64,000 nucleotides of DNA from Promethearchaeia archaeon. Its GTDB lineage: Archaea; Asgardarchaeota; Lokiarchaeia; Sigyniarchaeales; SOKP01. The stretch's first letter is position 1. Each line of letters starts with the position of its first letter. Made by a program: the position numbers and the translations under genes. The notes beneath the pieces were generated by a model that had not been told where the DNA came from, did no database searches, and worked only from the letters and a program-made list of their open reading frames with translations. The stretch spans positions 18,584-82,583 of the forward strand of contig JAWOCD010000115.1 of the NCBI GenBank assembly GCA_046483985.1. Direction: 5' to 3'. This document shows, one piece after another, positions 1-64,000 of the stretch.

Positions 1-1441
1 CTTCGAGTTTATCTTCGGGGGGATAAGAAACAGCACGCCATTTATTCTTTTCCCATTCTTCTCTCCATTCCCCTTCGTATTTCTCTTCGGGCCGTTTTTC
101 CATGGGGATCTCATCTTTTTGGGAATAAGGGTAAGGATGTCTGCGCCGGAGGCGAACGAAGTGACCATCGGGTGTCATCCCTCCAAGGGCACTTAAATCC
201 ATTGTTTCAAAATCTTCGCTCTCATCATTAAATGGATATTTCGTTGCAATCTTATAGACCTTCCAAGCGTAATCATCGTCCACAATATTTTTGGCCGTAA
301 CCAATAGCTGATATAATCGGGGCAAGAGCATCTCATTTATGAGCGTCAGATTTCTTGAATATTGGAATATGTTCTTAAAGTTATGAAAGTTGATAAATTC
401 TTTAAATTCTTTCTCATAATCTTCCTTAGCTTTTAGGAAAATCTCTCGAATATGATGCTTTTTATTATAGGATCTAATGGTTTGAAAGAGCTTAGATGGA
501 TCTTCAATTTGTTCGAGCTGAGTTTTAGAATATTTATCTCGAAAGTTTATCCATTGATATGTATGATAGGGAATTTCTTTCAATAGATAACGGGCATCGG
601 AATTTTTAATATTATAGATTTTAACATATTTAAAGGGAACCAGATCCACATTCACGCTTTCGATCTTTTCCGGGTGCTCCAAATAATATTTAATCGATTT
701 CCAATGGGCCATTCCAACAATCAACAAGATTCGATTGTACAATGGCATCATCCGCAATAAATTGGATGCCATATATTTCTCCCGTAAAATATCTTTTTCT
801 ATATGTTTTAATTTTTCATCACTTTTTTTTGGACCTCCTTTTCTTGATTGCTCTCGTTTTTTATATTTTTCAAGCGCTTTCTCGGTTTTTACTTGCTTTT
901 CTTCGGCTTGTTGTTGCATTTTTTTTTCTTTTTTCCTTCGAAGTATTACTTTTTCAAAATATTCTTGAAGCGATACTTTATCTTCAATCGTTAATTTTTG
1001 TTCACGGTATTGTCTATATTGAGCCTGGTTAGCGATAATTTTGTAAAACTGGGGTAATCCAATTTTATTGATTGAATAGTCATCGGGAAGTTTTCCGACT
1101 GGGGCTTTATAGGTTTTCAAGGATAAGTCAATAAATTCTACGGGAACATTATATTCTTGTCCCATTCGAATCCCTTCGATAATAGAATCAGAGGGGTCTA
1201 TTGGTATAAAATTTAATAACTCCGGGGAGAGACTATCGGCATAGGCAATGAGTGAAAGATAGGGGAGCCTATTAACCCCTTCTATAACTTCCTCACGGAT
1301 ATTACTCGGTAGCTCCACAGCGATAAGGTCTGGAAATACCTTAAAATAATTGGCACGAACTATTTTGGCGAATTCAACCCGCGAATGAAAGGTGGGAACA
1401 ACATAAATATTTTTATATTTTATAAAAGTCGGTTTGGTCAT
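1..1441 (-). CDS. Conserved hypothetical protein, 3'-truncated by the window edge. TraB/GumN-like N-terminus; probable partner of the adjacent MoxR ATPase.
   Basis: Not in the ORF track. Hand-translated from ATG at 1441: MTKPTFIKYKNIYVVPTFHSRVEFAKIVR...DLIAVELP. The same frame is open at the window start (...WRAVSYPPEDKLE). Confidence 0.7.
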   Translation of the reverse strand, partial: MTKPTFIKYKNIYVVPTFHSRVEFAKIVRANYFKVFPDLIAVELPSNIREEVIEGVNRLPYLSLIAYADSLSPELLNFIPIDPSDSIIEGIRMGQEYNVPVEFIDLSLKTYKAPVGKLPDDYSINKIGLPQFYKIIANQAQYRQYREQKLTIEDKVSLQEYFEKVILRRKKEKKMQQQAEEKQVKTEKALEKYKKREQSRKGGPKKSDEKLKHIEKDILREKYMASNLLRMMPLYNRILLIVGMAHWKSIKYYLEHPEKIESVNVDLVPFKYVKIYNIKNSDARYLLKEIPYHTYQWINFRDKYSKTQLEQIEDPSKLFQTIRSYNKKHHIREIFLKAKEDYEKEFKEFINFHNFKNIFQYSRNLTLINEMLLPRLYQLLVTAKNIVDDDYAWKVYKIATKYPFNDESEDFETMDLSALGGMTPDGHFVRLRRRHPYPYSQKDEIPMEKRPEEKYEGEWREEWEKNKWRAVSYPPEDKLE

Positions 1442-1511
1442 CTATCTCAAGCACTTCCCTTCAGTACTATGAAAATTAACGGAATGGGATTTCTCCTCCT
1501 TTTTTTTGAAA

Positions 1512-2402
1512 CTAAAACCGAAGTGCGTCTGGAATGTCAGATTCCTTTTCTTTAACTTTTACCTCTTCGTCAGGGCAAAATTGGATCGCGCTTTTTTCCA
1601 ACACTTTTTCTAAAGAACTCTTAAAATCCTCAATCACTAAATCTTTTGGGTTTTTCCCATGGAGTTTTTGATTCTTCATATAATACCTGATAATATTAAT
1701 CCCATCTCTGGCCACATAGGGTTGTTTTTTTTGATGAGATTTTTGTAAAAAGTCGGTGCAATATTCTACCACCTCTTTTGAAGCAAATGGCACATTATAT
1801 TTAAGGATCTCCATCTCATCAGCTTTATTGGGAAATTCCACATATATTTTGGGATTCAACCTCGATTGGATATATTCGGGGAGTTCATAGGTGCTGCTGT
1901 CGCTATTCATCGTCACACACATTCGAAAATCTTCATGAGCGTAAATCCGAATCCCTGCAATTATCGAATCAACATACCTCCTCCGATCCATTAGCGGCGC
2001 CAAGGAAGCCCAACTCTTCTCCGACATCCTATTGGCTTCATCGATGAGACAGACCCCGCCTTTTATCATTGCAGACACTAATGAGCTAGCTACATAGGTG
2101 ATTTTATTGTTACCCGAGATCACGGGACTTATCAATAGGTCTTCCGGTCGGGTATCCATAGTTGCTTGAAAAATATAAACTGGTTTTCCTAAACGCTTTC
2201 CAGTGGCGTATGCTAAAGTTGTTTTCCCGACACCCGGCTTACCCAAGATTCTTGGATTTAGAGGGATATCTCCTTCCTCAATAATCATCCATGCTGCTTT
2301 TAACATATCTACATAAGATTCATCCCCGATCCACTCTAGGTCAATATCTGCTGGTTCGGAAAGAGTCAGTTCTACTCCGGAAACCTTTACTTCTTCTGGC
2401 AT
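1512..2402 (-). CDS. MoxR-like AAA+ ATPase (AAA_5 type)
   Basis: Walker A GKPGVGKT, Walker B CLIDEANR, sensor region TMN...LPEYIQSRL. Confidence 0.85.
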   Translation of the reverse strand: MPEEVKVSGVELTLSEPADIDLEWIGDESYVDMLKAAWMIIEEGDIPLNPRILGKPGVGKTTLAYATGKRLGKPVYIFQATMDTRPEDLLISPVISGNNKITYVASSLVSAMIKGGVCLIDEANRMSEKSWASLAPLMDRRRYVDSIIAGIRIYAHEDFRMCVTMNSDSSTYELPEYIQSRLNPKIYVEFPNKADEMEILKYNVPFASKEVVEYCTDFLQKSHQKKQPYVARDGINIIRYYMKNQKLHGKNPKDLVIEDFKSSLEKVLEKSAIQFCPDEEVKVKEKESDIPDALRF

Positions 2403-2610
2403 TCTGATTCCACTCTTAAATCTTGCTGTTCAACTTAGAATAATTTATGTATCTTGATCATTATAAGAAAAATAAGAAATAAGAAATTTCGCATAAAGCC
2501 ATTTAACTTGTAAACAAAATTTTTTAAAAGGGCAAGAAGGATATTAAACATAAAAAATAAAACATTTTAATAATTCAATAATAGCTATATTAAACTGAGG
2601 TTTAAAGAGT

Positions 2611-3048
2611 ATGCAAAGTACTGAAGGAAAAATTGGAAGAGTTATTGTAGGCAAAGCAGAACCTGGGGAGGATTTAATCGATGTTGTCACGGAATTGGTG
2701 AAAAAGCATGAGATTAAAGGCGGGTTAATAAATATAATTGGAGCATTTGAAAAATTAACTATTGGATATTTCGATTTAGATACTCAAGAGTATCTCTATA
2801 AAACATTTGATGAAAATGTGGAACTCCTTCCAACGATGGGAAATATCTCGTATAATAAGGAAACCGGGGAACCTATCATTCATCTACATACAATGGTCGG
2901 AAAGAGCAATTATAGCATAATGGGCGGTCATTTAAGCCAGCCTTCGATAATCTCTGTCACCGGGGAAATTTTTATCTATGAATTTGACAAAAAAATCTAC
3001 CGCTCCGTGGATGAGAAGTTTGATCTTACTCTTCTGGATCTGGAGTAA
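2611..3048 (+). CDS. PPC/DUF296 domain protein
   Basis: Motifs GEDL, IGA, GNIS, IHLH, GGHL. Confidence 0.85.
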   Translation: MQSTEGKIGRVIVGKAEPGEDLIDVVTELVKKHEIKGGLINIIGAFEKLTIGYFDLDTQEYLYKTFDENVELLPTMGNISYNKETGEPIIHLHTMVGKSNYSIMGGHLSQPSIISVTGEIFIYEFDKKIYRSVDEKFDLTLLDLE

Positions 3049-3178
3049 GTTCAGACTCCCTTCTTAATGGAAAAATAAAATATAAAAAATGTGAATCATA
3101 GGTAATATTACCTAAACTATCATTGGAAAGGAAAAAAGAAAAAGATACTCAAGATATATATTTTTTCAGCAAGCTGAA

Positions 3179-3742
3179 ATGATCGGAGAATATAAAGGAA
3201 CCGTAAGTAATAAAGTAGTTATTGCCTTACTTCAAGCATATCACGATTTGCTTGATTTTGATGGGATGAGATCTATTTTGAAGGAGGCAGAAATGCGGGA
3301 ATTAATCCCAATTCGAGAGATTAATGCCAAAGAAAAGATCAGCTTTTTTAAGTTTAAAAAGATCATTTCGGCCCAGAATATGCTGCTCTATTGCGCTACC
3401 GACCTCCTGTATCAAATCGGGCTTAAATTCTCCTTTTATCTTTTCCCGTTCGGCGAGGGATTCGAATATATAATAAAACAAATTGATAAATTGATAAAAA
3501 CAGATTGGATTGTGGAAATTGTTGAAAAACGACGTAATTTTTTTAAGGTGAAAGTCAGAAATTGTGTTTTTTGTTCGGAGATCGGAGTTGATTGTAGCCT
3601 TTTTTATGGTTTTTTAGTGGATAGTCTCCGAAAATCATTACCAAGTAATTATGAAATATCCTATAAAGTTAAAGGAGAGCATTTAGCTCCCAACGAGTCG
3701 GGACATAATAATTTTACTATTATTCTTAGTATTAATCCATAA
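3179..3742 (+). CDS. V4R (4-vinyl reductase)-like domain protein
   Basis: LYQIG helix followed by RNCVFC...DCSLFYGFL, a V4R-type Cys pattern. Confidence 0.6.
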   Translation: MIGEYKGTVSNKVVIALLQAYHDLLDFDGMRSILKEAEMRELIPIREINAKEKISFFKFKKIISAQNMLLYCATDLLYQIGLKFSFYLFPFGEGFEYIIKQIDKLIKTDWIVEIVEKRRNFFKVKVRNCVFCSEIGVDCSLFYGFLVDSLRKSLPSNYEISYKVKGEHLAPNESGHNNFTIILSINP

Positions 3743-3911
3743 TCAGAATTTATAAATACTACAAAATAGAAAGATTAACTAGAAAGAGTTTTCATATCAA
3801 ATCTTTAAAAAATAGATTAAAAAATTAAATACATCAAAAATTAATTATAAAACATAAGAATATTGTAAAAAGAACTATACTTTACTATTTTCATATAAAA
3901 ATTAAAATTAG

Positions 3912-4475
3912 GTGAAAAAAACTGTGGGAAATACCGAATTACGCGAGTTTGTATTTAAAATAGTTATTCTCGGTGACGCAGCAGTTGGAAAAACCTCGCT
4001 TATTAACCAGTATATTGAGGAATCCTTCAGCGAATCATATAAACCAACTTTAGGTGCGAATATCGTGAGGAAGGATGTGATGTTGGACGAGATGGACGCT
4101 AAGGTCCGTTTGATTATGTGGGACCTAGCTGGCCAAGAAAAGTATTCTGTGATTAGATCTATGTACTTCCAAGGCTGTGTAGGTGCATTATTAGTCTACG
4201 ATGTCACACGATTTAATACTTACGAAACCATTAATTCTCGTTGGTTAAAAGATTTTCAAAAATACGTGAAAAAGGAGGGAGCCTATATCCTTATTGGAAA
4301 TAAGATAGATTTGGAAGATAAGCGAGTAGTGAGTCTTGAACAAGGAGAAACTCTTGCAAATGAGATTAACGCAAGTGACTTTATAGAAACCAGTGCAAAA
4401 AATGGCGATAATGTAGAAAAAGCGTTCAAAAATTTAGTTCTTAAAATTCTGAAAAATGTAGAAGGAATCGATTAA
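3912..4475 (+). CDS. Rab-like small GTPase (start possibly GTG at 3924)
   Basis: G1 GDAAVGKT, G3 WDLAGQE, G4 NKID, G5 TSAK. No C-terminal Cys motif. Confidence 0.92.
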   Translation: MKKTVGNTELREFVFKIVILGDAAVGKTSLINQYIEESFSESYKPTLGANIVRKDVMLDEMDAKVRLIMWDLAGQEKYSVIRSMYFQGCVGALLVYDVTRFNTYETINSRWLKDFQKYVKKEGAYILIGNKIDLEDKRVVSLEQGETLANEINASDFIETSAKNGDNVEKAFKNLVLKILKNVEGID

Positions 4476-4761
4476 TTCCTCCAGATACATTTTGTAAGTT
4501 TGCTATTCTTTCTTTTGAAAATAAATTTCCTTTTTGATAAATCCTTTGTGAAGATCTGTTTTTAATCTTTTTATAGATACTTACATTTCCTCCGGATTTC
4601 TAATAATTAGATGTCATTTAAAAACGAGATCTGATCGATTCGTTAATTCATAAGTGCACGGGAACCTATTTTAGAGACCAAGAATAAAAGTGAAGGATTT
4701 CTAAGAGCGGATATAATTTACCATAAGGAAATTTTAAATCAATTAAGGTCTATATTAAAAT

Positions 4762-5913
4762 ATGAAAGAGTTGAATCGAAAAGTAAAACAAGCGCCCCGT
4801 TCACAAATTCGTGAATTATTTGATCTTGCCGCGGGAAGGAGCAACGTCATAAGTCTCGGGATCGGCCAACCTGATTTCGATACCCCCGAACCAGCAATTC
4901 AAGGAAACATTGAAGCCCTAAAGTCTGGCATTACCACGTATGCTCCAACAAAAGGGGTTCCGGAATTACTGCAGTTGGTGGAAAATAAATTAGAAACTAC
5001 CAACAATATTAACTGTGATTGGGAGCAAAATATAATCATCACGAACGGAGGAAGCCAAGCCATTACTCTTGCTTATGCTTCCATTTTTAATCCAGGCGAT
5101 GATCTGCTCCTTTTTTCACCGAATTTTCTCTCATACTATTACTGTAGTCTCTTCTACGGGGTAAAAACAATTGAAATTGAACGAAACCATGATTTTAGCC
5201 CGAATATTGAACAATTAAAAAGTTCAATTACAGAGAACACGAAAGCCCTTTTAATTAATTCTCCGAATAATCCCACTGGGTACGCCTTTAACAAAGAGGA
5301 ATTAAAAATACTGGTTGATATAGTGAAGGATAATGACTTGTATCTCATAACTGATGAGGTCTATGAAAATTATTATTATGATAGACTCGAACATCTGAGC
5401 CCGGCGTCCTTGGATGGGATGTTTGACCGAACTATTACTGTAAATGCAATGAGTAAATTATACTCCGCAACTGGATTTCGATTAGGATATGCGGTGGCGA
5501 GAAAGGAAATTCTGGATTTAATGGAAAAATACCACCAATACACAGTTGCAGGTACGAACCACGCTGCGCAATACGGGTTTATTGAAGCGCTTAAAATGGA
5601 TACTAGCTTTTTTGATGATATTGTCCAGCGATATGAAGAGCGCAGAGATTTTGTTTACCAACGACTTAAGGAGATGGATTTTGATGTGATTAGGCCCCGA
5701 GGCGCCTTTTATATTATGCCCTCCGTAAAAAAGTTTGGAATTACAGGTGCAGAATTTTCGGAAAAGCTTATGAAATCTAAGGCTGTTGCTGTAGTACCAG
5801 GAGAAATATTCGGCTCATCGGCTGAAGATAGAATACGTGTATCCTACGCGCTTGAGAAACCAAAATTAGCAGAAGCAATGGACAGAATTGAAAGCTTTAT
5901 TCAATCCTTATAA
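4762..5913 (+). CDS. PLP-dependent aminotransferase, class I/II (aspartate aminotransferase family)
   Basis: NSPNNPTG, DEVY, SKLYSATGFRLG. Confidence 0.9.
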   Translation: MKELNRKVKQAPRSQIRELFDLAAGRSNVISLGIGQPDFDTPEPAIQGNIEALKSGITTYAPTKGVPELLQLVENKLETTNNINCDWEQNIIITNGGSQAITLAYASIFNPGDDLLLFSPNFLSYYYCSLFYGVKTIEIERNHDFSPNIEQLKSSITENTKALLINSPNNPTGYAFNKEELKILVDIVKDNDLYLITDEVYENYYYDRLEHLSPASLDGMFDRTITVNAMSKLYSATGFRLGYAVARKEILDLMEKYHQYTVAGTNHAAQYGFIEALKMDTSFFDDIVQRYEERRDFVYQRLKEMDFDVIRPRGAFYIMPSVKKFGITGAEFSEKLMKSKAVAVVPGEIFGSSAEDRIRVSYALEKPKLAEAMDRIESFIQSL

Positions 5914-5934
5914 CATAAATTCTTATCTATTTTT

Positions 5935-8214
5935 TTATTTATAGAAATCCGCTTTTACTTCTTGAATATTTCGTGATTCAGTGATTTCTTTCGCCATTTG
6001 TTCGTAACGTTCAATCATACCGGAGGTCAACGTAGATTGAATTTTTTCCATCGCTTTTTCAAAATACTTGTATTCAATTTTAGAGAGTTCAGTCATTTTA
6101 TCACGGATTGCCTCCATTCCAGCTTCACGGCATAAGTTTTCTATGTCAGCACCGCTAAATCCTCCCGTTTTGCGGGCTATCTTTTTTAAAGAGATATTTT
6201 CGGCCAGAGGCATATCTCGTGTATGAACTTTTAGTATCTTTACTCGCGCTTCAAAATCAGGTGCATCAACATAAATTAATCGATCAAACCGCCCTGGGCG
6301 TAATAAGGCCGCATCCACCATATCTGGTCGGTTGGTGCTGGCAATAACCACAATTCCTTGCCTTTTCTCAATTCCATCAAGCTCGACTAAGATTTGATTT
6401 ACGATCGAAGCAAATGTTTGGGTGTTTTGATACTCGCTTCTGCCAGTTGTAACCGCATCGATTTCATCAAAATAAATAATAGATGGAGCCGCTTGTCGGG
6501 CTTTTCGAAAGATCTCCCGCACAGTCTTTTCACTTTCTCCTACCCACTTTGAGAAGATTTCAGGACCTTTAATAGATATAAAATTAGATTCACTTTCGGT
6601 TGCTACCGCTTTAGCGAGTAAAGTCTTCCCACAGCCTGGCGGGCCAAATAACAGAATTCCGTTTAATGGTCGAATTCCCGCCTTTTTAAATAATTTTGAA
6701 TATTTTAATGGCCATTCTACCGCTTCTATCAGTTCATCCTTTGTTTCTTCTAACCCCCCTATTTCATTCCATTCCACATTCGGCACTTCTACCATAACTT
6801 CTCGCATCGCGCTGGGATCCACCATATTTATTGCTTGCAAGAAGTCTTCGCTTTTAATATTTAGTTCTTGAATCACAGTACTGGGGATGGGTTCGTCTAA
6901 ATTTATTTTAGGTAAAATTCGCCGTAACGCAAACATTGCAGCCTCTCGACAAACAGCCATAATATCTGCTCCTACAAATCCATGACTAATCTCTGCGTAA
7001 TGGTCAAGATCCACATCTATTTCTAAAGGCATTCCTCTCGTATGAATCTGGAAAATCTCCTTTCGGGCGTTAGTATTGGGAACTTCAAATTCAATTTCAC
7101 GATCGAATCGTCCGGGTCTCCTCAAAGCTTCATCAATTGAATTGATTCTATTGGTAGCACCTATGCAGATTACCTCTCCCCTCCCTCGGAGTCCGTCTAA
7201 GAGAGATAATAATTGAGACACGACCCTTCTTTCAACCTCTCCGGTAACATTCTCTCTTTTGGGAGCAATTGAATCTATCTCATCAATAAAGATAATAGAT
7301 GGGGCATTCTCCTCCGCCTCATTAAATAACTCTCTAAGGCGTCCTTCACTGGCACCATAAAACTTAGACATTATTTCGGGTCCATTAATGGAAATAAAAT
7401 AAGCGTTTGACTCTTGGGAAACTGCTTTCGCCATTAAGGTCTTTCCAGTTCCGGAAGGTCCGTGGAATAATACTCCCTTTGGTGGGTCAATGTTCAAACG
7501 ATGAAATAATTCGGGATGCTTTAGAGGTAATTCAATCATTTCCCTTATCCTTTGAATCTCATCAGTTAGTCCTCCTACGTCATCATATGTGACGATTTCC
7601 CCTGAAACATTTAAAACAGCGACCCTTTTATTAATTTTAATAGATGTACTTTTTGAAATCTTCACAATCTGATTACTTGGTTTTGCGTTTTCAACAATTA
7701 AGCGAAGTGTCCCTCCGAGAGTTGTTCTTTTTGATCCTTTTTGGGGAAATGGCAACATCTTCATTATTTCATCAAATGGACTACCATCGTCCTTTTTTAC
7801 AAAAGACCCCGTGATATCAACGATATCGCCGACCACTATTGGCTTGTCAAAAAGTTTTCCTTTAATCAATTCTGCTTGTTTTTTAATGTCTCCAATTGGT
7901 TTCGTGGGAGTTAGAACTACTTCTTCCGCAGGATAAACTGTGGCTAATTTCACGGTAACATATTCACCGATGGTTGCGCCAGCATTTAATCTATCGATAC
8001 CCCCTAACGAGATAGTACCCTTTCCTTTATCTTCCATACTTGCAACTGCAATACCCGCAGTCATCTTTTTCCCGTGAATCTCCACTATATCTCCTGTACT
8101 AATCTTTAACTCTTTCATAACATTCGCATCGATATAGAATAAACGGCGCCCACTTCGGCTTTTATCTAACCGTTCAATTTTCAATTTAACATTTTCTTCT
8201 TGATCTTTCGACAT
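5935..8214 (-). CDS. cdc48: CDC48/VCP/p97 family AAA+ ATPase
   Basis: N-domain plus two AAA domains ([16 protein letters not shown]; RRPGRFD, LRPGRFD). C-terminal FYK is an HbYX motif. Likely start MSKDQ at 8214. Confidence 0.95.
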
Positions 8215-8326
8215 TTTTAAATTCCACAGAATTGAGAAAAACACTTAATTTTTTGATATTCTAATGTAAAAAAGTAACCATTGCTTATTTTATTTTGCGT
8301 TATTGAATATTAGAAACGAGAGGATT

Positions 8327-9145
8327 TTATCCTTCGTTGATCTCTATACTTAATATTTTTCTTAAATAGTTTTTAAATCTAGCAGATATATTAGAGACTT
8401 CAAAAGGCTCATTAATATGTTCCTTAACAAACCTTTTTCTGAGTTTTAGAAGTTTAGCCTTTTTTTTCTTGTTTCGGTTCTTTTGTAGGAGTTCTCCAAT
8501 GATTTTTCTTGTTTTTTCCTCTAAAGTCTCATTAAATCGTTGGTTATTCGCTTTTTCTTTATCTATGGGTTCCTTCTTGTTTGGCCCAAGGGTTAGCTCT
8601 TTTTTTATTTTGTTCATTAATTCTTCATAGTTGATCTCGATTTTTTGTGCACGTTCCATATTGATCTTCAAAATTGGTTCTTCCCAAGAATAATTAGTGA
8701 AAGAATCAAATTTCTGGTTGATATCTATAATTAAATCGTTAGGAATGGGCTCCCCACGCGCTTTATTCCATTCTAAACAAGTTTCTAAAGGGGTATTCAT
8801 ATGAATTATGAAAGCTTTTTTATTTAATTGGTTAGCAATGGATTTTAAATCACGCCGCATACTAGTATAATAATTTAAGTCATCAGAAATAACAATCTTT
8901 CCTTTTTTGAGTTCTTTTTCAACCTTTTTTAGGTTTAATTCTCGAACCTCTGATTCTTTTTCAAAATCAAAAGTTCCAGGGGCTATTTCTTCCCTTATCT
9001 TGTCTGGATCAACAATACTGATCTCTTTATTAGGCTTCTCTGTATCTTCCTCCAAATATTTCTTTAATTCTTCACTAAAAGTGGATTTACCTGAGGCGGG
9101 CAATCCAGTTACAATCACTAAAAAATTAGGAATTTTTTCCTTCAT
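8327..9145 (-). CDS. pstK: L-seryl-tRNA(Sec) kinase (PSTK) / KTI12-like P-loop kinase
   Basis: GLPASGKST, DDLNYYTSMRR, CLEWNKARG..IP and a basic C-terminal helical domain. Confidence 0.7.
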   Translation of the reverse strand: MKEKIPNFLVIVTGLPASGKSTFSEELKKYLEEDTEKPNKEISIVDPDKIREEIAPGTFDFEKESEVRELNLKKVEKELKKGKIVISDDLNYYTSMRRDLKSIANQLNKKAFIIHMNTPLETCLEWNKARGEPIPNDLIIDINQKFDSFTNYSWEEPILKINMERAQKIEINYEELMNKIKKELTLGPNKKEPIDKEKANNQRFNETLEEKTRKIIGELLQKNRNKKKKAKLLKLRKRFVKEHINEPFEVSNISARFKNYLRKILSIEINEG

Positions 9146-9155
9146 GTCATTTATT

Positions 9156-9425
9156 TTAATTCTTAGACATTTTTTTGGTTAATTCTTTTTTTCTTGCTTT
9201 TGAAAAAGATTTAATCTCCATTTCTCTTTTCATAGCAGCACTACGATCCATATATGTTTCAAAGTATCTCAATTCTATTTTTTCTTTTCCCCGACAATAT
9301 TTGGCACCTTGCCCACTTTTATGCTCTTTTATTCGCCGGAGCAGATTATTGGTGTAACCTGTATAAAATGTCGTTTTTCCGTTTTTTGCTGTAGTTTCTA
9401 AGATATATACGTAAAAAACCGACAT
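9156..9425 (-). CDS. GIY-YIG nuclease family protein (UPF0213)
   Basis: YVYIL...FYTGYTNN...R..EH..G.GAKY...AMKRE. Confidence 0.9.
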   Translation of the reverse strand: MSVFYVYILETTAKNGKTTFYTGYTNNLLRRIKEHKSGQGAKYCRGKEKIELRYFETYMDRSAAMKREMEIKSFSKARKKELTKKMSKN

Positions 9426-9622
9426 CTTCTCTATCTTATATTAATATTTTAAATATTTATTTTTTTAGGAGTTCCTCCGAAGTTATGTGAAATAATGAAT
9501 TAGCAAATAATTAAAAATTTGGAACTATTTTTAAAAAACTATAAAATTTCGTGCATATTTATTTATCTTAATTAAGAAAATTATAATCAGATTAAGTAAT
9601 ACTCATTTATAGGTGCATTAAT

Positions 9623-10267
9623 ATTCCTCGCGGGATCTTTTTGATAAAATGGAGTGATATCGTTGGAGGTACAGTGTATATGAAATATCCGGAAGACTTA
9701 GAGATCCCAGAGAATGTAGTTCAGCAGATACAAATATCACACGATTTCATTGAATCAAACATAACCATCAAGGAGGAGAATTGGAATTCTTTATCCTATT
9801 CGAATGAAAATAAAGAGATAGTTAGTGTTTTAGTATTGGACCGGTTTGATGAGGCTTCGGACTATAAATCAATTTTAGAAGAATTTAGTAATGAATTAGA
9901 CATGGATTTAACAGAAGAGGAACTGGAGGAGCGATTGGAAAAGTTTTTTAAATCAAGTTTGAATGCTTTTCGGGCCAGAGACGAGGTGATATCTAAGCTC
10001 AGTAATGAACTGGCAGATTTGAAAAACTTTGAATATGAAATCAATAAGAAAATTGAATTTCTCACTTCCAAGAAATTTCTTGATGTTAAAACTAAGATAA
10101 TGCTTCTTTTATTAATCCATGAGGAGTTAAGTTTTGACCACATTAAAGCCAGAATAGAGACCAGCGAGAGATGGCTCACAAAAGTGATAAAAAAGCTGGA
10201 GAGAATGGATTTAATTGATTCACATAAGAGGAAAGATGAAGATAAAAAGTACTACCTTACTTTCTGA
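9623..10267 (+). CDS. Asgard uDENN/longin-like N-domain + coiled coil + C-terminal winged HTH. Start either ATT 9623 or TTG 9641.
   Basis: (I)PRGIFLIKWSDIVGGTVYMKYP at the N-terminus; C-terminal ELSFDHI...LTKVIKKLERMDLI wHTH pattern. Confidence 0.5.
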   Translation: MPRGIFLIKWSDIVGGTVYMKYPEDLEIPENVVQQIQISHDFIESNITIKEENWNSLSYSNENKEIVSVLVLDRFDEASDYKSILEEFSNELDMDLTEEELEERLEKFFKSSLNAFRARDEVISKLSNELADLKNFEYEINKKIEFLTSKKFLDVKTKIMLLLLIHEELSFDHIKARIETSERWLTKVIKKLERMDLIDSHKRKDEDKKYYLTF

Positions 10268-10396
10268 TTATTTTCAACATAAGGGATGAAATACTTATTT
10301 TGTTATGAAATCTTTATCTATCTAACTTAATTTAATCTTAAAATTGTATTAGGAATTAGCCTAATTGAATTCAAAAAACTAATTGTGTGAGCCAAT

Positions 10397-11530
10397 ATGA
10401 ACATTTCAGAAGAAGAGAAAAAAGAAGTTCTTAAAGTTCTGGAATCTCAACTGCTGAGTTCTTTAGCAGGGGAAGTTGTTAAAAAATTTGAAAAAGAATT
10501 TGCCGATTACATGGGTGTTGACCATGCAATTGCGGTCAATTCGGGAACTGCTGCTCTACATACTGCAATAACGTCTCTCGATATAGGAACTGGTGATGAA
10601 GTGATAGTTTCACCCTTTACATTTATCGCAACGGCTTCGTCAGTACTTCAGAATAATGCAATCCCAATATTTGCCGATATTGATGAGAAAACATATACCT
10701 TAGATCCCGAATCCGTCAAGGAACACATAACGGATAAAACAAAAGCTATAATCCCCGTTCATTTGGCGGGTATTGCAGCAAACATGGACCCGTTGATGGA
10801 GATTGCCCAAGATTATAACCTTTTTATTATTGAAGATGCTTGTCAAGCTCACGGCTGTGAATATAAAGGTCAGAAAGTGGGTTCTTTAGGACATATAGGG
10901 ACTTTCAGTTTCTATCCCTCAAAGAATATGACAACTGGAGAAGGAGGGATGATCACGACAAATGAAAAAAGTATTGCCGAACAATCCCGCTTAATCCGCC
11001 ATCACGGTGAGCCATCGTGGTATGTCTATAACCGGCTAGGTTGGAATTATCGCATGACTGAAATCCAAGGTGCAATTGGTCTGATTCAACTTAAAAAACT
11101 GGAGGGATTTGTAAAAGATCGAAATAAAAAGGCGCGGATTCTCACAGATGCCATAGAGAAAATTAAGGGAATAGACCCGCCGTTTGTACCGGACTATTGT
11201 CAACCTGCCTTTAATTACTGGATTGGAAGAATCCATCCAAACGTAATTGGTATTGATAAAGAACAATTTTTAAAAAAATTTGACCGCAGTAAAGTTTTAT
11301 ATCCAAAACCCCTCTATGAAACAAAATTATTTCAAGAAAAGGTTGCTTATCCCCATGGATGTCCTTGGTCTTGTCCCTATTATGATAAAGAATTAGATTA
11401 TTCCACTATTGAGTTACCAGTGGTGGAAAGAGTGACCCGTGAAATATTTGCATTGGATGTTCATTCAAGAATTTCGGATGAGGTATTACGGGAAAATATA
11501 GAGATTATGCGAAATCTCGGTAATAAATAA
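10397..11530 (+). CDS. DegT/DnrJ/EryC1/StrS family aminotransferase
   Basis: NSGTAAL, EDACQAHG, FSFYPSKNMTTGEGG, GWNYRM. Confidence 0.92.
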   Translation: MNISEEEKKEVLKVLESQLLSSLAGEVVKKFEKEFADYMGVDHAIAVNSGTAALHTAITSLDIGTGDEVIVSPFTFIATASSVLQNNAIPIFADIDEKTYTLDPESVKEHITDKTKAIIPVHLAGIAANMDPLMEIAQDYNLFIIEDACQAHGCEYKGQKVGSLGHIGTFSFYPSKNMTTGEGGMITTNEKSIAEQSRLIRHHGEPSWYVYNRLGWNYRMTEIQGAIGLIQLKKLEGFVKDRNKKARILTDAIEKIKGIDPPFVPDYCQPAFNYWIGRIHPNVIGIDKEQFLKKFDRSKVLYPKPLYETKLFQEKVAYPHGCPWSCPYYDKELDYSTIELPVVERVTREIFALDVHSRISDEVLRENIEIMRNLGNK

Positions 11531-11752
11531 AAGACTCTTTATACTAATACTTTAGAATTGAAACCAAATAAACAATAACAGCCCCAATTTTCATGCAGGT
11601 TTCCGTTATTAATGCTCGCTTTTTCATTTTCCTCATTCTATTATCCAACATTTAAGAGTTACCTTTTGAATCCCTTTGTAACATTCTCATAATTGTCTAA
11701 TAATACTTAGATAATACTCTATTTGAAAATAAATGAGTGGTCTATTTTAAAT

Positions 11753-12130
11753 ATGAATCGTTCTCTTAAAAAAAGAAAGTTTATGCAACTGTTCGAATTA
11801 GTTTCGAGTAATGCCGATTTTAAAACACAACAGCATCAATCAGATGTTAATAGGCAAAAAGAATCAAACCTTAGAAAGATGTTTAAGTTATTAAATGATT
11901 TAAACCTTAAAAATGAAAATCGCTATATTCTTTGTAATTTTATTGACCAATACAGTGATATCTTAGAATATGAAGGAGATATTTATATGGATAACGCCGA
12001 GAAGTCAGTTGATCAAATACAAGAACTCGCCCTAACTCGAGCCAAGCAGCATGAGATAATGGATTTTCTTTATGACGAATATAGCACATGTGTCCAAGCA
12101 ATTAGTCAAAAAAAGGAATTTCAATTCTAA
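11753..12130 (+). CDS. Hypothetical protein
   Basis: ORF with no recognisable motif; ATG at 11753 (MNRSLKK) preferred over the upstream TTG. Confidence 0.55.
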   Translation: MNRSLKKRKFMQLFELVSSNADFKTQQHQSDVNRQKESNLRKMFKLLNDLNLKNENRYILCNFIDQYSDILEYEGDIYMDNAEKSVDQIQELALTRAKQHEIMDFLYDEYSTCVQAISQKKEFQF

Positions 12131-12206
12131 AATAATTTTTAAAATCTTTCTTTTTATTATTTTCCCGCAATATAAAACTAAGGAAAGAAAAAAATAAAAC
12201 AAAAGT

Positions 12207-12839
12207 TTAGATAAAAGTTAAATCTTGATACTCTGATTCTGATGGAAACTTTTTTGCTAAATCCAATTTCCGGATTTCTTTGTTCAATTTTAACACAGCA
12301 TCTCGCACCACTTCTTTCTTCTTTGCGCCGGTGCATACAATTCGTCCCGTGCTAAAAATGAGAAAGACTGTCTTAGGGTCTTGCATGCGATAGATTAATC
12401 CTGGAAATACCTCAGGTTCGTACATTGCAAATTCCATAACTATGGCAGCCATGTTTAGATCTACATTGGTATGCAAATCGCCCGATGCCACTATATTTTG
12501 AATAGTTATTTCTGGATTTTCGAGGTCAATTCCTGCCTTTTTTATGTTATCTAATACTTGATCGACTACCGAGGGGGCTTCTGTTGCCTTTCGAAGGCCA
12601 GTTACTACCATTTTTCCCGTACTAAAAATAAGGATAGTAGCTCTGGGCTTTTCAATTCGCATAACTAATCCTGGAAATCGGTCTGGATTATATTCTACTT
12701 CTGGGTGTTTGCCAGCTATCTGAGTAAGATCGATTTTGTCATCTATTTTTACTTCGACAGTTGCTACTACATTCTCAATCTTATAGTCTAAATCAGACTC
12801 ATCAAATTCAACTTCATTCTCATTATTTTCATTACTCAT
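12207..12839 (-). CDS. tbp: TATA-box binding protein
   Basis: Two TBP repeats: IENVVA...YNPDRFPGL...FSTGKMVVTG and IQNIVA...YEPEVFPGL...FSTGRIVCTGAK. Confidence 0.97.
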   Translation of the reverse strand: MSNENNENEVEFDESDLDYKIENVVATVEVKIDDKIDLTQIAGKHPEVEYNPDRFPGLVMRIEKPRATILIFSTGKMVVTGLRKATEAPSVVDQVLDNIKKAGIDLENPEITIQNIVASGDLHTNVDLNMAAIVMEFAMYEPEVFPGLIYRMQDPKTVFLIFSTGRIVCTGAKKKEVVRDAVLKLNKEIRKLDLAKKFPSESEYQDLTFI

Positions 12840-13058
12840 ATAAAAATCAACTAATATTTAATTCATATTCATCTTTTTAGAAAGAAAATTTCTTTTTAAA
12901 GCGCTTTTATTTTTATAAGTAATGATCCTTTATAAAAGACATTTATAAAAAATCTAAAAAACTTTTTAAAGAAAGGCTTTGAATCAATGCTTATAAGTTT
13001 TATTGATTTTTGGACAAAAAGAAAGAAGTAAATGGATTTAACTTCTTAGATTTTACGA

Positions 13059-13583
13059 TTAGGAAATCTTTTTTACTATTTTTTCTGTAAGATTGATGAA
13101 TGCATCCTCTACATTTTTTCCCGTCTTAGCTGAAGTAAAGATCATGTCCATGTTATATTTTTCTGCAAATTCTTTCGCTTCTTCTTCTCCGATTTTGATT
13201 TGGTTTTTTAAATCAGATTTGTTGCCCACCAGTAATAATGGTTGATCTCCTCGGGCTTTTTTAAAACTGTTTACCCATTCATCAAGTTTTTCAAATGATT
13301 TTGTATTTGTCCGGTCAAAAATTAATAAACCACCATTCGCACCTTCTAAATATAAACTCCTTAAAGACTTGAAACTCTCTTGCCCTCCTAAATCCCAAAT
13401 CTGGGCGGATACTTCTCCATAATTTTCCAACTCCATCTCCTTTTTCAATAAGTTAACGCCTAGAGTGGCTTTATAATCTTCTCTGAATTTATCTTCCAGA
13501 AATCGGTAGACCAAGCTAGTCTTCCCCACAGCAGCCTCCCCGAGCATAGTTAACTTAATAATAAATCTGTTCTTCTCTGCCAT
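13059..13583 (-). CDS. Rab-like small GTPase
   Basis: GEAAVGKT, WDLGGQE, NKSD, TSAK. Confidence 0.92.
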   Translation of the reverse strand: MAEKNRFIIKLTMLGEAAVGKTSLVYRFLEDKFREDYKATLGVNLLKKEMELENYGEVSAQIWDLGGQESFKSLRSLYLEGANGGLLIFDRTNTKSFEKLDEWVNSFKKARGDQPLLLVGNKSDLKNQIKIGEEEAKEFAEKYNMDMIFTSAKTGKNVEDAFINLTEKIVKKIS

Positions 13584-13699
13584 ATCTTTTCAACTATTTT
13601 CAATTTCTTGTTAATATAAATTTAATAAAGCAATATTATTAATAATTTTTCTAAAAACCTTATCTTATTTCAAATAAATTCGACCAAAAATTCTAAAAC

Positions 13700-14110
13700 T
13701 TAAATTCCTTCTTGGCTCTTAACTAAATAGTTGAACAAGTAATATCCGAAAATGAATGTGATCACCGTAAGTATAATGCCCACAATGAAAAAAAGCCGGT
13801 TAAAAAATATCAAGCTGAACGAGCCCAGACTGACAACTAAAAATGCAATAAAAAATTGGTAACCTTTTTTGGCCCAGAAATTGATTTTATTTGCCTCCTT
13901 TCCGATGATCTCTCGCTTTTCCTCAGGAAGTTTTTCAAAACACTCTTTGCAATATAGGCCATATTTGCCCGCAATCACTGCACATTTCAAGCACACTTCC
14001 CTCGCACAGATATCACATGTTTTGAAGGCTGATTTGATATATTCTTGTTTACAGAGGGGACATTTCCTCAGCTTTGCTCGCAAAACCTCGTCTTCATTAA
14101 CAAATGACAT
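13700..14110 (-). CDS. FYVE-type (FYVE_2/rabphilin-like) double Zn-finger protein with two C-terminal TM helices
   Basis: C-x2-C-x11-C-x2-C-x4-C-x2-C-x10-C-x2-C, followed by two hydrophobic segments. Confidence 0.65.
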   Translation of the reverse strand: MSFVNEDEVLRAKLRKCPLCKQEYIKSAFKTCDICAREVCLKCAVIAGKYGLYCKECFEKLPEEKREIIGKEANKINFWAKKGYQFFIAFLVVSLGSFSLIFFNRLFFIVGIILTVITFIFGYYLFNYLVKSQEGI

Positions 14111-14226
14111 TTTTTTGTGATTTTTTTAGTTTTTGAAAAATTAATATCGCTACTAAATGTGGTTAGTTAATAAAATAAAAAGAGATAAAAAAGTATATTG
14201 GTAATAAGTTAAAAGAAAATTTCGCA

Positions 14227-14706
14227 TTATTCTTCTTGAAATACTATCATAAATTCGCAATAATCTTTTTGCGTCTGAAGGGTGCAATTTAACTCTTGAG
14301 CGAAGCAGTGAATATTACTCACTTTTTCGACAATCCCCGCTAACAATCCTGCTTCGAATGAGCAAAAATTCCCTTCGGTTTTGATGCCCGTGCCAATCAG
14401 ATCTTTTATTGAGGAATGTCCTTTTAATCGTAATTTTAAAATTTCTTCTGAACTCTGGGTTATTGTTGCTTCCCCAATATGATATTGATTAATAATTTCT
14501 TTCAATTTTCTGGGGATTTGGGTAACCTCCTTTACCTTTCCCACATTTAGTATAGTCCCAAGTTCATGCCCCAAGTAATAGAAAATTGCTTCAAGCTGAT
14601 GACCCAAGGCAAGAAGGGCGGCTAACTTCATATCTCCTATCTCTTTATCCTTTGCTAAATACTTTTTCATTTGGCTTAAAATCTTGCTTAATAATTGTCG
14701 GTCCAT
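14227..14706 (-). CDS. V4R domain protein (Bet3/TRAPP-related fold)
   Basis: FYYLGHELG...FCSFEAGLLAG...QELNC...DYCEF, the canonical V4R signature. Confidence 0.85.
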   Translation of the reverse strand: MDRQLLSKILSQMKKYLAKDKEIGDMKLAALLALGHQLEAIFYYLGHELGTILNVGKVKEVTQIPRKLKEIINQYHIGEATITQSSEEILKLRLKGHSSIKDLIGTGIKTEGNFCSFEAGLLAGIVEKVSNIHCFAQELNCTLQTQKDYCEFMIVFQEE

Positions 14707-14749
14707 ATTTTTTTCACATTTTTTTTATTTAGTAATTTTTATACTTTTT

Positions 14750-15031
14750 TTAGATTTGTACTGAGGAAATAAAACCATACAAAATGGTGTCTACGATATC
14801 TTCTTTTTGGATATTTACCGATAATCGTTTATCAGCAATGATTAAGGTTGGAACGGTATGAACGTTATATTTTTCGGTTAGTTTTCTGTTTTTTTCTATA
14901 TCGATTTTTTGAATTTGCAATTTCTTTCCGAACATTGAAATATTAACCTTTTTAAGCATTTCTTCCACCGGTCGACAAGAAATACAATGTTTTGATGAGA
15001 AAAATAATATCTTCGGGTAATTTTTTGACAT
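14750..15031 (-). CDS. Thioredoxin/glutaredoxin-fold protein (CISC)
   Basis: CxxC (CISC), IDIE, and cis-Pro motif VPTL. Confidence 0.85.
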   Translation of the reverse strand: MSKNYPKILFFSSKHCISCRPVEEMLKKVNISMFGKKLQIQKIDIEKNRKLTEKYNVHTVPTLIIADKRLSVNIQKEDIVDTILYGFISSVQI

Positions 15032-15048
15032 GCTCTTGAATTATACAG

Positions 15049-15594
15049 TTAAGTCTCTTTATACAATTCATATAATTTTTCAATTATTGACCGAAACGCT
15101 TTAAAGACGCCTTCACCCGTTTTCGCTGACGTCTTATAATATCCCAGAAAATCGCGTTTATCCACTATAGATTGAACTCGCTCATCATTCAGTTCCTCCT
15201 CATCGACTAAATCTATTTTATTCCCAAATAAGACAGCTGGTTGATCTCCGCAATGCTTCATAAATTCATCATGCCATTCGCTTATATGCATATAACTTTC
15301 TTCATCTGTATGTGAGAATACGATGATTGCTGCCTTGCTCCCCTTAAAGAACGTCCCGCGCATAAATTCAAACTCAGACTGACCGGCTATATCCCATAAA
15401 AACAACTTTACATTATCGCCATTTATATCCTCCTCATATTTCGAAAACTGAGCGCCAAGTGTTCTAATATAATCCTTTTGAAAGGTTCCTTGCGTGTATT
15501 TCTTGATCAGAGAGGTCTTGCCCACAGCGCCATCTCCTATTATGGTTATCTTAAAAACGTAGCCTCTTTCATTATCTTGCTCTATTTTGCTCAT
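15049..15594 (-). CDS. Rab-like small GTPase
   Basis: GDGAVGKT, WDIAGQ, NKID, TSAK. Confidence 0.92.
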   Translation of the reverse strand: MSKIEQDNERGYVFKITIIGDGAVGKTSLIKKYTQGTFQKDYIRTLGAQFSKYEEDINGDNVKLFLWDIAGQSEFEFMRGTFFKGSKAAIIVFSHTDEESYMHISEWHDEFMKHCGDQPAVLFGNKIDLVDEEELNDERVQSIVDKRDFLGYYKTSAKTGEGVFKAFRSIIEKLYELYKET

Positions 15595-15929
15595 TCAATC
15601 ATTCCTATTTGAAGTAATATTTATTATACTAGTTATAGGTTGAATAATTACTTAAAATTTTATCTTATCCGAAAAAATATTTATTAAATGGCTATGTGCT
15701 TTAGCAGCATTGGTATAGCCCCGTATCCAGTCTTCGGCTTTTTCGTGAACGATTTTGAAGGATTGAAACCGATTTCAATTTGTTTAGAGAGAAAATTAAT
15801 CGTTCGGAGCTTTCTCGCACTTTAGTGATAAAACGTGTTAAGATTATCTTTCTAAAGATCTAAAAATGATCTTATTAAATGATAAGTAGTTATAAAAAAT
15901 AACAGAATAAAAAGATATATGAATAGATA

Positions 15930-16418
15930 ATGACAGTTTTGGATGGAATCGAACGGATTATTGAACAGTTTTCCCAACAAAATCTTACAATTGCATTTGC
16001 GGAATCATGTACTGGAGGGTTCCTCAGCCATATGATTACGAATGTATCCGGATCCTCAATGGTATTTGACAGAGGAGTAGTGAGTTACAGTAATCAAGCA
16101 AAAATGGAAATCCTTAATGTAAATTCAGAGAGTATAGAGAAAAATGGTGCTGTGTCCCGTTCTGTCGCGTATCAAATGGCAAATAATATTCGTGATCTCT
16201 CTCATGTGAATATCGGGATCGGTGTCACTGGTATTGCGGGACCCACGGGCGGAACTCCTGAAAAGCCGGTTGGTTTAGTATTTATTGGATTTTCTACCCA
16301 GATTAAGAACGATATCAATACTTTCGTAGACCGTTATGTCTTTAAGACCTCCCGAATCGGATTTAAAAAGAAGGTGTTGCGGAAAGTGCTTTCTTTTTTG
16401 GAAGAGTTTATCTCTTAG
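15930..16418 (+). CDS. CinA C-terminal domain / NMN deamidase (PncC) family
   Basis: AESCTGG, YSN.AK, GAVS, TGIAGPTGG..EKPVGLV. Confidence 0.92.
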   Translation: MTVLDGIERIIEQFSQQNLTIAFAESCTGGFLSHMITNVSGSSMVFDRGVVSYSNQAKMEILNVNSESIEKNGAVSRSVAYQMANNIRDLSHVNIGIGVTGIAGPTGGTPEKPVGLVFIGFSTQIKNDINTFVDRYVFKTSRIGFKKKVLRKVLSFLEEFIS

Positions 16419-16422
16419 AGGA

Positions 16423-16495
16423 TTAAACTACCACGCCCCTAAAGGGCGATGGATTCGTAATTCATCGAGAATCGCCGACCCAGATAACATCGGTC
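16423..16495 (-). mobile_element. IS200/IS605-family right-end remnant (omegaRNA-like), copy 1
   Basis: 62/73 nt identical to 34575-34647. The minus strand ends GAATCCATCGCCCTTTAGGGGCGTGGTAGTTTAA, a typical IS605 right-end hairpin plus terminal tetranucleotide. Confidence 0.7.
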
Positions 16496-16857
16496 CCCCT
16501 TAATCTTTCCCCTGGTCAATGGAACTTTTCCTATTCCCTCCTCTAAGGTCAGTTTTCCCGCCGAAAAACCTCTAAAAAGTCATTTAAAGTTAAGTTTTAG
16601 AAGGAATCTTCGCCTTGTTAAATTATCTTTTCCCTATCTTCGATACATTCAGCGAGCGTTTCCTTATAGTCTTTAAACTGTGGATGGGACGCGAATTTCT
16701 CGGGAAGTTTACCGCGATCGCCAGTCAGCGACCATTTGAGGGTCTGTCGGGCTTGACCCAATATGTCCAGATCTTTTCTGACTGGTATTAATTAAATTTT
16801 TAAACGAATAAATCCAAATATTTTTTGTATAAACACTATTTAGAGGATGATAAAAAT

Positions 16858-18057
16858 ATGGATAATTATTGGTTCTTTGGGAGTCCTTTGATTTGTTTCG
16901 GACAAAACTCTTTAAAGTTCTTGCAAGATGTACCTGGAGAAAAGGTTTTCATAGTAACTGATCAATTTATTGAAGAAAATTTACTCGTTAATGTTACTGA
17001 AAAGTTAGATGAATATGGTAAGGAGTATGAAGTATTTGCTGAGGTGTTACCAGATCCACCAGAGGAAATTGTTCAAAAGGGTGTAAAACTCTGTAATGGG
17101 TATGATCCTGACCTGATCGTTGCCGTAGGAGGGGGCTCGACAATGGACACCGCCAAGGCCATCTGGGTGTTGTATGAGCGGCCGGAATTGAATCTGGACG
17201 ATATTCACCCTTTTAAAGAGCTAGAGTTAGGGAAAAAAGCAAAAATGATCGCCATCCCCACCACAAGCGGTACTGGAGCTGAAACTACATGGGCTGTTGT
17301 CATAACTCGGACAATGCCGGACGGCCATGAAGTAAAATTAGAACTTGCAAATCGAGATGTTGTTCCAACTTATGCGATTTTGGACCCCGTGTTTACCTTA
17401 AGTTTACCCCCTAATTTGACCGCATCCACCGGATTTGATGCTTTAGGTCATGTGTATGAGGGACTTATCTCGGAATTTAAGAATGATTTTTCTGACGCCG
17501 TTGGTTTAAAAGCAATTGAATTAATTCAAAAATACTTGCCAGTTGCCTATGAAGACGGAAAAAATGTAAGAGCCCGGGAGGCACTGCAAAATGCTGCATC
17601 CTTAGCTGGACTATGTTTTGGGAATTCACAAGTGATTATGGGGCATGCAATTGCGCATGCGCTTGGGGCTGTATTTCATAAACCTCATGGACTTTGCGTG
17701 GGAGTCGTTCTTCCTTATATTCTTCAGTATCAAATTAATGATACCGAGCATGACTTCCAAAAGAAACTCTTGGCAAGAACGGCAAAAAAATTAGGGATTG
17801 CCAAATGGGCTGATGATGATCAGACCGCGGCTGAAAAGATAATCGAAGATATTGAATCTTTACAGGACAAAGTAGATTTTCCGAAAACTCTTGCCGACTT
17901 GGATATTTCTAGAGAAGATTTTGATGAAAAATTGGACCTTATAGTGGAGACCACATTAGAATCGGGTTCGGGAGAAATGTCTGTAAGACCAGCCGACGCA
18001 GACGATTATCAGAAAATTCTAAGTTATGCATTTGAAGGAAAAAACATAGATTGGTAA
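16858..18057 (+). CDS. Iron-containing alcohol dehydrogenase
   Basis: GGGSTMDTAK, IPTTSGTGAE, DALGH, GHAIAH, PHG. SD-like GAGGATGA precedes ATG 16858. Confidence 0.92.
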   Translation: MDNYWFFGSPLICFGQNSLKFLQDVPGEKVFIVTDQFIEENLLVNVTEKLDEYGKEYEVFAEVLPDPPEEIVQKGVKLCNGYDPDLIVAVGGGSTMDTAKAIWVLYERPELNLDDIHPFKELELGKKAKMIAIPTTSGTGAETTWAVVITRTMPDGHEVKLELANRDVVPTYAILDPVFTLSLPPNLTASTGFDALGHVYEGLISEFKNDFSDAVGLKAIELIQKYLPVAYEDGKNVRAREALQNAASLAGLCFGNSQVIMGHAIAHALGAVFHKPHGLCVGVVLPYILQYQINDTEHDFQKKLLARTAKKLGIAKWADDDQTAAEKIIEDIESLQDKVDFPKTLADLDISREDFDEKLDLIVETTLESGSGEMSVRPADADDYQKILSYAFEGKNIDW

Positions 18058-18072
18058 TGAGGTGAAAAAGAA

Positions 18073-18543
18073 TTGACCGAAGATGAACTTATAGACAAAG
18101 CTAAGCATCTCTATCGAGTTGGTTTGTCGCGTTTTCTCTTTCTGGCAATTAATTATATGAAAGGGACAACTAAATTAAAAAAAAAGTTAAAAAAGAAAGA
18201 CCTTTATTTTCGATTAGTTTTAGAAGCGACTGATTGGCCAAACCCCACAGTATTGTTATTTAAAGACCATAAAATCTTAGCTCTCCCTATGTCGCCAGAG
18301 GATGCAAATAATTCGGATATGTGGGATATGAAGGTTATAGGAGAGGCACGAGATTTTTTAGAATACTTTATGGGAGGTCATGCGATTCTTCCGATTTTAT
18401 TAGGGAAAGTGAAGGTTAAGGGACTACTCAAATCAATAAAAGTACTGTGGTTTATTAATCTTTCCTTGGATTTTTTTTCCACCAGACAAACTTTTTCCTA
18501 TGCAACCTTCCACAAACTTCGAAAACCTGCCAGAGTAATCTGA
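18073..18543 (+). CDS. SCP2 (sterol carrier protein 2)-like protein
   Basis: C-terminal 'DFLEYFMGG...ILLGKVKVKG' resembles the SCP2 fold. Confidence 0.5.
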   Translation: MTEDELIDKAKHLYRVGLSRFLFLAINYMKGTTKLKKKLKKKDLYFRLVLEATDWPNPTVLLFKDHKILALPMSPEDANNSDMWDMKVIGEARDFLEYFMGGHAILPILLGKVKVKGLLKSIKVLWFINLSLDFFSTRQTFSYATFHKLRKPARVI

Positions 18544-18612
18544 AAATAAGATTTTTTAATTTTTTTCCTACTATAAAACTTTCAGATATCATTTTGAAGA
18601 GGTAAAGAATAT

Positions 18613-19074
18613 ATGGTCGTCCGGGAAGCGGGTATCATGTTTCGAGGATTTAGTTTAATCAATGCGAAATATCATCAAACTCAACCCGACAAGGTTGATA
18701 AAGATCTACGAAGTAGTTTGATTACGGCACTGTTGAATTTTTGTGAAGGTGCCTTTTCTACTGTTAATGTAGAATATTTTGTTCTTAAAAAATTTTCAAT
18801 AGCATTTACAAAATCAAAAATCCAATCCGCGGATTCCGAGCACCCCGAAGATCTTGTTGTATACGTAATTTTTAATAGGGAGAAGAATACAGAGAAATTC
18901 ATTCATAAGGTACTTCAACCTCTTTTAGAATCTATTGCCCATAAATTTATCCAAGAGAACGAAGGGAAAAATCTATCCGAGATCACGCAGTTTCAATCAT
19001 TTCGCTCTACATTAGACAACATTTTCGGCGACTTGAACAAGACGGTAGATAGTAAGTTTGAAAGCATTTTTTAA
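18613..19074 (+). CDS. Longin-like domain protein
   Basis: Beta-hairpin start, then DLRSSLITALLNFCEGAF helix, then F...F.. C-terminus: an Asgard longin pattern. Confidence 0.6.
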   Translation: MVVREAGIMFRGFSLINAKYHQTQPDKVDKDLRSSLITALLNFCEGAFSTVNVEYFVLKKFSIAFTKSKIQSADSEHPEDLVVYVIFNREKNTEKFIHKVLQPLLESIAHKFIQENEGKNLSEITQFQSFRSTLDNIFGDLNKTVDSKFESIF

Positions 19075-20030
19075 ACTTTGTTTTGGGATTTTAGATACCA
19101 TAAAATTATAGGAAGGGCAAGCGTTGCATCTATAATTACAGTTGAATATTGTGCTTTTTTATTTACCTTTCCCCAAGATATAGCTTCTCTCAATGTTGCA
19201 CCACTCAGTCCTCCGGGTTCTGGTCGATCCATTGTTATCTGAATTGCATAAGAAGCCGATGTGGGGCAGAATTGAAGAGATTGCATGATAAAATTCTTCG
19301 GAACACCCCCACCGATGACACAAACTCCTGCTTTTTCAGCATCCCAAGCCAAATCAACCATCTGGAGCATATCTTTAAAATGATCTAAGTTTAGTTTCCG
19401 ATTATGAAACCCCAGTTGCAATGCTAATCCACAATCTGTAAAGGCAGGACAAAAGATAGGTACATCCTTTTCAGCGCATATCTTTAAAATTGATTTTGAA
19501 TTCTCTGGCAATTGAGAACCGAGATATTTAAGGAATTTACTGACGGGCATTGTTTGGTCGGGAATTTCTAATTCAGCGATAAAATCTTCAATCCCTTCAT
19601 AAACTCTGTTGGGAAGAAATACATCATAGATACGATTTAAATTCTTATCGTGGAGATTAGAGTCGTTTAAATTATCAATATCTATATCGCCTTGAAGATG
19701 ATGAAACCCTAATGTTTCTGCAATATCGTGAGTTAAGTTAGCACCAGTAGAGACCAACACGTCTATAAATCCTTCCTCAATATAGTCATGAATGATCCCT
19801 TGCATTCCCGCTGGTACCAATGCTCCAGCAAGACCAAAAAAGATTACACAATCCCTTTCATTATTCATCTTTTCATAAATTTTACAAGCATTTGCCAATC
19901 GCTTCGCATTAAATCCCGTTCCTTTAAGTGAGTCAATAAGATCTGCAATATCGGAGTCTTGCTCTATTTTAAATTGATTGACATCTTTAAGATGTTTTTT
20001 AACTTCTTTTTTATCCACCAATATATACAC
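19071..20030 (-). CDS. dys: Deoxyhypusine synthase
   Basis: TGANLTHD, GGGVPKNF, GGLSGAT..EAISWGK, DATLALP. Confidence 0.93.
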   Translation of the reverse strand: MYILVDKKEVKKHLKDVNQFKIEQDSDIADLIDSLKGTGFNAKRLANACKIYEKMNNERDCVIFFGLAGALVPAGMQGIIHDYIEEGFIDVLVSTGANLTHDIAETLGFHHLQGDIDIDNLNDSNLHDKNLNRIYDVFLPNRVYEGIEDFIAELEIPDQTMPVSKFLKYLGSQLPENSKSILKICAEKDVPIFCPAFTDCGLALQLGFHNRKLNLDHFKDMLQMVDLAWDAEKAGVCVIGGGVPKNFIMQSLQFCPTSASYAIQITMDRPEPGGLSGATLREAISWGKVNKKAQYSTVIIDATLALPIILWYLKSQNKV

Positions 20031-20048
20031 GTTTTTATTAAATTTGTT

Positions 20049-20954
20049 TTATAATTTATCTGAAATAAAGGAAATAAATTCAATAATCGTTTTTGCTGCC
20101 AAATTACAAGTTAAATTATTATGATCCAAATTAGGGGCAACTTCTACGAGATCAAATCCTATAATATTAACATTTTTGACCAATTCTCGAAGAATTTGCC
20201 ATAATGCTCTATAAGAAAGCCCGCCGGGGATTGGATAGCCCGTACCTGGTGCATTAGAGGGATCTACCACGTCCACATCAATTGAAACATAGAGGGACTC
20301 GATATCATTCTGGGTAAAGAAATTTATGATTTGAGTGCCATACTCTCTTAACCCAAGCTCAGACAGCTTATAGGCCGGGAGATAACAAATATCCTCTTGC
20401 TTTGCATTATCTAATTCAATATTATCAATATCTCTGCAACCAGCTAATAAAAAATTATCATTATTTATGTATTCCAGCTCATAGACATTATGTGAGACTG
20501 TTGCATGGGAGTATTCTTTTCCATCCCATTCTTTATAAAAATCAAGATGTGCATCAAAGAAAAGCGCCCCAAATTTCCCCTTCTGCGCATATCTATCTCC
20601 TATCGCTTTCACCACGGGATAGCTGCAAAAGTGATCTCCTCCGATCATAACGGGTATGAGTTTTTTTTTACTTTCATAAATCCGTTGAATAAACGCCTCA
20701 ATCTCTTTAAGATTTTGTTTTAAATTGGCTTTTTCTATTTCAATATCCCCGATATCTGACACGTTCAATTTAAAAATATCTTTACCCAATTCCGTTGTAA
20801 AACCTATATTTTGAGAGACTTTTCTTATTGATTCCGGTCCAATTTCAGAGTTTGGCAGAGATATAGTTGATAATTCGTCCCAAGGTATTCCAAAAATTAC
20901 AAATTCCGTAGAAGGATCTATACAATCTCCAAAATCAAAAAAGGTCGAATTCAT
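20049..20954 (-). CDS. speB: Agmatinase / arginase family ureohydrolase
   Basis: GGDH, DAHLD, SIDVDVVDP..APGTG.P..GG, DLVEVAP. Confidence 0.85.
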   Translation of the reverse strand: MNSTFFDFGDCIDPSTEFVIFGIPWDELSTISLPNSEIGPESIRKVSQNIGFTTELGKDIFKLNVSDIGDIEIEKANLKQNLKEIEAFIQRIYESKKKLIPVMIGGDHFCSYPVVKAIGDRYAQKGKFGALFFDAHLDFYKEWDGKEYSHATVSHNVYELEYINNDNFLLAGCRDIDNIELDNAKQEDICYLPAYKLSELGLREYGTQIINFFTQNDIESLYVSIDVDVVDPSNAPGTGYPIPGGLSYRALWQILRELVKNVNIIGFDLVEVAPNLDHNNLTCNLAAKTIIEFISFISDKL

Positions 20955-20986
20955 ACTAAGGCAATCTCTATTTTGTATTTAAAGTT

Positions 20987-22702
20987 TTACATTTCTTTAA
21001 GCACTTCTATACCCAACAGATTCAATCCGCACTTTACAACAATTTGCACACATTTAATCAAATATAATCGAGATTTTTGAAGTTCCTTATTATTTGAAAT
21101 AACAGGGCATGAACTGTAAAACGAATTAAATTCTTGGGTAAGATCTAGTAAATATTGGGGGATTAAATGAATGTTATAATTATCGGCTGCTTCTTGGACG
21201 ATCTCTGGGAAGTAATTCAGTAATTTAATTACCCGTAGTTCTTTTTCATGGGTTAATAATTGGAAATCTACCGTTGATTGAACATCTAATTCTGACTTTT
21301 CAATAATTGATTGTATCCGTGCGTAGCAATATTGGATATATGGTCCGGTTTCTCCTTCAAAAGAAATACTCTCTTCTGGATTAAATACAAAATCCTTCAT
21401 AGGATTGAATTTCAAAATAAAAAACCTTAATGCCCCCATTCCGATAATTTCTGCCCGTTCCAATTTTTTTTCATCAGATAAATCGGGATACCGTTTATTG
21501 ACCTCCTCATAAGCTATAACTTTCATTTCTTTGACCAGATCATCGGCATCGACCACTTTCCCCTCGCGGCTTTTCATTTTTCCCTCTGGTAAATTGATCA
21601 TACCATAGGATAGATGATATTTCTCTTTTGTATAACCCAGCATTTCTAATACGGCAAACAACTGTTGAAAGTAGAGACGCTGTTCATTCCCGACGATGAA
21701 AATTGACTTATCATAATCAAAATCCTCCTTCTTTAAGTGAGCCAAGTAAACATCTTGGGTTATATATATGGAGGTCCCATCGCTTCGTAATAATACCTTA
21801 TCCGGTAAATCATATCTCTCATTTAAATTCGCAATTATGGCTCCATCTGGTCTTTTTGTAAAGATACCCCCTTCAAGTCCTTTTAGAATGAGTTTTTTGC
21901 CTTTATAATAAAAATCTGACTCGTAGTATTCTTTATCAAAGGTGATATCAAATTTTTTATATGTTTCTTGAAATCCCTCCAAAGCCCATTGTCTCAGTTT
22001 TTTCCAGAGCTTCCTCACTTCGGGATCCTTTTCTTCCCACAGACGTAATAATTCTTTAGCTTCCTCTTCTATAGATTCATTTTTTTCTTTCATTTTACTA
22101 TATTTCACATAGTAATCCCCTACAAAATGGTCAGGTTTTTTGTCTGGTTTTTTATTATCCCCCCATTTTTTGTAAGCGAGCATACTTTTACAGATATGGA
22201 TCCCCCGATCATTATTCAGGTTTACATCAAACACTTTATGCCCATTATATTTTAAGATTCTCGAAAGTGTGCTCCCAATTAACATATTTCGGACGTGTCC
22301 TAAATGTAAGGGCTTATTTGTATTGGGAGCGGGATATTCGATAACTATTCTCTGGGGAGCAATTTTACTTTCTCCCGCTTGAATATTGATCCGTCCATAA
22401 TCTCCCCGAAATTTAAAAATATTTTTCAGAATGATCTCCTTTTTTACTCTGAAATTAATATATGCCCCTTCAGCAACGATTTCCTCAAAAAACTCGGGAT
22501 ATTCTAACTTTTCGATCATATTCTCTGCAATTTCAACGGGATTTTTCTTTTCATATTTTGCTAATTTGAAAGTCGGAAAGCCATAAGTATATTCAATTCC
22601 CGTAGGTGGTTGTTCAATGATTTTCTGAATCTCTTCATGCGATAGATAAGAAATATGCTCATTTAATATCTGTGCAATAGTTTTTTTATTGACGAGAGTC
22701 AC
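20987..22702 (-). CDS. argS: Arginine--tRNA ligase
   Basis: PNTNKPLHLGHVRN (HIGH), KMKSREG, FEGETGPYIQY, DALR domain. Confidence 0.96.
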   Translation of the reverse strand: MTLVNKKTIAQILNEHISYLSHEEIQKIIEQPPTGIEYTYGFPTFKLAKYEKKNPVEIAENMIEKLEYPEFFEEIVAEGAYINFRVKKEIILKNIFKFRGDYGRINIQAGESKIAPQRIVIEYPAPNTNKPLHLGHVRNMLIGSTLSRILKYNGHKVFDVNLNNDRGIHICKSMLAYKKWGDNKKPDKKPDHFVGDYYVKYSKMKEKNESIEEEAKELLRLWEEKDPEVRKLWKKLRQWALEGFQETYKKFDITFDKEYYESDFYYKGKKLILKGLEGGIFTKRPDGAIIANLNERYDLPDKVLLRSDGTSIYITQDVYLAHLKKEDFDYDKSIFIVGNEQRLYFQQLFAVLEMLGYTKEKYHLSYGMINLPEGKMKSREGKVVDADDLVKEMKVIAYEEVNKRYPDLSDEKKLERAEIIGMGALRFFILKFNPMKDFVFNPEESISFEGETGPYIQYCYARIQSIIEKSELDVQSTVDFQLLTHEKELRVIKLLNYFPEIVQEAADNYNIHLIPQYLLDLTQEFNSFYSSCPVISNNKELQKSRLYLIKCVQIVVKCGLNLLGIEVLKEM

Positions 22703-22864
22703 TTGTTAAGCACCTTTTCAATCTTTTTTAGTTAAAAATAATTTAATTATTTTGAATTGTAAAATCTAGAATTATGAAAAAGATAAGTATAATGAGAAAA
22801 ATAATTAATTATAGTTCAAAAAATTTAACTAATTCGAAAGAAACAATTAGGAAAGGAAGAAAAA

Positions 22865-24070
22865 ATGTCATTTGAACAAGAAGCAAGAGAAAACTTCCCC
22901 GATTGGCCTATCTACGATGAAAGGGAGATAGAGGCATTAAAAGATGTGATTGAGTCTGGTAATTGGTGGATCGGTTCACCTGCAGTTCCTAAAGGAGATA
23001 ACGTATGGAAGTTCCAAGAAGAATTTGCTGAGTTTCAGGAGGCGAAAAATGCAATTGCAGTGATTAATGGAACCGTCGCGATTGAAGCTGCTCTATTGGC
23101 TTTGGACATTGGATTGGGAGATGAAGTGATCGTCTCCGATTATACATTTGTTGCATCTGCGAGTGCTGTGGTGGCTACCAACGCAGTTCCTGTTTTTTGC
23201 GATATCGATCCGGAAACCTTAGTGATGGACGTTGATCTGGTCGAAGATTTGATAACCAAGAGAACAAGGGCTATTGTTCCGGTCCATTTGGGAGGAAATC
23301 CCGTCGAAATGGAACGTTTAATGGAAATTGCTGAGAAATATGACCTAAAAGTGGTGGAGGATTCTTCTCACGCGCATGGGTCTCGCTATAAAGGAAAAAG
23401 AGTAGGAAATTTCGGAGATGCTGGTACGTTTAGTTTTCAAGCATCAAAAGTATTAACTGGAGGAGAGGGGGGTATGATTATCACGAATGACGATGAATTA
23501 GCCGATCTTATCTATTCAGTGGTTGATTGCGGCAGGAAGAAGGGCGAGTATTTTTATAAACATTTTCGGTACGGCACTAATTACCGAATGACGGAATATC
23601 AAGGTGCAGTACTCCGTGCTCAATTGAGGAAATTCCCAGAACAACATAAGTTACGAAATGAGAACGCCCAATATTTGATGGAAAGGCTTAACGCCATAGA
23701 TGGAATCAGGGTTATGAAACCCACTTCGGGAACCGAAGAGATCGGGTGGTATGTATTCCCCATTGTTTTTGACCCCGAGAAATTTGGAGGGATAACCAAA
23801 GAACAGTTTTACAAAAAATTAAATGAAAACGGCATACCCGCAGATGATTGTTATCCCCCGTTACACGGACTTACGTGCTTTAGAGAAGTTGATCTGCGCA
23901 AAGGAATTGATTACAGTAATGCAAACTGGGGCGGAGAGAAGAGTAACCATGAGAATTTCCCCGTTGTTTCAGATATTTACTCTCGAAGCGTGGAATTTCC
24001 ACATGAAATGCTGTTAGCCTCAAAAGAAAAGCTAGATGAAGTGGTCGATTTCATTCAATCCTTAAAGTAA
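22865..24070 (+). CDS. DegT/DnrJ/EryC1/StrS aminotransferase (RifK/BtrR-like)
   Basis: NGTVA, EDSSHAHG, FSFQASKVLTGGEGG, GTNYRMTE. Confidence 0.9.
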   Translation: MSFEQEARENFPDWPIYDEREIEALKDVIESGNWWIGSPAVPKGDNVWKFQEEFAEFQEAKNAIAVINGTVAIEAALLALDIGLGDEVIVSDYTFVASASAVVATNAVPVFCDIDPETLVMDVDLVEDLITKRTRAIVPVHLGGNPVEMERLMEIAEKYDLKVVEDSSHAHGSRYKGKRVGNFGDAGTFSFQASKVLTGGEGGMIITNDDELADLIYSVVDCGRKKGEYFYKHFRYGTNYRMTEYQGAVLRAQLRKFPEQHKLRNENAQYLMERLNAIDGIRVMKPTSGTEEIGWYVFPIVFDPEKFGGITKEQFYKKLNENGIPADDCYPPLHGLTCFREVDLRKGIDYSNANWGGEKSNHENFPVVSDIYSRSVEFPHEMLLASKEKLDEVVDFIQSLK

Positions 24071-24145
24071 TTTTTTCTTTTACTTCTCATTAATAGGCAA
24101 AATAATATAAGTTTCCATAATCATAATGTAAAATGTAAACACATC

Positions 24146-24691
24146 ATGACTAAAAAGAAATTTTTGGATGGACAAGTGGAAGTGGTTGTTGGAGATATCA
24201 CCGAGGAAAAGGTGGATGCAATCGTGAATGCGGCAAATTCTTCATTAATGGGAGGAGGAGGCGTTGACGGAGCAATTCATCGGGCTGGTGGTCCGGCGAT
24301 TAAGGAAGAGTGCAAAAAAATTAGGGATGAACAATATCCGGATGGACTTCCAACGGGAAAGGCAGTAATAACTACGGGTGGACGCTTAGAACCAAAAGTC
24401 ATCCATACAGTTGGTCCCGTATATCAGAGTAGTGATTCTCCAGATAAAGAGCTGGCTGCTTGTTATAAAAGTAGTTTAAAGGTTGCAGCAAAAAATGATT
24501 GTCATACGGTATCTTTTCCCGCGATATCTACGGGCATATACGGATTTCCTAAAGTTAAAGCTGCAGAAGTGGTCTCCAAGACTCTAAATGAAACTTTACC
24601 CAAATATGATGAAATTGATATAGTTCGTTTAGTCTTTTTTGCAGAAAATGACGCAAGAGTCTTCTTAGAAAATTGTCAATTTTCAAGTTAA
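24146..24691 (+). CDS. Macrodomain protein, O-acetyl-ADP-ribose deacetylase (YmdB/MacroD type)
   Basis: GDIT, NAAN..LMGGGGVDGAIH, HTVGP, FPAISTGIYGFP. Confidence 0.93.
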   Translation: MTKKKFLDGQVEVVVGDITEEKVDAIVNAANSSLMGGGGVDGAIHRAGGPAIKEECKKIRDEQYPDGLPTGKAVITTGGRLEPKVIHTVGPVYQSSDSPDKELAACYKSSLKVAAKNDCHTVSFPAISTGIYGFPKVKAAEVVSKTLNETLPKYDEIDIVRLVFFAENDARVFLENCQFSS

Positions 24692-24726
24692 CTATTATGT
24701 TCTGAATTCATTGAGATATTAGCAAA

Positions 24727-24909
24727 ATGAAAGTCCGTTTTCGATTGGTGGGAGTCCCCCCTAAAGAGGCTGTGAAAGAAATTGAAATAGACCCTGAAAT
24801 GACCGTAGCGGAGGTCAAAGAGAAGATAATAGAAAAATTTAATTTGCAACATAATATGGATATTAATTTAATAGATTCGGTTAAGGACAACAAATCAAAA
24901 AAAAGATAA
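24727..24909 (+). CDS. Small ubiquitin-like (beta-grasp) protein, apparently C-terminally truncated
   Basis: MKVRFR...EIEIDPEMTVAEVKEKIIEK matches ubiquitin strands b1-b2 and helix a1. No C-terminal GG. Confidence 0.55.
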   Translation: MKVRFRLVGVPPKEAVKEIEIDPEMTVAEVKEKIIEKFNLQHNMDINLIDSVKDNKSKKR

Positions 24910-24922
24910 AGAGAATTTTCTC

Positions 24923-25705
24923 CTAATTATTAAAGGCATCTTCCCAATCCTTTGCGTTCCGCACTTCCTCGATTGCATTTTTTACCCCTTTTATTTGTTT
25001 TGCCCTTATGGCATTAGAGAGTACATAGCTTTTATTCATAACGCCGATGATCCTCTTTGTGGTGATTTTATCTTCTAAATAACTGAAAGAACGAAACACT
25101 TGGGTTTCCAATTCATTTCGCGGAGCGCCTCTCGTAGCCAAGGTCACAAATTTCTCAAGAAAAAATCCTTGAAGAGGGACCTCACATCGTGTTTTCCAAA
25201 GTCTCATCAACTTGAGAATATTTGTCCTTTTTTTTTCTTTGATATCTTCATCAAAAGCCTTGAGACTGTATTCAATGGGTTCTCTCCGGTTAGTATTATA
25301 ATGTTTCGCAAAACCAAATTCAAGATCAATTGGTTTTGCGGGGATTACATCGATATGCAAGTTCGTTTTATATCTGATCTCCCATCCAAGCGTCTTCAAA
25401 GTTGCGTTTCTCCATTTACTGGTAATCACATCGCCGACTTCAGAGTGGATGTCTGTAATTGATTTCTCTGTTTCCTTAGGATAATAAACAACTAAGTTTA
25501 TATCGCTATAATCCCGGATCATTGTCTCTCTGCTGTAAGATCCGCCGTAATAAAATTCTAAAGGCCCATCGATCTTATCTCTGATTCTATTTTCTACTTC
25601 CTTACGTTTTGATTCAATATAATTCCGATGCTTAGAAGAGATCTCTTGGGAACTTAACAACTCTCTAAATACCTTTTCAGATTGAGAAATCTCATCCCTT
25701 CCCAT
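24923..25705 (-). CDS. cGAS/DncV/OAS-like (SMODS-type) nucleotidyltransferase with degenerate motifs
   Basis: YGGSYSRETMI..YSDINLVV, HIDVIPA, LKLMRLWK, GFFLE, terminal W..F. Confidence 0.7.
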   Translation of the reverse strand: MGRDEISQSEKVFRELLSSQEISSKHRNYIESKRKEVENRIRDKIDGPLEFYYGGSYSRETMIRDYSDINLVVYYPKETEKSITDIHSEVGDVITSKWRNATLKTLGWEIRYKTNLHIDVIPAKPIDLEFGFAKHYNTNRREPIEYSLKAFDEDIKEKKRTNILKLMRLWKTRCEVPLQGFFLEKFVTLATRGAPRNELETQVFRSFSYLEDKITTKRIIGVMNKSYVLSNAIRAKQIKGVKNAIEEVRNAKDWEDAFNN

Positions 25706-25750
25706 AATAATTGATCATTGTTCTTATCCTTAATAATTTTTAACGATCTG

Positions 25751-25964
25751 CGAAAGAAGTCCCCATCCCTTTAGGGTGGGGATGAATTTCGTATTTATAC
25801 AAACATTTTTATATTTGGTTTTTGGTATTATCTTAGTAACCAAGTGAATAGAATGGGATACGAACTTGATAAAGGTGCTCATTCGGTGTATTCATTAAAC
25901 TACCATTACATCTGTTGTGTAAAATATCGAAGAAAGATTGTTGTGTAAAATATCGAAGAAAGAT
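25751..25964 (+). mobile_element. IS200/IS605 left-end hairpin plus truncated tnpA (Y1 HUH transposase) remnant
   Basis: Hairpin TCCCCATCCCTTTAGGGTGGGGA at 25760-25782. ORF 25853-25948 reads MGYELDKGAHSVYSLNYHYICCVKYRRKIVV*, the classic TnpA N-terminus. Confidence 0.85.
25913..25964 (+). repeat. Exact 26-bp tandem duplication
   Basis: TGTTGTGTAAAATATCGAAGAAAGAT at 25913-25938 and 25939-25964. Confidence 0.95.
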
Positions 25965-27010
25965 TAATATTCAACTTCTTCGATCTTTCCCGATTCTGCG
26001 CTTTGATACATAGCATCAATAATCTTGAGAATTTTTAGACCGTATTCTCCCGTGGTAAGAGGGTCCTTCCCCTCGCTGATACATTCCATAAACTTTTTAA
26101 TTTCTTGGGGATACCCAAAAGTCCACGCTTCTGCGGGCACGGGAAAAGTCCAGCCTACCGTATCGCCCGCTTTTTCCACCGCATAGCCATACCCCTTCTC
26201 GCTATATACACTCATCAGATCGCTAAAGGTTGGCGAGACCTTAATTTGCCCTTCGGTGCCAAAAATTTCAAAGAGCATATCGTACCCTCCCGGAGCAGTC
26301 CACGATTCTTCAATGGTGACTTGGGCATCATTTTCAAAGTACAGAATCCCCACGGCGTTATCCTCCACATCACATGTCCCGAATTCTCCCTTATCGGTTG
26401 AAATGTTTTTCGTTTGACAGAAAACCTCCTCTACATCGCAGTCTAAATACCACACTAAGCAGGCAATATCATGAATGCCCAGATCCATCAAGGCACCTCC
26501 ACCAGCTTTTTCTTTTTTATAAAACCATGCTGAATGGGGGCCAGAGTGCTGTTCTTTTCCCCTACCCATGTAGATATCTCCAACCGCCCCCTCGTCGATA
26601 ATTTCCTTTGCCTTGCTGAAGGAGGGGGCATACATATTGTTTTCACAGTAAAAAATTCGTTGATTGGAAGACTTTTCAACATCTATCATTTTTTTTCCCT
26701 CCTCTACAGTACGGGCAAGGGGTTTTTCAACAAGCGCATGCGCTCCGGAGTTCAGTACATCAATAGCTATTTTTTTATGAAGAAAATTCGGCAAACAGAC
26801 TGAAATAGCGTTACAGTCCAATTTTAATAAATCCTGATAATCTTTATAGAGTTTTCCCGAGATTTCAAATTTTTTCATAAATTCGCTAGCTTCCTTTTCT
26901 ATGATTGAAGAAACTCCCACTATTTCTACGTTGGGAAGTGAATTATATGCGGTTGCATGATGTTCGGCAATAAAGCCAGAACCGATAATTCCTACCTTTA
27001 ACTCTTTCAT
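25964..27010 (-). CDS. Gfo/Idh/MocA family oxidoreductase
   Basis: GIIGSG, VEKP, GGGALMDLGIH. Confidence 0.92.
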   Translation of the reverse strand: MKELKVGIIGSGFIAEHHATAYNSLPNVEIVGVSSIIEKEASEFMKKFEISGKLYKDYQDLLKLDCNAISVCLPNFLHKKIAIDVLNSGAHALVEKPLARTVEEGKKMIDVEKSSNQRIFYCENNMYAPSFSKAKEIIDEGAVGDIYMGRGKEQHSGPHSAWFYKKEKAGGGALMDLGIHDIACLVWYLDCDVEEVFCQTKNISTDKGEFGTCDVEDNAVGILYFENDAQVTIEESWTAPGGYDMLFEIFGTEGQIKVSPTFSDLMSVYSEKGYGYAVEKAGDTVGWTFPVPAEAWTFGYPQEIKKFMECISEGKDPLTTGEYGLKILKIIDAMYQSAESGKIEEVEY

Positions 27011-27313
27011 AAAATCATTTCCACTTTTCGAATATATTTATTATTTATTTAATTAATTATTCTCTTCTTAATTTATAGTTTTAAGTTGTTTATATCAACT
27101 ATAAGTTTATAAAAGAAAGAATTTGAGACGATTATATTGAATCAAAAAAGAATGTTCGTGGAAATGGGCATGGTCGTAGCCCAATATGGGCACAAAAATG
27201 TTGTTCTATAGCTGCAAGAAAAGCAAGAAAGGATCCTATCTCGAACAATTGTGTTCCAGGATTAGTGGAAATTTGCGGCTTAACTCCCGAAGGCATACCT
27301 TTTTCGTACTGGA

Positions 27314-28102
27314 TTAAATTTTATAGGAATTAATCCTATTTTTTAAGGTTTTTATAAAAATCTCATATATTTTTTTCCCTTTGGATTTTGAGGCTGCCGA
27401 GGCATCGCCCATCAATCCTTGTTCTAACCACAGATTACCACGCGCAAATATTCTCTCCTCTGGAAACTCTGGAAATTCTGTGAGCCCTTCTAATTCAGAT
27501 TTCCTCACTAACCCAGGTGCTAAAAAAAGCATCAGAGATGTTTCCAGCTCAGCTGCATGATAAGGTTCGGTTTCGAGGATTGACAAGATTTTTTGTTCTA
27601 TCTTCCCATCAAAGAGCCTCACACCAGAGAGGAGATATATATGTGGTAATTTTTCGAATTGCTCTTTCGAAAGTCTTAAAGGGAAATCCCTCTCCTTTCT
27701 TATAGCCTCTAATACATCGATACATGCCTCTCGTAAAACTGTTGAATGAGAAGTTCCTCCGTGCCAAGTAAAAATTACAATATTTTTTATCTCTTGGGTT
27801 GCATAGGAATAGACGATATCATACATGAGAGATTTAAGCGTTTCTACTCTGAATTCCAAAGTACCAGGAAATCCCTGGGTAGTGCGACTCACACCGAATC
27901 GAACTGTAGGGCCAAGTATAATATCGGTTTCTTTAGCTACGTGCTTGCACATTTTTTCAGCGATAATTCCGTCTGTATTAATTGGTAAATGAGGACCATG
28001 CTCTTCGATACATCCAATAGGAATTAATACGATAGAATCTTTCTTTTCGGCCATTTCTTGGAACTCCTTCCAGGTCCCCTTCAGATGATTTACATACGGC
28101 AT
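27314..28102 (-). CDS. Creatininase family amidohydrolase
   Basis: PIGCIEEHGPHLP..TD, HGG, HA..LETS. Confidence 0.9.
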   Translation of the reverse strand: MPYVNHLKGTWKEFQEMAEKKDSIVLIPIGCIEEHGPHLPINTDGIIAEKMCKHVAKETDIILGPTVRFGVSRTTQGFPGTLEFRVETLKSLMYDIVYSYATQEIKNIVIFTWHGGTSHSTVLREACIDVLEAIRKERDFPLRLSKEQFEKLPHIYLLSGVRLFDGKIEQKILSILETEPYHAAELETSLMLFLAPGLVRKSELEGLTEFPEFPEERIFARGNLWLEQGLMGDASAASKSKGKKIYEIFIKTLKNRINSYKI

Positions 28103-28131
28103 TAATATCCTCCCTACACTTAAGTATGCAA

Positions 28132-29445
28132 TTATGTTAATCCTAAATTTTCTAATCCCAATTCGTCTTCAGCATATCGTTTCAACGCTTGCCATTGACT
28201 CTTTTTTGTTCCAAAATACTTGAATACCGCGATTCCTAATCCAAAATCAAAAGCTCGCATTTGTTTCAGCATTTCCTCCTTGTTACATTCCACGGAATTA
28301 GTTATTGTCAATACGGGACTGTTGAATTCATGTGCCCGCTTTTTCATGTTTCGCTTAAAATACCAGAAGAAAATGTCTGCCAATTTACCCCAAAACCAGC
28401 CATCATCTCGCGTCCCCATTAAGTACGGATATTCCATGGGGGATGCAACATCAAACACCGACGACAATTTTCCCCAATTCTGGCCAATTCTTCGCCTTGA
28501 AAACCATTTTCTAGGACCTGGTAAGCAGAACCATCCAGTAACGCAATTCCTATCAGCCGATTTAATGGTCCTTTGTAGCTTTTTGCCATAGGTCACGATC
28601 GTATCTTCCCGAAAATCTCGCCATTCGTCACTTTTCAGTAATTTGGGGCTTGATCCATATGTTTCCCGAAATTTACTGACACATCTCTCACAAGTGCATA
28701 GGTCGGTAAAACTATGGTGATATCGAATATAATCTGCAAAAAATGCTTTAATTGGATAATTTTTCACTACTTCCTCGGCGAGGTTTAATAAATAATCTAT
28801 ATGTTCACTATTCGGACAGAGGAAACTGGTGAGTGGAATATATCCTTTTCCCCTGGCACTTCTAGCCTTGCCCTTTTCTTCGTCGACTTGCCTTGTTAAA
28901 AAGGGGACCTTCTTCTTATACTGCTCAAATGATACTCCTTCCGGGAGATCAACTCTCATTTCCCCTTCATTATGAGTCGCAATATCTCCTACCTCATATT
29001 TTTTTCCGTCGGCTTTCCCGGACTTCCCATGAACACTTACCCGTTCTGGGTGCAAATACCCTTGATAAGCATCGTTCATAGAGGTAAAAGATGCCATAAT
29101 GTGAATATTCCTTTCTTGTGCGGCATCGCAGAATTCACCTAAAATATCCCGTCCGGTAGGATTCCATCCGACTTGGGTATCCCACATACATGCGCCATCG
29201 GTATCCTTGATGACCAATCCGAAGACGTTGAAATGACATTCTTGAAGTTTTTCTATGATCTCTATGGGATCTAGTTCCTCCTCAGCAAATTCATAATCAA
29301 GTTTGCGAAATCCCTTTGAACCCCTCACAGGCATTAATCCCATTCCGTAAACCTTTCTGGCACCGAATTGGTTACGAAATTCTTGGACCTTCTTATTGTT
29401 TTCCAAGTCAAATGAAAAATATTCAGACCAATCTATTGTCCCCAT
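28132..29445 (-). CDS. Putative glycoside hydrolase (GHL10/GHL6-like TIM barrel)
   Basis: KDTDG, LCPN, DYIRY, CTCERC, SPMEY. Confidence 0.6.
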   Translation of the reverse strand: MGTIDWSEYFSFDLENNKKVQEFRNQFGARKVYGMGLMPVRGSKGFRKLDYEFAEEELDPIEIIEKLQECHFNVFGLVIKDTDGACMWDTQVGWNPTGRDILGEFCDAAQERNIHIMASFTSMNDAYQGYLHPERVSVHGKSGKADGKKYEVGDIATHNEGEMRVDLPEGVSFEQYKKKVPFLTRQVDEEKGKARSARGKGYIPLTSFLCPNSEHIDYLLNLAEEVVKNYPIKAFFADYIRYHHSFTDLCTCERCVSKFRETYGSSPKLLKSDEWRDFREDTIVTYGKKLQRTIKSADRNCVTGWFCLPGPRKWFSRRRIGQNWGKLSSVFDVASPMEYPYLMGTRDDGWFWGKLADIFFWYFKRNMKKRAHEFNSPVLTITNSVECNKEEMLKQMRAFDFGLGIAVFKYFGTKKSQWQALKRYAEDELGLENLGLT

Positions 29446-29514
29446 TCTTATTTAATTCACATTTTATTAATGATTATGTATATTATGTATAGATTCTTTT
29501 TGTTAAAATATTTT

Positions 29515-30711
29515 CTAAGAAAATCGCTTACCGAACCCACGATACGTTTTATACTCATCAATAAATTCGCCCTCCTTATAGATATGTACAATATTAAAGC
29601 GGGTCAAGGGTTCACCGGCTTTTGCAAAACGACAAAAGACCGGATCTCCGTGTTCTAATTTCACGGTCTTCGGATCGAACTTAAAGGGCGTTTGAACTTC
29701 CCCAAAACCTTCTTCTTCAAAAGTTTTTAACCCTTCGGGCTTGATGGGGACGGGCGGGGCATTTACTCCAGAACTCACGTATCCTCCAGAAAATGCTGTA
29801 ACGATATCCGACCGGGGTTTTCTTACTATCTGCAATGCAAAAAACATTGCTGGGCTAAATTCATCAAGAGAGTCAATTGTATCAAACAAGTGGGATTTAA
29901 ATAATAAAGATCCGATTCCGATTTCGGTAGTTGAGTTTTCTCGAGCTGTCTCCTGATAACATCCGGATCCCCCTCCGTTTACTACCTCTGGTTTAAATCC
30001 CGCAGATACTAATCCATCTATAATTTTTTGACGTAATTGGTTGACATGTTTCCGGGAACGTTTCTTTAAGTAGCGGTATAACAACTTATGGTCCCCCAAG
30101 CTTGCGTTCTGTGCTTCATATCCCATAATTCCGCGATATTTAAGATTCTTCTTTTTTTCAATTTCCTGGGCAAGGTTTATCACTTCTTGAGGTTGATTGA
30201 GCGGGCTCCGATATACTCCCACATTTTTTCCTAAAAATGTATCTGCTACGTCAATTTCGATGAGGATATCGAGGTTAACATTCATTTTTTCTGCAATTGG
30301 TTGTAATACCTTCAAATGTTCTACAGAGTCTGCAATAACAGTTATATTTACTCCCTCAACTCCCGCTGCTTTACATGCTTCCTCTGCATCAACGGAGGAC
30401 ATAAAGGGGTATCCCACCAAAATATCTTCAAAGTGGTATTTTTCAGCTAAAAAAAGTGCTTCCGCAGAGTTAAAGGCAAATACCCCCGTGACGAAATCCC
30501 TTTCTTCTACTTGTTTGATGAATTCCGGTACTCGTACACTTTTTGTGCAAACTCTCATTTTTTTATTGATCTTCCGAAGATCTTTTCCGACTTTTTCCAG
30601 ATTGTGATTAAAGGCTTTCATGTCACAGAAAGCGAAAGGGATCTTTTTTTCTTTTGTTATACCTCGAACATCTTCATATCGGGATTGAATAAACATCTCT
30701 TTATTTTTCAT
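29515..30711 (-). CDS. Fold-type III PLP enzyme (alanine racemase-like / DSD1-like amino acid aldolase or deaminase)
   Basis: RVCTKSVR with the PLP Lys, GIMGYEAQ, NGGGSG, EIGIGS, FGEVQTP. Confidence 0.85.
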   Translation of the reverse strand: MKNKEMFIQSRYEDVRGITKEKKIPFAFCDMKAFNHNLEKVGKDLRKINKKMRVCTKSVRVPEFIKQVEERDFVTGVFAFNSAEALFLAEKYHFEDILVGYPFMSSVDAEEACKAAGVEGVNITVIADSVEHLKVLQPIAEKMNVNLDILIEIDVADTFLGKNVGVYRSPLNQPQEVINLAQEIEKKKNLKYRGIMGYEAQNASLGDHKLLYRYLKKRSRKHVNQLRQKIIDGLVSAGFKPEVVNGGGSGCYQETARENSTTEIGIGSLLFKSHLFDTIDSLDEFSPAMFFALQIVRKPRSDIVTAFSGGYVSSGVNAPPVPIKPEGLKTFEEEGFGEVQTPFKFDPKTVKLEHGDPVFCRFAKAGEPLTRFNIVHIYKEGEFIDEYKTYRGFGKRFS

Positions 30712-30854
30712 CTCCTTTCTTTTTAAATAGTTATCTTAGTTTAAAATATATGACTAAAAGTTTATAAAACCTTAAATTAAATTTTATTTGAAATCGTGTA
30801 GCAACAAATAAAAGTAATATAAACTATTATCCTTTGGGTAATATCGAGGGAAAA

Positions 30855-31385
30855 ATGAAAATGTATGATGACACGTACAAGTTAGTCCTTTTTGGCGATG
30901 CTGGGGCGGGAAAAACTACTTTAACCCGACGTTTTTTAACCGATCTCTTTAAATCAGATTTGAAAATGACTATTGGCGTTGATTTCCAAGTAAAGGGTCT
31001 AGAAATTTCGGGAAAGATCGTTAAATTACAGATATGGGATTTTGGCGGTGAAGAACGTTTTCGATTTTTGCTGCCCACATATATAAGGGGAGCAAATGGA
31101 GGGATATTCATGTATGATATTACCAACTATTCTACCTTGGCACATATTGATGATTGGTTAAATATTATTAGAAGTGAGTTAGATGATTATTTACCTATTC
31201 TGGTCGTGGGAGGAAAAGCAGACCTTTATGAGAACCGAGAGGTATCAATTGAAGAGGGTATAAAAATAGCAAGATCCAGAGAAGTAGAGGGATTTATCGA
31301 ATGTAGTTCTAAAACAGGAGAAAATGTAGAAGAATCGTTTGAAGCTATTACAAAAATCATGATGCAAAAGAGCAATCTTATTTGA
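30855..31385 (+). CDS. Rab-like small GTPase with variant G4 (GKAD)
   Basis: GDAGAGKT, TIGVDF, WDFGGEERFR, VGGKADL, CSSK. Start at ATG 30855 or TTG 30834. Confidence 0.9.
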   Translation: MKMYDDTYKLVLFGDAGAGKTTLTRRFLTDLFKSDLKMTIGVDFQVKGLEISGKIVKLQIWDFGGEERFRFLLPTYIRGANGGIFMYDITNYSTLAHIDDWLNIIRSELDDYLPILVVGGKADLYENREVSIEEGIKIARSREVEGFIECSSKTGENVEESFEAITKIMMQKSNLI

Positions 31386-31424
31386 GACTGCTTTTCTTTT
31401 ACTTTTTATCCACTTATTTTCCTT

Positions 31425-32309
31425 TTATCCTTTTTCTTCTTCTTTCTCCTTTTTTCCTTTTCCTTTTTGGCGCTCTTTTTGACGCATCCTAAGATCCGTT
31501 CGTCTACTGGAGACCATGATCTGAAACTCTAAATCTTTCTTATATTTATCGGCAAAATCTATTAACTCTTTGATGATTTGTTCTTTATCGTATTTTTCAT
31601 GGATATTTTTTCCTCCAAACATTGGGATTTCTCCGTAATCTTGAAGAAGGTTCGTTAGATCATTTGGTAAAACATCGGATCTATCTTTTATGGACATTTC
31701 CATTCCCTCACACATCTCGGTATATATCTCTTTTTGGGAGAATTGACAATAGACGCACTTATCACATCGATTTTTCATGATGTGAAGGATGATAAGCCCG
31801 ACCAAAAATTTAAAATTTTTAGTGAGGAGTTCGATATCTTTATTATTGCTATATTCCTTCACCAACCCATCCGCCTTTGCATAAATCTTGGCTAAATAGA
31901 TTGCCCGTATGAAATAGGGAGGCACAATACAAAATATGCGTGTAAACCAAAAAGGTTGGATGTTAACTGGGGGATCTTCAAAAAAGATGTAATAGACAAT
32001 TCGTCCATCTCGTTCTTTATAGAGGGTTGACTCTTTTTTGAGCATATTCAGATACGTAGAGATAGTAGACCGAGCAATATCTTTAAAAAATAATTTATAT
32101 TGCCCTTCAACTTCAGAAGTAGTTACCTTTTTTTTCCCCTCAATGTAATAATTTAGAATGATCCCTAAGATCCTGTTTTCATGGAGTCTCCCCGTTTTTA
32201 TTTGCTTTTCCTCTGCCTCATCCTCACGAATATAATAGATATCCGCCACTTCTGGTGCAAAATCTTTGACTACGTCATCTAAAATGTCAAGATCGGATTT
32301 ATCAGACAA
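31425..32309 (-). CDS. Hypothetical protein with N-terminal winged HTH
   Basis: TTSEV...IARSTISTYLNMLKKE..L...GR..YY; also contains a CxxCxxC-like segment. Confidence 0.55.
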   Translation of the reverse strand: MSDKSDLDILDDVVKDFAPEVADIYYIREDEAEEKQIKTGRLHENRILGIILNYYIEGKKKVTTSEVEGQYKLFFKDIARSTISTYLNMLKKESTLYKERDGRIVYYIFFEDPPVNIQPFWFTRIFCIVPPYFIRAIYLAKIYAKADGLVKEYSNNKDIELLTKNFKFLVGLIILHIMKNRCDKCVYCQFSQKEIYTEMCEGMEMSIKDRSDVLPNDLTNLLQDYGEIPMFGGKNIHEKYDKEQIIKELIDFADKYKKDLEFQIMVSSRRTDLRMRQKERQKGKGKKEKEEEKG

Positions 32310-32585
32310 GCTGGTAAAGCTCCACTTATTATTAAATTAATTAATTTAGTAAATACTAATAATTTTTTATGCTAGATAATATTTCCTTTTCCTATTAAAG
32401 ATCAATATTCAAAGGTTTTATTTGTTATTATTTAAGAGATAAATCTTTGGGAATATAATACCTATGTTTAATAATTTCATTCTTTTAGAAAATTATGAAA
32501 AGAAATTCTTATCAACATATAAGGAAATAAATAAAAAAAGCGTAAAAGAAAAAACAAATATATAAAGAAAAATTAGGAAGATTGA

Positions 32586-34415
32586 TTATTCCTTTTTTCC
32601 TTCTGAAGGTTCTCCGTGTTCTTCGATGTATAATGGGTCATTAATCTGAAGAATTCTTCGTTGTACCTTTCCAATCATATTTTTGGGCACCTCATCAATC
32701 ATTTCCACGTAATATGGTCGTTTGTAATGCGTCATGTTCTCTTCAGCCCATTCCTTGAGTTCTTCTGGTGTTAAATCGGAATCTTCTCTTAATTCCACCC
32801 AAGCTTTGACTGCTTCGCCGAAATCCTCATGAGGGATACCCGAAACTGCTGCTTCTGAGACGCCCGGGTGTTTCATAAGCAGTTCTTCTACTTCTTTCGG
32901 ATACACGGAATAACCTTTGTATTTAATTAATTGTTTCTTTCTGTCTCTGATTTCTATGGTTCCATCTTCGTTCATAAACCCAATATCGCCAGTTAACAGC
33001 CATAAGGCATCAGCATATTCTTGTATCGTTCTCTCGGTTGCCTCCGGTTTGTCCAAATATTTTAGCATCACTTGGGGTCCGTGAACACAGATCTCTCCCG
33101 TATTTTCTTCGCCAAATTTAGTATCATCGGGGTCTCCTAAACAAATAGGTCCTTTACTGAAGTCATCAGTTGGCCAAATACCCCATTCAGTTCCAGGGAA
33201 TGGCATTCCGATCACACCAATCGGGCTTTCTCCGAACAAATTTCCTGCACTAACAACAGGAGTCGCTTCAGTTAATCCGTATCCCTCTACAATCCGTCCA
33301 CCGGTGTTTTCAACAAAAGCATCCCGTACTGGACGGTGAAGCGGACCTGCACCAGATACACAGAGGTTTAATTTTCCCATGACACCGGGATATTCCTCGA
33401 GATCCTTAAATTCCGCTAATCTTTTGAATAATACTTCCGCACCAGCATATACCAATCCCTCTGGACAATCAAGTTCCTCAATGGTTTCACATAATTCTGC
33501 TTGCGAAGGCGGTTTCGGAAAGAGCATGATCCACCCACCGAATCTCAGCGTGGTATTCATCACCACTGTATGCGCAAAACTGTGAAAAAGAGGAAGGATA
33601 CCTACACTCCCTAAATCGGGTGTTTCACCGCCTAACCAGTGCATTGATTGGGTTGCATTTGATACACAATTGAAATGAGTTAAAACAGCAGCTTTGGGAA
33701 GCCCAGTTGTTCCCCCGGTCATAATATATGTCGCGGGGTGAGTTTTTACGTCAATCTCAACCTCGGGCACATTATGAGGGGTATCCAATAAATCCATAAA
33801 ATCTACGGCTCCTGGGATATCCACCTTTCCTTTGGGTATTTTTCCGATTAATTTCCCTAAAAATCGTTTAAATCCGAGTCCATCGGCTAGATCCGCGAGG
33901 TTAGTGTAAATTACCTTTTCAATCGAAGATCTATCCAGGATTTTCCCAATATAAGGGAGTCCAAATTTCTCAGCGGACCCTTGATCAAAGACCGCGTCAA
34001 GTCCTATGAGATATTTTGGTTTGGTTATGTCTAATTGATGCAGAATTTCCATTGGTTTATACGTAGGGTTAATTCCTGTGACAATGGCACCGAGTCTGGT
34101 GATTGCATAATATCCAATTATGTATTGAAAGCAATTTCCCATGAGCAATGCAACCACATCCCCTTTCTCGACGCCCATGTTTGCAAGTCCGGTTGCTAAC
34201 GATTTTACATGGTCTTGAAACTCATTATAGGTCATATAGGTCTCCAAGAACCACATAACTCGGTTCTCACCGTATTTTTCCACTTGTTCATCAAGCATTT
34301 CATTTAATGTCTTTTCCTCAAACTCAATGTTTTTCGGAACGTTCTCTGGCCACCATTTCTTGAACCAGCGTTTATTTTCGTCTACCTGATAATCATCATC
34401 TTTTTTTATCGGCAT
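32586..34415 (-). CDS. Long-chain fatty-acid--CoA ligase (AMP-binding family)
   Basis: TGGTTGLPK, EGYGLTE, TGDIG, DRKK, GKV. Confidence 0.92.
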   Translation of the reverse strand: MPIKKDDDYQVDENKRWFKKWWPENVPKNIEFEEKTLNEMLDEQVEKYGENRVMWFLETYMTYNEFQDHVKSLATGLANMGVEKGDVVALLMGNCFQYIIGYYAITRLGAIVTGINPTYKPMEILHQLDITKPKYLIGLDAVFDQGSAEKFGLPYIGKILDRSSIEKVIYTNLADLADGLGFKRFLGKLIGKIPKGKVDIPGAVDFMDLLDTPHNVPEVEIDVKTHPATYIMTGGTTGLPKAAVLTHFNCVSNATQSMHWLGGETPDLGSVGILPLFHSFAHTVVMNTTLRFGGWIMLFPKPPSQAELCETIEELDCPEGLVYAGAEVLFKRLAEFKDLEEYPGVMGKLNLCVSGAGPLHRPVRDAFVENTGGRIVEGYGLTEATPVVSAGNLFGESPIGVIGMPFPGTEWGIWPTDDFSKGPICLGDPDDTKFGEENTGEICVHGPQVMLKYLDKPEATERTIQEYADALWLLTGDIGFMNEDGTIEIRDRKKQLIKYKGYSVYPKEVEELLMKHPGVSEAAVSGIPHEDFGEAVKAWVELREDSDLTPEELKEWAEENMTHYKRPYYVEMIDEVPKNMIGKVQRRILQINDPLYIEEHGEPSEGKKE

Positions 34416-34574
34416 TTTAAATTTTCACTTTAATTTTTTTTTGAATAATGTTTTAAACTATCCGTTTTGTTATTATAAATTTTAGATTCCACTATTTATA
34501 TTTTTAATCGATCTTAGAATTTATATCTTTTATATATATTTTATATATTTGGCAAGTAATCTTTTTCGCTTTCA

Positions 34575-34714
34575 TTGAGTTACCGATGCCCTAAAGGGAG
34601 ATGGATTCGTAAATTATCGAGAATCGCCGACACAGATAACATCGGTCTTTAATCCTCTCCAAACGCCAACCCCGTAGTCCCTACGGTTAGGGATGGACTT
34701 GGTTATTATCCATC
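34575..34714 (-). mobile_element. IS200/IS605-family right-end / orphan TnpB omegaRNA-like element, copy 2
   Basis: Minus strand: ACCGTAGGGACTACGGGG...GAATCCATCTCCCTTTAGGGCATCGGTAACTCAA. Homologous to 16423-16495. Confidence 0.72.
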
Positions 34715-34837
34715 AATTACATCATAGTAGCGCTTCTTTATAAATTTTATAGGTAAAAGAGATAAAAATTAAAACTAACGCAGAAAATAAGAAGTATAAA
34801 AAATAAAAAAAATTTAGATTAAAATTTGGGCACGAAG

Positions 34838-36904
34838 TTAAATCCGCGCATCTTTCCTCTTCTTGATGAAGATTGTAGCGACTCCAACGAGTCCAATTCC
34901 GGCAACTAATAAGATTAGCGCCCAGAATCCTTTGGCTTCAAAGACCATGTAGACGCTGAAGGTAGGATCATGCCAAATTCCCATTCCCGTGTTTTCACCA
35001 AAGTCGGGATAACAAACAGCATATACTAATACTTGGAATTCGGCGCTTACGCGCACATCAGAAGCGAAGTCATCTTCCACAGTATCATTTTCCCCTGTAT
35101 AGGTCTTGTGGGCTTCTTGCTCACTAGTCCATAAGGCAACAGGTATTGTATTCGTGGTTGCATCATAATCAGTACTCTCATCGCCAGGAGAATTATCACT
35201 ATCTGAACTATCACTCATTGTATATTTCGGTCCAGCAATATCGACAAAATCAAGATTTGCTTCAACCTCATCACTCAGATAATTCCCGATTTGTAATTCC
35301 TTGGTCTCATTATTGTAGTCTTCTTGACCTAATAAAGCTTGGGGATCCTCGGGGTCGGCTGCAGTGTTTTCAACGTTTAAATGGAAATGAAGTACAGTTG
35401 ATGTGTAGAGGATCGTCATATCTAATCCCTCAATATTATTTTCTGTGCTATTACTCATATTCTTCCACGGACCAAAGTTATGTTCTACCTTTACATCTCC
35501 TCTTGCTGCCTGCATTTCAGTTCCATCCGTTCCGGTAATGACATTATCCATTTTTGGTTCAAATTTAAAACCAAAATACATAAAATCGAGTTCATTAGGC
35601 TCACTACCCATATAAGAGTTCAAATCAATACCCAAGGGAATGGCAGAGATATTAACCTGATCGAGTGTCAACCCCCATGAGATTGAATTATCTTCAATTC
35701 TTGGCTTTTGAAATACAAATTCTTCAACGCCTCCTAACATTAGCCGATGAGTGATTTCACTTGTGGTGGGAATTTGTCCAGTTTTGTTTTCCCCGTCATC
35801 AGTGTAGGTAACATTTTCATAATCATCAACGGAAACAACTGAATCACCATTTGAGTCATTATAAAGGAATGCCCCGCTTAAATGATGGGAGAACAAAAAG
35901 AATTCAATATCACAGCCAGAAAAGGCGTCAGCAGGGTTCATATCTTCTCCGTCTAAAAATGCGGAAACATCTATATGAATCTCGAAATTTTTGATCCAGA
36001 GTTGAATTAAATCGAAGGTAAATTGAGTCCAGATTGTTTCTTTAATCTCGCCCTCGTTATAATTTGGCTTTAATAACCACTGCATGCGGCTATCTTTTGT
36101 TTCATTTGCAGTCTCTCTCCAGGATTCAAGTAGTTCATCATCATCATCAATTACACTGCCGTTACCATAATGCCACGTTCGGTTGACATTATAGTTATCA
36201 TATGGTTCCAATTCGAGATTTTGCCATGTAATAGGATTTAGGACAAAGAGTTCATCACCCGTAAATATATCATTAATATGAATTAAGAACCATGATAATG
36301 TCGAAGCAGCCTCTTCCATTACTTCTTGATCCACTGATTCATTGTTCATTTCCGCTTCCCGAACTTTATTGATCAAATCAATCACTTTTTGAGCTGCATC
36401 AATGAAGGATCTATCATTGTCCCAAATGATTAAGGTTATCCCAACTCCTTGGGTTAGGGTATAATTCGCCTTTCCTTTCCTTGTTACGTTACAGTACGGC
36501 TGATCGTCCAACGCTGTGGTATTATATTCGTCATTTTGAGGCAAGTAAAATCTATCAGACTCACCATCTTCAAAATCTATTGTCCCGTTTTGCGTTTGAG
36601 TTTCGTTAGCACTTAGCACAAATACATTATCTAGAGTCTCTTGTTCTTCCAGAGTTAGTCCTTGCATAAAAAGGGTTTGAAAAACTTTTCCGATGAGATT
36701 TCCTCCATATCCTAAAGTGTTAAACATATTTCCGAATCCTCCTGTAAAAGCATCATACATCCCAGCGCCAGCTGCGGGGTCTTCTTCTATGGTATCGTCT
36801 TCCTCTTGCCCCATTGCAAATGTTGGTGCGGCAAGCAAGCCACTCACGAAGAGTACTACAATCATCAAACCTTTAACATTTAATTTTTTCATAATCGGTT
36901 TCAC
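34838..36904 (-). CDS. Acidic cell-surface protein with signal peptide and C-terminal TM anchor
   Basis: Hydrophobic N-terminal signal, many N-x-S/T sequons, WHDPTF followed by TM helix and KKRK stop-transfer. Confidence 0.7.
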   Translation of the reverse strand: MKPIMKKLNVKGLMIVVLFVSGLLAAPTFAMGQEEDDTIEEDPAAGAGMYDAFTGGFGNMFNTLGYGGNLIGKVFQTLFMQGLTLEEQETLDNVFVLSANETQTQNGTIDFEDGESDRFYLPQNDEYNTTALDDQPYCNVTRKGKANYTLTQGVGITLIIWDNDRSFIDAAQKVIDLINKVREAEMNNESVDQEVMEEAASTLSWFLIHINDIFTGDELFVLNPITWQNLELEPYDNYNVNRTWHYGNGSVIDDDDELLESWRETANETKDSRMQWLLKPNYNEGEIKETIWTQFTFDLIQLWIKNFEIHIDVSAFLDGEDMNPADAFSGCDIEFFLFSHHLSGAFLYNDSNGDSVVSVDDYENVTYTDDGENKTGQIPTTSEITHRLMLGGVEEFVFQKPRIEDNSISWGLTLDQVNISAIPLGIDLNSYMGSEPNELDFMYFGFKFEPKMDNVITGTDGTEMQAARGDVKVEHNFGPWKNMSNSTENNIEGLDMTILYTSTVLHFHLNVENTAADPEDPQALLGQEDYNNETKELQIGNYLSDEVEANLDFVDIAGPKYTMSDSSDSDNSPGDESTDYDATTNTIPVALWTSEQEAHKTYTGENDTVEDDFASDVRVSAEFQVLVYAVCYPDFGENTGMGIWHDPTFSVYMVFEAKGFWALILLVAGIGLVGVATIFIKKRKDARI

Positions 36905-37254
36905 AATTTTTTTTCTTTAAAATATATATCTTATTTCTATTGATGTTAATTTTGCTTTATAAAAATTTAGCTTCTAATTGAGTAGAATCTTTTTCATTTG
37001 ACTTCAGTCTTAATAAATAAACTAGGAAATGACCCAATAAGGGGTAAATCAGTCATTTAATTCTATTATTACTCCCATTAATTCACAAACGGAGAAATCT
37101 AATAGATATAAGAACTCTTTAATATAACTGATTCGTATCCGTTCGATATTTAAATAGATCTGCCCTATACAGACATTTGCTGGGAGATCATCAGAAATTA
37201 GAAAATGTTGGAGCTATTGCAAAGAACAATAACACTGTAAGCGAATATTATAAT

Positions 37255-37751
37255 TTAAACATTATCCGAGTCCATCATAGTAAAAGAGTAAGGGAATACA
37301 AATATAAATAATATAGCAAGAATTATCAAGATCTGGACTCCACTAAACCAGGAGAAAGCCGAGACTTGAAGAACAAAAATCGAATCCGTCAACACGATCG
37401 AAATCAAATATCCTAAAAAGTGATTTTTAAAGCCAAGATACTCCCACCTTCCTTGGATAAAGTTGACGAACGAGGGTATGCCCATAATAAAGGATCCGAT
37501 TTGGTAGAGAAAGGTGATTACCTCAAATTCGCCAAATGCAAGAAACAGAAAGAAGAAGAACAGAGGAATTTAAAGGATCTTTACCATATTAGACGCCTTT
37601 TCTTTTTCTTATCCGCTCCCAATTGTTTGTAATTGTTTATTCCCCGATTCTTATGCATAATTAAGAGTGAGCCGAATTCTAAAGAGATAACTAAGTAATA
37701 GGACACCGTAAGGATGAGAGCTAACCCAGCCGACTCTTTTATCCTTGCCAT
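37255..37751 (-). pseudogene. Degenerate partial duplicate of the neighbouring membrane protein 37804-38856
   Basis: SYYLVISLEFGSLLIMHKNRGINNYKQLGADK aligns to SYSLVTALAFGSLGIMYKNHGISDYKQLGIDK. After a frameshift and a TAA, FVNFIQGRW...GFKNHFLGYL aligns to LVNYIQGKR...NFKSYFFGYL. Confidence 0.75.
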
Positions 37752-37803
37752 TAATTAACTCGGCGATATAATTAACAAACTGCAGGTTGTTTTTTTGCCG
37801 GTA

Positions 37804-38856
37804 TTAAAGATAATCGGATTCCAAGGTAAAGAAAGTGTAGAAAAATACAACAATAAATAATCCCGCAGAGAAGAGTAAACTTCCCACCTGAATAAGTTCC
37901 GAAACCACGAACTGGAAATCCGGAATAAATATAAATTCGGTATATATATCCGAGAACAAAATGACTTTCGCACCCAAAAATATAATTGTAAGCAAATATC
38001 CGAAAAAGTAACTTTTAAAGTTCCTATCTTTACGTTTTCCCTGAATATAGTTCACTAACGAGCCGAGTATCATGATAACCCAACCGACTTGATAGAAAAA
38101 GTTTCTAACGGGTAAATCTGCCAGCGTAAGAAATAAAAAGAATCCGAATAATGGCACTTCCCCTAATTTTATGAGTTCTATGGTTCTTTCTTTTTCTTTG
38201 TCAATACCCAATTGTTTATAATCGCTGATACCATGATTTTTATACATTATTCCCAATGACCCAAAGGCTAAAGCGGTAACCAAACTATAGGAAATCTCAA
38301 AAATTAAATCCACCATTGGAAACCATATTTCAAACAAAACAAAAGTTGCTAACTCCAAGTAGTCGGGTAAAATACATATAGAACAAAAAAGAGGGATAAG
38401 TGCAGCAAATACCATGGAGATCTTCGTGGAAAAGGAGACCTTCTCATTAACCGTCCAATCCTTCCGAAAAGTCGTTAATTTCCATGCAATGGATGCAAAA
38501 CTTAGAATGGAAATGAAGGGTGTGATTAACGGAAATACAAAAATAATTATAACAAATAATGCATTGATACCGAAAAATGTTTTATAATGTATGGACATCG
38601 TTCCGACTTTATTGTCCATCGCATCAATTGATTCGGCGGTGTGACCAGCAAATAAAAGTAAAAAAAAGACCCATGAAACGCTAAACACGATGGGACATAA
38701 TACTTGCAATATCCAAAAGGTTAGCTCCGGATCAGTACTAAACCATAAAGTGAATTCAACTAAATTAAAAATAATAAAAATAACGATTGGGATTATAAAG
38801 ATCGATACGAGTATAATTAATCGACTCAGTAATATTCCTTTCACTCGTTTTGCCAT
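37804..38856 (-). CDS. Polytopic membrane protein of unknown function
   Basis: About 9 hydrophobic segments in 350 aa. Confidence 0.75.
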   Translation of the reverse strand: MAKRVKGILLSRLIILVSIFIIPIVIFIIFNLVEFTLWFSTDPELTFWILQVLCPIVFSVSWVFFLLLFAGHTAESIDAMDNKVGTMSIHYKTFFGINALFVIIIFVFPLITPFISILSFASIAWKLTTFRKDWTVNEKVSFSTKISMVFAALIPLFCSICILPDYLELATFVLFEIWFPMVDLIFEISYSLVTALAFGSLGIMYKNHGISDYKQLGIDKEKERTIELIKLGEVPLFGFFLFLTLADLPVRNFFYQVGWVIMILGSLVNYIQGKRKDRNFKSYFFGYLLTIIFLGAKVILFSDIYTEFIFIPDFQFVVSELIQVGSLLFSAGLFIVVFFYTFFTLESDYL

Positions 38857-39444
38857 GTTCTATTCCACTCACGCCAATTATTTCTATAATAGTAAGGTAA
38901 TCGTTATTCCTTATTATATAAAATGATGTTTGACGAGCATTCTTGTTTTTTAATATCAACTCATCGCATAAATATAGATTACCTTATATTATTATTAAAA
39001 TTACACTTTAATATTTTTTCTTTATTCCATTAATCATTCTTATACCAATACTCCTTTCAGTTTCCCTCACCTACTCGATTCAGGCTCATTGTGAATACTT
39101 TCATTGTGTTTTTATTCCCTTTTCCTATTCCACCGTAAATACCGCGGTTGGCGTTCCGATATACTACAATTTAGTCATCAAAAACCCAAAGAAAATCACC
39201 ACAAACACTACGGAAACTATGACAAACCCAGTAAAGAACTTGATTTGATTCTCTCTGGCAAGGTTCATATCCGAAAATGCCTTTGCCTAACTTATTACCG
39301 CAATAGGAATGAAAGCATTACACAGCACGAAATAGACAAGCCAACCCAATTGCGACCCGGAGATGCTCAAAAATTTTCAGACCTTAGAGAAGCATAGGCC
39401 ATAAAGTTTTTTCTCTTTTTGAATAACTAAAAGTAATAAATGCA

Positions 39445-39873
39445 CTACAGGAATTCTCCCACAAATTCATCCGATGAGTAGACGGGAAAAATTCCGTTAG
39501 CGTCCTTAAAATCCCCGTCATTGGTTATTAAGCAAGAGGCTTCATTTTGCAAACAACTGGCAATAATAATGCAATCGGGAAGTTTCAAATTCACTCTACT
39601 TCTTAATTTACCCGTTTTGTCCGCTATTGATAGATCTAAGTTTATTATTTCATAATGACTATTCGCATAAAGTGTCGAAATAAATTCCTCTTTTTCTTTA
39701 ATTTGTCCTTCTTGGTAATATTTCACCGTTAATTCTGCGATGATAACTACAGAAACAACCGCATCTAATTTTCCTTGATCGATTGCGTCAAGAATTTTTT
39801 TGGAAAATTTAAAGAATGGCTTCTCCTTATTTTTTACATTCAAAAAAATATTAGTATCTATTCCAATTTTCAT
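39445..39873 (-). CDS. vapC: VapC PIN-domain toxin
   Basis: IDTNI, E, LPDCIIIA, LITND..F. ATGA overlap with the upstream antitoxin. Confidence 0.88.
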   Translation of the reverse strand: MKIGIDTNIFLNVKNKEKPFFKFSKKILDAIDQGKLDAVVSVVIIAELTVKYYQEGQIKEKEEFISTLYANSHYEIINLDLSIADKTGKLRSRVNLKLPDCIIIASCLQNEASCLITNDGDFKDANGIFPVYSSDEFVGEFL

Positions 39874-40103
39874 TTCCATTCTTCTCTTAATTCTTTTTGA
39901 AATTTTACGCTATCCATCTTCCATTCTTTTTGATTTTGGAGTATATCTGACACATTTTTTGTTCCCGTTTTTCGAATAATGATTTTATCTCCCTTCAAAT
40001 CGAAAATTAATTTATCGCCCTTCCTAATTCCTAATTTATCTCTAATTTCCTTAGGAATAGTTACTTGTCCTTTTTCACTTATTTTAGAAGTACCTATTAT
40101 CAT
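39870..40103 (-). CDS. vapB: AbrB/MazE-family antitoxin (VapB)
   Basis: KISEKGQVTIPKEIRDKLGIRKGD; coupled to the PIN gene. Confidence 0.9.
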   Translation of the reverse strand: MIIGTSKISEKGQVTIPKEIRDKLGIRKGDKLIFDLKGDKIIIRKTGTKNVSDILQNQKEWKMDSVKFQKELREEWK

Positions 40104-40596
40104 GATTCATTCACCTTTTAATTCTTACATAAAATAAAGAATTCTTTACATATATGCTTTACTTCTATAGGAATAAAAACTTTTTGTCTATTGCCTTGGC
40201 CAGATCTTGCTTATTGGTTTTTTAAGTCTTTGAGAAAAGCGGGATTTCGCTGGTTTGATTATGAGAGAAGGGAAAGTTCCTAATTAACTGATTTTCAAAA
40301 TAAAGCAAAAGCACTAATTCGTCTCCATTTGATTAAGATACTCCGAAATGTTAGTTGATTTGAGAAGATTTTATCAAAATGATCCCAGACCCTCTACGAT
40401 GACAATGTTGCGGCGATAACATTAAATGAATTAATAGATTTTAACAAGAATTTTACTAAGGGTTTCGTCTAAATCAAGGACATCTTAAGATAACCTTAAA
40501 TATAACGAATAAGACTACTAAAACCATGAAAAACTTTTCGAGGAACGTTTTTCGAGGATCATGTGCGACCTGTCCAGTATGCCGAGGAACTAAATT

Positions 40597-41481
40597 TTAA
40601 TCAAACATTGTTTTTTTTTCTTGTTCCTTTGCAAGATATTCCTCAATTGCCTCTGCAATTACATTTCTGAGTTTCTTTCGCTCACTTGGATCAATTGCAC
40701 AAAGATTGAAGCATTTATCAATCCCTAACACACGGGCAACTAGCTTTTTATCCATAGCTTTAGGCAAATCTTGCTTATTTGCTATCCCGTAAATTATAGC
40801 ATCTGGTTTTTGTTTTTTAATCATGCCCATAAATACACGCTTAGTTTGCAGCACATTCTCTACTGTACTATCTGTGACAAGCAAGATGATATGTGTACCT
40901 CTGAGAAGCATTGGCCATAATGGGGTGAAACGTTCCTGACCAGCGAAGTCCCATAATAATACATCCGTTTCTTTAATCTTCCCAAATGATTTATACTGAA
41001 CAAACATCGTTGGCAGATAGTCAAGCGGAATGTCGCGACCTTGGATCAGCTTATACATCGTGGTTTTTCCCACACCGCCAAAGCCGACAAGCGCGACTTT
41101 TACTTGTGAAAGAAGGATCTTTTCCACATGCTCATTCATCTCGTGCATCTTTGCTTTTTCAGTGTTTGGATCACTGATATAATTCAAATAATTCTCTTGC
41201 ACCACGTTTTTAAACTCGATGACTTTTTTTTCCAATTCTTCATCTCGCTCATCGGCATCGCTGCATATAACATACAAATATTGTCCCGCAGGTGTATAGG
41301 TAAATTTATAATTTCCGGCTGGTACGGACTTTACATTATTTTCTTGCATCGCTCGAATCATATCGCTCATTGCGCTTAAAAATCCGGAAACCAACGACAC
41401 ATCAACGGGAGTTCGGGAGAATGAATGATGGTATATGGCTTCTCCAGTTCTAAGCTTAATAATATAGGCGTCTTTTATCAA
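40597..41481 (-). CDS. Longin domain-small GTPase (Arf-related) fusion
   Basis: N-terminal longin (LVSGFLSAM); C-terminal GFGGVGKT, WDFAGQ, ANKQD, LCA. Confidence 0.8.
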   Translation of the reverse strand: MIKDAYIIKLRTGEAIYHHSFSRTPVDVSLVSGFLSAMSDMIRAMQENNVKSVPAGNYKFTYTPAGQYLYVICSDADERDEELEKKVIEFKNVVQENYLNYISDPNTEKAKMHEMNEHVEKILLSQVKVALVGFGGVGKTTMYKLIQGRDIPLDYLPTMFVQYKSFGKIKETDVLLWDFAGQERFTPLWPMLLRGTHIILLVTDSTVENVLQTKRVFMGMIKKQKPDAIIYGIANKQDLPKAMDKKLVARVLGIDKCFNLCAIDPSERKKLRNVIAEAIEEYLAKEQEKKTMFD

Positions 41482-41762
41482 CTTTTTATCCCAATATCCA
41501 AAATATATTTTTCGAAATTAAACTTTTTTATAAAAGTATATTAACTTTAAGGTTTAAAAATTTTTTAATTTATGTTTTATATATCTGAATTCAATCCCTC
41601 TATTTTCAAAATGTAATGGAACATAACAAGAATTTTGCTCATTGAAAAAATTAAGATATTGAATAAATCTTCAAAAGGTTTGTTTTGCTGCAAGAATTCG
41701 TAGAATGATAAACCTTGAGCATTTATTAATAAAATAATAAGAACAAAAAAAGATTTTAAAAT

Positions 41763-42539
41763 TTAAATCTTCGCGCCGCAATTAGTACAGAATTCATCAT
41801 CTGGAGATAGCTTAGCACCACAATTGGTACAAACGTCTACCTTCTCTGGTTTCTTTGAGCTTGTGCCGTCAAAATCGCTACTAAAAGAGGGTTCTTCCAT
41901 GTCTTTAGACTCAAATCCCTTTGAACTGGATTTATCTTCACCTGGGCTATATTTCAAGCTTCCAATAAAGGCGCCAAAAACCGCACCAACTCCTGCACCT
42001 TCTAAGATCGCAGTAGTCACTGCAAATAGATACGGTAAGTCGGTCAAACCCGTGAGTAATCCGTCAATAATTCCTTGTACCACTGCTTCACCACCCCCAA
42101 GAGCGGAACCTAATAGCCCAGGGATTACAAAGTAAATTGCAATTGCCGGAACTAAATATCCGATTCCGATGGCAATACTTGTAGTCATTCCTCCTACAGG
42201 ACTATGCGCAAATAGACCAGCGGTTATAGAACAACATAATATCCAAGGCACGACCACCGCAATTAAGAGGCTGACATCGTTGGGACGATACATGATACAC
42301 CAATGTATTGGGAAAAGAAAAATCATTACCAATCCAAAGAAGGCTTTTCCAATGGTCATAATTAGCTGTCCTCCTTGCGGCATCATACTTTCAAATCCGG
42401 TGAGTAGGTCCTCAAAATTCTCGATTAAACCTCCTGTTATAGCGCTGGTCAGCCCTAAAAACTGGAAGGAAACAAATGCCATAGGAATTAAGCAGAGCAT
42501 TCCAGCACAGCCCGAACAGATAACGCGTTTAAGACCCAT
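41763..42539 (-). CDS. Membrane protein with C-terminal zinc ribbon
   Basis: About 5 TM helices; CTNCG...FCTNCG. Confidence 0.75.
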   Translation of the reverse strand: MGLKRVICSGCAGMLCLIPMAFVSFQFLGLTSAITGGLIENFEDLLTGFESMMPQGGQLIMTIGKAFFGLVMIFLFPIHWCIMYRPNDVSLLIAVVVPWILCCSITAGLFAHSPVGGMTTSIAIGIGYLVPAIAIYFVIPGLLGSALGGGEAVVQGIIDGLLTGLTDLPYLFAVTTAILEGAGVGAVFGAFIGSLKYSPGEDKSSSKGFESKDMEEPSFSSDFDGTSSKKPEKVDVCTNCGAKLSPDDEFCTNCGAKI

Positions 42540-42797
42540 GAATTAATCACTTAATTTATATTTCCTAATTTAATACTATTCTTAATTAAACTTAAATCAG
42601 ATTCATATTTTAATATTTATGTTTTCTCTCTTTTTTTTTTTGAAAATCCTAGAGGCACGGCTCAGAAATTTAACTCAATATGTGTTTATTTTTGTAGAGA
42701 TTGTTAAAGTGGTGTAAAAGAAGAAAAAGAAAAGATAGAAAACTGGTCTTTATTAGGAAAACAGGTAAGAAATTAACAAAAACTTCATTTGAAAAAC

Positions 42798-43490
42798 TTA
42801 TTTTGTGCCGGTTATACGTCCTTTATCCATCCTTACCACAGTATCAGCATAATCGACGAGTGCTCTTCGATGAGTTACTACAATACAAGTAGTTTCCAGT
42901 TCTTTATTGATTTTTTTAAGTAAATCCATCACAGATTTTTCCGATTCCGGATCTAAATTACCCGTGGGCTCGTCAGCCAAGAGTACTCTCGGTCTATGAA
43001 TAATTGCCCTTGCGATTGCGCATCTCTGTTTTTCTCCGCCCGAAAGCTGAACGGGATAGTGGTCTTTTCTATCTAATAAATTCACATCACGTAAAGCAGC
43101 AATCGCCCTATTTTCGATTTCCTTTTCGCGCAATACGGTAGGCCATAGTAATGCCTCCACATTCTCAATAGCGGTTAGGGTTTGGATCAAGTTAAAATCT
43201 TGAAATACAAACCCAACTTTTTGCCGTCGTATTCGACTCAATCTATCCTCGGTGGCACGAGCGATATTTTCTCCATCAAAAATGATTTTTCCCGAATCGG
43301 GCAAATCAAGTCCTGATAGCATATTCAATAATGTTGATTTTCCACAGCCAGTTGGTCCTTGCACGATAACAAAATCACCGGACTTGATCTTTAAATTGAC
43401 ATCAACCAATGCTCTAATAATTGCTCCCGAACGTCTATATTCTTTATTCACATCAATGGCTTCCACCATTGTATCTTTTCTCGATGACAT
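42798..43490 (-). CDS. ABC transporter ATP-binding protein (LolD/MacB type)
   Basis: GPTGCGKST, LSGGEKQR, DEPTGNLD, VTH. Confidence 0.93.
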   Translation of the reverse strand: MSSRKDTMVEAIDVNKEYRRSGAIIRALVDVNLKIKSGDFVIVQGPTGCGKSTLLNMLSGLDLPDSGKIIFDGENIARATEDRLSRIRRQKVGFVFQDFNLIQTLTAIENVEALLWPTVLREKEIENRAIAALRDVNLLDRKDHYPVQLSGGEKQRCAIARAIIHRPRVLLADEPTGNLDPESEKSVMDLLKKINKELETTCIVVTHRRALVDYADTVVRMDKGRITGTK

Positions 43491-43503
43491 TTTTTATTCC
43501 TCC

Positions 43504-44070
43504 TTATTCACCTACTTTTTTAAGTGCTATTATTGGTCGAACTTGCTTAATCTTTTGGCTTGCTACAACTATTGCGAGAATCTGCACTATCAAAAACATT
43601 ATACAAGTCGCGATGACTGGGCTTAAACTTATTAGCGGTAAATCTTTCACAAAATAGGTCGCATTACTGACATTCGCCTCGGCAGCTTGTAAATATCCTA
43701 AAATGGCCGCATAGTGGAATAAAATTTCGAGAACAATGATAAACCCCATTAATGTGGTAAATATGATATTGCTTGCCGCTAATGAATTTATATTTTTATT
43801 AGTATATCCAATGCATTTTAAGGTTGCCCAAGTTCTTCGATTCCTTCTTACAATTAACCAGGCATAGAGAAGGGATAGAAAGATACTAGCCCCCAATGAA
43901 ATGAGAAACGAGGTAATCCCGAATGCATTTCCTCCATTGGCTCCCATGATCAATTCAATAGAATAACTGGTCCAAAAGATTAGTATAGTATACATTAATG
44001 TAAATATAACGAAGCTTTTGGTATTTCTGAGGCTCATGAGTACGCCTTTTTTGTATAATCTTAACGCCAT
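43504..44070 (-). CDS. FtsX-like ABC permease
   Basis: 4 TM helices, 'RRTWATLKCIGY' motif, C-terminal PIIALK; adjacent to the ATPase. Confidence 0.75.
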   Translation of the reverse strand: MALRLYKKGVLMSLRNTKSFVIFTLMYTILIFWTSYSIELIMGANGGNAFGITSFLISLGASIFLSLLYAWLIVRRNRRTWATLKCIGYTNKNINSLAASNIIFTTLMGFIIVLEILFHYAAILGYLQAAEANVSNATYFVKDLPLISLSPVIATCIMFLIVQILAIVVASQKIKQVRPIIALKKVGE

Positions 44071-44296
44071 AATTAATTTTCACGTTGTAGTTTTTTCATA
44101 TCCTTTTCTTATATATTTAATATTGTTAGTTTATATTTAAATACATTTTTTCTAAGTTCTTAATTTCAAGTTTGAAGCTGTGATTTCTCTGAAAATTTAA
44201 ATTAACAATTTCTATTATATATTATATAAAATTACTATTTTTAATTCTAATTAGTTGATTGAATCATAGGTATTTACATAAAAGAATCGAATAAAA

Positions 44297-44683
44297 ATGT
44301 CTGAAATTGAAAAGATTGTTGATGAGTTGTTGAATGAGGAGCAAAATATTTTTGGCGTTGCGGTGATAGGCAAAGATGGTTCTCTTCTGATGCAAACGGA
44401 AAATTGGGATATTACTAACGATTTAGAAAAGATAAATGAATTGATAAATTCAGAAGAAGGTATCGGACGCATTGAGATCCAAGGAATCCGTTATATGGTC
44501 GTTGAAAATACTCCCGAACGTAAAATAGGGACAAATGTAACGGGAAAAGGACACATTATTATCTGTCCGATCCCAGTCGGTGGGTCTGGTGCTTTAGTAT
44601 CCTATATTAACCCGCAAGTCGGTCCCCGAGATGCCCTTTTTAATGCCCAAGATTTTGCCAAAAAATTGACCGATGTAATTTAA
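44297..44683 (+). CDS. Asgard (Loki-type) profilin
   Basis: IGKDG...QTENW...IQGIRYMVVENT.ERKIGTN.TGKGH...PIPVGG.GAL...NP..GPRD matches the Lokiarchaeal profilins as I recall them. Confidence 0.88.
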   Translation: MSEIEKIVDELLNEEQNIFGVAVIGKDGSLLMQTENWDITNDLEKINELINSEEGIGRIEIQGIRYMVVENTPERKIGTNVTGKGHIIICPIPVGGSGALVSYINPQVGPRDALFNAQDFAKKLTDVI

Positions 44684-44722
44684 AAATCTATTTCTTTCTT
44701 TTTTTCCTTTTATTTATCTTTG

Positions 44723-45841
44723 TTACTCTCCTATATCGTTATTTAGATCCCAATATTCACCTTGAACACGGAAGACCGCTTCTGTAATTCTGCTTATTTC
44801 TTCTTTTATATTTTTATTGCTGAAATCAATATTTTCAAATTGTGGTCGAGAATAAGGTTCCCCCAGCAATGCCCTTATGACTGAATGGACACAATACGGT
44901 AAGCCTATGAGACTATATCCCCCTTCCATTACAAAGGCGATCCTCCCCTTACACACCGTTTCAGCGAGATTTAAGAGATTCTCTGTGAAATCATAGTAAC
45001 TTTTAGTGGTTAAATAACAATTTCCGATGGGGTCTGCATAATACATATCAAACCCACACGCCACAATGATTAATTCTGGATCAAACTCGGTTAATACAGG
45101 GGTTAAAATATCAAAAAATGATAAAAATACCTCATCATAGGTATTACTGGGGATGGGGAAGTTTATATTTTTCCCCAAGCCTTGACCTTCGCCCCCTTCG
45201 TCTATGAACCCAATCCCTCCCTCCATAAAATCAAACTCATGTATCGAAAAATATAACACGCTTGGATCATCATAAAAATATTGCGATAAACCGTCGCCGA
45301 AATGGTCATCTATATCGACAATCGCGATTTTCTTCTTTATATTAAGTTTCTCTCGTAAATATAGGATACTGAGGGCAATATTGTTGAAGATACATAATCC
45401 CGACGATTTGAGTCGTATAGCGTGATGCCCCGGAGGCCGAATAAGTGCAAATGAATGATTTACTTTCCCCTTAATAACATCCTTTACGGCTCGGATGGCA
45501 CCTCCTACTGCTTTTTTAGCCAATTGGTAGGTGTGGGAGGTAATAAAAATCTCTTCCCCTAATAACCCGCTTCCCGTTTTTGATAAATTTTTTATAGAAT
45601 TTATATGATAGTTTGAATGTCCTAATTTAATTATATCCTCTTTAATCTCCGCTGGTTTCCCTTGGATAATCCGCTTATCATCAAAAAGATTTACGCGTTT
45701 AAAATATTCCAGTATAGATTTGATGCGGAGCGGAGTTTCAAATGAAAGAAAGGAAGGATTCACAAAGGGGGGCTTATGTTTTTCTGCAAAATCATTATCG
45801 GTAATAACAGAGATAACTTTTTTCTTATCTGACATGGTCAT
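44723..45841 (-). CDS. Histone deacetylase family (Zn-dependent) protein
   Basis: RPPGHHA, GLCIFNN, DIDDHFGDG, GFD...DPIG, EGGY. Confidence 0.92.
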   Translation of the reverse strand: MTMSDKKKVISVITDNDFAEKHKPPFVNPSFLSFETPLRIKSILEYFKRVNLFDDKRIIQGKPAEIKEDIIKLGHSNYHINSIKNLSKTGSGLLGEEIFITSHTYQLAKKAVGGAIRAVKDVIKGKVNHSFALIRPPGHHAIRLKSSGLCIFNNIALSILYLREKLNIKKKIAIVDIDDHFGDGLSQYFYDDPSVLYFSIHEFDFMEGGIGFIDEGGEGQGLGKNINFPIPSNTYDEVFLSFFDILTPVLTEFDPELIIVACGFDMYYADPIGNCYLTTKSYYDFTENLLNLAETVCKGRIAFVMEGGYSLIGLPYCVHSVIRALLGEPYSRPQFENIDFSNKNIKEEISRITEAVFRVQGEYWDLNNDIGE

Positions 45842-45961
45842 ATTAAAAATAAACCTAAAATATTAAGAATAAAAACTAATATATACTCTTAATACAATAA
45901 GGAATTTATATGAAATTATTTTTTAGACTTTAGTGAATTAATCAATTTAAGGATTGATAAT

Positions 45962-48193
45962 ATGATGGACATCATTTTGACTCTTATCTTAAACTCTCTT
46001 CCCATTGTAGTGTTGTTTATCCCATATCTTTTTTTCAAGAAAAAAATTGCTGGAAAACTTTATTTCCGTATTGTGGTGGGGATCACAGTGTTTTACGTGA
46101 TTTACTGGATATTACCTCTCATTTTCCAAGTTGGTGCCGAACCGGTGAAATTAAAAACCCAGAATACGGAGCCTGACATGTTATTGGGGATTCAATATAT
46201 TATCACCCATTTCGGATCTTTAATTTCGCTATATGCCTTTTATCCGTTAGTCACCCTTCCATTCATCTTTTTTATGGCTCCTTTCGTTTCCATCTTTATA
46301 GTTTGGAATAAATTAAGAAGACAAAAAGGCTCCATCCAAGAAAATATCGATGATTTGACTTTTGAATACAGCGAAAGTCCGTATGAACAAATTAGAACTG
46401 AAATAAAACGACATGATTGGTCACGGGAAAAAGAAATACTCAAGTTGATGATGGTTTTATTGCCTATTTCGCTGTATTTATTGCAAGTCATCTTAGATAT
46501 CTCCAATCTTCAAAATGTATCTTTAATCACGGGAGATACGGCTTTGGGATGGTTTATTGAGATCTTATTTGTCTATCTAGCGATATTTATTTTTGGAGTA
46601 GAGTTATTATACGGTGCGAAAATTGCATTTAAGGGAAGATATATCGGAGAAGATATTCGAGAAAATACATTTCGAAGTTTATATTCGGTGGGTGCGCCAA
46701 TTTCCATCCTCTCCATAATCTTATTTGTCATTCAATATACTTCATCGATCTTTATCATTTTATATTTCTTTGCGTATTTTTTTATGGCGTCTATTCTATT
46801 TATTTTATTTTTAAACATTTTTGAACCTATTTCCATCTATATCTTTATCAAACTTATCAACTGGTGGAATAATAAAAAGAAAAACCTGGAAACCATAGAT
46901 TACACAAACAGTCTATATGTAATCCTTGCAGCGATTGGAGCCGTAATCATCTATTTATTACTCAGTTCAAGTTTTACTATGATATACCAGGTATTATTTG
47001 AGGACCCCGCTGCTTTAGTGAACAGCTCTAACTTTAGCTATAAAAATCCCACATTTATGGAAAGTCTTGGTTTTGATTTGCTCAATATCTTCAATTTTGT
47101 GGTCATAACATTAATCCCACTCTTCATTTCTGCTTGGTTATTCTCATATGGATTACAATTTGTCAAAAGTAAATTTGTGGGATTTATCTCTTTTCTCCCC
47201 GTCATTATTGGGATATCAATTCTCTTTTCCTTTCTGAAGATACCTCCGCTTATAAATTTCGCTCCTGAGGAATATTGGGTTACCGGACAAACGAGTTTTA
47301 CCGACATTTTTGGATTTACTTTTTATACCTTGAGAACTGCTACATTTGATGCGAATCTTGTTTCAGCAGGGGGAGAATATACACTTTTAGGTATATTAGC
47401 CCTTCCCTATCTCTATACACGCTATATTTTTAATATTATAATCTGGACATTACTTATTGCTTACCTTAAAAAGTATTTTAAGACCAAGAATATCCCCAAA
47501 AATTATAAAGAAGTAGAAAAGGTAGTATTTTCCACCCTCTCGGGGTTTCTGATGCTAAAGGACTATTTAAGTGGTACTACACGCTATTTAGTGTCAAAGA
47601 CCGAAACTGCAGAACAAGCCGATCTGACTGGAGAGCGGGATGAGGTTAAGGAATTTTTAAATAAGTTAAACGAAGATAAATTACTCAAAAATGTCATACC
47701 CGAAGATGAGGATGAAAAACGGCGTTTTTATTATGTACTCAAATATTTATATGGACAAGAGTTAATTCGAATTTGGCGGTCGGAATTCAGTTATACCTAT
47801 GAACGGGTCAAAAAGCAGGCGCTCTATATTATGTATACCGACGGTCGGGATGTGTTCAACTACCCGTTTGAGGATGCCGAACTGCAAGACCCAGCTTTGA
47901 TCTCCGGAATGTTTTCTGCCATTTCTTCATTTATCAAAGAAACTACGAGAAGTACGCAGACTCTTAAAACGATTGATCATGGCGATATAACCATCCTTAT
48001 TGAGTATGGCGATTATATTTTTGGAGCACTATTTATTAAAGGAAATCAGACTTCTGAAATTCGGGCCAAACTCAGAACGTTTATTGAAGAATTTGAAGAC
48101 AAACACAGAAATTTATTGGAAGATTGGAACGGATCTTTAGGTGCCTTCCAAGATGATGATACGTTGATAGAACGCATTTTTACAAAAGAATAA
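45962..48193 (+). CDS. Polytopic membrane protein with C-terminal longin-like domain
   Basis: About 11-12 TM helices. C-terminal LYIMYTDGR...DPALISGMFSAISSFIKE...FIEEFE is an Asgard longin pattern. Confidence 0.75.
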   Translation: MMDIILTLILNSLPIVVLFIPYLFFKKKIAGKLYFRIVVGITVFYVIYWILPLIFQVGAEPVKLKTQNTEPDMLLGIQYIITHFGSLISLYAFYPLVTLPFIFFMAPFVSIFIVWNKLRRQKGSIQENIDDLTFEYSESPYEQIRTEIKRHDWSREKEILKLMMVLLPISLYLLQVILDISNLQNVSLITGDTALGWFIEILFVYLAIFIFGVELLYGAKIAFKGRYIGEDIRENTFRSLYSVGAPISILSIILFVIQYTSSIFIILYFFAYFFMASILFILFLNIFEPISIYIFIKLINWWNNKKKNLETIDYTNSLYVILAAIGAVIIYLLLSSSFTMIYQVLFEDPAALVNSSNFSYKNPTFMESLGFDLLNIFNFVVITLIPLFISAWLFSYGLQFVKSKFVGFISFLPVIIGISILFSFLKIPPLINFAPEEYWVTGQTSFTDIFGFTFYTLRTATFDANLVSAGGEYTLLGILALPYLYTRYIFNIIIWTLLIAYLKKYFKTKNIPKNYKEVEKVVFSTLSGFLMLKDYLSGTTRYLVSKTETAEQADLTGERDEVKEFLNKLNEDKLLKNVIPEDEDEKRRFYYVLKYLYGQELIRIWRSEFSYTYERVKKQALYIMYTDGRDVFNYPFEDAELQDPALISGMFSAISSFIKETTRSTQTLKTIDHGDITILIEYGDYIFGALFIKGNQTSEIRAKLRTFIEEFEDKHRNLLEDWNGSLGAFQDDDTLIERIFTKE

Positions 48194-48473
48194 TTTTATT
48201 CACCTCAGCATTCTTTTTATTAATTTTAAGTTTCTTGAACTTATTCCAATAGATACGAAATATGTACAAGATAACATCTTGAACAGCAAGTAATTTAGAA
48301 ACAATTATAATAATGATAACGTTAATACCATAATGAATACATAAAAAACTACATAAACCTTTTCTAGTTCAAATGCATATATGGATCATTTAAACTGATG
48401 ATTATTGAATAAAAATAAGAAAAAATTAAAAAGAAAATAGTAGTTAATGATGAATTGGGACAGGAGATTGCTC

Positions 48474-50162
48474 TTACATCATACCTGGTGGAGCGCCGCC
48501 ACCCATACCTCCCATTCCACCGGGCATACCGCCACCAGGACCGCCAGGGCCACCAGGGCCACCAGGGGGCATATCAGATTTAGCTCCCGCAATCACATCA
48601 TCGATTCTCAGAATCATAGATGCTGCTTCCGAAGAGCTCTTGATGGCTTGCACTTTCACGGCTGTGGGTTCGACTACACCAATTTTCAGCATATCATTTT
48701 GTACTTCTCCAGTTTCCAGATTAAATCCAGCAAATTTATTACCTTCTTGATGTTCGGCGCGCAATTTCACCAAGATATCGATTTGATCTAATCCAGCGTT
48801 TTCGGCTAAGGTCTTGGGAACGATTTCCAAACTATCAGCAAAAACTTCAATAGCGAGTTGTTCTCTGCCGCCTAAAGTCGATGCATATTCGCGTAATTGA
48901 ATTGCACACTCTAATTCAGGGGCACCGCCACCGCCAACAATTTTCTCATCTTCAACCACATCCCGCACCACACATAATGCATCGTGAATGGCACGCTCGA
49001 CTTCTTCAACAATCAAGTCGGTTCCACCACGGATTAGTATGACAACAGATTTTGGATCAACGCAATCTTCTATAAAGATCCAAGAATCATTCATTATCTT
49101 TCTTTCTTCGACTTTACCAGCTTCTCCGAGATTTTCAGCGCTAATATCTTCCAAGTTATTGATGACTCGACCGCCCGTAGCTTCTGCCAATTTTTCAAGG
49201 TCCGATTTTTTCACTCGACGCACTGCCATAATCCCTTCTTTTGCAAGGAAGTGTTGGGCCATATCGTCAATACCTTTCTGACAGATAACCACATTTGCGC
49301 CAGCATCCTTGATTCTCTTTACAATATCCCTGAGCATATTTTCTTCCTCATCCAGATATTGCTGAATTTGTTCTGGGCTGGTGATTTGAAGTTTGCTGTC
49401 AAATTCAGTCTTTTCAATTTCAATCGCAGATTGTAAGAGAAGGATTTTTGCATTGTTTACATCTTTGGGCATTCCAGAGCTGACGACTTCCTTGTCTAAG
49501 ATGATTCCTTTAATCAAAGAAGTATCGTCAATCATTTCTCCTTCTTTTTTCTGAATTTGAACCTTATCAATATCCGCAACCCATTTTCCTTCGACTTTTT
49601 CAGCAACTGATTTAATAGCGTCAATACAGACTTCGGCTAAATGCTCCTTGGCTTCTGACACAATCTTACTGGACATACATGTCATGGCAGCATCTTTCAA
49701 TCCCTTCTCGTCATTAATTCCACTCTTTACAGAAATATTTTCAAGAATCTCAACGGATTTTTCTACTGCTTTTCGGAAACCTTCAGTGATCACTGTTGGA
49801 TGAATCTTCTGGTCTAATAACTTCTCAGCGCGTTTAAGCAATTCTCCAGCAAGAATGACACTGGTTGTGGTGCCATCGCCCACTTCAGAATCTTGGGTCT
49901 TGGCAACTTCCACCATCATTTTTGCAGCCGGATGTTGTACATCGATTTCCTTTAAAATCGTAGCGCCATCGTTCGTAATAACTACATCACCGAATTGATC
50001 TACGAGCATTTTGTCCATCCCTCGTGGACCGAGAGAGGTACGAACTGCTTCGGCAATTACCTTAGCAGCATTAATATTATTGCTCATAGCGTCTTTACCG
50101 CGTTGTCGTTCCGTGCCTTCCTTAAGAAGTACAATAGGAGATCCTCCTAATTGTGCACACAT
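48474..50162 (-). CDS. ths: Thermosome (group II chaperonin) subunit
   Basis: [29 protein letters not shown]; Gly/Pro/Met-rich tail. Confidence 0.96.
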
Positions 50163-50571
50163 ATACTTTTACACCTAATTTCAAAAATTTTAATTTCTAT
50201 TTTTTCGATCTATATATAATGATCTCTATATCATAAAATTAAAAGTTTTTGAATTTAAAAATTAAATCCCATCTAACCCGAAAAATGGAGAAAAAAGTAA
50301 AAAAAAAGGATGTCCTTTAAAAAGGGGGAGGAAACTTTTTCTTGTTGATTATAAAGATTGTCTACTTCTACTTTCATATCAACATTTAAGACCGTAGATA
50401 ACTGCTCTTAAAATAAACTACTCAAACCAGGAATGAAATTATTATAATATTAATATCCATAAATGTACCAGGTTAAAGACTGAAATAAAAACCAAAAAAT
50501 GATGACAAAAATAAAAGTTGAACACGCTTCTATACAGAAGTTAAAAATAAGAATAAAAAATCAGATTTCCT

Positions 50572-50733
50572 TTATTTGGGGAGTTCCTTTCTCTTTTGGC
50601 GTAAATCTTTTCCGTGGCATTTCCTGCACTTTTTTGCTTTCGGTGGATTAAGCGCACCGCATCTCCTACATACGCTCTTATTCAAAAGATGTTCTCGGGC
50701 AATCCTTTTCTTATGGGGTTCATCAATAGGCAT
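50572..50733 (-). CDS. rpl40e: 50S ribosomal protein L40e (stand-alone, not ubiquitin-fused)
   Basis: Not in the ORF track. Hand translation: MPIDEPHKKRIAREHLLNKSVCRRCGALNPPKAKKCRKCHGKDLRQKRKELPK. Confidence 0.92.
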   Translation of the reverse strand: MPIDEPHKKRIAREHLLNKSVCRRCGALNPPKAKKCRKCHGKDLRQKRKELPK

Positions 50734-50958
50734 TTTCTTTCACTTCTCAATTTTTATTAGTAAAAAGTCTATATAGTATAGAAAAAAAGGAATTATTGAA
50801 AATAAAATTTTTGGATGCAACCGCAGTACTAATAAAATTAAAATTGGATAGTATATAGATGTAAACAAAGGAATAGGAAATAAAATAAGTAATGTTAAAT
50901 TTAAATCATTACTAGAAACTTAATTTAATAGAATAATAAGCACAACAGTTGAACAATT

Positions 50959-51153
50959 TTGCCGAAAGAAATTTTTGATGAGGATCAATTTTTAGACCTT
51001 TCTAGAAGAAGCATTCATTGCCGTGTAAAAAGATTAGAAGATGTAGTAAAACTAAAACTTCGCACCAAGAAATATCTGTATACCTATAAGACGGATCCGG
51101 GAAATGCAGAAAGGCTGATAAAAGAAATTAATTGTGAAATTATCGAAATATAA
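50959..51153 (+). CDS. rpl38e: Ribosomal protein L38e
   Basis: MPKEI...F...R...KLKLRTKKYLYT. Confidence 0.9.
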   Translation: MPKEIFDEDQFLDLSRRSIHCRVKRLEDVVKLKLRTKKYLYTYKTDPGNAERLIKEINCEIIEI

Positions 51154-51178
51154 ATATTTGAATTTAAAGGAATAAAAA

Positions 51179-51688
51179 ATGAAAAATCTTCCAGCGTGTC
51201 AAACATGCGTTTCTTCGGGCTTTCTTTGCTCGAGTTGCCAAGAGAAGTATGATAAAGGGGAATTAACAGATTTTGAGTTAGATTTATCTAAAGATTTTCT
51301 CGACTTGGAAGATCAAGATGAACACAGTTATCTAAAAGACATATCCTTCTATAAAGCAATAGATTATGGTGATGTGGTCATCCTTCTGGTTGATAAGCAA
51401 TTCAAATTAAGAGCTACCTCAAACCTTCTCAATTGGATTAAAGATATTTATGAGATAGATCAATTAATTTTGGTTGAGAAATCTGCCGATCCAAGAAACA
51501 CATTAGAATCACTAATTGCTCCGGCGAAACTGGTTTCGTTAAATGAAATCTTTTTGGCTACGGGAGATGTAGAGTATAAAGCTATCTTACGTGAAAGAGA
51601 TAGAGAAAAAGTTCTGTTTACCGAGGAAGAATTGGGTGATTTAGTTCAAGAGCTCACTGATAAGACAGTAAGTATAGAATTCCAATAA
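51179..51688 (+). CDS. Archaeal NusA-like protein with N-terminal Cys cluster
   Basis: LPACQTC..SGFLCSSC; context is L38e-pth2-truD. Confidence 0.55.
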   Translation: MKNLPACQTCVSSGFLCSSCQEKYDKGELTDFELDLSKDFLDLEDQDEHSYLKDISFYKAIDYGDVVILLVDKQFKLRATSNLLNWIKDIYEIDQLILVEKSADPRNTLESLIAPAKLVSLNEIFLATGDVEYKAILRERDREKVLFTEEELGDLVQELTDKTVSIEFQ

Positions 51689-51779
51689 ATATAGTTTAAT
51701 TTTTTAGGTTTGTTTTCCATCAAGTTTTTAGTCTAACCATAAATTCTTAGGATTAAATTTTAATTACCAGAACTACTAA

Positions 51780-52145
51780 ATGCCAATGAATTATGATTAT
51801 AAACAAGTAATTTTAATAAGAACTGACTTGGGTATGAGTACTGGGAAAAAATGTGCGCAAGCATGTCATGCAGCAGTTTCTGCAGCGGACTTGGTTCGGA
51901 GGGGAAAAAGATCTATATGGAAAACGTGGAAAAGAGCGGGACAAAAAAAGGTTATTCTTAAAGTTAAAGCGCTGAAGGATCTACAGGAGATTATTGACCA
52001 ACTGAAGCAAAAAGATATCCCTCATTTTATGGTCCAAGATGCCGGATTAACCCAACTCACACCTGGAACAATTACTGCGCTGGGGATTGGCCCACTAAAG
52101 TCGAGAGAGGTCGACCCTATTACGGGGAATTTAAAATTGTTATGA
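51780..52145 (+). CDS. pth2: Peptidyl-tRNA hydrolase 2
   Basis: [27 protein letters not shown]. Confidence 0.95.
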
Positions 52146-52190
52146 ATATTTTTAGATTTTTATCATAAGAGTGCGAGAAAATCAAAAACA

Positions 52191-53573
52191 ATGAAGTTAC
52201 ACCATGAGTTCCCAACTAATGACGAACGAGAAGTAGAAGAGTTTTGCGGTATCGAAACCTTTGCTTCTGAAGAGATCGAGGGAATTGGCGGAATTTATAA
52301 AAGAAAGTACCAAGATTTTATTGTTAAAGAAATGTTGGACAGTGGTGATATCCTGGAAATCAAGGAGGATTATCCCAGCCCTCCATTTTCTCAGCTCACA
52401 AATGACAATTTTACCACATTTAATCTGATAAAGATTAATATGGACACATTTGAAGCCACGAGAAGATTAAGTAGAGCGCTTAATATCCCCAAAAGGAATA
52501 TCTTTTATTCGGGCTTGAAGGATAAAAAAGCGATCACTGTGCAAAAGATGTCAATCGGAGGAAATCATATTAAGAATCTCAAAGAATTGGATATCAATGA
52601 TATGTTCTTTCGATGTATCAACCCGACAAAGTATCCTGTACACATCGGCGACCATTGGGGAAACCATTTTATCATCACCTTACGGGATATTGAAAAGAGA
52701 AAAGGCTTAGAAGGGCACATCAAAGAAATAATCGATATTCTCGCGAAAAAAGGATTCCCTAATTATTTTGGTTTACAGCGATTTGGGACTTATAGACCTA
52801 ATTCTCATCTTGTCGGTCAATATCTCATACAAGGAGAATATAAAAAAGCATTCCAGGAATATGTTATTACTACGTATTCCACCGAAGCTCCCGAAAGTAA
52901 AAAAGCACGGAAATTTCTGGCTAAAACATGGGATATTGAGGAATCTATTAAAAAGTTTCCCGAAAGTTTATATTATGAGCGTCAGATACTAAGATATCTC
53001 ATGGAAAACCCTGGAGATTATAGAGGAACGTTTGAAATAATTTCTTCAGACCTCAAGAATTTAATCGTGAGTTCTTTTCAATCGTATTTATTTAATAAGA
53101 TGATTTCCCTCCGAGTGGAAGAGGGTATTTCGCTGTTTGAACCAGAAGAAGGAGATTGCATCTGCATTTTAGATGAAGAAAAGGGGCTCAGTACCAAAAC
53201 AAAATACATCTATGGGGATAGAGAGGGAAAATATGATAAATATCTGGATCAAGCGCTTGAAATGGATCATGCAGCAATTGCCATCCCAATAATTGGCTAT
53301 GATACGGATCTCGAAGAATTTCCCTTGATGAAATCACTATTCCAGAAGTTTGTTGCGAATAAAGACTTTAATACCGAGATCTTCGAGAGCCCTTTATTGG
53401 ATGATTTGGATTTTAAGGGAACTCTCCGAACAATGATGATAAAACCCCTAGGGCTTAGATTTATAGAATTAGAACCCGATGAATTGTACTCCGGAAAAAT
53501 GAAGCTCAAAATTGAGTTTTCACTACCGAAGGGTTCGTATGCAACAATGCTCTTGAGAGAGTTTATAAAATAA
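52191..53573 (+). CDS. truD: tRNA pseudouridine(13) synthase TruD
   Basis: DFIVKE, GLKDKKAIT.Q, GNHF, PNYFGLQRFG, LPKGSYAT..LRE. Confidence 0.95.
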   Translation: MKLHHEFPTNDEREVEEFCGIETFASEEIEGIGGIYKRKYQDFIVKEMLDSGDILEIKEDYPSPPFSQLTNDNFTTFNLIKINMDTFEATRRLSRALNIPKRNIFYSGLKDKKAITVQKMSIGGNHIKNLKELDINDMFFRCINPTKYPVHIGDHWGNHFIITLRDIEKRKGLEGHIKEIIDILAKKGFPNYFGLQRFGTYRPNSHLVGQYLIQGEYKKAFQEYVITTYSTEAPESKKARKFLAKTWDIEESIKKFPESLYYERQILRYLMENPGDYRGTFEIISSDLKNLIVSSFQSYLFNKMISLRVEEGISLFEPEEGDCICILDEEKGLSTKTKYIYGDREGKYDKYLDQALEMDHAAIAIPIIGYDTDLEEFPLMKSLFQKFVANKDFNTEIFESPLLDDLDFKGTLRTMMIKPLGLRFIELEPDELYSGKMKLKIEFSLPKGSYATMLLREFIK

Positions 53574-53815
53574 TCTTTAACTTCGCCTTTTAAACTGAAC
53601 ATCGTGGAACATTTCTACACCCATAATATCTACCGTTTTGATTTGCACTGGAACATTTTTATCTGGGAGGAGTTCAAAAAACGGACTTGAAAGACTTAAT
53701 GCTCGTTTTTTAGAGGTTCGGTAAGAAACCAAGTCTGGTATAAAAATCGTTCCATTATGGTCAAATTTGACCCTCCCAAAAATCCTTAATTTTATAATTA
53801 TTTAAAATTAACTGA

Positions 53816-54031
53816 TTAGCAAATTTTTCCACTTTTTTTTGTCAGATTTTCTTGACTTCCTCTTTTAGATGCTTTCATCAGTTTTTTCTTGTTTTTTCTT
53901 TTTGAATGGATGGGATGAGGATATAACTCTTTATTTTCGAACGTAAACCCCTTATATTTGTCAAGAATTTGCTGAATTTGAAGTTCTGTTCGCTCCCAAT
54001 TTAATTTGACCATAATTAAATTAAAATCCAA
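53816..54031 (-). CDS. Hypothetical small basic protein
   Basis: ORF only. Confidence 0.3.
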   Translation of the reverse strand: MDFNLIMVKLNWERTELQIQQILDKYKGFTFENKELYPHPIHSKRKNKKKLMKASKRGSQENLTKKSGKIC

Positions 54032-54109
54032 ATAGGTAAAAATTTTATTCTAAAGTTCCTTTTAAAAAATAACATTTTAGAAAAAATAAATTAAAGGAAA
54101 CTGAACAAA

Positions 54110-55429
54110 ATGCTAGACAAACTAGGAGATTGGAGAAAAACCCATTATACAAAAGATATTACGTCCGATTTAGTCGGTGAAGAAGTTCTTCTCGGCGGAT
54201 GGGTGCGTAACTTTCGAGATCTGGGAGGTCTTAAATTTATTAGCCTTCAAGATAAATATGGAGAGCGGCAAGTCACCTTAAAAAAAGGTGTGGTCTCGGA
54301 TGAGGTATTTGAGAAAGCAAAAGTCGGGTATCAATATTGTATCATGGTAAAAGGAAAAGTAAAAGCCTTTGATAAGGCACCTGGCGGTATTGAAATTGTT
54401 CCTTCCGACTTGAAGATCTTAAATAAAACTCCAGAAAAGCTTCCCATAGATATGACGGGGGAAACCGTAAGTGAATTGGATCTACGTTTAGATAATCGCC
54501 CATTAGATTTACGATCTCTGAGAAACCAAGCGATTTTTGAAATTCGAGGAGAATTGCTCCGCTCTATTCGTAAATTTCTCTTTTCTGAGAATTTTACGGA
54601 AATGACTACCCCGAAGATTATTGGGTCGGCAACGGAGGGAGGAACAGAATTATTTCCCATAATGTATTTTGAACGAGAAGCTTTTTTGACCCAATCGGCT
54701 CAATTATATAAAGAGCAGTTAAGCGGAGTATACGAACGAGTTTTTGAATTGAGCCCTTGCTTTCGAGCGGAAAAAAGTCATACAAAGCGGCATCTCTGCG
54801 AAATTTTTATGTTGGATATTGAAATGGCTTTTGCAAATATGCATGATGTGTTAGATATTATGGAAAATTTGATTCATAATGCCATCAAAGATGTCAGAGA
54901 GAATAAGATGCCGGAGCTTAAATTTTTGGATATGGAAGATAAAACGGTAATCCCTGAAGTTCCATTTCCTCGCTATACATACGAAGAGATCTTAGATATT
55001 CTTAGCACAAAATTCGATATTGAGATCCCCTTTGGAGAAGATATTCCAACAGAAGCGTATCGTAAGCTCGGGACGGAATTAACGGGATATTATTATATTA
55101 CGCATTGGCCGATGTCAATTAAGCCATTTTATATTATGCCGTCCGAAGACCCCAAATATAGTGAATCATTTGATCTACAGAAGGGTTGGCTAGAACTTAC
55201 TTCGGGAGGGACACGGGTTCATGATAAAGAATATTTAGAGAAAGCCTTGGATGATAAGGGATTAAATCCAGAATCTTTCCAATATCACTTAAAAACATTC
55301 GATTTTGGAATGCCTCCACATGCTGGCGTTGGTCTGGGAATAGCTCGATGGTTGACAATCTTATGTGGATTAGATGACGTTAGAGAGGCAGTAATGTATC
55401 CGAGGACGCCCGATCGGTTAGAGCCGTAG
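54110..55429 (+). CDS. aspS: Aspartate--tRNA ligase, archaeal type (probably non-discriminating)
   Basis: OB fold with KAPGG loop, ATEGG, QSAQLYK, FRAE, GMPPHAG.GLG.AR. Confidence 0.94.
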
Positions 55430-55563
55430 TATCGTTAATCGGAGTAAAAAGCACTTATGACTGGGTATTTGAAATATTCGAAAATGAAGATAAAAGTGGA
55501 ATTAATTTTAATTTGTATTTTTTTTTAATAAATAAAAAAATTTAGTCATAATTTGGAATAAAT

Positions 55564-56481
55564 ATGAGCGAAAATTGGGTAGAAAATTATCTTAAGGCAG
55601 GCGAAGCTGTTATTGCGGCAAAAAGACTTGCTCGCAAAATAGTGAAACCTGGTGTTACTTTTTTAGAAATTGCGAATAGTTGTGAACAAAAAATCTATGA
55701 TTGCGGCTGTGAGCTTTCATTTCCCATTAATATCTCTTTAAATGAAATCGCAGCGCATTACAGTCCACCTATTGATGATAATACTATCGTTCCCGAACGA
55801 GGACTTCTTAAAATCGATATAGGTTCTCACTATGAGGGATATATTGCTGATTCAGCTATTACCATTAATATTGATGATGATCCTTCCCTTCAAAATTATA
55901 TAGATGCCGCTGATGAGGGATTAGAGGCCGCTATTGAGCGCTTCAAACCCGGTACGAAATTATATGAGTTAGGTGAAGCCATCGGCAATGAAATTATTAT
56001 GAAAGGATTACGACCCATAACGAATTTGGGGGGTCATGAATTGAAACGCTATAATCTTCATGCGGGCCCTTTTATCCCTAATTACAAAGAAAAGCGCCAT
56101 AATCAAGTCCTAAAACCAGGGGACGCCTATGCATGCGAACCATTTGCTACTTCTGGTGTGGGAAAAGTAGTTAATGGAAAAAATGCTTATATCTATCGAT
56201 TTGCCAAGAAAAAAAAGAAGAACATCTCATATCAGCACTTAAGTTACATGAACAAAATAGAAAAAGCGACCAAGCAACTTCCCTTTTCTCCTCGACTATT
56301 ATTGCATAAGGGTATTATTCCGAGACAGAAGATCAATCGGATTATCAATATTTTCTTGCAAAAGCAGATATTAGAAAAATACAATATATTAATAGAACGT
56401 ACGAAGGAACCTGTAGCCCAGCAAGAACATACAATTATTCTTGATGAGGATGGAGAAACCATTGTTACAACACGGGAATAA
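55564..56481 (+). CDS. map: Type II methionine aminopeptidase
   Basis: AAHYSP, DIG.H..GYIAD, NLGGH, LHAG, EPF, EHT. Confidence 0.95.
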   Translation: MSENWVENYLKAGEAVIAAKRLARKIVKPGVTFLEIANSCEQKIYDCGCELSFPINISLNEIAAHYSPPIDDNTIVPERGLLKIDIGSHYEGYIADSAITINIDDDPSLQNYIDAADEGLEAAIERFKPGTKLYELGEAIGNEIIMKGLRPITNLGGHELKRYNLHAGPFIPNYKEKRHNQVLKPGDAYACEPFATSGVGKVVNGKNAYIYRFAKKKKKNISYQHLSYMNKIEKATKQLPFSPRLLLHKGIIPRQKINRIINIFLQKQILEKYNILIERTKEPVAQQEHTIILDEDGETIVTTRE

Positions 56482-57334
56482 TAATCCGTTTCAAGATACG
56501 GTTTTTATCTTGTTATGTGCTGGAAAGGGAACTCGACTCCGAACAATTACCAAAAATATTCCTAAATCATTAATTCGGTTAAAACAAATTGGAAATAAAC
56601 CTATTCTTCAATATACAATAGAGAATTTACTGCTTCTCAGTCCAAGACAAATAATTGTGATAACTGGTTATTTATGTCAGAAAATTGATGATTTTCTAGC
56701 GAATTTTGAAAAGACCCATCAATCTGTAAAGGACAAAGTTTCAACTTTTCATGCTTCCAAACGATTTGAATTAGGACCGCTATATTCTTTCATATCAATC
56801 TCGAATAGTAAAAAGTATTTTTCTGAAGACTACAATTATTGCGTCTTACCGGGAGATACTATCTTTGATTTTTCTAAATTTCAATCTATTCAAGAACCAT
56901 TACGGGCACATATTCAAAACGAGCCAGAACTTCCTCTGGTTTTTTATAGAAAAATAATCTCTACTCGATTGGTCCAAGAATTGGATGGTAAAGAAAGACC
57001 TGGACCTCGAAAAATCGTTTCGATTTCAGAATATTGGGGAAAGGGAAGGGATCTTGTTTACTTGAAACAAATCAAGAAAAAGGAAATCCAAGGATGCAGT
57101 AAAGAGCAAATTGTAAATCAGATCATTCCTTTATTCTATTTATCATATGAATTTATTATTAAAATACAAAAGTCTATGCCGGAATACGCTGCTTCTCGAT
57201 TAACCGAAATGATTAATATGCTAATCGAAAATCAAGATGAAAAAATTAAGGCAGTAGAGATTCCTACAGATTTTCGATTTTATGACATAGATACAAAACA
57301 GGATCTCAAACGCGTAGATTTTTCGGAAGAATAA
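56441..57334 (+). CDS. Sugar-phosphate nucleotidyltransferase family protein
   Basis: LCAGKGTRL...IPKSL, GD, DIDT..DL. Confidence 0.8.
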   Translation: MMRMEKPLLQHGNNNPFQDTVFILLCAGKGTRLRTITKNIPKSLIRLKQIGNKPILQYTIENLLLLSPRQIIVITGYLCQKIDDFLANFEKTHQSVKDKVSTFHASKRFELGPLYSFISISNSKKYFSEDYNYCVLPGDTIFDFSKFQSIQEPLRAHIQNEPELPLVFYRKIISTRLVQELDGKERPGPRKIVSISEYWGKGRDLVYLKQIKKKEIQGCSKEQIVNQIIPLFYLSYEFIIKIQKSMPEYAASRLTEMINMLIENQDEKIKAVEIPTDFRFYDIDTKQDLKRVDFSEE

Positions 57335-57338
57335 AGAG

Positions 57339-57790
57339 AGACAATAGTAATTCTCCGCTTTAAAGTAGTTAGTGTCTGAATCGAGGTGCGTTTCTTAGTT
57401 CTTGACAATTAAGAATTTCCGTTTTGCTGTTATATTGTTAGAAGTTTGTCTTGCGTATCGGTATAGTGTGATAAAGGGAGATCTTTTATACAACGTGTCA
57501 GAACTCATCAAAGAACGTAGGACGTATTGAGAATTACTGTTTTGGTTATTGACGGATGAGAATTACTATGTAAATGGTAAGGATTGTACTATATTTGTCC
57601 TATAGTAGTAAGGAATTATAGACTATTTTATGTATTTGGAATAAAATGTAATGTCAAATTACTATTAATTGGATTCAGTAGTACGGAACTGAGTATAAAA
57701 GTAATCTGTTCTAATAATGTCGGTTATCTAACAGCGTATAAACTGTTTTTGTGCTAACTTAAACAATGCGCAATAGATTTACTATTGTCT
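57339..57790. ncRNA. Candidate large structured non-coding RNA (strand unresolved)
   Basis: No ORF of 60 aa or more. Terminal inverted repeat AGACAATAGTAA/TTACTATTGTCT, and at least 7 internal hairpins, most with G-T pairs on the + strand. Confidence 0.5.
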
Positions 57791-57812
57791 GTTATAATTA
57801 TAATGAATCTCT

Positions 57813-57830
57813 TATTTAAATGTTTTGTTT
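57813..57830 (-). promoter_or_regulatory. Putative BRE-TATA promoter pointing into the 57339-57790 element
   Basis: Minus strand AAACAAAACA-TTTAAATA ends 23 nt before 57790, which is canonical archaeal spacing. Confidence 0.4.
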
Positions 57831-57958
57831 TAGATTTCTAGGGATAATTATTAAAAAGCTTTTCTGCAGCAGTGGAATTCAAATTCAGATTAAGAATTCT
57901 AAATGCACACTTTACTAACCAATAATATTTATATTTTAGATTCTTTTACTAATAGAAT

Positions 57959-58351
57959 ATGTCTGAAGCAAAGATTCCCATTGAATTTAAGCTCTTTGGT
58001 GTGGGGGAATTAAAAGGGGTTTTTTTGCGCCATCTCTCTCCGATTTGTGCGGATGCTCTTTTGCGTAAGATGCCCTTTGTTCTACGGGGAAGATTTCACT
58101 TCGGCTCGAAAGATTTTTGGATTCTCCCAGGGCTCGGAATTAAAAAGGGCGTAAACCAAAAAGCCAAAAAGGACACAGAGAAAGGAGATATCTTTTATAA
58201 TCCTAAATCTGACGAACTTATTATTATATTAGAAGCAAAACAAATGCAGAATAAAATGAATAAACTCGGTGAGATTACCTCGAATTTAGATATTCTAAAA
58301 GAGGCACGGAACGGATTAAGTATGAAAATCTCCAAAAAGGAGGTAAAGTAA
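57959..58351 (+). CDS. Cyclophilin-like fold protein
   Basis: LSP....LLRKMP...EKGDIFYNP...LIIIL...NKLG. Confidence 0.6.
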   Translation: MSEAKIPIEFKLFGVGELKGVFLRHLSPICADALLRKMPFVLRGRFHFGSKDFWILPGLGIKKGVNQKAKKDTEKGDIFYNPKSDELIIILEAKQMQNKMNKLGEITSNLDILKEARNGLSMKISKKEVK

Positions 58352-58357
58352 TAAAAT

Positions 58358-59176
58358 ATGGCGGTCGCAAAAAGGCTTACGGTCGTCTTTATGTTTTTCT
58401 ATTTAGCGATTATTATCTATTTAATGCTCTTTTTTAATGTACCTGAGTTTAGACAAGCAGTTATGGAATCGCGTAGTAATGTAGCTTTAATTACAGAAGG
58501 TTCAAATTATTATTGGGCCTTGGCAATCTCATTGGGTATCTGTTTTTTAGGGTCTGCTTCGATTGGATTCCCGATTCCATTTCCTTTTGTCTTATTTTCA
58601 TTAAGCAATTCGGTATATATTAGATATTTAGATTTGTTGGGGAACTTAACCGAAGTGCTTCAGTCTGCTCCATTTTGGTTGGAAATCCTCGGTTTAGCAA
58701 TTGCAGGCGGCTTAGGAAGTGCATTAGGGGAATTTTCCGGTTATGCAGTGGGGTATGGAGCTAAAAAACTGGTAGAGGAAAAGAAATCTGGCCTTCTTAA
58801 AAATATTGATGGATTTGGAAAAGTCGTATTGGAAAACGAAGACAAAATTCCGTTTTATATATTTTTATTTGCATTAACACCCTTACCTGACGATATTCTC
58901 TTTTTACCTCTTGGAATGATGAAGTATCCCGCATGGAAATGTATTATTCCCGGCTGGTTAGGAAAGAATTTTACGACAATTTTTTATTGTGCTTGGCCCG
59001 TGTTGATCGCTTTAGGTTTTACCGCAAGCGGCATAGAACTTAATGACACTTCAAGTATCATAACAGAGGCTATCATGCTATTAGTTACCATCACTATCAT
59101 GTTTTTCATATTGAGTTTTAACTGGAACCACTATTTAGAAAAACGTAGAGAAGATAAAGCGGATGAAGAAAACTGA
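58358..59176 (+). CDS. DedA/VTT (SNARE-associated) family membrane protein
   Basis: GGLGSALGE..GY..GYG, FALTPLPDD, G..GK. Confidence 0.85.
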   Translation: MAVAKRLTVVFMFFYLAIIIYLMLFFNVPEFRQAVMESRSNVALITEGSNYYWALAISLGICFLGSASIGFPIPFPFVLFSLSNSVYIRYLDLLGNLTEVLQSAPFWLEILGLAIAGGLGSALGEFSGYAVGYGAKKLVEEKKSGLLKNIDGFGKVVLENEDKIPFYIFLFALTPLPDDILFLPLGMMKYPAWKCIIPGWLGKNFTTIFYCAWPVLIALGFTASGIELNDTSSIITEAIMLLVTITIMFFILSFNWNHYLEKRREDKADEEN

Positions 59177-59276
59177 CTCAATTCGATTACTAATGGCTGT
59201 ATAAAATCCAAAATTCCGATTTTTTTAATGGATTTATATTTTCTTTCTGTAGTTTGCGAGATTCAGATTTTTATTC

Positions 59277-59465
59277 CTATTTTTGGTTATTATTCTTTAA
59301 GCAGTTTTTGCAAACGAATACCGTTTTCTTTTTGTTCTCTTTAGTCTCATCGTAGTAGATTTGTTTAAAGATATATGAACCACAAATCTCGCACACTGCT
59401 TTGGTCCTTTCTTCTTTCAATAGAGGCCCTAAGTTGTCAAAATTTGATTTCGATTTTGATTTCAT
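59277..59465 (-). CDS. Small Zn-finger protein
   Basis: CEICG...VCKNC. Confidence 0.6.
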   Translation of the reverse strand: MKSKSKSNFDNLGPLLKEERTKAVCEICGSYIFKQIYYDETKENKKKTVFVCKNCLKNNNQK

Positions 59466-59500
59466 GGTTTTTGGTTTTTGGCTGTAGAATCTGTTTAAAT

Positions 59501-59812
59501 TTAAATATAAGATTTCTCTAGTAGAATTTCAATTTTTGAAATCATGTTTTTGTTGAATTTATCGTTCCTGTTCCGTTTATTGTGTCTTCTTTTTTGGTTA
59601 TAGTAAGGTCGACTTCCTAATGAAATATTCGCAACCTCCAAGGTGGGATATAGCTTTTGCTTCAGAATTTCTGCTATTTCCACCACGGTTGATATTTCTT
59701 GACCTTCCCCTCTGATAAGTAATGACTTCTGACCGCCTGAAAACATAAAAATTGCTTCTTTGATCTTTTTATGTTTATCTCTTCTGTTTTTAATGTAAAT
59801 CGTATTTGTCAT
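59501..59812 (-). CDS. Alba-like nucleic-acid binding protein (divergent)
   Basis: IRGEGQEISTVVEIAEILK...ISLGS...ISKIEILL. Confidence 0.75.
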   Translation of the reverse strand: MTNTIYIKNRRDKHKKIKEAIFMFSGGQKSLLIRGEGQEISTVVEIAEILKQKLYPTLEVANISLGSRPYYNQKRRHNKRNRNDKFNKNMISKIEILLEKSYI

Positions 59813-60093
59813 AAGATATCATTATAAAAAAGTGAATATAACTGACCTATTTAAATTACTTGAAAAGAAGTTCACTGTATAATTAATATGATTCAAGTAA
59901 TTTAAACAATATGTTTATAAAAATTTTTCCTACTATAACTATCTCTTACAAGTATTTAAACATTTTTTAAGAACTACTTGAAATAGGAAAAGATCATAAT
60001 TGCCTTCATGCAATATAAACTATATAAACTCTAAAAATAAAATTACATGTAAGAAAAAACTAATAAATAAGAAAAGAAAAAAATAAAAAAATA

Positions 60094-60576
60094 ATGTCTG
60101 AAACCGATATTATTTTCGAATGCAAGAATTGTGGCTGGGCATTTTCTCTTCAGAGAAATGAAAAATGTCCTATGTGCGATGCCACTCCTGAATTCGATAA
60201 AAAGTTTATAAGAGAAACTCTTCGAGAATACGCTCGCAGAAAAGGCATATATCTTAAAAAGCGAACATGTAAAAAATTAGTAAATGAATTCGAAGAAAAT
60301 TATGGAAGGCTTCCCTCCTTTAAAGAGATCTGGACGATTGCGAACAAAGCAGTTGAACAAGTGAAAGAGGGAGGAGAAATTTCTTTAGATGTAATTCAAG
60401 AAAAAGTTCAAAAAGTAAAAAAGAAGCAACGCAAAAAACAACAACGTAAGAAACAATTAGCAGAAAAGAGAGGGGTTTCCAAAACTAAGAAAAAAGATCT
60501 TAAATGTCCAGAATGTGGCCATGAGAACCCTGCAGATTCAAAATTTTGCTTAGAATGTGGGCATGAATTAAAATAA
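60094..60576 (+). CDS. Protein with N- and C-terminal zinc ribbons
   Basis: CKNCG...CPMC and CPECG...FCLECG. Confidence 0.7.
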   Translation: MSETDIIFECKNCGWAFSLQRNEKCPMCDATPEFDKKFIRETLREYARRKGIYLKKRTCKKLVNEFEENYGRLPSFKEIWTIANKAVEQVKEGGEISLDVIQEKVQKVKKKQRKKQQRKKQLAEKRGVSKTKKKDLKCPECGHENPADSKFCLECGHELK

Positions 60577-60593
60577 GTTTTTCTTTTGACCTT

Positions 60594-61922
60594 CTACTCT
60601 TTCTTTCTTTGTTTTATATTAAATTCTGCCCGAGTATTAAGCATATCTAGCCCATCGCTGTATTTTGAGATTCGTTCTTCAAAATGTTCAATGATTTTCC
60701 TTTCTTCTGTATCTAAATAATCATAATATGGATAGATACGTTCAATCCGTGTATTAAAATCATCCAATAATTTTTCATACCATTCGTTCGGTTTTTCCAA
60801 GGTAGAGTGCATTTTTCCTTTGTATTTTTCCTTCTTTTTCTTAAATTTCTCCTCTTTTCCCTTTTCGAGCAATTCTTCTAATTTTTCTTCATAGTTCTGG
60901 ATCTTTTCCTCAATTTTTTCCCGATATTTAGGAATTCTATATTTCTTTTCGTTAAAATTAGAATCCCACACATAGATTTTATCCTCTTCCTCTTGTGCCT
61001 CTTCTTGGTCATTAACGATCTTTAGATCTCTTTTGGGCACCAAGATTAACCCGAAATTCCTCTGGAGCTGAGCCAAAGCTTTCCTTCTAAGGGTTTGATC
61101 AATATATTCTAAGTCTTTTAGCACTTCATCGATGTTTTCTAGTATATCATTAATTAAATTGTTGACTTTTTTTCGCATTTCCTCTAAATCGTGATCAAAA
61201 TGAAGCTCAACTAACTTATAATCACTCAAAATCCCTGCATCAGGGTCTGTTAAGCGAATTCCTGCAACGCCCAAATGATCGTGTTGCATTTCCGTGTGAT
61301 CAAAGACCAACCCTACTGCATATGGATTAGGGGCTTGATATCCCAAATGGGTATAACAATCAACTTCACTGTAAAAGAAGCCAAAACCGGGGTGAGTGTG
61401 CCACCAACCCACGATAAAATCTGTCTTTTTATTTTGAATCGCCTGATCATAAATCGATTCATCGATCTGAGAGAGATCAACGTAATGAACCGGCTCCAGT
61501 TCCACTCCCGTTTTTCCTCCGGGAACGAGCGGAATGGCGTCTTTTATCACCACTAAGGTTTCATCTTCGACGGATCCAATCAGAATACCGTACACCTCTC
61601 GCCAATCCTCTTGTTCTATATCATCGTTGGCATACCGAATTGCATATCCTATCATCCGTTTGAATGCCCGCCAGTTCAAATAGACAGGGGTATCCGAGGG
61701 CTGTACGATATATTTCTTTTCCTCTTTTTCCTCTTCTAAAAATGCCTCAGTATCTTCTTCGTCCGCTAGTTTCTCTTCGGGTAATGCAGAATCATCGGTA
61801 TCCTCTTCCGCGGGAGATTCTAAAGCCTCTACATCTAAGTCGAAATCATCAATCATTTTATTCAGTTTTGACGAGTACCCGTCCTTTTCTTTTTCATCTT
61901 TCTTTTTTGAAGAATTCGTCAT
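60594..61922 (-). CDS. MPN+/JAMM metalloprotease (Rpn11/CSN5-like) with acidic N-terminus and coiled-coil C-terminus
   Basis: EVYGILIG...IVGWWHTHPGFGFFYSEVD, an intact E-HxH-S-D motif. Confidence 0.88.
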   Translation of the reverse strand: MTNSSKKKDEKEKDGYSSKLNKMIDDFDLDVEALESPAEEDTDDSALPEEKLADEEDTEAFLEEEKEEKKYIVQPSDTPVYLNWRAFKRMIGYAIRYANDDIEQEDWREVYGILIGSVEDETLVVIKDAIPLVPGGKTGVELEPVHYVDLSQIDESIYDQAIQNKKTDFIVGWWHTHPGFGFFYSEVDCYTHLGYQAPNPYAVGLVFDHTEMQHDHLGVAGIRLTDPDAGILSDYKLVELHFDHDLEEMRKKVNNLINDILENIDEVLKDLEYIDQTLRRKALAQLQRNFGLILVPKRDLKIVNDQEEAQEEEDKIYVWDSNFNEKKYRIPKYREKIEEKIQNYEEKLEELLEKGKEEKFKKKKEKYKGKMHSTLEKPNEWYEKLLDDFNTRIERIYPYYDYLDTEERKIIEHFEERISKYSDGLDMLNTRAEFNIKQRKKE

Positions 61923-61987
61923 GAAAGAAACCTTGAATGTGTATATTCCCTAATAATAATAAGATGTCTTATCTATTTTAAATGTAT

Positions 61988-63814
61988 TTATTGTTGAGCT
62001 GCCCCGCAATGCTCGCAAAATTTGGCGTCCTTATTAATAAATTTGCCGCATGATTTGCAGCGGGTCAGTGCTTTTTTCGGTGAGGGGCGTTTCCCCCTAG
62101 TCTTAAGATCCCGTTTGATTTTCAGTTTCTTGATATAATCGTATTCTGGATTAATAAATGAGCGTTTTTCCAGCCGAACCACATATACATAGGCACTGAA
62201 AATCATCATCAACAGCAAGATAAATACGAACGCGGTGATATTGATTTGATCTCTTTTCGGTTCTCCGTCTCCATCTGGAGCGCCCTCTTCCCCAGTCTCA
62301 ACCAGATAATACGTAACCACTCCGTCCGCAACCACAAAGGTCGAGTTTGCCGTGATGTTGAGTCGGTATCTCGTCCCACTTTCCCACTGAAATTTCCCAT
62401 CGGACATATTAACAAACGCATTTCCGAACTTGTCTCGATCTACATAACGGGTTTGGTTTAGTTCTGAGGCGGGACTGGTGACCGCTAAGTTGACCTGGGG
62501 GGGATCCGGATTCGTATGTACATAACAACTGATATTGTCATAAAAGATGGAAAAGGATTCATTTGGGAAAATATAGGTGGTTCTATTAAAATAGAGCCCC
62601 ATATTAATATTAAGGTCGGTGTTGTTAAGAATTGATTTATTGAGAGGAAAAGATTGATTAACCCAAGTATTATTATTAGATGCCTCTTTAATCGATTCAA
62701 TGATGGTAAGATTATCATTAATTTTAAAAGCGGCATATACCTGCGAATGGTTAATACGGGTGAATTTTTCGGATATGGAGTATGAGAGGTTAAATTGTCC
62801 GTCTTTCCACACCTCTCGGTTTAAGGGGATCGATTGATTCCATGATAAAAACTCTGAGGCGTTGAATTGTTTATATCCTTGGGTAATGTTGAGTTCGATA
62901 TAATCGAAGTAAGCACTTGTAGACCTATTGGCATTGTGGTTATGTTTCGAATAAAATATAAGGGAATAATTACCCGTTTGATTTAATAAATCCTTGAAAT
63001 TCGAAAAGTTTTGATTGATCCAGTCTGTGTAATTTTGTTCATCTGTTACCTCATAGATTTTCTTCCAATTATTTAATAAATAAGAGATATTAGATGGTGT
63101 TTTCAAAAATACTCCTATTTCCATTGAATTCATAGTAGGTCCAGGAGGTTCTAGTTGTACCTTGTACCAGAAAGATAGATTAGTTTTCACATTGGGAAAA
63201 CTAGAATTAAAAAAGAACTCGTAGGAACTATTTGCCATAATAACCTTTTCCTCTCCTTCATACTTATGCATTAGTGAATAAGAATTCAAATCGTAAGATT
63301 TAGTATCAATTTCCTGTGTTAAATTTTTTTCTCCTTGAGTCTCATTATTTTCTAAATTCCAATCACTGAGGTTCTTGTCTTTAAAGTTCTCTATCCCTTG
63401 AGAATTATTCATTGGTCTCTCTGTATGGTTACTATTTTTTCCGGTTGTATTGATGGAAAGACAGTTCGAATCTTCTGGTCCATCCTCGGTCCATGAATAA
63501 TTTACATCCGTCTCGTCCGTACTGTTCCAACCCCGATCATCGCCATCCACTCCACCATTCCGCACAAAATCTCGGGATTCATTGAGCTGTGTAAAGTTCA
63601 CATGGACTTGATCGCTATAGGTGTCTTCCGGGATCGTTAACGAAATCGAGTCGTTCAAGTTCCTTCCCGAAAAGGGATCATGCTTAGTCCGATCGTAGCC
63701 CTCGACATTGGCTTGACATATAAAATTAGAACTCCCCGAAAAGACCGGAACTAAAATGATTAAAATGATAGAAAAAAGGGCAGCTTTTGGAACTAAGCGC
63801 TTAAATCTCAACAT
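61988..63814 (-). CDS. Secreted/surface glycoprotein with single TM helix and cytoplasmic zinc ribbon
   Basis: Signal peptide, many N-x-S/T sequons, TM helix, CKSCG...FCEHCG. Confidence 0.75.
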   Translation of the reverse strand: MLRFKRLVPKAALFSIILIILVPVFSGSSNFICQANVEGYDRTKHDPFSGRNLNDSISLTIPEDTYSDQVHVNFTQLNESRDFVRNGGVDGDDRGWNSTDETDVNYSWTEDGPEDSNCLSINTTGKNSNHTERPMNNSQGIENFKDKNLSDWNLENNETQGEKNLTQEIDTKSYDLNSYSLMHKYEGEEKVIMANSSYEFFFNSSFPNVKTNLSFWYKVQLEPPGPTMNSMEIGVFLKTPSNISYLLNNWKKIYEVTDEQNYTDWINQNFSNFKDLLNQTGNYSLIFYSKHNHNANRSTSAYFDYIELNITQGYKQFNASEFLSWNQSIPLNREVWKDGQFNLSYSISEKFTRINHSQVYAAFKINDNLTIIESIKEASNNNTWVNQSFPLNKSILNNTDLNINMGLYFNRTTYIFPNESFSIFYDNISCYVHTNPDPPQVNLAVTSPASELNQTRYVDRDKFGNAFVNMSDGKFQWESGTRYRLNITANSTFVVADGVVTYYLVETGEEGAPDGDGEPKRDQINITAFVFILLLMMIFSAYVYVVRLEKRSFINPEYDYIKKLKIKRDLKTRGKRPSPKKALTRCKSCGKFINKDAKFCEHCGAAQQ

Positions 63815-63897
63815 ACAGATAATTTATTTTTTAATCTTAATTACATTAAATAATTAAGTAAATATATAAGTTATAGTTCTAGAAAGACAACAACACG

Positions 63898-64000
63898 ATG
63901 AAAGTTATTGGATTCACCGGACTTCCGGGTTCGGGCAAATCAACCGCGATTGATGCGGTAGGGCATTTGGGGACAGTCGTTACGATGGGAGACGTGATTC
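63898..64000 (+). CDS. P-loop kinase (UPF0200 / dephospho-CoA kinase-like), partial
   Basis: Hand translation: MKVIGFTGLPGSGKSTAIDAVGHLGTVVTMGDVI. Confidence 0.75.
   Translation, partial: MKVIGFTGLPGSGKSTAIDAVGHLGTVVTMGDVI

Follow-up and report, generated by a model that had tools for sequence, protein, structure and literature searches.

The stretch at 57339-57790 of the window (the whole 64,000-nt stretch of Lokiarchaeia DNA analysed here) is probably a gene in its own right, present in a single copy, whose product is a stable non-coding RNA of about 452 nt that is read from the minus strand and belongs to an undescribed family. Taken by themselves, the presence of a real non-coding RNA gene in this gap and its assignment to the minus strand can be stated with high confidence, and the direction of reading, from 57790 to 57339, is very likely indeed on the basis of the promoter, the terminator, wobble pairs and library orientation. 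An initial annotation, made from the letters alone, had proposed a selected RNA structure, possibly of a new Asgard class, at this place, and this proposal is borne out by RNA contigs, covariation, synteny and the lack of an Rfam match. The coordinates of the predicted gene and its elements are given in Table 1.

Table 1. Predicted non-coding RNA gene and associated elements (positions refer to the window)
Feature	Position	Strand	Remarks
ncRNA gene (predicted), ~452 nt	57339..57790	-	Promoter geometry, terminal helix and T-rich tail common to 60+ homologues; covariance model CM R1
RNA ends (predicted)	start at or near 57790; 3' end at or just past 57339	-	
TATA box ATTTAAATA	57813..57821	-	22 nt upstream of RNA start; part of palindrome
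P1 5' arm, RNA 5'-AGACAAUAGUAA	57779..57790	-	Extendable to 57775
H2 hairpin AACAG-loop-CUGUU	57730..57747	-	Aligned position paired in relatives
Px 5' strand, RNA AAUUCU	57412..57417	-	Alignment A1 columns 119-124 with 212-217
Px 3' strand, RNA AGAAUU	57349..57354	-	Adjoins P1 3' arm
P1 3' arm, RNA UUACUAUUGUCU-3'	57339..57350	-	Extendable to 57354
T-rich tail CTCTTTATTCTTCC	57325..57338	-	After 3' arm; overlaps ntp stop codon; read as weak oligo-T terminator
RNA-contig span	57356..57778	-	100%-identical contigs, three runs from three studies

Gene layout and reading strand

The gap is bounded upstream by an open reading frame with an NTP-transferase fold (ntp, 56441-57334, stop codon TAA at 57332-57334) and downstream by a Cyclophil_like2 frame (cyc, 57959-58351), which begins 624 nt beyond the end of ntp. 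Stop codons occur in all frames between the two genes and the longest open frame does not exceed 57 codons, so that the initial description of the stretch as ORF-free holds. The other sequence features described there were also recovered: AGACAATAGTAA at 57339-57350 and TTACTATTGTCT at 57779-57790 are perfectly complementary in reverse, the two arms being 428 bp apart; the end pairing lengthens to 15/16 with one T.T mismatch (12 continuous pairs, the mismatch and 3 more); the first arm lies 4 nt past the ntp stop codon; and the hand count of about 90 G to 52 C on the plus strand was computed as 91 to 52, with a GC content of 31.6% over the 452 nt. The stretch is present once in the 4.06-Mb assembly of the window's genome. 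Three other gaps of the window (36905-37803, 39880-40596 and 50163-51178) are 700-1000 nt long and contain no ORF of at least 90 codons; Rfam gave no gathering-level match in them either.

On the minus strand, the window reads ATTTAAATA, 22 nt, AGACAAUAGUAA ... UUACUAUUGUCU and then CTCTTTATTCTT, the arms as DNA being AGACAATAGTAA first and TTACTATTGTCT last. The corresponding family layout, on the same strand and opposite to both ntp and cyc, begins with (A)ATTTAAATA, which is separated by 19-25 nt (mostly 21-23) from (T)GGACAATAG..., where the RNA starts; the RNA body of 357-632 nt ends in ...CTATTGTCC and is followed by a run of 6-13 T in nearly all loci; the 5' arm is of the GGACAAUAG type and pairs with the 3' end. 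The T-rich tail of the window is weak, its longest run being TTT. The TATA box and the arm are 19-25 nt apart in nearly all of the 60+ loci, whereas the spacing between this box and the ATG of cyc varies from 94 to 654 nt.

The TATA box belongs to a palindrome, TATTTAAATA, located within 57791-57958, and a second conserved AT box lies between the TATA box and the RNA start (ATAAATATATGA in relatives, TTATAATTATAATGA in the window). The two AT boxes may together act as a bidirectional promoter, with the cyc and VTT genes on the plus strand also under its control, in which case the cyc leader would measure 70-170 nt in most loci. In one relative (locus L038 of genome G044, gap of 1171 nt), approximately 550 nt of extra sequence is found between the RNA promoter and cyc.

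The base pairs of the helices also bear on the strand. In the minus orientation, the terminal helix P1 contains 11 G.U cells, with 8 sequences at the fourth pair (U.G as an intermediate state), and only 3 A.C cells, all of them at the innermost pair. Two U.G pairs are conserved in the adjoining helix Px (20/23 and 17/23); they would become A.C mismatches if the plus strand were the RNA. In pairs common to the RNAalifold folds of both strands, G.U and A.C were counted 26 versus 18 times, a ratio that does not distinguish the strands. In addition, the P5-side adapter sits on the plus-strand 5' side in two metatranscriptome runs from two studies (X2 and X5), so that read 1 corresponds to the plus strand. 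In dUTP-type libraries, a plus-strand read 1 means a minus-strand RNA; the adapter orientation thus points to the minus strand on the assumption that the libraries, whose type is not on record, were of this kind. Against the minus strand stand the weak T-rich tail and the base composition of the RNA strand, where C outnumbers G (C 91, G 52) as is rarely the case in structured RNAs; the plus strand also has the more stable calculated fold, at -113.7 kcal/mol versus -73.1 kcal/mol for the minus strand. The initial annotation had read the RNA from the plus strand, which is contradicted by promoter, terminator, wobble pairs and adapter orientation alike, and because the RNA lies on the minus strand, the G-T wobbles, GNRA loops and G-richness that had been described for the opposite strand do not belong to the RNA.

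Terminal helix and RNA interior

Over 62 distinct homologues, P1 comprises 11 stacked pairs, of which 5 covary, and 99% of its positions are paired. Its variants in different genera include AGAC/GUCU (the window), GGAU/AUCC, GGAG/CUCC, GAAC/GUUC, GACAGUAGGC/GCCUACUGUC and GGGAAAAUAA/UUAUUUUCCC, which amounts to at least six kinds of compensatory change. The family consensus of Px pairs AGCUUUGAUU with AAUCGGAGCU. In place of the family's AGCUUU/GGAGCU, the window has AAUUCU/AGAAUU, where four of the six pairs are unlike the consensus and all six are still paired, i.e., compensation is complete. In a MAFFT alignment that was not fitted to the structure, 78% of the Px cells were paired versus 75.0 +/- 0.9 in column shuffles (0/500 reached the observed value); slid registers gave 39-53%, a control that is flattering since Px was derived from one genus. 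The position of hairpin H2 is occupied in relatives by CGGU/ACCG, ACAG/CUGU or ACAAC/GUUGU, and RNAalifold predicts H2 inside one genus. As judged from these alignments, comparative support is limited to P1, Px and H2.

Compared with dinucleotide shuffles, the full stretch folds with a z-score of -3.14 on the plus strand and -2.46 on the minus strand. When 16 nt were removed from each end, the values became -1.15 and -1.00, respectively (20 shuffles), and relatives gave mixed results. An interior z-score of about -1 indicates that the terminal helix is the source of the folding signal. Approximately ten internal hairpins had been listed in the initial annotation: the complementary words are present, but as a set they do not exceed chance at this interior z-score. 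Two of the listed stems, AACAG/CTGTT (57730-57747) and the region around TTCTTAGTT/AATTAAGAA, coincide with conserved elements, and comparative support does not extend to the others.

Searches for further conserved helices gave sparse results. RNAalifold on MAFFT alignments returned 3 pairs for the 3' domain (23 sequences) and none for the 5' domain (21 sequences), and an alignment of 8 sequences gave 4 pairs; this scant consensus is weak evidence either way, as MAFFT shifts short helices by 1-2 columns. A home-made scan for covarying column stacks found P1 alone, and a hairpin enclosing the first of two internal U-tracts of relatives was not significant (median p 0.42). Stems containing G and C (CUGG/CCAG, CCGA/UCGG, GUGA/UCAC and CCAA/UUGG) recur around this tract. 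Conserved single-stranded words include GCAUUGG, GGAGC (three copies) and UUGUCGAA, and the RNA may be just moderately structured, with such words as its conserved parts.

Most homologues (L011-L038 and others) carry two internal runs of U7-12, at RNA positions of about 95-115 and 330-345, and no internal U run of the window RNA is longer than U4. Runs of 7-12 U normally terminate archaeal transcription. The internal tracts may be functional, either as sites for Sm-like proteins or through attenuation that gives shorter isoforms. In relatives, an internal AAUAGG also repeats the 5' arm (alignment A4 columns 445-459 with 523-537); in the RNAalifold prediction its partner is CCUAU, the inner half of the 3' arm. 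This pairing makes P1 and an extended Px mutually exclusive in relatives and could constitute a conformational switch there, one that is not conserved in the window.

Distribution, expression and competing readings

The relatives compared, all of them outside the window's own genus, were located through the flanking proteins. The gene order map, ntp, gap, cyc, vtt is found in 27 of the 29 relatives' loci of the first search and is kept in most further loci, and the gap measures 468-796 nt, with one locus of 1171 nt. The RNA gene was detected between ntp and cyc in every sampled genus of one Loki-type Asgard family (Promethearchaeota). The syntenic regions proposed for comparison in the initial annotation were thus available from relatives; synteny holds and P1 covaries across them. 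No ORF of at least 45 codons, the shortest length covered by this comparison, is common to the gaps of different genera on either strand. The gaps of relatives have sequence blocks in common: BLASTN matched the window gap to locus L035 (E 7.5e-8), the GCAUUG block, H2, Px and P1 all align between the window and its homologues, and L011 has the same layout of TATA box, arm and T run as the window, which is the most divergent member seen. When the gap was searched as DNA against 40 relatives, only short chance-level matches came up, and no relatives were recovered from metagenomes with the ntp protein as query.

A covariance model of the 3' domain of the RNA (CM R1) was run over the genomes of the order. 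It matches the window at 57333-57499 on the minus strand with 59.8 bits, the window locus (L009) being part of the seed, and gives one match per genome in 84 of the 121 family genomes. One more genome (G139, with 9% contamination) has two matches on two contigs, which probably reflect two strains binned together. More divergent genera of the family are missed by CM R1; the signature of promoter, arm and terminator still finds the gene there. The RNA was not found in the genomes searched from three sister families, in which cyc is kept: CM R1 matched 0 of 19 genomes, the signature of TATA box, arm and T run upstream of cyc was absent in 14, and the promoter-plus-arm pattern was absent in 5.

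The RNA does not correspond to any known family. Rfam 15 gave no match at 56500-58600 even at E up to 10 (best hit E = 2), nothing at E up to 0.5 in 18 syntenic loci except for one chance miRNA hit, and no gathering-level hit anywhere in the window; in line with the initial annotation, no RNase P or SRP RNA was seen in the scanned region, and neither RF00373 nor a related model, including RNase MRP RNA, matched there. A full RNase P RNA (141 bits) is found on contig C85 of the genome and an SRP RNA candidate (RF01857) on contig C45 (35248-35516, 80 bits, E 4.5e-18). The idea of an RNase P or SRP RNA had also come from AAAGTCCG-like words in one relative, but these lie on the plus, i.e., wrong, strand and both RNAs are located elsewhere. 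With 80 bits, the SRP RNA stays below the Rfam gathering score of 96.5 and would be overlooked by standard annotation. RNase P RNA has a second match, a partial one (G000:C118:10-154, E 1.6e-10), where a short contig begins; either contamination (estimated at 4.8%) or duplication during assembly could explain it. A box C/D sRNA was rejected because neither the window nor the family consensus has a C box (RUGAUGA) or D box (CUGA), the 5' arm being followed by UAAAUCUAUUGCGCAUUG and the 3' arm preceded by GCGGAGAAU. An RNA excised or circularized at a bulge-helix-bulge (BHB) motif is unlikely as well, as P1 is devoid of two 3-nt bulges spaced by a 4-bp helix. No description of the RNA was found in the literature, including a 2026 preprint on prokaryotic non-coding clusters.

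When words were sampled from a 1501-nt query, 14-28% of them occurred in each of twelve salt-lake metatranscriptome runs from three studies, with 14-26% in the nine runs beyond the three that were mapped. The contigs cover 57365-57778 in run X2 (depth 17, with Illumina adapters abutting both ends), 57356-57620 and 57601-57764 in run X4, and 57373-57765 in run X5. In all three RNA runs, depth was zero at ntp (56900-57307) and on the cyc side (57818-58400), and these empty flanks argue against DNA carry-over as the source of the signal. The RNA accumulates far above the mRNAs of ntp and cyc. Between the contigs and the predicted RNA ends, 12 nt are missing at the start and 17-34 nt at the 3' end; losses of this order are usual in random-primed libraries, and the shortfall is for this reason not read as processing, the true RNA ends and strand not being readable from runs that were compared as assembled contigs. 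In run X2, seven extra letters beyond 57778 (AACCGAC) are the reverse complement of 57719-57725, which adjoins ATCTA (57726-57730), and ATCTA pairs with TAGAT (57773-57777); the extra letters are a snap-back extension of the plus-sense DNA 3' end at 57778. No back-joined contig was present in the three RNA runs, although assembled contigs can miss such joints. A DNA run from freshwater sediment carries pieces of the locus at low depth.

Several other readings of the locus were weighed against an independent minus-strand gene. A plus-strand RNA that lies in, or is read through from, the 3' UTR of the ntp mRNA and is trimmed at the terminal helix would account for the G-rich and more stably folding plus strand, for an arm that begins 4 nt after the ntp stop codon and for contigs that end just inside both arms, as if cut from a processing stem, and a T4-G-T4 tract is available 30-40 nt downstream. 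This origin is nonetheless quite improbable: the plus strand has no TATA-like box at -27, relatives have no T run after the plus-strand 3' arm and their gaps are not G-rich on that strand, the wobbles of P1 and Px would turn into A.C mismatches, and in the RNA runs ntp is without cover and read 1 is the plus strand. It is also unlikely that the RNA is a cis-acting by-product or regulator, either antisense at ntp or the arm of a bidirectional promoter for cyc-vtt. Here, the overlap of the 3' arm and terminator with the ntp stop or last codons in most relatives, as well as the palindromic TATA box upstream of cyc, must be set against an overlap of only about 0-50 nt, for which an RNA of 360-630 nt with conserved words and a covarying helix is kept; moreover, the RNA accumulates while ntp and cyc mRNAs go unseen, and sister families have cyc without the RNA element.

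GGAG-containing words that recur three times in relatives on the minus strand could suggest an mRNA that encodes at least one very small protein, but stops in all frames, the lack of a shared ORF of at least 45 codons between genera on either strand (smaller ORFs lie outside this test), the spread of lengths from 357 to 632 nt and indels of any size inside conserved blocks make it a very unlikely explanation. The least probable reading is a DNA element, such as a MITE, a replication origin with inverted boxes or an operator pair, which a perfect 12-bp inverted repeat with arms 428 bp apart in AT-rich, gene-free DNA might suggest. The initial annotation had itself named dispersed copies with target-site duplications as the mark of a MITE; the stretch is single-copy, occupies the same syntenic place across a dozen genera, i.e., in all genera sampled, and shows no target-site duplication pattern. 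Its arms change together rather than stay fixed, and a MITE, an origin and an operator were all rejected in view of this single-copy, syntenic position and of transcription as a separate unit that has a promoter and a terminator of its own.

Proposed role and known counterparts

In the minus-strand RNA gene, a BRE/TATA-type promoter (ATTTAAATA, 22-nt spacer) is positioned to start the RNA at about 57790, the first and last 12 nt pair as P1, with Px adjoining it, and the T-rich tract after the 3' arm overlaps the stop codon of the convergent ntp gene. The paired ends may protect the RNA from exonucleases, and the RNA may be the core or scaffold of a ribonucleoprotein (RNP), as RNase P RNA and SRP RNA are. 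GCAUUGG, GGAGC and, in relatives, the two U7-12 tracts would then be contacts for proteins or targets, the tracts being suited to Sm-like proteins. Stand-alone RNAs that are both abundant and several hundred nucleotides long form a small group, and the majority of the known ones do central jobs (RNase P, SRP, tmRNA and 6S). A function as scaffold or stable RNP core is offered tentatively, by analogy, and is favoured because the gene architecture, abundance and paired ends resemble those of housekeeping RNP RNAs. It is considerably less plausible, and in fact rather improbable, that the RNA forms the core of an Asgard RNP not known so far, in one version bound by Sm-like proteins via the conserved U-tracts, or that it is a new catalytic or guide RNA. 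Asgard archaea are the archaeal lineage closest to eukaryotes, and an Sm-bound version, if true, would be an archaeal counterpart or forerunner of the eukaryotic Sm-class small nuclear RNPs.

A conserved, highly expressed RNA that matches nothing described points to Asgard cell biology hidden from protein-centred annotation. For the annotation of family genomes, a gap of roughly 600 bp that appears 'intergenic' would be a gene. The gene, strand, ends and conserved words, now defined, offer a basis for designing probes and pull-downs and for searching cultured relatives.

Among known systems, the archaeal RNase P RNA (RF00373) and SRP RNA (RF01857) are likewise encoded by stand-alone, single-copy genes with a TATA promoter and an oligo-T terminator; they too have paired ends and a length of a few hundred nucleotides, far exceed mRNAs in abundance and, as is presumed for the RNA described here, are bound by protein. 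Unlike them, the present RNA has no match to either in sequence or structure, shows no P4-type conserved regions or SRP S-domain motifs in the window, and occurs in one family instead of being universal. The OLE, ROOL, GOLLD and raiA-motif RNAs are similar in being several hundred nucleotides long, lineage-restricted, abundant and found by comparative genomics. However, these are bacterial RNAs with many covarying helices, whereas the window RNA has two helices and one hairpin and an AU-rich, weakly structured interior, and the RNAs of this type held in Rfam 15 do not match the window. A long helix also flanks the mature RNA in archaeal pre-rRNA and in some C/D and SRP RNAs, and the contigs at this locus end just inside the arms; archaeal BHB processing stems have two 3-nt bulges spaced by 4 bp, whereas P1 of the window is a continuous helix. 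MITEs can also be non-coding elements of about 450 bp with perfect terminal inverted repeats, but the element in the window is single-copy and syntenic, and its arms covary.
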